A stretch of 53,406 nucleotides of DNA, filler included, from Bipalium vagum (taxonomy: Eukaryota), in the NCBI GenBank assembly GCA_037834085.1. It is 3 parts of 3 records of this genome, joined end to end, with 100 filler letters (N's around TTAATTAATTAA, not from the genome) between each part and the next. Parts side by side here need not be neighbours in the genome. Positions count along the whole stretch, not along the records: positions 21,020 to 37,663 come from JBBMKC010100667.1; 2 more parts are not named here. One strand, written 5' to 3'. Under the pieces are notes generated by a model. It did no database searches and was not told where the DNA came from. It was given only the letters and a program-made list of their open reading frames with translations. Position 1 is the first letter of the stretch; each line of letters starts with the position of its first letter. Of this stretch, positions 1-53,406 are shown in pieces. A program made the translations under genes and the position numbers.

Positions 1-72
1 ATATTAGCTGCAATTCAAAAATGTTGCCTTTATGTACGTATTAGCTGCAGCTTATACTCGGGATTTTACAGT
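1..72. mobile_element. Terminus of a pogo/Tigger-like (Tc1/mariner superfamily) element or MITE
   Basis: The reverse complement of ~45-72 reads TA|CTGTAAAATCCCGAGTATAAGCTGCAG, a pogo-type terminal inverted repeat (TIR) after a TA target. The partner end lies outside the window. Confidence 0.45.
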
Positions 73-599
73 ATATAAAATTGTTATTCAGAACATTTTT
101 TAAATTGATGTTTTCTTAAAATTTGATACACAATTGATATATATATATATATATCTTTGAAGATTTTTTTAAAATGTCACTTTTTGTACAACTCACTATG
201 TCAATTCAGTTAAAATTTATCTGATTTTTATTATTTATAAATGAAGCCTTTTCTCTGATGCCTATAAATTGTTTAACAATTAGTTATTTATTTTTAGGCA
301 TTTTAATAAAATTTATTATTATGAAGTATTACAGATTTATAGAGGGTTTTTCCAAAGTAGAATTTTATTGCTATTAAATTTTTTCATCATTATCCTCAAT
401 TATAAAAGGATCGAAATGAATCACTACTTAAGCTACGCCAAAGTTCTATTATCACATAAAAATGATTGAGATTAACGATTTTTTAATTTTGATATTTCAT
501 GAAAAAAAATTTCAATGTACCATTTCTAATTGGTTATTTAAAATATTAAAATTCAAAAGTTTTTATTTAACTTTTTTTCTAATTTAAAAAAAATACTTA

Positions 600-1340
600 T
601 AGTGGCTCCATTAAGTATTCATACAGTATTAAAGTTACCAATTTTGTTAAAAAGGTCTTTGATGAAACACTTAAATTTAATGAAAATCTTTACATTACTC
701 ACAAAAAGCACAATTTGAACAAGAGAAATCAAAATAAATTTAATGCAAACTGTAGTAAAAATAAAGAACCCAGGTCTCAATAAATATTCGTATTCTCACA
801 ATATTATGAAGGAACACCTAAATCACTATGATCAATATTTTGTTGCATATCCATTATTGTCAATAATATGTTGCATGCGTTTGGGCATTGATTTAATCTA
901 TATTTGATGTTGATATATATTTTCTTACAAATCCTAAATGTTTTTCTAATTTTTTCACTAATTAAGGATTTTTCTATCACTCGACCATTGAAATCATTAT
1001 TTCTAATAGTTTTTCTCAAGGCTTCAGTTTCTATGCTTCTTCCTTTTAAAAGAATAATATCATTTCATGTACTCTGTGAAATCATGAATGGAGTTTTTTA
1101 ATTTTTCCTATTATTTGACGTTCGTCTCTATTATTTAACATCTTTGGGCGAATGTACCTTATATATAAGTGATAGAACCTGTATTTTTCACTTTTAAATA
1201 ACATCGAATAGTAGATTTTCTTCTGTTAATCACATATTTAATGTCACTGTAACTTTATTCCGTACAATATAATGTAATAATTTGAGTTCTTTTCCAATTT
1301 GACATTTCTCTGATTTTGTCCTCATTATTCATTGTGATAA
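600..1340 (-). mobile_element. Decayed Tc1-like transposon fragment
   Basis: A TIR-like AGTGGCTCCATTAAGTATTCATAC lies at ~601. Minus-strand remnants read RPKMLNNRDERQII and RKTIRNNDFNGRVI..LISEK (ORF 804..1019), matching the Tc1 GRPR and HTH/NLS region. Confidence 0.6.
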
Positions 1341-1448
1341 TAAATTTTAAACACAATTGCAATTCTTTCACTTTTGATTTTATCTATACTAATTATTTTT
1401 GCTATAAGATATGATTTAGAAGGATAAGAGAATTTTTTTATTAATATT

Positions 1449-3070
1449 CAGTGATACAGGAAAAAAATTATTCGTACACCACTTATTTAATAATCAAATT
1501 GTTATTTTTTTCAAAAAATCAATAGAAAATTTTTTATTAAATTAGTTAGAATTTTTTTATCAAATCCAAGTAGTTTTCATAAAAATTCAAAAACTGAAAA
1601 ATTTCACTGGAAAAAAATTACGAGCTTTACTTTTATTACAAATCCAATTTTCTGATTAAAAAAAAAGAAAATATTTAATTGACCAAAATGAAGCTTATTT
1701 TAATCACCTGTTTTGCTAAATTATAGATGGTATCAATGTAATTTTAAAAAGGTTTCGCAATATTGGAAAAACTATCTGAAACTATCTCATCCTACAGTTC
1801 AAAATGTTTCAAGTTGGATATTCAAAATGAAAAGAGAATCAAGCAAACCAAAATCATTAACAGACAGACAAACCTAATATATTGTTAAAAAGTAATGAAA
1901 AATTCACAACTAAGTTCTTCCAAACTTGCAAAGACATCTCTTCAATTTCAGGAACTATTATTTCACCCAAAACCATTCGAAATCGGCTACGTAAAGCAGG
2001 TTATCAAACTGGAATCTCTAGAAAAAACCTTTCATTATTGAAATAAGCCGACAAAAAGACTTGACTTTGCCGAGTGTTGTAGGTCATATTGATGCCGTTG
2101 GAATTCTGGTAATTCTTTAACAAAAAATTATTTATGAAAAATGCATCCGGCAGAATCTTCCTCCATTTTCTTGTGTATTAGTTACAAGCGGCCTTTCGGC
2201 TACAGGGATCCCGCAACAGGGCAATATGACCGTTCGTTGCCTGGTTATCTACTGCAACCAGGTTTTTACACTATTTAAGTCGAGAGAAATTACATAGTAA
2301 AAATATCGTACCTTCCGAGGAACAGTAGTATTTATTTCACCGTATTGCATCCATTTATTGATTAAAATAAGTACAATATTTTGGTTTTGAAGGGGCAAAA
2401 ATATATTTGGAAAAAATATAAGATAGAACGTACTCAAAAATATCATTCCAATTGTGAAATATGACAGTGTAGTGCTATGATTACGGGTTTTATGAGTGCA
2501 GCTGGAGTATAAAAAAATTTTAATAATAGAAAGGATTATGATTGACCTAGGCTATGTTAAAATACTCCAAGACAATTTAACAAAAAATGAGAAAAACGGT
2601 ACCTGTTCTAATAGAGGACAATGACTGAAGCATACTGATTACACAACCAGGAATTTTTTTTATAAGACCAGAAAAATATTTACTTCGCTGTATATTTACC
2701 CTGTAGAAAATTTGTGGTCGAATTTGGTGAGAAAATTTCGTCAAAAAGATATTCATTCCGAAAAGAGCTGATTGAGGGTTTGGTGAAATCATGATCAGAA
2801 ATAATATTTGAAACTACAAATACAATACCTAGAAGACTCAAACCAATAATTAACAATAATGGAGGGCATAAAAGTATGAGTTACGATGTTGGTATCAGAA
2901 TTTTTTCAAAAATTATATTTTTGTGAAAACCATTTGAAATAATAATTTTTCCTTTCTAACTTATTTTTCTTGCTTTTCTATTGATTTATGTGAAAACCTG
3001 AAGGATTCAGTTAATCAAAACTTATTTTAGCTTAAAAAATGAAGTGTACAAATACTTTTTTCTTTCACTG
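1449..3070 (+). mobile_element. Decayed near-full-length Tc1-like transposon with an internal insertion at ~2075-2350
   Basis: The imperfect TIRs are CAGTGATACAGGAAAAAAATTATTCGTACAC (1449) and GTGTACAAATACTTTTTTCTTTCACTG|TA (to 3070). Frameshifted transposase motifs include KTIRNRLRKAGY (~1970), MSAAGV (~2490), DND (~2620), PVENLWS (~2700) and NNGGH (~2855). Confidence 0.75.
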
Positions 3071-3438
3071 TATATCTATTAAGCAATATTTGCTATTAAA
3101 AGTTAATTATTAATACAAAGTTTACTACATTTAATAATGGACATTTATTTTATCGATCTCATTTTTTGTATAATATTTAAATATATTGATTAATATATTA
3201 ATATTGATAATTTCAATTATACTTAATTAATGTCAGATTATTGATATACAATATTATTAAAAAGTAGTGATAAAAAATAGCCTACGAAATTACTAAGTAG
3301 AATTGAGAATTTTTCCACTTTTAACTATTATTGATTAAATATTTTTGTAATTTTATAAAAGATTTAATTTTTTTAAAAATTTGAAAATATCATTTAATTA
3401 TTAAAGCTCATTTTATTACTTGGAAAACTAATATTAAG

Positions 3439-4601
3439 GAATTTCTGGTTTTGCGACTACATCCAACAAATCTTGAGGAAGGTCGAAGAACTTATTCAAA
3501 AATGTTTGAATTTTTCCACGGAAAAGATAGATGTGGTGTCATTGATCAAAAAAAATTAGGGTTGAAAGATTGTTTTATTTATCCACTCAATGCTCATTCT
3601 AAAATCCCGTCATTCTTATTACCTTTCAATGGACCCGGATTTGAAAAACGTCGTCCTCATATGTTACTGATGCTGATTGTTCGTAGTCCTTTAGATTCAA
3701 ATATATACAAATCATTTTCGTAAAGATTTGCTATTATTAAATTCTATCGTTACCTTTTGAAATTAGACCGAAATATGATCAGGATCATGATTTCACTCAA
3801 AATCACGGGATTAATTTGGAGAAATATTGTCAACCTCTAATGACTTCATCAGTGTGCCCGTCTCCAATTATTGAGGATAAATCAGCTGACTTAATTTCAG
3901 ATAAAAAATCCATTTCGGTCGGTAATGTAGATAATGAAGAAGAGAATAAAGGTATTTATACATACATACATACTACTACTACTACTACTACCAATAAATA
4001 ATAATAATAAAATAATTTTATTATTATAGAAGAAAGTAAATGTGATGTATTATGCCCCTCAGTGGATAATAATGAATTATCTGAGAAACTCAACGCACCA
4101 ATAATGTGTGACTATATTAATAGTCAAAATGACGAAAAACCACATTCCTTGAAAGATGCAGAAGCAGAAGTGGAAGGAGAATCTTATAATGAAAAAGTTG
4201 AAAAATATACAAAAACTGAGTTCGACCAGATTGCCAGTCCCACGAAACTCGAAGATAGCTCAATGGTTGTACCATTTCAAAATTGTCAGAAATCGAATTC
4301 TGCTCACGAGAAAGTGGATACAATACAGAGCCACCTAGAAGAGGAGGATCACGGGGATTTTGATTTACGTTTACTTTCCAAAAATCACAGTTCTCTCATC
4401 AAGTCTAATCAAAACTGTATGGAAAATAGATCTGATAGCTGTTTCGGTGTTTTCAGTATTTCGCCTAATCACAAACGGATTTATACATTTTATGATGCTC
4501 ATTTTGACGATCCAGATTCTGATTCGAAACGAGCTAAATATTTCTTCAATCCGCGATTCCCAGACATTAACAGAAATGCCAGTCGATCTCTTCCAATTTA
4601 G
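3439..4601 (+). CDS. 3' exons of a SPOC-domain protein, PHF3/DIDO1 family (5' part upstream of the window)
   Basis: GT-AG exons 3439-3719, 3767-3951 and 4030-4601 splice in frame. EFLVLRLHP..YSKMFEFFHGKDRCGVI..KDCFIYPL..IPSFLLPFNGPGFEKRRPHMLLMLIV matches the C-terminal half of the DIDO1/PHF3 SPOC domain (KDLYLIPL..LLPFEGPGLE..RP). A low-complexity tail follows. Confidence 0.85.
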
Positions 4602-5619
4602 TCATCATCGTATCAGTTTCAGATGCATATATTAATCAATTAATTCTGTTTTTTAAATTTGAATGTGCTGTATATGGTTTTGTACAAAATTGATTTATAT
4701 ACTGACTCAGTTATTCTTTTTTAAAATTATTTTTTCATATATTATTTTGAAGTTATCGATAAACTAAAGAAAAATTGTAAATATGTTTCGAAAAATATTT
4801 TCCCAGATATGTATTGTTTTCGTCAATATTTGTTAGTTTTTTTGAACCAATAAACCTAGATTCGAATGACTCGTGTTTTCCCCTTGAAACATGTGTCATC
4901 GTCTTTTTCAGCAATAAATTATTTGTTTAAAAATTATTTGAGAAGTTAATTAATATTCACTTACGATATTTTACCGTGAGGGACTTGTCATGTCCATGCT
5001 TATTAACTAATTCTTCCATTATTTTCAGTTTTCAAAGATTCTTGACAGTAAATTTATTACTGAATGTAATCAACATAAAATCAGTTCCTGCTGACCTCAT
5101 TATTAATGTCTGCATTGTTGATTGAAATGTGTGAACATTGAAAGAAATGAAGAATGTTTTCCAAGATTTATTGTCTTTCCGACAAGTTTCTTATTTTTTA
5201 AAAAAATGTTTCTTTTCAATTTCTATGCAATAGAGTAAAATTTTTTCCTGAAATTTGTTTTTATTTATTCTGATTTATCTATCAAAAATATCTTTCATTT
5301 TAATGAGAAATTTGAATTTAAAATTCTAGTCCTGATTTTAGCCGTTGTTTTTAATAACGTGTTCCAGTTTTTGATTAGGGAAAAATATTTTCATTCTAAT
5401 ATGATATTTAAATTAAAATTATTGAAGATTTTTTCCGTTTGTTACCTTAACAGAGATTGTATAAGTACTGACACTTAATCGTTCGGAAATTTTTGATTAG
5501 CTTACTAACAGATTTATTAAAAAGTTAATTTTATTTCAAAAATGTAATTTGAATGACCTAAGTTTTGAAAGTCTTATGAGTTGAAATTTGATTTAACTGT
5601 TGCATTTAAAAATTTTTTA

Positions 5620-6225
5620 TGAAAATATGGTACAATTATCAGAATTTCAACAGGGCTTTCTATGTTGATTATTAGATGCTGGTATGAGCATCAGGAGTGT
5701 CGCATAAAGAATGGGTGTAACAATTAGGACAATCCAAAAGTGGTGGGATCAATTTCGAAAAGAAGGCAATCTCGACAGAAAGACTGGATCTGGCCAGAAC
5801 AACAGAAAGACAAAAAGCAGCTTTGGTTTTGAGTGTCAAAAGAAATCGTTTCAAGCCGGTGACCAAAGTTGGAAATGAATGGATAAAGGTGAATAAATTA
5901 ACCTGCTCCTTACGTACCGCAAGACAAATCGTTTTGATGCTGGATACAAATTTCAGAGATAATATATGTATGGAATTCTATTCCACAACAGTCAATTCAA
6001 CGAGTAATCTCAAACATGCCTGAAAGGCTTAGTGAATGTATTAAGAAAGGTGGTGGTCAGACATCATGCTAATTAATTCATGAGAAAGACAAAAAGGTTC
6101 TCTTTAGGGCCACAAGCATTGATTGTTAATTTATTCAATTGATTTCGTAAATATTGGTTGAAAATATGGTAATTGAAAGTTTAAAAAAATTCATGAAAAA
6201 GTGTACTACTTTTCTTGGCCACTAT
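5620..6225 (+). mobile_element. Internally deleted Tc1-like transposon remnant
   Basis: It shows an MVQLSEFQQG start, KWWDQFRKEGNLDRKTGSG, a C-terminal KKGGGQTS end, and a right TIR-like GTGTACTACTTTTCTTGGCCACT at ~6201-6223. Confidence 0.6.
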
Positions 6226-8787
6226 TTTAGTTACTTTTTAATAAATTTATCTTGTTTTACAATTTTAATAAGTCATAAAAAAGGAAAATGAAAAGAAATA
6301 AAATTTGCCATCACAGTCTCGATAATAATTAATGTAGAGGTATGTTCACGATCGATTGAAATTGATGTTTGGCTCAGATCTTGTTGAAGTGTGTAAAGGA
6401 ATCGAGATTATGTTCATATCAGGACATTAAACTCTCCTGATTTGTCCTATCGTTTCAGAAATATAAACCAACTTGCAATATTAAAAAAATTAATGTTTCT
6501 ATGGCTTCTAACCAGTTTCCCATAACTTCTGTGTTTGCAATTTTATTATTTTAAAATTATAAAATAATGTTAGTTTGAATTCTGGTCAATGTTCATAGAC
6601 TCCACCATATTATGGATGTCTCACGTGAAATCAAATTTCAAGTCTTTAGCAATTCAGCTGGTTGGGCAACATTTATATTTACTCAATTACTTAATAAAGT
6701 AATCACAAAAATTAAGAGATCATTTTATCTAGTTTACCGAATTTTCGCAAAATAAGATATAACCGGTATCAACCTTTTCTTTATAGAGGCTATTCAGTAC
6801 ATTTCTATCGTGGAGCTTATAATTTATCGACAATTTCTGAAATATTTTTCGTAAGTGGCAGTGTCCTGAGAAAGAAATGATACTTAGATTTTGTACTATA
6901 TAAAAGAACTTGTTAAAACAAGAAATACATAAACAGTCGTAATCATTCAAACAAAACCCCTTTAAAATTATAGAATGCAATTCTCCAATTTCTAGTAAAA
7001 CATTTTCATCAAAACTGATAGCAAACTCAAAATGGAAAAGAAATTTATTCTTGGATACGTTATATAAATATATATTCATACAGCAAAGAAAGCTCAGTCT
7101 TGAACAAGATGTTTCACATACTTATGACCTGATTTTTGGTGGCAAACGAATCGAATGATGAAAATGGAACATGTAATTTATTTTTAGTTTTCACAGTCAA
7201 TTCGTCCAGTCTTTTCCGAATTTCGTAAAAATTGTTGGGTTCTGGGGATTATAATAAATGATAATAAATAGTGATGATAATGATGTTAATTAATAAAAAT
7301 AATTTTAATTATAATAAAAATAATTTTTTTGTAAGAACAAAAGAAAATCATTTATAATTTAGCTGCATCGTCGGAGCGTTAAGAAAAAATATTTTAATAA
7401 TCGAAGCATTGAAATTTCCACACCGAGACAGAATTGGAGAGTAAGAGCCATTCTGGGTAATAGCCGTCCGGAATCGTCATTCGGACGTGGAGATTGATGA
7501 TCGTATCCAAAATCCATTCCTACATAAAGAGACAGCTATTCCTAGAAAGGGCCGCAATAAGAATTTCAGAACTTATTCCAAAACAACGTTTAGAGAAAAG
7601 AACTTTCAATTTTCAGAAGGACAAGTTGACAGATGATTCCAGATGATTTTCCAGAGTACCCAACGAAGACTCAGATTTTCCTACTCATTTGTGTTTTTCA
7701 AGTGGATATGCTTTCGCAAGAAGCTTTTAAAACGGGTCCCGTCGAGTTCTGGACTCCTTCGGCGACCTGAAAAGGGCCTAGTAGACGACTCGAAAATCTG
7801 TTGTCGCTCCGGATGAAACCGATCCGTTTACATTATTTTGTTTTCGTTTTCTTTACTTAACCATTATTATCGATTATTGATTTTATTCTATTTTTGTATT
7901 ACCATTGCCATTGGACTTGATTTTGTTTCATTTTAGACGTTGATAGATTTACGGTTTTTGATTTTTAGTTGTTGTGATAAAATGAAAAAAGTTTTATTGT
8001 GAGTGTTTTGATTCAGTTTTTAGGGTGCGGATAAAGTATTACTGTGGGAGTTTTGATTCAAGTTGAGTTTAATCGAATTCGAGCAAAAAATATTAAGTGA
8101 GGCGTTACGAATAGACGAGCGAAGGTTACTTTGTTAAGCTACAATAGTAACAAAATGCCATACCTTTAATTCTTTAATTAGAGTTTGAATTTTAGATCAT
8201 CATGCCTTTGATAGTAATTATAAAATCTGTGAGGTATAAACTACATAAGTACCCAATATTGATGTATTCAGCCAGCTTTCAGCTCTTTACTTATACCTTC
8301 TTAGATGAATTATTACTTACAAAAATTTGAAAGCGACAGCTTTTTAAAATTAAATATATTAAACATAATAAAGATTAGTTTATTAAAAAATATAGACAAA
8401 CATATTTTTAATAATATTTTAAATTTTATATTAAAAAATTAATTTTTGTCATTTATATAATAATAGTTTTATATAATATAAAATATATGAAAAATTTTTT
8501 CTGAAAGAAATTAATGAAATACTTTTAAGTTTTAAATAAAACTTATATATATATATATATATGTAATAAATTTTGATTTATTAATATAAGATAAAATTTT
8601 TAATTCATAATCAAAAATACTTCTTTTTCATTAAATAATAAATTATCTAAATGTTGTTTTACCAAGTTATTTTGGTATAGTAATATCAAATTCATTTTTC
8701 GAAGCTAATCAAAATCTTACACCATTTTTATCGATCTCTGGCGGGTATTTTAGAATTTATTTTCAAATTTTCTAAGTCAAAGCTTGG

Positions 8788-11700
8788 ATGAAAATGAAAA
8801 AGTTGTGTTTCTTTTGTTCGATTATTCTTGGTTAGTTTAATCATTATTGACTGAAATATATAACTGTTTTTCAGCTTTTTCAATAGTTCAGGCTTCCAGT
8901 TACGAAGAGAAAACTTATGAAAAAGAAAATAATCACAAGAAAAGTAAAGAAAATGTGGATTTAAAACCATCCGTTGAAAAAGAAGATGACTTGAAAACTG
9001 GATATAAAGTTGATAACAGTGTAACAAAATCAAAAGATTCATCAAAAACTGATGACGAAGTTGTTGCAAGGTATATCTGCTTTTGAATTCATATGGTTTA
9101 CATAATTTTTATGTTTTCACCAGAGAGGAAGAAGCTATTAACATTGATGGGTTAAGTGTAAGTCAAATGAAAGAACTAAGGGACAAAACAGAAAAGTACG
9201 TGTTCCAGACGGAAGTTGATCGAATGATGAAATTGATCATTAATTCATTATATAAAAATAAAGAGGTATGGATTTTTTCATTATTGATTTATAAATACTA
9301 CTTATTAGTAAATAAAACATAAATGCCATCTTTTGCACATTTTCAGGAAAATGAACCAAATTATAAATCTTAAGAATTAATTTTTTGTAGATGAAATTCT
9401 ATACACAAACATTATTGGTGTAATTAATAATGTTTTCATATTAACCATTCCACCAGTGATTTTGTCTATTTGTTGGAAAACTTGTTTTATTTAATACCAG
9501 AAATAAAATATTTTCATTTTCTAAATATGCAATAAATTTGGAAATGCATCCATTTGAATGTTAAAAAAATTTGGTAATACAATAATTGTAACATTTGTAA
9601 AATGCTTTTGTGCTATTTCTTCATAAATTAGGTCTGCTTTTTATGTAAAATTATTTGTTATTTATCAAAAAGTTAAAGTAATGAAAATTTGTCATTGACA
9701 ATATTGAAGAATATCTATAGAATTAATAAATTAAAATGATATAATTTTTGTTTTATTTAAAAACGACATATAATAGTTAACTCAGTAGTTAAATAAATAA
9801 ATAAAATATAAGCTGCACAATAATCAAAATAAAAAAAAACAAAAGTTCATACTATGGAATATTAACGACTTTGTTTTTTTCTAATTTTATTCCTATAACT
9901 TGAAAATTAGATCCTGGATATTTATAACATATAAATTCATTGTTATTAACAACTTAAAACTTGAAGTTTCCTTTTTTTTTATTAATAATAATAAATAATA
10001 GATAGTAAGTGTTTTTGACTAAATAAGACATGTTGAGAAGGAACTTTTTTGATAGTCTGAGAGATTAACCTAGATGAATCGTAGAAAAAAATTGAAAAAT
10101 ATATGTTAAAACCAGTATTTAGTTAGAATATGAAAAGAGGTTTATCATGTACTGAAATATATTTAGGCTGACATTTTATTCCGACTATATTTATATAGAT
10201 TGACATTTTATTTTTAAGAAAATTGATAAATACTAGTATGCACCAGGACGAATTGTTTTATGAAGGAAAATGTCGATATTCCTAAACAGAACGAATATTT
10301 TCTTCCAATATATCGAAGAAATTTTATTTAGTTTAGTAAACAAATTGAAAAGAAATCAAGAAATCATACTTGATAAATGATAAAAATTTCGTATTAATTT
10401 TAGGAAGTTAATGTAACCAAGTAGATTTTTTGAGATTAATACATTAAATTAATAAAAAGAAAGGACAAATACTTGAAAAATCAAACAATTTTAATAAATA
10501 TTCATAAAGTTGACAAATAAATTTATAAATTAAAAATCAATTTTTGATTTTAAAATTAATTCAAATCGATAAAATATATTTTAAGATTAATTTTCTTGAA
10601 TTGAAAATCTATTAAGCCAACGGATAAGGGTAATGCTTATAGAGAGAAATAAAACAGTTGAATCTATCATTAATAATATTTGAAGATCTCATTGGATATA
10701 ACACAAGAAAAATCTTTTGTTTTAACTTATCAATTTAATTCAAATTTGAAATTAGAAAAATAAATTTTTATTAAAAAATATGTTAAAATATCCGACTTTT
10801 CATTCTTTAACGATTGAATAGTTTAGTTTCAAACATTTTTATTACATCTCGTAACTTTAACAATGTGAAAAACATAAGAACAAATTTTAGTTAAACAAAA
10901 AATGTTAGTTAAACAAAAAATGTTAGTTAAACGCCTTAACAAAATTTTCACAATAGTTAGGACATTTTTAATATATTAAATAAGCTAATATTTTAAACCT
11001 AATTTTCTATAAAGGTGTATTTTTAATTTTTTTCTTCAAATAATATTCGAGGCGAAACATTCTTTCGAGAAAAAATAATATTTCTGAATAATGAAAATAT
11101 TAAAAAAAATTTCGTTTGTCAAAATTTAAAAATCTCTACAAAAATGTATCTCACACTTATTAAGTTTGGTTCTCGGATCTTTAAAAAACAAACAAGATTT
11201 TATTTAAATTAAATAGAAATTTTTATATTTCTGATAATTATCAAATTGCTGAAAATGCTCCATATTTTGGCATTTTCAATATTTTTCAAGGTTACGAGCA
11301 CTATCACCAAGTATAAAGAGGTTTTCATTAATCTTGGTTAAACTTCGAAAAAGCAAGCAGAAATTGCAAATTTGTTTTTCCTACTTTTAAAAAAACCTAT
11401 TATATAAGTTATATCAACAATAAAAATATAAAAAATACAAATAAATACAAATTGGAGATTGATTCCATTCACTGTGGATTATGAGTACTCAAAAATTTAT
11501 TCCACAAGTATATTTTAAATACTAAAAATAGATAATCAACATTTCTCAATAAAATATACACAAGTGTGATTATATATTGTTTTTTTCACTTTGATTTTTA
11601 GATATTTTTACGGGAATTAATTTCCAATGCGTCTGATGCTCTGGATAAAATGCGATATATTGCTCTAGTAAATCAAGAAAAAGATCATGACAATGATGAC

Positions 11701-14700
11701 TTATTTATAAGAATAAAGGTATTTATTTTGTTTTAGTTATTTGTCTAAAATATACAGTAGTATGTGAATAATCAATTTTATAAATATACTTAAATTAAAA
11801 AAATAAAAATATTTAAAACTAAATAAAGGGTTCATTATTTTCTTGCAGACCTACATTCAAACAAAATTTAATTATTTTTTTACGATATCGAAGTGTTAGA
11901 ATCCAAAGTAAATCAACTGTGACCTTAACTAAACCAATGAAATCCAGCAAAAAGACTGGTCATACAGGAAGGAGCACTGTTAATCCTCAGAAGGCGGCGA
12001 ACATCAACTACATTTAGTTATTTATTATAAGGTTAATGTTCTTTCGATTTTCCAGAATAATTAAAGGGTTATCTTTAGGGTTTTTAAACATGATCTCATG
12101 AGGCCAACATTTTGGTTTCATTAAAAATAGAATTAATTTTTTTGATTCGTCATGTAATAAATCTCTAATTTAAGATGCACTAAGAATCACCAAAATATTC
12201 TTATTACGAAACAAAATACGTAAAAATTACTTTATCAATTAATTTGAAAATTCTAACCAATTATAAGATTTATTTAATCATTTTAAAAAATAATTATTTG
12301 CATCATCTACACCCTGTATATAGAATGATATTTTTTATGTTTAAATGAAATAAGTTAAAATAATATTTCTAAAATTTATTAGTGTTACTAAAATAATTAA
12401 ATTTCATTATTTGAATAATATAACTAAAAATAGTAAATGGTTAAAATTAGTAAATACAATATTAAATTTAAAAATCTTTACTAAATTTAATAAGTTTTAA
12501 ATAGAATTTTAAAAAGTTGGTTAAAAAACAGTAAAAACTATTTTAATCAATCAAAGTGCTCACATCCTGAAACTATTCACTTTAAATCATGAAATTTCAC
12601 TTCAAATTGCCCTTAAAAAGTGATGAAAATATTAAGAATGCGTATTATTCTATTATCAATAAAAGCAAGAAGAGCAACCAAGTTATCCGATAAGGGCAAG
12701 AAATTAGTTTTATCTCTAAACATTTATTCCATTTCTTTATATTGTAAATAATTAAGTTAATATTGATAGAAAAATATATTTCTCATCAATAATTTTTTAG
12801 TATTTTTTAATTGTTCTCTTTCTTAATCGATTCTGTTTCGGTATAGACAATGGAATACGTATTTTTTTGACATTAGGATTTCTGTGATAACAAATAAATA
12901 GTTACATATCAAGTCTTTGTGCATAATCCTTCTATTATTTACACTTCGTAAGTAGTTGATGACCCTATATTCGAGTATATCACGCAACAATCCATATAAG
13001 ATGTAGTGATAAGAAGAAACAAACGAAAGCCTTACATTTTAAAAAATAAGAATCATTGTACAATATCAATAAAAATTAAAAGGAATAAAATATTATTAAA
13101 GAATTAACAAATAGCAATAATTTAAATTTCATTTAAGAGTTACGAAAAAAATTTGTTATAAATTAAAAGTAATTTATTTTAGGCAGACAAAGATTCGAAA
13201 TCAATTCATATTCAAGACACTGGTATTGGAATGACAAAAAATGAATTGATTAATAACCTCGGAACAATAGCTAAATCTGGAACTTCGGATTTTATGGCCA
13301 AGTTATCAGAAAGCAAAAATAGTGGAGAGCTCAATGATTTAATCGGTCAATTTGGAGTTGGATTTTATTCGTCATTTTTAGTAGCTGATAAAGTGACGGT
13401 AATTTCGAAGTCCACTGTAGATCATCAGTATATATGGGAATCGGATTCTAAATCTTATTCAATTACAAAGGATCCAAGAGGAAATACTTTAGGGCGAGGT
13501 ACCGAGATCATTCTTACGTTAAAGGAAGAAGTCTTTGAATATTTGGAAACAGATATCTTGAGCAATCTTATTCAAAAATATAGTCAATTCATTAATTTCC
13601 CTATATATCTCTGGAAAAGTTCTGTAAAAATTGAGAAAGAAACAAATAACATCCCGGCCGTTACCAAAACTGAGGATGAAGATGAATCTGATGTAAGTAA
13701 TGTATTGTGGTAATATTCTTCATTAAGATAATAAATATTAGAAGTAATTATAATTGAAAAATAATTTTGAAAATGATAAATTTCTTACTTTATAATTTCT
13801 GTCATTTTTATCTTTATTTAAATCCATATATTTGTAATTGTATCATTCTGTATTGAAGGATTATTATTTGAGTATTTTTATTTAATTTAATAATTAATCA
13901 ATATTTATATAAAAAATCAATTTTAGAAGAAACTTGTTAAGTTTATATATAATATTAATATAACTTATGAGGAATTAAATCACAAGTTTTGATTAACTTT
14001 AAAGATCTTTTATTTTAGTTATTTAAATATTTTTATTATTTATTATAAAATCTAAATTTAGCATGTTTAGCTGAATAAACTAATTAAAATTTTTTTATTA
14101 GGTAGAACAGAATGATAAAAGAAGAACTGTCGAAAAAACTGTGTGGGACTGGGAAATAATTAACAAAAGTAAACCAATCTGGACTCGGAAAATCTCAGAA
14201 ATAACTGAAGAAGAATACAATGATTTTTTCAAGTCATTTTCGAAAGAACAGAATAATCCACTCGCTAATATTCATTTTGCTGCTGAAGGAGAAGTTACTT
14301 TTAAAGCCATTCTCTATGTGCCTAAAAATAGAGATGCCGATGCTAATAGTAGTCCGAATAAAAAGAATGATAATATTAACTTATATGTAAAGCGTGTTTT
14401 CATTACCAAAGATTTTGATGATTTGATGCCAACATATTTGTCTTTTATTAAAGGCATTATTGATAGTGACGATTTGCCTTTAAATGTATCTCGAGAAACT
14501 ATTCAGCAACATAAGCTTATTAAAGTTATCAAGAAGAAATTAGTGAGAAAAACTCTGGATATGTTAAAAAAGATGCCAGATAACATATTCAAAGAATTCT
14601 GGAATGAATATAGTGTCACAATTAAATCAGGCATAATTGAAGATGTATCAAATAGAAATAGGTTGGCTAAATTAATAAGATTTTGGTCATCATACTCTGA

Positions 14701-17071
14701 TGAAGACCTTACCAGCCTCACAAACTATGTTTCCAGAATGAAACCAAACCAGAAAGAGATATTTTTCATGGCTGGAACATCAGTAGAAGACATTAAGCGC
14801 TCACCAATGGTAGAAACTCTTCTAAAAAACCAATATGAAGTATTGTTTTTGATCGACCCCATTGATGAATACACAATTCACTCAATACCAGAATTTGAAG
14901 GGAAAAAATTCCAAAATGTTGCGAAAGAAGGTTTTAAAATGGATAGTTCCAATGAAAATCTCGAAAGAAACCGTGAAAAAATTGCACAATATTATGAAAA
15001 ACTAGTTAACTGGCTAAAAACAGACGAATTAAAAAATTATATTGAAAAGGTCGAAATATCTGAACGGTTAACAAATAGTCCATGTGTATTGATTGCAACA
15101 ACTGATGGATGGTCTGGTAATATGGAACGAATTATGAAAGCTCAGGCATATCAAAAGGCAGAACTTATGGATAATTATAAAAACTCATACAAGAAGATTT
15201 TAGAAATTAATCCTCATCATCCATTAATCAAACAGCTGAGATATTCACTAGAACACTATGATATGAGCGAAACGAGATCATTAGCAACATTACTGTATAA
15301 CACTGCTTTATTACGTTCTGGATTCAGTTTGGAAAATCCAGCTAATTTTACTAAACAAGTTGATGAAATCATAAGGACCTCTATGAGAATACCACTAGAT
15401 GAACCAGTTATCGAGGATGAAGAAATTATAGAAAACATAGAAAATCCTTTAGGAGAAAAATCAAAAATTGATTCTAATATCAATTCCGTTCAAGAAAATG
15501 AAGTGAGTTCGAAATAATTTTATTTTGATTAATTTAGAATTAATTTAAAATTAGAAATATTAATTCTTATATTTTAAAAATATACATAAATTGTTAACTC
15601 CTTTCGACATATTTATATCATTTTCGCAAAAGAAATCAAAAGAAAACTAAAAGTCCTGATGTCATATGATGAAGGTATTGATATTGTTTACATAGATGTA
15701 AAATCTACTGACAATTATTTAATTTTTTCCAATAAACTGATAATTATAATATTTGAAGTAAGATTTTCAAGTAGTTAATTATTAAGATTTTTTAGTACTA
15801 TAAATAGGTTATTAGTTACATAATCGGTGGTTTTTATATAAAATATCTATTTTTATAAAAAAATTTTCTCGAAGATGATACTTTATGGAGTAAAACTGAG
15901 ATTTTATTTGGAATCCGCAGCAAACATAACATCCAGTCATATAGTTTTCATCTAAAAAAATAAAAATTCAAAAACCCCGGCATAGTAATTTGAATATTAA
16001 CAAATAATAGAAGCAAAAATTATTGACCTTTGTAATGAGAAAAGAAACTGATTCTTCCCTAAGTTAACAAACATGGTTTAGAATCCTTAATTTAGACACA
16101 AATCAAAGCTGCAATGAGAATATTTAAATTAATCATTAGGTCAGTGGAAAAGAAAATGTAGTTTTTTATTTCTCTAATAAGGTTGTTTAAATATATCAAT
16201 TGGTAAATGTTAAATATTTTAAAATTGAAGCCTTTATTTTATTAATAAAGGTGGGACAAGTCGCAAAGTGAATAATCGATTCTGTCCGCAAATGAAAATA
16301 CAATACAATGGTGGTTTATTAAGTTCCGCATTGGAAGAAAAGAGAGCAGTACTTAACAAGTACAATTTGAAAAACCTATTGCTTTTCAGTGGTTAACCGC
16401 GAAGAAGTTTCAAAAGAACTCATGTTGATCTCACAATAGTAGGTTTCCATTTAAGGCATATGAAAAATTGAAAATTATGACTGCAAGCAATTGCCACTCT
16501 GAAGTTTTGTTGTTATCTCTTCGTCTGTGCAAGAATGGCGAATTTTAAAACAAAATCTAATGTATGGTATACAATAACATGAAGCGTTTATGTAAAAGTT
16601 AAGATCTTTACGCAACTCTATGGTACTTCAAAAACAAGAATGACTTGAAAATAAGGTAACAGTGACGGTTTGGCCGTCAGTTTTCAAATCAGGCAAAATA
16701 CTTCCAGAAATTTGAAAAAATAAATCAGAAACTTCAACCCGTAAATCAGATATTGGTCAACAGAAAAGGTCGAATCCTTCTTTACAACAAGGGAAAACAT
16801 TTGAAAAGAAAATTTTTTTATTTTATGATTATTTAAACAATGAAAATAAATTTTCTATTATAATACAACTCTAAATATTTGCGACATAATAAATTGACCA
16901 ATTAACATAGTTCAAATGCTCATTATGCACATTATGTTAATGAAAATCGACAATTGATCGGGTCTGAATTTTTATATATCTCAGTAAAATTGCTTTTAAT
17001 TAATTTAGATATTTATTCATATAATTTTTACTTTGTGTTACATTTAGCTCCATGATAAAGACGAACTATGA
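8788..17071 (+). CDS. HSP90B1: Endoplasmin / GRP94 (ER Hsp90), 7 coding exons
   Basis: Exons 8788-8830, 8875-9070, 9124-9265, 11602-11718, 13183-13692, 14102-15502 and 17048-17071 are all GT-AG and phase-compatible. Motifs: signal peptide [108 protein letters not shown]. The protein ends LHDKDEL*. Confidence 0.97.
16250..16800 (+). mobile_element. Decayed mariner transposase fragment in the last HSP90B1 intron
   Basis: Remnants resemble W..YNN.KR (~16560) and NRKG.ILL.N (~16760) of mariner DD34D transposases, with many stops and frameshifts. Confidence 0.5.
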
Positions 17072-19769
17072 AATTAAATTTGTTGATTTTTGAGTTTGTT
17101 ATTGTTGGTTTTAAGTTTATGTTGAAATTTTTTAAAAGCTGTTTAGGCTTTAAAATGTTCATTTCTTGTTTTAATACATTCAAATGTAAAAAGCAGTTTG
17201 AAAGTATATAAATATATAAAAAACTGTTTATTTTTATTAGTTCAATATATATTATATTTTAAAAATAAATACTTTTTATATTCAATTATAAAACTATTTA
17301 CGTCTCATAACATTATGAAATTAATTTACATTTTGTAATATAGTAAAAATTTTTATAAAAGTTCTTGAAATTTTCCTTTTATGAGTTATTACTGATTTAT
17401 GATATAATTAAAATTAATAAAAAATATTTTCATTATTGAAGGATTTTAAACCACTGGTAATATACATTGATCTGAGGAAAATAAATAATGATTTTCTAAA
17501 AAATATAAAATACATTAATCATAATTGTTATTCATAATTGATAATTGTTTTATAAAAAATAAAATTCTTAGTAGCTAATATTTGTCTGTCCTACAAGTAA
17601 AGTACAAAGATTGTTATTTATTTCTGAAATATACTAAAAATGATAAAATATTCTAAAATATCAGATTATTATTTTCGTTCCGAGAATGCTTTGGATTTTT
17701 CTTGAAAAATCGTATAAAAATGAAATAAAAAGAAAAAGGTTTTGATAATCATTTTGTAATCAATTAGAGATGCATTAACAATTTTCAGTTTCAACAATTT
17801 CATGATAAATCTATCATTAATTAAATGTAGGCCTTTATGTATAGAAAGAACAAAATAATTTTCGATTCATTATCTTTATTTTTGATTTAAAATTTTAATC
17901 ATTAATCATTAAATTTTTATACATATATTTATACATATTTATACATTTTTATACATACGAAATAATTTTTAATTATGGATATTGTCGATGTTTTCATCTT
18001 GTAGTTTTAAACAAAAAACAAAGGTTTTAATATTTTTGTTTTAAGAAGCGATAGAATTGTTTGATATTTTAATAGTATTAAATATCTTTCAACAAAATGA
18101 TTTTAATTTTTACTATTTTTTCAACATATTTGAACACTGACCTAAATTGAACTATAATTAATTAAATTTGCATAAGTCATTATAAAATTATTAAAAGTAA
18201 TTAAATTTGCGTAAAATTATTGAATTTTGATAGTTGATACCTGGAAAAGATATCGTAAAACAATTGATAATTTAATAAGCATGAGATTTTAAATGGAGGT
18301 ATAAATCCGTAGAATACCATGTAAACCATCAAAATAGAGTTAACACTAAAAGATATAAATTCCGAAAAATATTTAAAGAAATATTCACTGACATCTTTAG
18401 AAGTTTACATCTATTTTTAAAATGAGAACTCAAATGAAAATACTGAACAATTTTTCATTCGTTAAAACAAATAATGCAAATGAAAATTATTTTTATCAAA
18501 ATTTGTAAACTAATTCTGAAATCATAAATGAGAAATTTTACAAATAATTATAATAATATTATAGTAATAATAACCCAGCGTGAATTATAAAACGAATTTC
18601 ATTTTTTGAAATGGAAAAACTTAAAAAAATTTTTGTTGGCGAAATAGTAATAACAACAATGGGAAATATCTTGATTAATAATTTTCTACTATTAACAATT
18701 CATAATTTCTTAAGCAAAGAAAGAAAAATGAATCAAACCGAGGTCATTTGGTCAATACTGCGTTCGGACTCTTTGTTTTTGAAAGGAAGCCTTAATATGC
18801 ATAAAACCCTATTTTAAGTATATTTTGAAATGTTTCCTAAAGACTTCCGGAGTGTCACGAAAATATTCTCTATAAAGTCCAATTTTGTTAAATTGTTTTC
18901 TGAAGATTTTGCTTCGTTTTTATCGGTTAAATCTACTACGTACTTGATTACTTTCATTCTTATTTCTTTTTCAAATATGACTGTACTTGAATGTGTAAAG
19001 AATGTGCAAGGATTTTTTTTCCTAAACCATCTTCCTTAATTTCATATAAAAAGAAGATTTTTTATATTTATTCACTATTACTCTCGAGTAACATTATTTT
19101 TCATTAATGAAGGTACTTATGAAATTTACACTACAGATGTTTCAGAGTTGTTTCGGTATGTACCATCCTTTTTATTCATTGATCATTAAATAGGATGTAG
19201 TTACCAATGTCAATTTGATAATCTTTAGATTTGCAACCTTTACCTTCACTAGGTTAACATTTTCATAGAAAAATACTACCTATATTATCTTCTAATTTTT
19301 TAAAATACTACCTGCTAAAACTAACTTAAACTTAACTTAGGCGTACCTTTCGCAAATGGTTCATCTTACTTTATTCCAATATAAAAGCTGTAAATGTGAA
19401 AAGGTTTTACTTGAATTATCCTTAAGTAATATATTAAATAGTGTATTATTTAAAGTATTATATTTGATTTGCATTTAAGGAGTGTTATTTTAATATTTGT
19501 TAGTAAATTTTAATTATAAAATAAAATCTTTTTTATATTACAGAATTAATTGAAACCTGTTATAAATTTCATCGTTTAAAAATTTATGTTAATTAATTAT
19601 ATAATTAATAATTTTATATTAATATTTATTTAAAATTTTTCACTACGTAAAAATATAGTTAATTTAAAAATTTTACTACAAAATATATTATCAAATTCAT
19701 TTTTTATTTGAAGTTTAATAAACTATTATTTAACATAAATTAATTTCAATTAAATTAATTTTAAAAAAT

Positions 19770-20770
19770 ATGAACTACTTTATGATATTGATTGTATATA
19801 TTTATCATATATTGATTTTACAATTATTTATAATAGATTTCTTCCATTTCCTTATCGACATTTCGAAAATTATTACAAATTGAAGACGACGATGAATTAG
19901 AAAGTGATGGTGACGAGAATGAGAATGAGAATGAGAATGAAAATGAAAATGAAAATGAAGAAGTTGAAGAGTTTGAAATTGAAAATAATGAAGAAGAGGA
20001 CTCTGAAAATATAAATTCTGATTCTGATGAACAAATATCAGAAGAAAATATCAATGATGATGAAAATGAAACGGAAGAAATGCTAATTCCCGAAGAGAGT
20101 GAAGAAGAAGAAGAAATTCAACAGGAAGAAAATGAAGATGAAGAAAATTCAGATGAAGATTCGGAATCTTATCAAGATCAGAAAAGTGAACAAGTTCCAA
20201 AACATGGGAAAGTTTACAAAAGTAGAAAGCTTCATTCAAGTATTTATTAATATTCTCAATACATGTGTTATTGATGAAAAATAGTTTCAGAGAAGCATGC
20301 TTTTAGACCAACGCTAAACGATCACGACTGTGATGGAATTCCTGATGATCAAGACAAAGATGTGGATAATGATGGCTTGCTTGACCATACTCAAGATTCA
20401 GACTGGGATGGAGAACTCAATCATATAGATGAAGACGATGATAATGACGGTAAAAATATTCATTAAATATCTTTTTAACACTAAAAATTATAATAATATA
20501 TTGTTTTAATTTATTAATTTAAATTTAGGTATTCCTGATAAAGATGATCCTGATTCTAATGGAGATGGAGTTCCAGACTGTAGAGAGGATAGTTCTGATA
20601 ATAAATTAAAATTAAGATTTAAAAGTAAAAAGAAACGTCTTGATAGTGATTTGGATGGTGTGCCTGACGATTCAGATATCGATGATGATGAAGATGGAAT
20701 TCCGGATATTTTAGAAGATTCTGATGGAAATGATATTCCAGATTTTCTCGAACAAAATAAAGGTAAATAA
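19770..20770 (+). CDS. Highly acidic protein with DxDxDG (thrombospondin type-3-like) calcium-binding repeats, possibly secreted
   Basis: Exons 19770-19793, 19837-20239, 20285-20449 and 20529-20770 (introns of 43, 45 and 79 nt, GT-AG) give one open frame. It reads MNYFMILIISSISLSTFRK, then ~110 aa of D/E/N including (EN)n, then DHDCDGIPDDQDKDVDNDGLLD, DSDWDGELNHIDEDDDNDGIPDKDDPDSNGDGVPD, DSDLDGVPDDSDIDDDEDGIPD and DSDGNDIPDFLE. A donor at 20763 could extend it across the gap. Confidence 0.8.
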
Positions 20771-20852
20771 TCATTCAAATCTAACCTGCAAATCGATTGA
20801 AAAAAGATCTTTCTAAGAGAACATATCTCATATATGATTATCATTTATTATC

Positions 20853-20854
<2 letters not shown>

Positions 20855-20919
<65 letters not shown>
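20855..20919. repeat. (ATT)n microsatellite at contig end
   Basis: A perfect ATT array runs into the N gap. Confidence 0.95.
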
Positions 20920-21019
20920 NNNNNNNNNNNNNNNNNNNNNNNNNNNNNNNNNNNNNNNNNNNNTTAATTAATTAANNNNNNNNNNNNNNNNNNNNNNNNN
21001 NNNNNNNNNNNNNNNNNNN
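20920..21019. other. Scaffold gap with artificial spacer (N44-TTAATTAATTAA-N44)
   Basis: It is exactly 100 nt, with the same structure as 37664-37763. Confidence 0.95.
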
Positions 21020-21560
21020 GGATTCCAACTCCTTATATACCATTCTGATCAGACGAATAATCAATCGTAGATCAGCTTGATTAATGGGGAATGTCGCTTC
21101 CCTTTTTAGACCGATAATTCTAAATCGGTCCCTGCTTGCGGACCCTGATCTAATCTTGGCAATTTAGGTTCGCCATTATCAAGATTAGATCCGTTTTAGA
21201 AATAATTAACTGCCCCTTTTTGTTGAGATGTACTTTTTAATTAATTAATTAATGATTATTGTTAATTAATTAATTATTATTATTATTTCTGACCCTCTTG
21301 TGGTCTTAATAATTAATTGATAATAATCAATCTAAACCCGATGCGGTCTCTACCATATACTTTACAGGGGTTGGCAGGGATGTATTCTTGGATAACCCAA
21401 CAATTTACTGAAATTTTTCTAGATCTTTTTTCAGATATTTTTTTGTTTAGAAAATTAAATATGATTCTTTTTGAAAAAGTTAGACGAATTGATGCATTTT
21501 TGAAGGCTCTTGAAAAATCTTTTTCCTGAAAAACCCTAATTAATAATTTATATCTTATCA
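21020..21560. repeat. Dispersed repeat (probable retrotransposon-derived) with a multi-hairpin motif and a stem-loop+(TAA)n tail
   Basis: 21098-21191 aligns by eye with 23261-23351. GACCCTCTTGTGGTC (21291) beside (TTA)n recurs at 23443 and 28843. Confidence 0.6.
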
Positions 21561-21699
21561 AGTTTTAAATATATTTTTAACACGTATAACATGTCCCAAA
21601 TTAGATAAAATCACTTAAAAATCTTATCAAATCCTAACATTGAATAAAATAATTAAGAATTATAATTTTGTTTTATTATCATTATTTTTTTTTGGAAAA

Positions 21700-22200
21700 A
21701 AAAATTTTTTTGCTTTTTTTCAAAATCTTTCATAATTAATGCTTTTAATAATGTATTGTTAAAATATGTTAACCCTTTCTATTGAAAGAAGAATCAAAAT
21801 GTATTTTGGTATAATAAACGCCTTTAAAAACTTACCAGTCGTAAAAATGTTTTTCCATAACCTTTCAGAAATTCCTTAATCATTAAAAAAAACAACTCGT
21901 AGTCACTGTTGTCATATGGCTATCACCTGAAAACTGTTTAGACCATTAGTCATAAAGAGACCTTTGTGATTAACATAGAAATTATTCATTTACCTAAACA
22001 TCAGAACTGTATATCTACACATTTCTGAGGATATATTTTTGGGCTGTTTCAAACAATGTCAACAGTGCCAATTTGTTTGAATGTTAGTTGACCTTTATAC
22101 TAACAACTTTAATTTTCAAAACGTCTATTTATCTCTGCTCAAAAACTTTTTATGGTCTCTTCTTATCATCACCAGTTCAAGGGAAGGTCGTTTTTAATTA
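21700..22200 (-). mobile_element. Decayed Tc1-like fragment
   Basis: A minus-strand RP.K.LSRDK.R.LKI-like linker is visible at ~22100-22160. The rest is highly degraded. Confidence 0.35.
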
Positions 22201-23136
22201 ATATTTAATCATTTTTAAATTAATGGAATTAATAATAATTTTTACATTTGCAGTTGTAAAATTTTCATTTATATTATTTTTTAAATACGAATTTTAATTT
22301 TAAATTAAAAAAATTTAAGTAAATAATTTCTAATTTTACTGAAATGGAAATTTGTTTTATTAATTGGAATTTTTATTTTTCCCACCAATTTCCTTTCGGT
22401 TGATAATAGGAAAAGGTTTACGTTTATTCTCATCGTTCATGAATTTTTCAAACTGTGATTAATTTACTTCACAAAATCCCACATAAACAAACAACGATAA
22501 ATTTATTGGGAGATTATATATAAATATAAATATAGGAAATTTTATTTGTTTTATATACTTTATTTTTTGTTTGTTAATATAAATTAGTAAAATTTCATTA
22601 TACACACTTTTATGAACATTTATGACCTTTAAAATTATTTAAAATTGTTTTTATGTAATCGATAATGATGTTTTGCACTGAATTTATTTAATTTTTAAAT
22701 ATCAAATTTTATTAATATCTTATATTAACCAATTCAAACTACCTGAATCTTACTTTATGGCGATTAAGTCCAGTAATAACCCTGTTCGACAATAAACTTA
22801 TTATTTACTAAACATAAAGAGGGAAGGATTACACAATGAATGTCAATACGATTTTCACATGTCACAAATAATAGTCAAAATCTAATATCCCAAAGATATA
22901 AAGTAGAGGAAATTAATTTTCTTAGAAGAATATTGGTTTTTTGTCTGATAATCTGAGAACCAGAAATTTTTTTAGCTATATTGTCAAATTTTGTTTTATG
23001 ATGGAGCGACAAGAATCAACGATATGTTCTATAATACTCGGCCGTCTATATGTATATCGGTTCGGGCATATCAGACAACCCAAGCACCCAATTTCAGTGG
23101 TTGGGTAGTATTTTAATAATAACAAGATCCGGATAA

Positions 23137-23250
23137 TATTGGGTTGTTCAAAAAGTCAATGCGTTTTTATTGCACAGTTTAAACACATTTATTTAATATA
23201 ACAAAAACAATATTAATCTATTATGCATTCCCCGTTTTGATCAATTTTGA
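23137..23250 (-). mobile_element. Mariner right end
   Basis: TATTGGGTTGTTCAAAAAGTCAATGCG is a mariner-type TIR. The adjacent minus strand gives a DQNG....ID* transposase C-terminus. Confidence 0.6.
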
Positions 23251-23260
23251 TAATAAAATT

Positions 23261-23500
23261 TTCCCTTTTAGACGTGAAATACTAAATCGGTCCCTATTTG
23301 TGGCCTGATCTAGTCTAGGTAATTTGACATTCAACACTGTCAAGATTAGATGATCAAAAATAATAAATATTAATTTATCATCATTATTAACATTATATAT
23401 CTTTATTAATTATTACAATTTATTATTATTGTAACCATTCAGGATCCTTAGCGGTCTTTAAAATTGATGTGCCTTTGGCTAACCTAACACTTTTCAACAT
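23261..23500. repeat. Second, more decayed copy of the 21020-21560 repeat family
   Basis: TTCCCTTTTAGAC..CTAAATCGGTCCCT..CCTGATCTA.TCT.GG.AATTT..TCAAGATTAGAT is followed by an AT spacer, (TTA)n and GATCCTTAGCGGTC. Confidence 0.65.
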
Positions 23501-24669
23501 TTTCCTCAAAATAAATAATAAATATCCTTATTATTTATTTTGACTGTTCTTTAATTTTTTATTCGATTTTGTTTTTTGAACAATTCATTCTTTATTTAAT
23601 TGACGGGAATAATTTCTTTCTTTTATAATTTGAGCATTATCTATTCATTCTCAACAGTTAGGTCATTGTATACCTTTGTTATTATTGTTTAATTGATTAT
23701 TGGTTTTTTTGATACTTTGAACATTTGATCACCTATAAAATAGTTTTTGATATACTTAACTATTAATGTTAATTAATCGTAGAATTGTGTGATGAAATAA
23801 TAAAGTATATTGTCATTACTTTGATTCATTATTTAAGGAGCACCCTAGAAACATAAGTGATAAAGTTAGCAAATTTTGATCTCAAGGTTATATAAAATTA
23901 ACAATGAGACCAGTTTTCAATTCGTCAATAAAATAATCAGATAACAATGATATCAATTCCGAAATCGTCAATAAGCAAAAGCACTAGTAATAATATAAAC
24001 CTCCAAATTGGTAAGCAAATAATAACATCTTAATTATTGGGTAATGTGAAAAATTACAGTTAAAACAAATAATAGATAACAAAAAATTAATAATCAATTG
24101 AAATTCAAAACTAATAATAAAGATTAAAGATACAAAAAATATGATTTTTTTAAGTGTCTGTACTTTTCAGATTCCAAGACTATTAGGTGACTTCTTACGA
24201 TTCACTCAGACATAGTTGCATGGTAGAGAATCTGAACACGATCCAGTTGTGCCAAAATAAGCATACTTGGAATTGAAGGGATCATCCATCAAACCCAAAA
24301 ACAATCCAACAACGACAATATCCGACAATAAATCCAACAGCAAATCCGTCGACAAACAGGACAAGGAGGCTGATATAATAACAATTGACTAATAAACCTT
24401 TTGTGATCTAATTTACAATGACAATGTGCATAAAAATATATGTAGTAATCTTTTATAACCTTCCTGATCATCTTTATTTAATAAACCTTTGTAATCATCT
24501 TTTATGATAACATTTTATAAAACATTTTAGTTACTAAAATATAAAAATAATAAATAAATAAAATAAATAATAATTTTTTTATTCTTAATTAATAATTAAG
24601 CTCATAAAATATTAAAAATTCAGTAAAAAGACATAATTATCAAAAAATAAACATTCGTCAAATAATATA

Positions 24670-25089
24670 GAAAAGAGGCTTATGGGGCATATTTACCAAA
24701 AATAAATAAAGATAAAATTTATTTACCCAAAATAAATATTCGCTAGCAATCGTTAACAATATTAGAAATATCGCGATAAAATTAGCAAAATATATTTGAG
24801 TAAAAATAAATATTCGCCAGCAAGCACTAGCAATATTAGAAAGAGTGCGATAAAATTGATAAATAATCATTAAGCCAATCAGGAACATCAAAGGCTGGAA
24901 ACAGGACTATATAAGCCCCTGTTTTCAGTCATAAAATCAGACAAAATTTTTATCCAGAGAGGACACGAGATTCCAAGGTAATAAACCCTTCAAGAGAATC
25001 AAGATAAATCAAAAGACGAATTAATACGATAATAAAAAATTAAAAATAATAATTAATTAAAATTTCATTAACTTACTAATTTTCCAACA
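24670..25089 (+). mobile_element. Probable polypurine tract plus 3' LTR of an LTR retrotransposon
   Basis: GAAAAGAGG is followed by TG (24683) and later CA (25089). A 74-bp-period tandem duplication (24729/24803), CCAAT (24875) and TATATAA (24908) lie in U3-like order. No pol motif was seen nearby. Confidence 0.4.
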
Positions 25090-25219
25090 TCTGTTTTCTG
25101 TCTTCTTATACACCCTACTCTACTAACCTCTAGGGCTTAGAGTAAGACTTTTAATTTTAAAAGAGAACTCTTCAATTTTTCAACAATCAAGAGAGAAAAA
25201 TAATAATCTTTTCAAATAA

Positions 25220-25263
<44 letters not shown>

Positions 25264-25899
25264 TAATAAAATGTGTGCAGTTGTTATAAAGAGTTGTGGA
25301 TAAATTGTAATAAATCAAATACATATTTTTAAGCAAAGTGAAAATTTAGTTTTTTCAAATTCTCTTATTAAATTCACTTCTTTCTGAGAAGTTGGTGAGC
25401 TCTAGTAATTAAAACAAATAAGTCGAGGCAGTATAAAACCCCAACAGTATTAATATCTTTAACGAATATGGTTTCAAAAAATAAGAATATACCTTATTGA
25501 AACTATGGGTGAACTGTGGAGAATTTTCTCTCTCTATATAAAATTTTTGTAGTACTTGATTCTATCAACATTCCGTTAACTGGAGTTAAATTCTTAATCG
25601 AAGAATGAAAATACTTTTAAGAACCTTCGAAATTACCTTAGAATTTCAAGTATCTTTCAAGTAAGAATTTAATTTCTTTTAAAGTTTAAATCTTTTTAAT
25701 ACATACATATTTTTACACAAAAAATTGATTGTTTTTAATTAAAATTACTTAATATTTTTGTTATTATTATTATTTTTTGGGTTCTCTGACTTTTTTGCGC
25801 CCCTTATATGCTTTTGAGCAAGCCCAATATATTGATAGAGAAAATTAGTAATAATTATATTGAAAAATCAAAATAAGAATAAAAAAATATGGAAATAAA

Positions 25900-26640
25900 G
25901 ATAAAGGGCATGGTTACCGGTTAGTACAACGACCAACTGGGTTCCTGTGTTAACAATGAATTCCTTAATAGGTCTTTCGTTGTTGACCAAGGTTTACGAA
26001 ACCGGACATCCTTTCAAAAAATTAAGAGACATACTAACAAATTTGCTGAATAATATATATATAAATACTTCAATATATTTTCATTGAAACTCTTCAGGTC
26101 TGAGAGCTGTATTTTTGCCACACACTAGCCAACCCATGCAAAGTCCCAGGGCTTAAAATTTGCTTATCATTCACAGAGCCCAATCAGGACTTACAACTTT
26201 GTTGAGCCATTGCCAGAAACTGCAGAAGTACACTGTTTCATATTAATATGTGCGATGATAGCCAAAATTATTTCCTTCAAGATAAAATGAAGATTGGCTC
26301 TAGTTTTAGAAATAAGCGAACCTTTCAGGAAATTATGTTGTTATTATTTTCGATGACAAGATTACATTTAGGTCTTCTGGATCTCGACTGTTTTCGAGCG
26401 AACTGTTGAGGTTGAGTGATAGTCCAAGGAGCCAAATTAACGAAAGTGGTAATTCTTGTTTTGATTTCCTATTGATTTTTGTTTTAGGTATTTTAATTTT
26501 TTCTTTTATTCTTCAATTTCCACTTAATCTATTGATTTTCTATATAATTTGTTTGACTGGGGTTTATAATTCATTTATATATATTTAATTATTTTTTTGT
26601 TATTTAATTACCGGAAGAGGAACCTTGACGCTGTTGCTGA
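25900..26640 (-). mobile_element. Possible 5' fragment of an RLE-type non-LTR retrotransposon (zinc-finger/Myb-like remnants)
   Basis: This block is GC-richer than its flanks. Minus-strand remnants read VCGK (~26120) and RKPWS (~25995), with frameshifts. Confidence 0.3.
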
Positions 26641-26959
26641 TTTTAAACAGACTATTTGAGATGAATACTAACTATTTGATTCAATAGTGATAGTATTTTT
26701 GGTTCTGTTTTAATTAAAATATATGTATGTTTGTGTTTTCGCTCTAAGTTTTTTTGCAAAGATTTTTTACTGGAAATGAAAACTGGAAATACTTTTATAA
26801 TACTAAAAGAAGAAAATTGATATCTGACCCCGTCAAACTGTCCAACTCGACACAAAATCGAATATTCAATATCAGAAAGTATTGCTCTGTATATGGTTGG
26901 ACAAAAATGGTGTAATATATCATAATTTGTTAAAAATTACTAACTTGCTAAACTTTACA

Positions 26960-27230
26960 AACCACTGTTGATAGATTTGAGCAAGGAATAAAAAACTGAG
27001 CAACCTGAATATACAAAGAGGCACAAAAAGTTTTCTTCCATCACATTAACGACCAACCACATGTTGCAAAGATTGTGAAGGCCGATTTGGAAGATCTTGT
27101 TTTGGATTTTTTAATTCACCACACATTGGTACGAGGGACTATCATTTGTTTCGATTGATGGCACTTGACTTTCGAAGCAGTACTTCGACAGTCGAAAAAA
27201 AAATAGAAAAATGGCTCAATGGATCACATC
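26960..27230 (+). mobile_element. Mos1-like mariner transposase fragment
   Basis: Frameshifted QPEYTKRHKK.FFHH.N..PHVAKIVKADLEDL...LIH, DYHLFR.MA and IEKWL match the mariner catalytic domain. Confidence 0.75.
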
Positions 27231-27603
27231 GAAAGACCAGTGATCGAATATGGACCCTTATATTAAAACCAAAAGTTTAGAATTGAATATTAATATAAAT
27301 CACATACTTAATTTATAAATAACTTTTTGTTTATATTAGTACCCAATCACTACATTATTATTTCAATATAATTTAACTAATTAAAAATTTACTCATATCA
27401 CTAATTATTAATAAATACTTTCGAGATAATTTCTACACAATCTTCTTGATTAAGAGGTATTTTTATAATCGGTTTAGTTTTTAGTTGTAATTACATTTAG
27501 AGAAATAAATTAAATATAATACTTTAATTATTTTTAAAATTTTATTATAAAATTACGAGTTAAATATTATAACTATATTTTTCAGAAATTTAAGTTACTC
27601 TAA

Positions 27604-27605
<2 letters not shown>

Positions 27606-27668
<63 letters not shown>
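27606..27668. repeat. (TAA)n microsatellite
   Basis: This is a perfect TAA array; a shorter one lies at ~25225-25262. Confidence 0.95.
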
Positions 27669-27669
<1 letters not shown>

Positions 27670-30600
27670 TAAAATTTTATTAATAAAACAAAGTATTAAA
27701 CATCTATCGATTATTTTAATAATTAAAATTATTACTAGTCAGAAATGTGTCAATCAAGAATATAACGAGGAAACGAAATTAGATTCGTTAGATTAAATAT
27801 CTTTTAGCAACAAATACCAAATAAAAGTCAACCAAAAATCAATTAAAGAAAATTTGGATCATGTTTCTTTTTGAAAATCGTGGTCAAAATAAAAATATGA
27901 TGTTAATCGATGTTCAAATTAAAAAGACAAGGACAATTATAAATCTAAGTATTTATAAAATACAAATCTGCTTGTGGATTCTTTTGAATGTTTAATCCAT
28001 TCGTACAGGGATGATTGTAGAACTGTACCATCTGACTCTATTCTTTTCAAATGAGCACCGGTCTCCCTGTTCACAAAATTAATTTTATAATTCACCGTTA
28101 GATGTGAATAGTTGTTGAACGATGGGTCTGGAAGTAATGGGTAATAATATTGTGGATTTTCGATCTTCGATTAACTGTAAAAAATAGTTGCTATTAGAAT
28201 AATTAAGCAAATATATCATTATCTCCACAGCGAGATTTTGATAAATGCTTTTAATATTTTAAAAAGTTTTCATTAATAATATTATTAGTATTAATATTAA
28301 TATTATTATTATTCATCTTAATGGTTTGTGACTTTGGCAAACCGAACATAATCGTGAATCAAAAAGAGTAAATTACTTACTCAGAAGCAATAAATTTTTT
28401 CACTGAAATCTTCAAATACTTAATTCTTTGAATGATCAATTCTTCCGACGATGTCTTTTAAAAAAATCAATAAATTGTTGTATGTATCACAATATGTATC
28501 ACTATATGTATCACAATATGTATCACAATAAATATAAAATAAAACTGTTTTTCTTCTCGGCGAATTTCTCAAATGACATCCTTGCCTCTATAGAAGTAGA
28601 GATTGGCCAACAACCGCCAATCGCTACTATTAAAATGCTATTTCCTCTGATAGCCTAAAATTTCCTAAATTATGTTAGAAATATCTCGAGAATTGATGCA
28701 TAAATTTTTCTTTTAACAATTAATTATTATCTCAAAGACGAGATAACTTGATATTTTTATAAGTTTTAAAATTATTATAATTATCATTAATTAATTAATT
28801 AATTAATTTTATTATTATTACAGACCCTTAATTATTATTATTGATCCTTAGTGGTCGTTCCATTGGCGAACCCAATAATAATAATAATACTATAAAAATA
28901 TAAAATTATAGATATTAACAATTAAAATTACCGAACGAAAACTTTATTTAGAGAATAGTTTGAGTTTGATTTTTCAATCGACGTAATTAAATAAACAATA
29001 TTTTACGAATTAATTAAGCATTTTTATTCGTAAATAATCAAACACAATTTCTGAACAAAATTTTATTAGAACTACAGAAATCTAAATTTATTTTTAGAAA
29101 TAATTATATTTGTTTTCATTCAATAAAGTTTATTGTTAATCAAATTATTTAGCAAGAAATTATGGAAAAATAAATGAATACACATAGACCGAACTATCAT
29201 AAAAAGGTTATTTTTAAACTCATTTTCTGAAGAAACATGAAAAAAAATAATAAAAATATTTTAAAACTCATTCTCCCACGAAAATCTCCACCGTGAATTC
29301 CCACTAATTCTGTAATACATTTTTTTTGTATAAAATTATACATCAATACAAACGCCCCCATGTCACGTTGAACGTGAATAAAATAAAAACTATTTTTATT
29401 TATATATCAACAATAAGACTTTAATATTGTAAATAAAAAAAATTGTTTTTTCATCTTTAGAATCCGTCTGTTTTGTGAACTCTATTTTTACAGAGGTTCT
29501 CGATGAAATTTTTTGTCGTAGAAATTCGTGTCACAATTTACAGAGAAAATTTCCCGCAATGAAATCTATCAAATTACAACCAAATGAAAAATGAAGAAAA
29601 TCAGTCTGTGAACATCTAAAAATAATAACGTGTAACCACAAATCATCAACAACAATGAGTATGAGACTGCATTCTACAACGTTCACTGAAACACAGAGGC
29701 CGATTCAAACGAATCGGTTACAATGTACACGAAGAGCAGCTATAAGATTTGCCTTGGTGGAAAAAAAAACGAGGATCAGAAAAAATACACCGTTGGTAAA
29801 AAGAAATATAGTAAATATTTACATTCTAAAACGATTCTATGATTACACACACCGCCAGATGACTAAGGACGGCCATTTTCAAACGAGAACCAGCATCGAA
29901 GAAACACACATGGCATGACGCATCCATCATGTTAGCTTGTGATGATTTGTTATGGAGTTTCGGTACTGGAGAATGATGAATACGGAAATCACACAATAAA
30001 ATTGTTGAATTATCAAAACGACTGCAACAACAAAAACATTGTTATTTACTTAACTCGTCATCAAGTACCAATCAAGTATTGTTGTTTTATGTTGCCCGGT
30101 TTATTTTTAGACCTTTGAAATTATAAGACGTCATTAGCGAAATATTTGTGATTATTAAAACAAAATTAATTTTTGTTTGAATGATTTAAAAATAACGATT
30201 ATTTTCAGATAAAACTTAACGAATAGAATATTTTCTTTTCAAGACTGGTCCATTTTAGTTAATAATAAATAAATAATAATCTATTATATTGAATACTATA
30301 TAAAAATGGTTCACTATTGCAAAGTTTTGTTAAAATATATATCAATAAGACCCCACGTAAAATCATTTGAACATCAATTCCATTTTATTTACTTAAAAAA
30401 ACCTATCGATTATGAACATCAATATAGAAAATAACAAAAATACAGCTAACACAGTGTACTAAAAATCCTTCAAAGCACATATTCAATACTATATAGATGT
30501 TTGTTTGTTTAATAGTTCAAAACGAAAAAATCAAAGGATAAACACATGTTGGTTTGTTGTTGCTCAAAATAATTAAACAAAAATAAATCCCATTTTAATA

Positions 30601-31652
30601 AAACAACAGTTCTCAATTCAAAATCGCCAGATGGACATGGACCATCTCGATAACAGAAAAAACAAATCCTTTTCTTTTCCAAAGAATTCAAACGAAATGT
30701 GTTTCGAGAGACAGAGAGAGAGAGAGAACGAGAGAACCAAAAATGATCAGTCCATCAGCACAAAATCACCACCAAACAACGTGTACCACCAGTGCAACGC
30801 ACTCATATCATCATATATAATTGTGAATAACTACAAATCAATAATAATAATAATATAACAAACAAATAAAATACAAAAATAACATCAAATTCAAGAGATG
30901 TATACATCTAATAATAATTAATATGACAATAAACTTTTACTGTGCTGAACAAAAAAAGAACTGTTACAAGTCATAGCAATCCATAGCAATTGCCAAAATT
31001 TAGATCGTCTGCCTTCGCTGCTTACTTCTCCCTTTTTTTCTGACAAATCGATATGAATGAAAGACCAAGTAGATTTTTACCAAACACATTAATATAATAC
31101 TGCAAAGAGGAAGAAATATATTTTCTTCTCCTTCTTACAGAAAAATTTGTGGGAAAATAATCGATATATAATGTGAATAGTCTAAAGTATGTAATTTCAT
31201 ATAGAGAGAGATATAAATATATACATTTATATAGGAAAAAAAATTATCCGTGACGAAAGCTTTTTTTTGTAATTCGCTGGGAGATTTTTCACTTTTCTCT
31301 GGTTGATGTCTTCTCTCTTTTTCTTGTTCATTCATTTCAGTAAAAAATCACCGAACACAAAATTCTGCGCTTTGTATTGAAAATTAAAACAAAAAGATTT
31401 TTTACAACACTCTTTTTTCGCGTGGAACCCACTCTAAAGTCAGTTCGAAATGTGTGAAATGTGTAATGTACAAATAATAATGATGGTTTTTACAAAAAAA
31501 AACACCGCAAAAAAAACAGAAAAAAAGAAAGAAAATGCACAAATATTTTCACAGTTTTTTGTCATACAGAACACAATAGAACGCGATTTTCACGAATCGT
31601 TTCCCGCTTGTCTTTTGTATTTAGTTTATTTTTTGTACATAAATGCATAATT

Positions 31653-34551
31653 TTATTTCCAGAAATTGAAATATGGTTTGGGAGGTGGCGTATTGGGACT
31701 GCTGGAACTGGAAGAGTTGGAAGCGTCCAACTTCAGTTCATTGCGTCTTTCGTTTTCTGCCGTAATTTTACGGGCAATTTGTTCAACTTGGGTAAACGAA
31801 AGGTCTTTCGATCTTGGCTCCAGTCCTCTTTCCAAATCGTTATAGTAACGTTCCAGTTGACCGAGAAAATTGAAATTGGGCTCAACTATAGATCGTTTGG
31901 ATTGCAAATACGTGATCGTTTGCAAAACGGAAAGTTTCGTATGGTTCAACAAATACGCAGCCACAATTGTAGCAGAACGAGAAACACCAGCCCAACAGTG
32001 AACAAGAACCTTACCATTCTCCAAATATGCTTCATCTGAAATATGGGATTAATAAAAATAGCTGACACCATGATATTTTTCTCTCCATTTTCCAATTAAT
32101 TCCATAGCACAGCTCCCCCAACATTATTATCTGTTCTGATATTAGGCCTCTTTAATATTTTCATGCTCAACTTAGTTTTTCTTTTTAATTATATCAAGTT
32201 TAATATTCATTTTTTATAGTAAAATATTTCGAAGTAGTTCGATATTTATAACGACATAATTTATCATCTGAAACAAGCAATTTTAAGGTATTAACTATCA
32301 TCACAAAAAGCTTTTTGATACTAATACAAAGTGAATACCATGTTAACTAAAACTGTAATATTTTGCCATCGAAGATGATGATAGTTTCAGTGAACTAAAA
32401 ACTTTACAAAGCCTTACAAAAATAAAGAAAAGATATCATATAATACGAAATTGAACTATCTTAACTGATCTAAGACTCTAATTCCAACCCTTAAATAACT
32501 TTTAATCATTTTAAATTTCCTTATTTAACGTTTTACACAAGTCTTATTTGCATATTTAATAATCAGATATGTTTATCAATCATTATCGATTACTTTATTC
32601 AAATTTTAAAATTTATCAATAAGAAAAGATAAAGTATTTCTCTGTGAAATTAAAGATACGAAAAAGTTTTTTTCGTGGAATTGATTCGGATTTTGAAAAT
32701 GAATTCCTGAAATAAATTCAACCAAGAACATATATCATTCCAAGATTATCTTTTCCCTAATCACCATAAGAGAAATGGTTAATTTTAAACAGGTCTAACC
32801 ACAGAACAAGTTACTTAAATAAGACAACCAACACAAAAACGTGTAACTACCAAATGTAACACCTTATATAACATTCATATTTATCGATCACGGACCGAAT
32901 TCAGTACTCGGGGGAGCTGCTGATTGGAAAACGGCTGTTCATACAAAAAATCAATTGACTCGTCATTACTTATAAAATTAATTGCTTCGTGATAATAAGC
33001 CCGTAAATCTTGCCTATTACAATCAGTAGCTGAAAGACGTTTATAGACAAATAAATTCTCGTGATAAAAAGGCACATTGGTTGTTACATTTAGAATGTGA
33101 GTGATTTTCTTTTCCTGTAATATCTCAAGATCATTGGAATCCATTTCGTTACCTGAACAAATCTTTTATTATTTCTGCTTTATTATTATTATTTAATATT
33201 ACTTTATTATATATTTATTAGGTTTATTATTTATTTAATAATATTTAATATTCATATTTATTTATTATTATAGTTGTTATTTATTATTGTTTTATTATTT
33301 TTATTAATTTTTTTCAATTTTAAAAATAATATTTAATAATTATATTTATAATATAAAAAACCTTGTAATTACGTTAATGAAAATGAAAAAAGTACAAAAT
33401 AATGATATCATTATAATAAATGAACAATAAAAAAATAATTATATCACAAAACAATTGTGAAGTAGTTAGAAATGGTTAACGACAAAGGTTCATTGATAAC
33501 TGACATATCTGTACAATTTGTGACATAATAATGATGATAATTATTATTGGATTTTTACAAACTCGATTACACAATAAACAATTAAACCACTTACCTAAAT
33601 AGAGAAATGGTAATATTTCCGACATTGTCGCATTCAAAACATCAGTAGACCGATTAGTTTCGTTCGTGGGACTGAAATGGTACTGGTCGATTTTTTCCTC
33701 CGGAATGCTCGACTCAACAAATCCCTTCGGTGAATATTTGATAAAGCTTTCATAACCTCCTAACAATGTAAAAATTCGTCATTAAAATCGATATAAAACA
33801 CAATATTTCAAATTAAGTGGGCAAAAACACGATCAATTGTCATTATTGATCTAGGATCAATACTTCTCTTGCTGATCCTGTGAAACGTGAGATTTGAACT
33901 GACTGATTGAATGATGGTTCAACGTCAGCTAAAATAACAAATCGATAATCTTTTGTTCATCATTAACAACATGACAATCAATACTAATAACTTTCCCAAA
34001 TCGTATAAAATAAAATCACCTGTCAACAAGTACGTGGAATCGAAATCCTTTCGAATATGGTCAAAAAAGTCCGTTATATGGACGTTCTTTTCGCCCTTTT
34101 GATTGTAAATGACAACCGATTCAAAATGACTGTTTCGCTGATAGAATTTGTCCCAGTTCTTTTTCGCTTGTATCATCATAGCTCTCGATGTACAATTGAA
34201 CAATTCAGCATTGACCAGGTGGCCATTTTTGAATGTTCTCACGTCTCGAGTATCGATCAACAGCAACGGATCTTGACGTTTCAATTTGGAATCCAACTCA
34301 ATTGGTAAAATTTCCGTCAGTTCGGTTTGGTGATAGTTTCCAATTTGAATTTTATCGATTGCAGCTTCCATAACATTGTTAACAAATGATTTCTGGGGAT
34401 TGTAATCGAAATCTTTGATTTTAATAGCGCGATCCGTTTCGATGGCATCCATCACTTTTAATTTACCATTACAATGGAATGACGATTTTTTAAATTTATC
34501 GTTTTTCGATTGTTTCGGAAAATTCCGTTTGGACACTAGTACACTATTCAT
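31653..34551 (-). CDS. DUSP10: Dual-specificity MAP kinase phosphatase, DUSP10/MKP5-like (rhodanese + DSP domains)
   Basis: Exons 34551 (or ATG 34452)-34020, 33759-33595, 33152-32970 and 32035-31653 splice in frame. The rhodanese part reads LLIDTR..F.NGHLVNA..VVIYNQ..YLLTGGY. The catalytic part reads SEILPFLYLGNE..ITHILNVTT..YKRLSATDCNRQDL and VLVHCWAGVSRSATIVAAYL..KRSIVEPNFNFLGQL. The NVTT and YKRL.ATD motifs are DUSP10-typical. Confidence 0.92.
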
Positions 34552-34642
34552 CGAAATAGAAAATTATAGAACAAGTTTATTTGGATTGGTTTTATTATAT
34601 CATTATAAATAGATAATACGTAGTTGCTAAAAATATAACCCA

Positions 34643-37260
34643 CCTGATTGGTCCGATTTGAAAAGTTTAATACTGTCACCCTAGATACATTGAGTTTTAA
34701 AGAGCAATAAACAAATCGTTAAGATATCATTTATTTAAAACCAGCTGGAAATTAAATTGATGTATTATGCGTTCATCAAGTTTTTATTTATTTATTTGAC
34801 AATCACGATTTTTTCTTTTCACACAACTTTATGTTTTAATACTAAAGGTAGAACAAGAATAAAGTTTTGAATGAGTATTGTGTTGTATTTTGTGTGTTTA
34901 TACAAAAGTATATGCCAATTTGATATCATTATTTATGAATTTTTTTTAAAGTCACACTTTATTAGTTAAATACTAAAGATAAAAATATTTTTTAATTTGA
35001 AAAGGAAATCTAAGACTTAATTAATAAAATTTTAAAAAAATATTCGTTGTGATCAAATTAAACTTTCAAAGGTCTGAAGATTTTTAGCACTGAATTCTTG
35101 AATTTAGTGAATGGGCAAAGAAGTTGATTTTGATTTATTAAAACATTAAAATGATGAATAAATTTATATATATATTTAAATATTTATAATAAACTGTTTG
35201 TCAAATTGAAATTGAGTTATTTGTGACAGTTTTTAAAAATATTTTAATATAAACAATAAAATTAAAAAATATAATTTAAAAAATATAAAAGAAAAAAATT
35301 TCAACACATGAACAATATAAAAAGTTAAGATATTGCAATTCTTCAAAAAATTATAAATATGAATAAAAGTCTTGAAAACAAAATTGGAACTTAGCAATCA
35401 TTTCATTTTTTAATTTTTAAAACTTTTTTCAACCGATTCGTTTTTCGTTGTAATATTCTTGTAGTTCACAAATAAAGTAAGAAGTTGATTTTGATCGGTT
35501 AAAAAGGTTAATACAATAATATCTTTTCGATTGGGTGAAACGAAAATGTTATCTAAATTGAGCAGGGATCCAATTTAGAGACAAATTGGAATTTTATTTC
35601 GTTCAGAAAATAATACAAGATGCTAAAAATCTTATTAATAGCTATGGTCTTCATGCAAAAACTTTAAAATAAAATTATATTTTCTTCAATATGATTTATG
35701 AAGAGAAAATAATTTATATAGATAATTTTGAAAGTCAAGAAAGCCTTTTGGAACTAATAAATGGAATGAATGTTTAATCGAACAATTCAAAATGTAAATT
35801 ATGTTTTTGTTTTACTAATGAATGCTTTAAAAATATAGCCTATAAATGAATAGTCCTGGTGCTAGATATTGGTTGTTTGTTATTCATAGAATCCACTTAT
35901 GTAAAATATGCTATGTAAATATATAAATATATTATTTATCATCTACAACAAATATTCAAAGAAAGATTAATGAATCACAAAAATAGATCACAATTGATGA
36001 ACAGAAGACAATTCAATCATCGAAATAATAATATTTTACGTCATTATGAAAATGGCTACGTTTAACTAAAAAAAATTTTATTTTGTAATTATTATTATTT
36101 TTAAATTAATTAAATAAAAGTAATTATTTATTAATAAATCATTATTTGGATAAAATTAATTTTAACTTAAACAAAACTATATTATTTATTATCAATTAAA
36201 ATGTGATAAATACTTAATATAGTCCATAAAATGTACAATCTCAATATAATAATTTCTATTTAGAAAGAAAATCATATTAATAGCTAACAAAATCTTATCA
36301 TAATTTTCTAACTTAAAACTGACATAACAGCTGACATACTCTGAAGCTGTTAAAAAAATTCAAAATCTTTCACATCCTGCCCTTCAGTTTATACTGAAAA
36401 ATTTGAAACAAAATTTTAAAAAAATCACCAAAAATTAAATCTTAATCAAATTGCAAGGCATTGCTCAAATCTGTAAAAATAAAAACTAGAAACAAATCTG
36501 CAAATTAATTGAAAAGAACCGCCATCAATGTGAAAGTGTACCTTATTGAAAATATCAAGATTTTATGTAATCTGAATTATCTTTTATTATTGTGTACAAA
36601 TTGAAAATGACGATTTTTTAAAAGTGCAAAAACGTTTATTTTATCAAAACTAAAAAAAGCTTTTATTCAAAGAAATTTTCATTGCTTTCTAAATTTGTGA
36701 ATAACCTAAAAATAAACTTTCTGTTTAAATACAATCTTGATTCAATACTTTGAATTCATTTAGAACATTATTTTAGCATATTTGAAAAATTTTAATGTGT
36801 TAAAATTGTTTCAGTATTATATAACCTTGAGCTCACAATTTACTGACTCTATCACTTATGTCTCTAACATGCTCTTTTAATAATGACTGATATAATCAAT
36901 TAACAATAATCATTAAATATATCAAACACTAGTTTACAGATACAGGTCAAAGTATCAACAAAAAAAGTAATTGATTAAAAAATAATGACAAAAGTATACA
37001 ATGATCTCACTGTTCAGGATGAATAGATAATCTTCAAATTGTAAAAGAAAGAAATTATCTTAATCAATTAAAAAAGTAATAAGTAGTTCAAAATACACAA
37101 TCAGAAAATAACTAAAGAATTGCCAAAATAAATAATTAAAATAATATATTGTGGAAAAGAAACAAAAAAGCACTCACCGACAGCTAGCGATTCGTTCTTT
37201 TCTATCTATCTGGCTTGAACTGATACATCTATAGACGACCAACTAGGACAGTACTCATTG
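34643..37260 (-). other. Probable 5'-UTR exons of the DUSP gene (34680-34644 and ~37260-37178)
   Basis: The minus strand shows TAG|GGTGACAG...CCAATCAG|GTGGGT and a GTGAGT donor at ~37177, downstream of a CCAAT cluster. Confidence 0.45.
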
Positions 37261-37449
37261 TTGAAATCTGTCATATCATGATATAAAGGAAAAAAACCAA
37301 TTTACCTAAATTAACAAATGGATTCTCCAAGTTTTAATTATTTTTCAAATCTCCTGACAATTATTCCAGTGATCTGAAAAATATAAAAAAAACACTTGCA
37401 ACAAAAATTTTACTCTATAGCAGTCCATAGAGGACTCCATTCCTTTTCT

Positions 37450-37540
37450 TATTGGCCAACCAATCACTCAATCGTTGGCCAATTTCTAATTACGGGGCGT
37501 CTATTCCTCTTTTGATCCACAAGTTCTATTTTTACCAATC
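37450..37540 (-). promoter_or_regulatory. CCAAT-box cluster, candidate DUSP promoter
   Basis: ATTGG/CCAAT occurs at ~37451, 37460, 37479 and 37535, about 200-280 nt upstream of the putative first exon. Confidence 0.45.
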
Positions 37541-37591
37541 TGTCCCTAATTGCGGACTGATACAATCTCGATGCCGAGATTTGATATTATT

Positions 37592-37595
<4 letters not shown>

Positions 37596-37663
<68 letters not shown>
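37596..37663. repeat. (ATT)n microsatellite at contig end
   Basis: A perfect ATT array runs into the N gap. Confidence 0.95.
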
Positions 37664-37763
37664 NNNNNNNNNNNNNNNNNNNNNNNNNNNNNNNNNNNNN
37701 NNNNNNNTTAATTAATTAANNNNNNNNNNNNNNNNNNNNNNNNNNNNNNNNNNNNNNNNNNNN
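37664..37763. other. Scaffold gap with artificial spacer (N44-TTAATTAATTAA-N44)
   Basis: It is exactly 100 nt, identical in structure to 20920-21019. Confidence 0.95.
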
Positions 37764-38469
37764 GTTAAATTACGTGCCAAGCGTGTGTTGAAATCTAAAA
37801 TCTCGTACATAAAGTGCCGCAAGTAGTATTACTGGGACGAAATCCCCCTTAAATCACCTTTGGCTCCGGCTCCGGGTTATCATTTAGCATGGGTTATCAT
37901 CTTATCATGATAACCCAATATAGGGTTTATATAGGAAAGTATGAGGTACCGATGCTAAGCCAATGATCACCCAATTGCTGTATAAGGGTGTACAAATCGA
38001 ATTGCTGTATAATAGGTTATATAATAAAATATATCATTTGTTGGACCAGTTATAATTTTATTATTTATTATTTAATGGTAAAAATTCAAAATCTTATGTA
38101 AACAGTTTTTAAAGAAATATCGTAAAAATAATTATTAACTTGCCAGATAAAATGATAAATAAGTGTAAATATTTGGAGAAATGAGGTAACTTAAAATTTT
38201 GATGTTATTTTTTTAATCAATTAAAAATATAATAAATATTCTAAAAATATCGATCGATGGGAATACAGTTTAAAAATAATATTTAAAAATTACTATTGCA
38301 AGTTTTGACAGGTCATTTTTAAATTTGGTCAACCATTTTATAAAATTAGACATTTCATTTATATTTGTAAATTAGCGTAAATATTTAAGACACATTTTTC
38401 ACAGTATAAAGGATATCAAAGGATATTTAGAAGCCTTTGTGTATTTACATAACGATTGTATAATTTTTC

Positions 38470-38740
38470 ACAGATGACAATTTCAAATGAAATCATGAAG
38501 CTAATCTTTCAATCATTTTTGAATGGGTACACAAGAAAACAAATATCTTCTATACTAAATGTGAAATGTGCGATTATATGCGTCATTGTTGAGGTATATG
38601 AATACTGAAAATCGACATGAGCAGAAAACTAAAGGGAAAAAAAACGCAAATCCTTAAATCACAAGAATACAATTCGTTCTTGGATAGAATATAACTGGGA
38701 TTAATTGAAAGCGATAAATAAAGAAAAGTCACAAAGAATA
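38470..38740 (+). mobile_element. IS630/Tc1-like transposase N-terminal (HTH) remnant
   Basis: MTISNEIMKLIFQSFLNGYTRKQISSILNVK...IVEVY is a paired-like HTH pattern, followed by frameshifts. Confidence 0.45.
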
Positions 38741-39383
38741 TAATAAGTTAACCAGAAAACGGTGACAAGATACCTTTATGCATTTTAATACAATTAAGTC
38801 TCATTCTGTAGAGGAAAAATGTTATTACAGCAAATAGAGAAACATCTAGGCGTTCATATTTAGGCCTTACTTTCTTACGAATCGACTTAAAATGTCGATG
38901 AGTTGTGAACTCATTACAACCAGTGTTACATTCAAATTCTTTCAGTCGGTGTCTCTTTAACGTCAACATTAACAACTGACGACCTGCACGATCTAGGAGA
39001 TTCTGAAAAATCGATTTTTCTGATTTTGAATCTGGAAAATTTCTTCTATTATTTTCTCACATCAACAGAATTTTGACAGATTAGATTAATTAACACTTTA
39101 ACCGCTCATGCCTTTTATCAGGATGAAATTCGAAAGTTTATGTTGTATTTGATCTTCATTCGGTATTTTATGTATCACTTCTACCTAACTAATAAATGTA
39201 CATCAAATTACTCGAAAAATATTTAGGCATCGTACTTCATAAAACCACAATAAAGAGTAAAATTACTGTTTACTTTTGTAAATAAATAAGTTAAAATTTA
39301 AATTATTAATGATAGAAATTATTACATATTTATTATGCATGATGAATGTTACAAATCATAATTAATAAATAATTAAAGGTCTC

Positions 39384-39415
39384 TGATTGGTTGTTAAGAA
39401 GATTGGTATATAAAC
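39384..39415 (+). promoter_or_regulatory. Core promoter: two inverted CCAAT boxes plus a TATA box
   Basis: GATTGG..GATTGG-TATATAAA lies ~80-110 nt upstream of ATG 39495. Confidence 0.6.
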
Positions 39416-39494
39416 TGTTCATAATTAATCTCAATTGTACAAGAAACATTACGTTACCGGTACTTAGCAAAATTTTGAGTTTAAATTGAAAATT

Positions 39495-40162
39495 ATGAAT
39501 TTAAAAACGTAAAATGCTACATAACCAACCAATGGTTTTGATATAATTAAAAAATTTATTGATTTTCATGATTTATTTATTCTTCAAAAAAGCTAACAAT
39601 AATAATATTAATAATAATCAAAATTTAAAATAACATATTAGTCGAAACTCTTTAGCAAAGGGTTCATATCAAAAGGAAACTTTCAAACTATTATGCATCA
39701 TTATTTCCAGTAATTAAAGCTCACAATCCAATAATAATAATAATTAAAATTTATGGACATACCATATACCGACATCGCTCAAATCAAAATATTAAATGAA
39801 TATATCTATAATAAAAATAGAAGTCAACGATTATTATTATATTTACATGTTTTAGATATTGTGCTTATTATCAAATGAAGCTCATACTTGGAGCTTGCAA
39901 CAAAATGGAAAAGCTGACACCTTTCGAAAGGAAAAACTGGGAACAATATGTGAAATATTTCCAACGAAATCAAAGGGTGTGCGCCACTTGTAATTCCGAC
40001 TCCAAGTATAAGGATCTCTCCAATCAATGTATGGGAACAGGAGCTGTGAATAAAATCTCCAGGTGGCGAGCTATTCGCTCCGACAATTGTCACGGATATT
40101 TTAAATTGATTTCCAAGAAGGAGAATTGCTTTTGTCCAAAGCCTTCTTTTATTATGATTTAA
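39495..40162 (+). CDS. Small orphan cysteine-rich protein (~106 aa, 8 Cys), 2 exons
   Basis: Exon 39495-39508 (MNLKT, phase 2) joins exon 39856-40162 in frame (YCAYYQMKLILGAC..VCATC..QC..NC..NCFCPKPSFIMI*). A TATA/CCAAT promoter lies upstream and AATAAA at ~40244-40270. GC content is coding-like. Confidence 0.7.
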
Positions 40163-41317
40163 ATAAGCAAATTAAAATTTGACATGTGGTTCTGGAATTT
40201 TACTCTTTTATATTCTCAAATGCTTGAATTATATTGAATATAAAATAAATCAATCAATAAATAATAAATAAATCTCTATTTTTTCCACTTTAATAAAACA
40301 ATCGATTTTTTTACCTTCGGATTTAGTAATTCTGAAGTTAATGAAAGGGGGTAATATTATAAATGTTACTAAAGAATATTTAATAATTTTTGGGAGAGAA
40401 AAGAAAAAATCCCAGTTGACATTGAACTATTTTTTTGTAAAATTAGTAAAAAAATGTCGCAATGGAGGATTGCAGTTTTAAACGAGAAATTTGTTTATTT
40501 TTTAATGTTTATTTTAGAATAAGAAAATATATCTCTGTCGTTTGTCATAACTCCCACATAGATTTTATAATATCTGTAAAATTAAATATTATTTATCAAT
40601 ATAATCTTAATTAATAATATTAATTATAATTGATATTGTGCAAATATTTTACAAACGTGTTTCTCTAAATATTATTAATTATTTTTTTATAAATAATGTT
40701 AATATAAATATAAATATAATATAAATAAAATAATATAACATTTATTTTTTCTATTTCTTTTTTCAGTTTGAAAATTAATTAATTTTTTTTAATGTTACCT
40801 AATAAAACTTTGTCTTTTATTTTCCAATTTTAAAATCTACATAATTTGAGAACTCTTCACCACGTTGTTAGAAGTAAATAATCTGTTAAAAAATAGAGAT
40901 AAATGTGAAATTATAAACAAATATTTCCAACTTCAGATCAGAGAATTTCAAAATTCTTTGGGAAATAATGGGAATGAAGGTGACTGCGGGATAGAAATAT
41001 AAATTATAAGATATATTTAGCCAAGTCTGCAGAATTATATGAATTTTAATGAACCTCAAAAATAAAATATAATTAACTCACAAAATGTAATTACAAAAAG
41101 TGTATTTTCATTAAAAATATTTTCTCAAATATATATTCCGTTCTAACGGATGATAATTTGAAATCTGGACTAATTTAATCTTTACCGAAAAAGTAACAGA
41201 CAGTAATTTTTAAAATAAAATTATACTTCACATAAATTTTACTCCAATAACAATATATTTTCATTAATGTACAACGGAGTATCGCTTCTAGCTTCATAGC
41301 TATAATCAAAAGTTGAC

Positions 41318-43512
41318 TTGATGAAGAAATTCATCTTGACCAAATTTGAGGAAATTAAGACGGAGCAAAAACGTGTGAAAAATGAACGGAAAAAGGCTCA
41401 TACCCAGGAAATTCTCCTAAATCAACTCGATCGGTTTATTGATCCGAATTTCGATTTGACCAATATACTAAAATCGGCCAAAAAGGCGATACTGCTTTTA
41501 CACCCTGAAAGGGAAAAAAAGGGGGGAAACCGATCATGGCATCACTGGATAACGGTAAAAAGGCATACTCAATTCAATGTCGGTTTAACCAGAACCAATA
41601 AGAAGTTTTTGAATCGCTTATGCCTTCGGCCTCGGCCACTTCGTACCCAACCAAATTGGAGTTCGAAAATGATTTTAGGAAACCAAGTCCTCCGGGAATA
41701 AACTTGGATTTCTTTAATGATTTTACTGTATTCCGCGGGTCGATAGATGAGGAAATAGACATCTCTGAAATCGAAATCGCTTTCAAGAGTACGTCGAAAT
41801 CCTCCCCAGGTAGTGATGGGATAACATATGATGATTGGAAAATCATCGACCCTGAACATGTTTTTTTGCAGGGTTTGTTCAATCACATCACTCGATTTCG
41901 AAGAATCCCTGATCAATGGAAGTCCTTCAGGATCAAATTGATCTTAAAACCAGGGAAAGACACGGAATCACACCTGGTTTCTGCTTGGAGGCCCATAGCA
42001 ATCATGGATACGTCGTACAGTATTTACATGTTAATTCTGAACAACAGATTCATGCATTGGCTCCAGGCAGGAAAATTACTGAGTAGGCACCAAAAAGCCT
42101 TTCTGTCAAACGATGGGTGTGCCGAGCACAATGGAACCATTATGATTATCATTGAGAGCTCGTAACTCAACAAGACTCCGGTCCACATTTGTTGAACGGA
42201 CTTTGCTGACGCTTTCGGGTCTATACCTCATGAACTCTTATGGTATACTTTGGCTAAAAGCGGAATGAATGACTCTACGATCTCATTGATCAAAGAGCTC
42301 TATCGCAATGTCACAACGGTGTATCATTGCGGCCCGATCACTACTGATGACATCTTTGTCCTGAAAGGAGTAAAACAGGGATGTCCATTATCGATGAGTA
42401 TATTCTGTCTCAGTATAAACTTTGTTCTAAAGATTTGCACTCAACGAACAGATCCATTTCGGGTTCATTATAATGATGTCCCGGCACTAGCTTATGCTGA
42501 TGATCTGGTATTTTTTGCCAGATCAGCCAATGAACTCCTGGCCATAATGGAGGAGGTGAGCAATAAGCTGAATAAAGTTTTCATTCAATTTCGGCCTCAG
42601 AAATGTGGATATTTTATTACTGAAGCCAGCGAAGACTTTAGTATTAAAATATATGGGGAAAAAATTCCAAGGATTGGTGATAATAATCACTACCTTTATC
42701 TTGGAGTGCCCCAAGGACAGGGAAAACGCATGGGAATGGATAAAATCCTTGACGGGGTTTTAGAAGATTTCCAGCGGATTGTTGAATCCCAACTGCATCC
42801 GATGCAGAAGATTGAATTCTTTAAGAAATTTTTGCATTCAAGACTTCCGTTCCACTTTTGTAATAAATTTGTTGAAACTCTAACCCTTACATCACGCAGC
42901 GATAGAGAAGTTAGTGATAGGATGAAGCAGGTTGGGTTCGACGAACAGGTGAGAAAACTGATGCGAAAAATAACATATACTACGTTATTGCGAGGTACAA
43001 ATATTTCATATTTGTATACCCCCAAGGCACTGGGGGGTTTTTGCATAGTCCCCGCCTTTGATGACTATAACATTTGCGGTGTTATACAGGGACTGCGTTT
43101 TCTCACCCGTAATGATCTTTATTTTAGATCGCTCTCCGTTAGCCATCTGTTACATGTGTGCAGAAGGCGGTTTAGCAGGACCACTGAGGTAAATGTGGAG
43201 CTTGCCCTTAAATGGTTAAGCAATAACATCAATGGGGAATTATCCTCACAGGGTACTTGGTGGTCCAAAGTGTGAAATTCCGTTCAGGCTCTCAGAGCCA
43301 GAGATATTCAATGTGATTTCATCTCGTTTGCGGAAACTATCATGTTAAAAGTGATAGTGAAACTTACGAGTGATGAAACAAAACAATATTTCTTCGGTAA
43401 CAAGAATATTAATGAGGCAACCATGACTTTGCACCAAGGGCTAGGGATACATTATTATCTCAGGTGGAAAAGTCATGAGGGGCAAGAACGAGTACTAGCT
43501 TTTGTGTATTAG
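41318..43512 (+). pseudogene. Decayed reverse transcriptase ORF of an RLE-type non-LTR retrotransposon (NeSL/Utopia/R2-superfamily-like)
   Basis: Motifs: SPGSDGITY..W, WRPIAI, QKAFL..DGCAEHN, DFADAFGSIPH, GVKQGCPLS, LAYADDLV, PQKC, YLYLGVP, S.LHPMQK, LYTPKALGG, W....GQ. There is a frameshift near 41600 and in-frame stops at 42163, ~42193 and 43273. The CCHC knuckle and endonuclease are absent. Confidence 0.9.
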
Positions 43513-44700
43513 TTCTTTTCAGTCGAATGACCGGTGTTAATTGGCCCGGAAAATGTCGGCATAGTTGGGCAGTTCTTCAGCAGGAGGTCGGTGGTTCGGC
43601 TGCGGTCACCAACCACTTCCGGTCAATTCCGATTGGAGTGTTTTCGGTCTTTGCCGTAATGAAACCAAACCCTTGGTCTGGTGGAGACAGCCGCTGACCC
43701 CTAGAAAGGTCTTGGGCGTCCCTCTAGTACAGGCCTTGGCCGCGGGATCATTAGCCCTGTAGGGGCAAAAGAATCGGGTTGTGGGTGCCAGTTCTGAGCG
43801 AAAGCGTAGGAACTGTTCTTCTCTGCGGAGTGAAAATTTCTGAAGTGAAAACTTGTGTGGTTTCATCGGTCTTCCGGCACATCTCCGTGTCGGAACCCCC
43901 TAAGGTCTGGTGGAGATTAATGGCCGACAGGTCAACGCCGCGCTTGTCTAACAGATTGAGTTGACGGTTCAATAGGTGAATGGTCTTTGCATAGAAACTT
44001 GGATTTATCTCCTACTGATTCCGTTTGGTCGGTTTTATGGGTCCTATTTACTTTGTGGGGTGCCTGGCTGACTTGGCTTTTGTGTGAGTTCTGATTTTTC
44101 TCTGGTCGCGTTTGCGTCGCGCCTGTTCCATGGCAGTCTGATGTCCACAGCAGTCCGAACAGAGAAAATCAATTTACTCTCGGTTCCACAATGTGCTTTG
44201 TCCCCGCATTCCTGATGTTTCTTATATTAATTTATAATTATTTGCAGAGGGGACGGACACTTTGGACTGGAGTTTTTCTGAGTGAACTGTTGTAATTACA
44301 ATTTTGGAATGAACTGCGTTAAAGGCATGTGCCTTTGGATGTGTAATGTCATTATAAATACAATTTTGTAAAACTAAAACAGTTCTTCTCAGTTTAATCA
44401 TCGGCATTGGGAAGTTATGTTCACTAAGTGTGTCCAGTACTATGACCTAGTATTACTGTTGAAAACTGTCGGATCGGGGGAAGTCAAGTGCACTCGAATG
44501 TACAGGCCGATTTCTCATATGGACTCGGCTATTAATATCTCATCCTAATCTTGCATCTAGATCGGATCTATGAATTTTAGGGAGATTTTGCGGCCCATGA
44601 ACCCAGCCTGCCCCATTGGGGGTGGGCGGCCAATGTCCTAATCTTTTTCGGCGGTCACTCAAATGGTAGAAAAGTTGTCTTTAAATCTAGTGCACGTTAA
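43513..44700 (-). mobile_element. GC-rich block in opposite orientation, probably the 5' UTR and N-terminal ORF of the same retrotransposon
   Basis: GC content is the same as the RT block. Broken minus-strand ORFs lie at 44222..44407, 43751..43972 and 43606..43866. A hairpin-rich GC segment at 44590-44635 sits at its distal end, and the block lies inside the same transposon TIRs. Confidence 0.5.
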
Positions 44701-45439
44701 AAAGAACATTATTAAGATGGCTTAAAAGTGTTCCGTAAATTCAGTTTACCTAAAAAAAACCACAGTGTGCTAAGTATCTCAAATTGTCCTTATACCTCTG
44801 CAAGTCTCTTGTAAGTACTTAGTGTCACAAATGGCATCCCTTTTGCTTTTAAAAAGTCTAGGGCCTTTTTGGCGTAATGTGAAGAGTCTTTGTCCGACCA
44901 GAAGACAAAATTCCTATCAGTTTGATAATCTTTCAGAAAAGGAATTAAAATCCTAGACAAACATTCCTCTTGGTATATTTTCTTATTGATTGCCAAATCA
45001 TCATACTTTGGACCATTGCTTTAAAACTTTTTTCTCTAACAATGTACAACATAAGCTTCTTTTCATATTTTTTTCTGGAACTTGTATTTCATTTTAGGTG
45101 TAAATGTAGCAGGATTGTAGGAATAAAATCTGTTATTACTTGCACTTTTGAGTTGCTCAATGGAAAAATTTTCTCATTGATTTGCTGATTTAATAAAAAT
45201 TTACTACGTACTCTCGAAAAATATTTTGTTTAGAGACATTTTTTGTTGTAAAATAGGTTATTAAAACAATTTTTTTAGAAATAATATTCAATCACCATAG
45301 GAACAATAAAATATGTTTATAATACCTTTCTTTTAAAATTATTTATAAATTTTGTATTTGAAATTAATCTAGATTTCTAGGTATCACCCGTTATTGTATC
45401 ACAAAAATTAAAAATCGTTGAATAGTTAATGAAGACTGA

Positions 45440-45850
45440 TAGTGTGGGAAAAAATAAAACCCAGTTGACATCGACAATTTTATCACAAATATTCAGAATT
45501 TAAGAATTGGTTGAGAAATCAAGCAATTGTCCACTTCTTTAGGACGACCACAGTAATTGATCTAAACGAAGACAATTTTGATAAATGAACTGATTTATGT
45601 AAGACAATACTGATACAAATCGAAAATAATTTACCTTTAGTTAACAAAGTTAGACGAAAGTAAGTTAATGTTTAATTTCGTGATTAACTATCAAAACAAT
45701 TCCTTTTACTACCTTCAAGTTTGGAAGAGCAGTGTGGCGCGGTTTAACTTCCTAGGGCGTAGTTGGATCATACATGTTCAAAGATATGATTACTAGTGAC
45801 TCAGGCCTTGAGATACTGAATGACCATTGATGGCCTTAAGTAACAAATGG
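45440..45850 (+). mobile_element. Deleted Tc1/mariner-family fragment
   Basis: A TIR-like AGTGTGGGAAAAAATAAAACCCAGTTGACAT is present (related sequence at ~40395). The remnant reads VW.GLTS.GVVG.Y.F.D.IT....LEIL. Confidence 0.55.
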
Positions 45851-46782
45851 TTGTAGGTACTATCAATACTTACCGGTTTTTTCATTTTTTAACAAACTGG
45901 TTGGACAGAACATTTTTTTAATTAAATATTTTATAGCTTAACTAAGAATTATAGATGTGGTTAAGGTCACATAGTATGTCATCAGTAGAAAATTTATTTA
46001 CCTCTAACAAATTGTTTCTATAAAGACTAATACTTAAGTTTGTTTGGAGAATCAAAAAACTGTGATTATCAGTTTGAAAATCATGATTTAAGTTCATTAA
46101 ATAAAAATCTTAAAATATTTTTTTATTCTCCATTAATAAAAAGATTAATAATTTCAAATTACTTTTGTAAGCCATAAAAAATCTTTTAAATGTCTAAAAT
46201 CATATTAATGATAATAATTTATTACATGATTATTATTTTTCCATATTTAATTTATAATATATCTGGATCATATTGATTTAGAAAAACAAAACCAAGGTCA
46301 TTCTATTTTTAATTTTCTTATATAGAATTTCTTCGAAATTGTTCCATATTATTGTTAATTGAATTTCATTTTTCTAAAAAAAATTATTTAATTATGTTTA
46401 TAAAACTAAAAATAATTTAAAAATAATAAAAATGATAAAGTATAAAATAAAGAATATTTGCTAAAGTTTAGAGAAAATAAACAAATGTCAAAGCAATTAT
46501 TTTAAAATTATTTAAAAATCTGATTCGAGTCAACTTTGTGAAAAAGCTTATATTTTCTATTTGATAACTGAGTTTTGTTTAAATAAATCAATTAAATAGA
46601 TTTTATTTTGCAGATTTTTAAGTAAATATGATTTATTGATGAAGTATTGTTTCACGTCAAGTAAGTTTAACTTTAATGTTTATATCTTGAAACCCTTTTC
46701 AAATGCAACATGATTCCATGACAATTTTAACTCATTCAAATGACTTAATCAACACATTTAATCTTTAAACGGTATTCAGAAA

Positions 46783-46983
46783 ATGAACGTCAATTTACCT
46801 TGTTATCACGGTTCAATTTGTCGAACGGAAGCCGAAAGTATTCTGGAAAAGATCAATAAAACCGGTGCATTTTTGATTCGGAATTCTGAAACTTTTCTTG
46901 GATCATATACGTTGTGTTTGTGGGCTGACAACGGATATCACCAATATAGGATCATTAATGATGGCAGTGGATTTTTCGTTAAG
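46783..46983 (+). CDS. First coding exon of an SH2-domain protein, SHIP/SAP/EAT-2 type
   Basis: MNVNLPCYHGSICRTEAESIL..GAFLIRNSE..GSYTLCL..YHQYRI contains the FLVR-type pTyr arginine and the LC..H.YRI of SHIP/SAP SH2 domains. A donor AAG|GTTTAT lies at 46984. Downstream exons were not identified. Confidence 0.85.
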
Positions 46984-48788
46984 GTTTATCAATAAATATT
47001 ATCATCTCAATACATAATCATAATTTTAAAAAAAAATTAATTAATATTTTTTTATTGAATATTTTGTTAAAATTGAATTTATTATTCTTTTGTAAAATCA
47101 ATGGTAAAAAATTTGAAGAGAAAAACATAAAATTTTATTGATTAAATTATGAACGTGTTTTCCATAAAATTATGAATTTATAATTTTATTTTAATTATGA
47201 TTTTTATTTCCTTTACGTTTTATATCAAGCCTAATTAAATTTTGATATTTACAGTGGAGATCAAACGTAATATTAGAAAAAATAGACCATTTAAAAATAA
47301 TATCTGAAAGATTCAAAGGATCTCCACTATTCTTTTTTTGGTTTCCGAAAAATTATTCTTTTGAATAATTTATTTTTATTTCATTATGAAAATTATTTAA
47401 TTACATTTGATTTTTTAAAATTAGATTAATTTTATTGGATAAATTAGATTAAAATAAATTTGAGTTATTAAATTAAAATGTGATTAATTAAAATTATCTC
47501 AGCAAGCTTAACAATATATAAAAGATAAAACTTTGTTTAAACTTATGGTTTTATTTTCCACGAATTTTCTTTTGTTTCATTTGGAGATTTTATAAATATT
47601 TGTGAATTTTTGAGAAGAAATTAGACAATTTATACACATTTATTTCAAAAAAGAAACCTTTTCTATTCGAAAATAAAAGACCATGACATTTTTGTGATAA
47701 TGATATTAACAGGATTTATAACATAATAACTTGAGGTTTTTAATATTTAAAACACATATTTCAACAATAAAAACAAATTAATCAATAATGTCATCATTGA
47801 TTCCTTTTCAAAACGTTGTTGAGCCTCATTTTCCTGTCTTCCGAATTGTTAAATGTAAACGCTAAAAAGGATGGTAAATGTTTTTTTAATGCGGTAAGAG
47901 AGGCTGTAGAGAAACATTAGTTGACATTAATCAAATTCAATATGCTGAAGGAAAGTAAAATATACAGTAACATAATGAAAGTCACTGAAACTTATATTTC
48001 AAGATAATAATATAGAGACAAAATGACAATGGTCATATAAAATTCTGTTTATCAACATGTAAGGTGCTCCACTTTTTAGATTTTTCAAAAATTATTGAAA
48101 AATCTATAAAATCACATATTATCTTGTTTTAATGAATATCTCTTTAAATCATAGCAGTGATAAAGGGCAGTGGTTTATATTATTTTTAAAGTAATTATAA
48201 TTATAAAAAATTATTTATTTAAAGGATGAATAATTATATTTAATTATAATTTTTTTATAAATTCACAAGAAAATTTAATAAATGTTAGAATATAAATAAT
48301 AGAGACTCGAAAGATCATTTTTTACTTTTTCATATTTGATTTTCAGTTTTGAAGTCTAAAATAAATGAAAAAATCGAAGTAATGATCAGTCTATAAGAGG
48401 TTATAATGTTACAATTCTTAAAGATTTTCTTTTAAAAACATTCTTCTTACATGAATATATTAATGGTTTTTCTTATTCAATGAAGCATGAACAACTCTGC
48501 AATAATACTTGGACAAACCGAATTAAGATATTTGGATACTACAATCAACGAAATGAAATTGATCTCATCCATAACAAGTGACAAAATAACCAATATATGT
48601 TTGAAACACATTTTTATGACATACATTTTATATGAATTTATTTCTACTTAATTGTCAAGATGAAATCAATTTAGGAAAAACCAAAATAAAATTGAAATCG
48701 AAATAAAATTCACCTCACTCAGGAAATTATTTGATACCGTTTAAAATTGAAGTATGGTACATAAAGTAGACTAAAAATTTGTTGTATA

Positions 48789-48872
48789 CAGTTAAACCTC
48801 TTTATAACGACACCCTTCGGGAACGGCCAAACTGTCGTTACATGTAGGTGTCGTTATATAGAGGTTCCACTG
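48789..48872. mobile_element. 84-bp Tigger/pogo-type MITE
   Basis: TA|CAGTTAAACCTCTTTATAACGACACC ... GGTGTCGTTATATAGAGGTTCCACTG|TA: 26-bp TIRs with a TA target duplication. Confidence 0.9.
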
Positions 48873-49553
48873 TATAGAGACATATATGAATCGAAATTCT
48901 CTCTGAATACTGTCTGCTTTGAATATATTCCTTCTTAACTAAATAGCCCTTACTAATTTGGTCTATAATTGACTGTTTAAGAATAAGACAAATTTATTTA
49001 TCATTTGACCGCTACAATTGTTCATTAACCGTGAAGATATCCATAAACTAGGGTTCGAATAAAAGGGAAAGTATATAATCAATGGAAATACTTTGAATAT
49101 AAATCGTAAATATTTTGGTGACATACATATAGTGAATTATTTGCCACAATAGAATTCTTTTTATTGAAAGTAAATGTTAAATTTCCGCTTGATATCCGTC
49201 TCTTCCAGAGTCGACTGGATTGTGTTCATTTCAAGCCGCTAAGGGCACAAATGTATTATTTTTACAGAATATAATAATAGACTGATTCATTTTGAACACT
49301 TTGGACAAAATAAAATAAATTAATATAATTAAAATTCAAGAACATTTAATTAACGGTAATAAATTATCGAAATAATTGTAGAAAATTTTAACAATTTCAC
49401 GGTGCTTTATTCATTTGTATTGATGAGTACACAACTCGCTTACTGTTACTTCTACTTTAGGACAATCTTGAAGTGTTGATGTTAAGACATAAACACCAGA
49501 ACATTTCTGTAAGAATAGTTTAAGAATATTCTTTTTTGGTTGAATAGTCAATA

Positions 49554-50854
49554 CGGGGTGTGTGTAGAGTAAGTATCCGATTTTCGAGATCAGCAAAATA
49601 TAATATATTAAAAAGCATTATATATATATGTGTGTGTAATCAGATATGTTGAATTTATATTTTTCTAAGCACTAGAATTTTCAAAATTTTATGTCACATT
49701 GTTTTAATAATTCGATTTTATTGAATTTAATTGCAGGAAATTCAAATATTAATAATGTTCTCCATTGAAGAAAGAGCGTAAATTGTTTTACTATTACCTA
49801 TGATGAAATCAGTTACATTAGTCAGACGGCATTTAGAACTTTTAAAATTGAAAAACATACTTACATCAAGGACAATGAAGAAGATATTAACAAAATTCAA
49901 AAAGACTGGGAGTGGAAGTCTGGAAGACAATCAATAAAAAATGAGAAAGTATACAAAATAAGCCTGTCTTATAAAAAACCACATGAGACATCACTAAGAA
50001 CTGATACTAAGAAATTTTGATGCAGTTTTAAAGTTGCTCACAATGCAGTACGAAAAGATTTTCATCTTTGTACAGAATCCAAAATGATATAAATTTTATT
50101 TAGAATCCATAATTTACATGCCGAAACTATGCCTAAAGAATTGTAGTGTGTGAAAGCCTAATTAATGAAATCGACAATAGGCCATCTTTTCTTCAAAATC
50201 TGATTTTTATTGATAAATCAACCATTTCCTTAAATGGAATGTCAACTGATAAAACTACCGATATTTTGATACTGAACCTCCTGAAAAATTTATACTACAG
50301 TTACACTTCCAGTCCAAAAGATAATGTTTGGATGCATCATTTAATATTTTGTGTTTATGATCCTATCTTCTTTCATAAAAATGTGAATTGAGAAAACTAT
50401 TTAGACACCTTTAAGTCTGTGTTCGTGTTACAACTTTGTTGGAGAATTTATTCTAAAATATATTTTCAGCGAAACGGAATGCCTGACCATTGTTTATGTA
50501 TTGTAGGAGAATTTTTAAAATCAATTTTCCTGGAGAATGTATTGAAAAGGCTAGACCACTCCATTGGAATCCTACACCACTTGATTTCTGCCTTTGGGAT
50601 ATCTGAAGATATAGATATATAGAAGAAAAACAAAAGATATTCAGAGCAAGATATTGTTCTAATGAAGGCAGCTAGAATATCACCAGAATTTTGTCAAAAT
50701 GTTATAATTACTTACAAAAGTTTATTAAAGTTGATGGTAATTCTTTAGAAAAATATTACATTTTATAAATAAATGTTACTGTGTCAAAAGATTGTTGAAA
50801 TTATTTATACAGTATTAAATTTCAAAATCGGATATTTACCTATTACACACCATG
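49554..50854 (+). mobile_element. Decayed full-length Tc1/mariner element (rosa/DD41D-like)
   Basis: The TIRs are TA|CGGGGTGTGTGTAGAGTAAGTATCCGATTTT and AAAATCGGATATTTACCTATTACACACCATG|TA. Remnants read MFSIEER, KFKKTGS, FLQNLIFID..T.SLNG, YFQ..G.P.H and DF.LWGYLK. Confidence 0.8.
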
Positions 50855-51029
50855 TATCATAAAATTTGAATATACGTACATTATGTTACAAAAGTAACTA
50901 GAGTTTTTTATTTAAGTCCATAGCGTTAAGTATAAATGGAATTATTCTCAATTACATGCCAATATTAGGTAGGATGTTTCAAGAAGTGTGCTTACAGCAG
51001 ACTTTTTCATCATTTAATATCTTTATTAT

Positions 51030-51330
51030 TCTGTAATTTTCAAACATGTAACCAATTTTGTGTGGGAAATAAAATTTCTTGTTCTGAATCCTTGAAAATG
51101 TTAGATAAATGTATTGCAATGAATATATGTCTAAATTTCAAGTTTACGACTGGTATAAAACTTTCAAAATCAATGGGCAATCAATCACTAATTCTGGATT
51201 ATTGACGATGGAAAACATACATTTCTCAAAGAATACTGTTAGAAAATCGCAATTTGAGTGGTCTAGAGCATGCCCATCAAATAAATATAACAGTTTTCAT
51301 GACACATTCCATTTGATTCATGTTCACTAT
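51030..51330 (+). mobile_element. Mariner transposase N-terminal HTH fragment
   Basis: SESLKML...Y.NEYMSKFQVYDWYKTFK matches the mariner HTH pattern. Confidence 0.6.
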
Positions 51331-53197
51331 GATAATGTGTCATCACAAAATTTTCTTAAATAAGTACAAACCATTATTAAGTAATTTTAACATTTAAATA
51401 TTAATACTTAAAAAATCTTATCAACGGAGAAATATTTCATAAATTAATTAATTAAAACAAACAGTAAAAATTAATGAGACCACCAAATAATCATTTTTTC
51501 TTATATTATGGTAAATAAATATTGAGCTTAGAAAACATTGCTTGTTTAGATAAAATTTAATTTGTTTAGCGTTTAAATAATAAGAATAAAATGATCTAAC
51601 AAATGTAATCATTTCAATAATCGTTTCCAATTAGAATTTGTCTTTTCTATATTATTTATGTCTAATCTGAAGGACCAAGTATTTTCGTAAATCTGGGAAA
51701 TCGATGAAAGCAGAAATAATTTTTTGAATGTGTAGATCAAATAACAACTCTCAATATTCTTCTATTTTTTAATTAAATTTATATTTATTAATTTATCAAA
51801 TAAATCAATTTATCAATTCTTTTTTAAATATTGATCTATCACATTAAAAATAAAATAAATTTATTTGGAATGATTAATTAAAATAATTTTAAATTAATTT
51901 ATTTAAAGAAATTAAATTTTTTATCACAGAAAATTTCACTTTCAAAAAAATTTAAATTAATTTTTATCAACCAATCTTGTTTAATTTGAAATATCTATTT
52001 GAAATTTTTCCAGTTTTTAAATAAATAATTTCAATAAAGCTCGTATATTTTCAATATTATATGTCTCTTTAATAAATCCTTTTAAGGTACTTTAATATTT
52101 ATTAAGATATCAATTCTTATCTAATACTCATTATTTAATTCTAATTAATTTGTTCACATAGATGCAATTGAGGATTTTTTAGGAACACAATCATAATAGT
52201 AATAGTAACAAATTCATTTAGAGAAATATCTCGACCAATTTGCAAGATAAACGGGTTCGTTAATTATTTAAACAAAAAATTCATGTTTTGTTAATAAACA
52301 TTAATTTTGATAAGTTTTTTTATAAGATGTTCCTATCATTTTGCACCACTGAAAATCTACAAAAAAATTTTTTTCAATTATTTTTATCATATGACTTTTA
52401 TTTTTTAATTAAATGATAATTAAAACAAGTTTAATACTCATTAGAAATACCATATGTCAAAAGAAATTAATCTGATCTTAAGTTTTTATGTAGATCTTGT
52501 GAAAGGTGTGGGTATTCTTATTATTATGCTCCCAACTATATACATATGTCTACTTCTTAAGACAAGTAAACATTGAATATAAAGATAAAAGAAAGATGAA
52601 AGAATAAAAAATTATAAAATATCAATTTCGGGTAAGAGAAAGGGGTATTGTTGATGAGATAGGTTAGTTCAACGAATTTTTAATTGTCATTACAAAAAAC
52701 TTATTATGAATAAACGACTGAGTTTTATTAATCATTATTATCTTGAACGATGACACAGAATTGAATCAGCATTGTCTAGATCTAAAAATATTATAAAATA
52801 AATATGAACTTCGTTCATAAAACAAATATTTTTTATTTCTTTTAAAATGGAGGTGTTAATATGGTAAATAATAAAGTGAAACAGTGTAATGGCCCAATTA
52901 AAAAGGACAGTTTTCTGAATTAATTTTTATTTTTAATGAAGTGATAAATGAGTTTGGTGGCATTGATAATTACTAAGGAATTAGGATCGTTGATATATTT
53001 CCTTTTTTCATAGTGTATCTTAATTTCTTACATTTCTACTACTTTTTGACATTTATAAATATAGTTTAAAAATTAGCTATTTAGAGTAATTACTTAAACA
53101 AGTAGAACTGTAATTTTGTATAGATAGGATTGTTCAGAAAAGGCAATTCTTAGAAAAAATTGTATAATCATTGCGCGATTTTTAATTACATTATATA

Positions 53198-53406
53198 CAC
53201 TACCGCTCAAAAGTATTAGGCAGATACTTGAATTTTTAAATATAATACAAATAGATCATTTTCATAAGGACGTATTGTCTTAAAGAAGTTTATTTAGATT
53301 ATACAAATCTCCATTTTATGTTTGATTGGAAATTTCATAAGGAAATTATAATTTGCCATAAATTATAATGACAGAAACTGAAAAGCTCGAAATTAGAAAT
53401 GAATGT
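53198..53406 (+). mobile_element. Left end of a Tc1-like element
   Basis: TA|CACTACCGCTCAAAAGTATTAGG is a Tc1-type TIR. The element continues beyond the window. Confidence 0.6.

Follow-up and report, generated by a model that had tools for sequence, protein, structure and literature searches.

Several retrotransposons are known to insert into genes of small nuclear RNAs (snRNAs) and other structural RNAs. According to the accessible part of PMC4640811, the snRNA targets are U2 (Keno and Utopia) and U1 and U6 (Dada), and the planarian LIN elements use 28S and tRNA genes. The snRNA-derived heads of the short SINEU elements of crocodilians derive from U1 or U2 in the available portion of PMC4494074, in which a figure legend also has a U5 label. 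In our search of freely accessible papers, no U4-targeting retroelement was found. Among the LTR retrotransposons, the env-carrying gypsy elements of flatworms have the order gag-env-pol (PMC13524379, in the part available). HDV-like self-cleaving ribozymes are defined, in the accessible sections of PMC4908430 and PMC10879173, by P1, P1.1, P2, P3/L3 and a catalytic C that opens J4/2.

The window analyzed in this study is a pack of three AT-rich stretches of the Bipalium vagum assembly GCA_037834085.1, comprising 53,406 nt including filler. A preliminary description had interpreted three places in this window (here copies 1, 2 and 3) as copies of one HDV-like RNA; the places belong instead to two unrelated repeats, one represented by copies 1 and 2 and the other by copy 3 (Table 1). 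We consider it quite probable that copies 1 and 2 represent a part of a Gypsy LTR that is rich in hairpins and likely serves the LTR promoter, that copy 3 is a short U4-headed retroelement, likely inserting into U4 snRNA genes by means of a NeSL-type LINE, and that the parts of an HDV ribozyme are missing from both. The fallback proposal, a structured cis-element of a retroelement, holds for copies 1 and 2, although the element is of the LTR (Gypsy) and not the non-LTR type; as a proposal of one family it fails, since copy 3 belongs to another. Elsewhere in the window, exons of an HSP90/endoplasmin-like gene (8841-15514, + strand) and of a dual-specificity phosphatase-like gene (31656-34563, - strand) were recognised from translation only, and an ORF with Asp-rich DxDxDGxPD repeats is present at 20510-20767 (+ strand).

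Table 1. Coordinates of the LTR and U4-linked features along the window.
Feature	Position	Strand	Remarks
5' part of the LTR of an env-bearing Gypsy element (copy 1), from U3 to just beyond the TATA box	21020..21402	-	Ends at the contig end, 21020; 92% to nt 1-377 of solo LTR L009
TATATAA box of the LTR	21033..21039	-	Putative promoter element
Stem D	21045..21075		Missed by the preliminary description; two compensatory changes between young and old lineages
Stem A	21086..21103		Identical with hairpin A of the preliminary description; weaker in the old lineage
Stem B' (TTTAG/CTAAA)	21105..21124		Pairing of 95% across 54 copies; old lineage with two compensatory changes
Core, GGTCC/GGACC stem closing a variable loop of 8 nt	21127..21144		"P3/L3" of the preliminary description
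Stem C, 12 bp, extendable to 17	21147..21191		One compensatory change and a smaller loop in the old lineage
Two more variants of the core motif (CCCT..TGCGG.C) within the U3 of copy 1	21293..21348		21293-21305 and 21337-21348
Copy 2, decayed U3 piece	23261..23489	-	Intermediate lineage of the LTR of copy 1; LTR 5' end at 23489
Copy 4, U3	37450..37595	-	Old lineage of the LTR of copy 1; stem D 37452-37482, core 37542-37557, stem C 37564-37581
U4-headed element containing copy 3	2116..2351	-	5'-truncated, with two internal deletions; within a decayed DNA-transposase gene
U4 snRNA nt 12-24	2339..2351	-	Remnant of the U4 head
Copy 3	2186..2262	-	Middle of the U4-headed element; no covariation and no homology to the LTR motif
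3' tail of the U4-headed element	2116..2179	-	Common with the 3' UTR end of the Ulp1-RT-RLE LINE

All of the hairpins originally described in copy 1 are present, namely GGGGAA/TTCCCT (21086-21103), GACCGAT/ATCGGTC (hairpin B, 21109-21130), the core (21130-21147) and the 12-bp stem (21147-21191), followed by CG (21192-21193), and the fold of copy 1 beats shuffled sequences on both strands (z -2.4 on the strand described and -3.3 on the opposite one). Copy 2, described at 23261-23351, is a genuine relative of copy 1 (78% identity, E 3e-11), but its hairpin B is broken and the CG is absent; decayed as it is, it gave z values of -0.9 and -1.5 on the two strands. The overlooked copy 4 (HMM E 4.5e-11 over 37451-37570; covariance model 1.4e-7) led to an old lineage of the same LTR, for which 28 candidates were found and all were scored.

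The genome search with copy 1 gave 2827 candidates, 40 of which were scored, at 91-100%, and the repeat was found to measure 0.6-1.0 kb and to run from TG to CA. Both ends were present at ten loci, nine of them solo LTRs and one continuing into an element; the target duplications of the solo LTRs were exact 4-bp repeats at seven and had one mismatch at two. A junction of the LTR with a primer-site-like sequence, presumably of the tRNA-Trp type, was found at 10 distinct loci. The Pfam domains of the internal region were zf-CCHC (8e-12), RVP (7e-6), RT_RNaseH (6e-39) and Monjiviricetes_fusion (7e-14), with weak support for an integrase (MLVIN_C, E 0.0025). The fusion glycoprotein (PF24664) was detected in L144 (7e-14) and L143 (1e-5), in fragments only, and L144 has the order gag-env-pol. 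By its TG..CA ends, target duplication, primer site and gag-pol, this repeat is a Ty3/Gypsy LTR retrotransposon. The TATA box, a late AATAAA and the primer-site-like junction show that the sense of the LTR is the minus strand of the window, and the motif accordingly lies in U3, shortly before the TATA box and in antisense orientation to the transcript.

Covariation of the three stems originally proposed did not rise above shuffles in the 54 LTR copies (94, 43, 44 and 38 of 500 shuffles; 16 of 500 for the percentage paired), and hairpin B was seen only in young ones. Five stems in a row (D, A, B', core and C) are better supported: 90.5% of the cells were paired and 21 were double-changed, each reached by 0 of 500 shuffles, and the covariation score was reached by 4 of 500, but the counts of pairs with a double change (70 of 500) and of further pair types (164 of 500) did not stand out from shuffles. 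These five inverted repeats, separated by 2-nt spacers, are located in U3 between the LTR start and the TATA box, and B' and hairpin B (82.5% paired) are mutually exclusive. Comparison of the lineages (6 young, 11 intermediate and 16 old chosen copies, with the anchor of the B' 5' arm off by one base in several rows) gave five compensatory changes, of which D and B' have two each and C has one. The covariation is modest and confounded by descent, and apart from this hairpin row the LTR part is ordinary. The balance of G-T and A-C tolerance in the stems points to both strands, and in the old lineage stem A and the outer pair of the core have disappeared with no compensatory change, so that the row may act either as DNA or as RNA.

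The most likely reading of the row, which we credit with about an even chance, is that it would represent repeated and palindromic promoter or enhancer DNA sites, and it would have been kept by selection while the Gypsy element was active. Two strict matches to the core motif occur in the U3 of the solo LTR L009, a number reached by 0 of 2000 shuffles, and three loose variants occur in the U3 of copy 1; the motifs of U3 may be RUNX, homeodomain or CCAAT sites. The model of the row had no match in 8 LINE loci. The main alternative, in our view somewhat doubtful, is that the stems form a structure in the 3' end of the Gypsy genomic RNA, with a role in export, packaging or formation of the 3' end, or else fold into a new catalytic RNA, their promoter position being incidental. 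The five compensatory changes with altered loop lengths, the spacers and the strong folding of young copies on both strands (z -2.5 to -7.2) are consistent with such an RNA. Points against it are the short palindromes that make up several arms, the mixed strand signal and the presence of the core loop motif, with no stem around it, farther upstream in the old lineage. Template switching can also even out palindromes, and the folding of intermediate and old copies is weak (z mostly -0.1 to -1.4).

The second repeat is distinct from the LTR. The best match of copy 3 to copy 1 was a core of 18-20 nt with a score of 19. Among 1341 unrelated tiles of 77 nt from the window, 41 reached this score, as did 208 of 5000 shuffles, and copy 3 was missed by both the HMM of the LTR region (E<=10) and the covariance model. 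Its CCCTG, which gives it its likeness to copy 1, occurs in 2 of 30 family members, CTCTG being found in 25 of 30. The search with a shared-core pattern gave 0 matches, the pattern fitting neither family. No covariation was found in the short-element family for the stems originally proposed (487 of 500 shuffles; 35 of 42 stretches aligned), and an H-type pseudoknot was rejected on the same ground (477 of 500 shuffles). The search for the family gave 250 candidates, and its element measures about 295 nt and has sharp ends. A U4 snRNA beside one of its loci first surfaced in the Rfam scan of the loci, and readings of the family as a Penelope pLTR or a Helitron were abandoned after the U4 head was found.

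The first 24 nt of the short element correspond to U4 nt 1-24, with at least 21 of 24 positions identical at 29 of 39 unique loci. The sequence continues into U4 from about nt 26-30 at 4 of these 39 loci and is without U4 behind it at the other 35; an exact pattern in which other bases than those of U4 precede U4 nt 26 retrieved 1 locus. The upstream flanks were unrelated (25 compared, 8 loci left out by the anchor), and no consistent target duplication was found, 13 of 20 loci being without a repeat of at least 4 nt. The 3' flanks matched U4 at a mean of 4.47 of 10 positions (19 loci, excluding two U4-resident copies and one duplicate), against 4.23 +/- 0.20 for random sequence. Judged by its sequence, the element is a SINE of the SINEU type, being short and non-coding, with a small-RNA head and a 3' tail shared with a LINE.

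Several further observations concern these elements and the U4 genes. The element of copy 3 interrupts a decayed transposase gene, presumably Tc1-like (1780-2800, + strand), and at L038:1456-1879 the insertion of a U4-headed element splits a Gypsy LTR within its core motif. In L032, L033, L200 and L203 the two U4-linked families are found as tandem insertions. Canonical U4 genes exist in the genome, 9 of 19 Rfam matches lying over the cut-off. A U4 gene very unlike the main U4 type of the genome (L175:56-191, - strand), on a 300-base contig, is possibly a paralogue or foreign DNA. U4 retrocopies in L182, L183 and L186 end at about nt 58-64, near the ends of several U4 pieces behind elements.

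The tail of the short element recurs in a second family (75-86% identical over 40-85 nt), in which U4 from nt 28 onward follows at 3 of 30 loci and 27 of 30 are without U4. In the longest of these tail-sharing copies, L230 and L231, the upstream part is the end of an RLE ORF. A search with the RLE domain, with 150 of 1935 candidates scored, yielded L277, a nearly complete LINE copy, which is 86.8-91% identical to L230 and L231 and has U4 nt 1-21 (100%) as its 5' end; L228 has a second such U4-headed LINE 5' end. ORF1 of L277 is opened by, and in frame with, the ATG of U4 itself, and is followed by a single TGA and then by 1144 codons with a Ulp1 protease, RT and zinc finger/RLE (Pfam: Ulp1 PF02902, 4e-11; RT PF00078, 3e-24; weak zf-RVT). 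The translations of L277, L230 and L231 contain what we take to be RLE motifs. By this predicted domain content (Ulp1, RT, C-terminal zinc finger and RLE), L277 classes as a NeSL-type RLE LINE. TGA-CT(A/C), a known readthrough context, is found at an identical position between ORF1 and ORF2 in all six long relatives covering it (L277-L282), which suggests programmed readthrough.

As L277 ends at a contig end inside the 3' UTR, the head and the tail of the LINE are linked via overlapping copies and not in one molecule. Nothing in the long LINE copies matches the body of the short element (nt 25-210), and comparison of the upstream flanks revealed no recognisable U4 promoter upstream of any element copy. 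Run X1 contained loose ends at U4 nt 28-29, with flanks common with L277 and L205, and these are not independent. A Utopia identity of the LINE was rejected, its junctions being with U4 and not U2, and the RLE element of the window (41.3-43.5 kb) and an RLE fragment in L034 were rejected as partners, having no common tail. The former (41306-43509, + strand) is a decayed RLE-type non-LTR element (RVT_1 E 1e-19), a 60%-identical relative of which, in L236, ends near a U4 fragment of opposite orientation.

The U4-linked families are probably a LINE/SINE pair that targets U4. The complete scheme, in which the NeSL-type LINE would target U4 genes at nt ~21-28, use the U4 promoter and start codon, read through the conserved UGA and mobilise the 295-nt U4-headed SINE, is in our estimation evenly balanced between right and wrong. 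A source copy would sit in a U4 gene at nt ~21-28 and be transcribed from the U4 promoter, so that the element RNA would carry the U4 head and need no ribozyme to set its 5' end. The LINE protein would recognise the tail and insert copies by target-primed reverse transcription, mostly off target.

A less probable origin, and an unlikely one in our judgment, is that the short element is a SINEU-like chimera that gained its U4 5' piece once by template switching, the U4-flanked copies being occasional insertions in U4 pseudogene fragments or co-copied read-through and not the product of active targeting. The prevalence of off-target copies and the lack of a consistent target duplication agree with this origin, as do the 3'-truncated U4 pseudogenes common in the B. 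vagum genome and the origin of the SINEU heads by template switching given in the available part of PMC4494074. However, two families with different bodies are both U4-headed (nt 1-24 and 1-21) and have 3' junctions at U4 nt ~26-30, as expected of an insertion inside U4, and read-through, too, requires a source copy in U4. A reading of the short element as an enlarged variant of U4 snRNA that has many retropseudogenes is hardly credible, in spite of its start at U4 nt 1, the U4-like short words in order and a Sm-site-like T-run at its end, since U4 genes of canonical length exist, the Rfam U4 matches begin at the last ~20 nt of the element and cover the U4 part behind and not the body, and the 3' end is common with the LINE 3' UTR.

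The idea that a single variant or decayed HDV-like self-cleaving ribozyme is common to all three places is likewise very improbable, as no Rfam match at the motif, no full parse on the strand described and no covariation of the proposed stems above shuffles was obtained. The Rfam covariance models placed no ribozyme family at the motif (E<=5 in the window, E<=10 at 20 loci), and the same library matched L198 and L199 weakly (E 0.45 and 0.49). The nested pseudoknot, with P1, P1.1, P2 and J4/2 around P3/L3 on the core, was found on the strand described in 0 of 52 LTR copies (the core could not be placed in 2 of the 54 supplied), 0 of 27 copies of the short element (29 supplied) and 0 of 23 old copies (28 supplied, the anchor falling on an upstream repeat in at least one), whereas 2 of 5 weak Rfam HDV candidates from the B. 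vagum assembly, used as controls, parsed completely. On the opposite strand, one complete parse was obtained, in the old copy L150. These results are from a core-centred parser, which replaced a first descriptor that missed all five control candidates and in its relaxed form matched 16-19 of 60 shuffles per family. Comparison by eye with known cores gave no fit to hammerhead, twister, twister-sister, pistol or hatchet ribozymes.

At the level of bases, the core is close to HDV P3/L3 to the extent that the commonest LTR variant (CC at 21134-21135, with C at 21134 in 28 of 54 aligned LTR copies) differs at 1 of 11 bases from the HDV string quoted, one nearer than the window copy, and this closeness argues for a ribozyme; the loop, however, is not conserved in the older lineages. 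Copy 3 with CCCU-GU-hairpin-C, a CPEB3-like order on the transcribed strand, and the existence of HDV-like candidates elsewhere in the assembly point the same way. Against these stand the similarity of copy 3 at chance level, the antisense orientation of the motif in the LTR, and the members of the short family, which run uncut across the motif and start ~85 nt upstream at U4 nt 1. The C at 21192 is present in 38 of 54 LTR copies, mostly followed by T-runs and not purines, and the CG after hairpin C is not a family feature (G at 21193 in 1 of 54). As the core loop is A-rich in most intermediate and old LTR copies, and GA follows the P1 3' strand where P1.1 needs G(G), a conserved L3 able to form P1.1 was not found. 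The HDV-like candidates of the assembly (L198:252-321, + strand; L199:1031-1099, - strand; also L195-L197) lie on short, GC-richer contigs, and those of L198 and L199 parse completely and differ by compensatory changes; the candidates of L195-L199 may come from another organism in the sample.

Compared with the HDV-like ribozymes (HDV, CPEB3, R2, L1Tc and theta) as presented in the accessible text of PMC4908430 and PMC10879173, the motif is alike in that a short loop rich in pyrimidines, closed by 3-5 bp, precedes CCCU-G and a hairpin. It differs in being without the P1 5' strand, P1.1, P2 and J4/2 together, in its variable loop and in its position away from the 5' end of the element. The Gypsy element resembles the env-carrying Ty3/gypsy "errantiviruses" of Platyhelminthes, Nematoda and Bryozoa (PMC13524379, in the part available) in its class III-type fusion glycoprotein and gag-env-pol order; the U3 hairpin row is absent from that part of the description, and the element here is known from fragments.

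If the proposed scheme is true, the LINE/SINE pair would be the first U4-targeting retroelement system within the literature searched, and a compact case of a parasite that draws its promoter, its 5' end and its translation start from a host gene. Few RLE retrotransposons are site-specific, and these are under development as insertion tools; a U4-specific element with a long open ORF2 would add a new target specificity. The U4 pair also offers a direct test of the transcription of snRNA-headed SINEs, which is left open in the accessible part of PMC4494074.

Among the described systems, the LINE is comparable with Utopia, NeSL, R5 and the planarian LIN elements (PMC4640811, in the part available), with which it has in common the Ulp1 protease, RT, zinc finger and RLE, a fragment of an snRNA at the 3' junction, a weak specificity that leaves many copies off target, tandem insertions and the lack of a clear target duplication. 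It differs from them in its predicted target, U4 nt ~21-28, in copies that carry the 5' end of the target from nt 1, in the ATG of U4 in frame with ORF1 and in the TGA-CT(A/C) that splits the ORF. The short element is similar to SINEU, as far as described in the available portion of PMC4494074, in being short and non-coding, with a 5' head from an snRNA and a tail like that of a LINE. Its head, in contrast, is U4 and only 24 nt long, its putative partner is an RLE LINE and not Tx1, and its head and 3' flank together make up a single gene, one half each.
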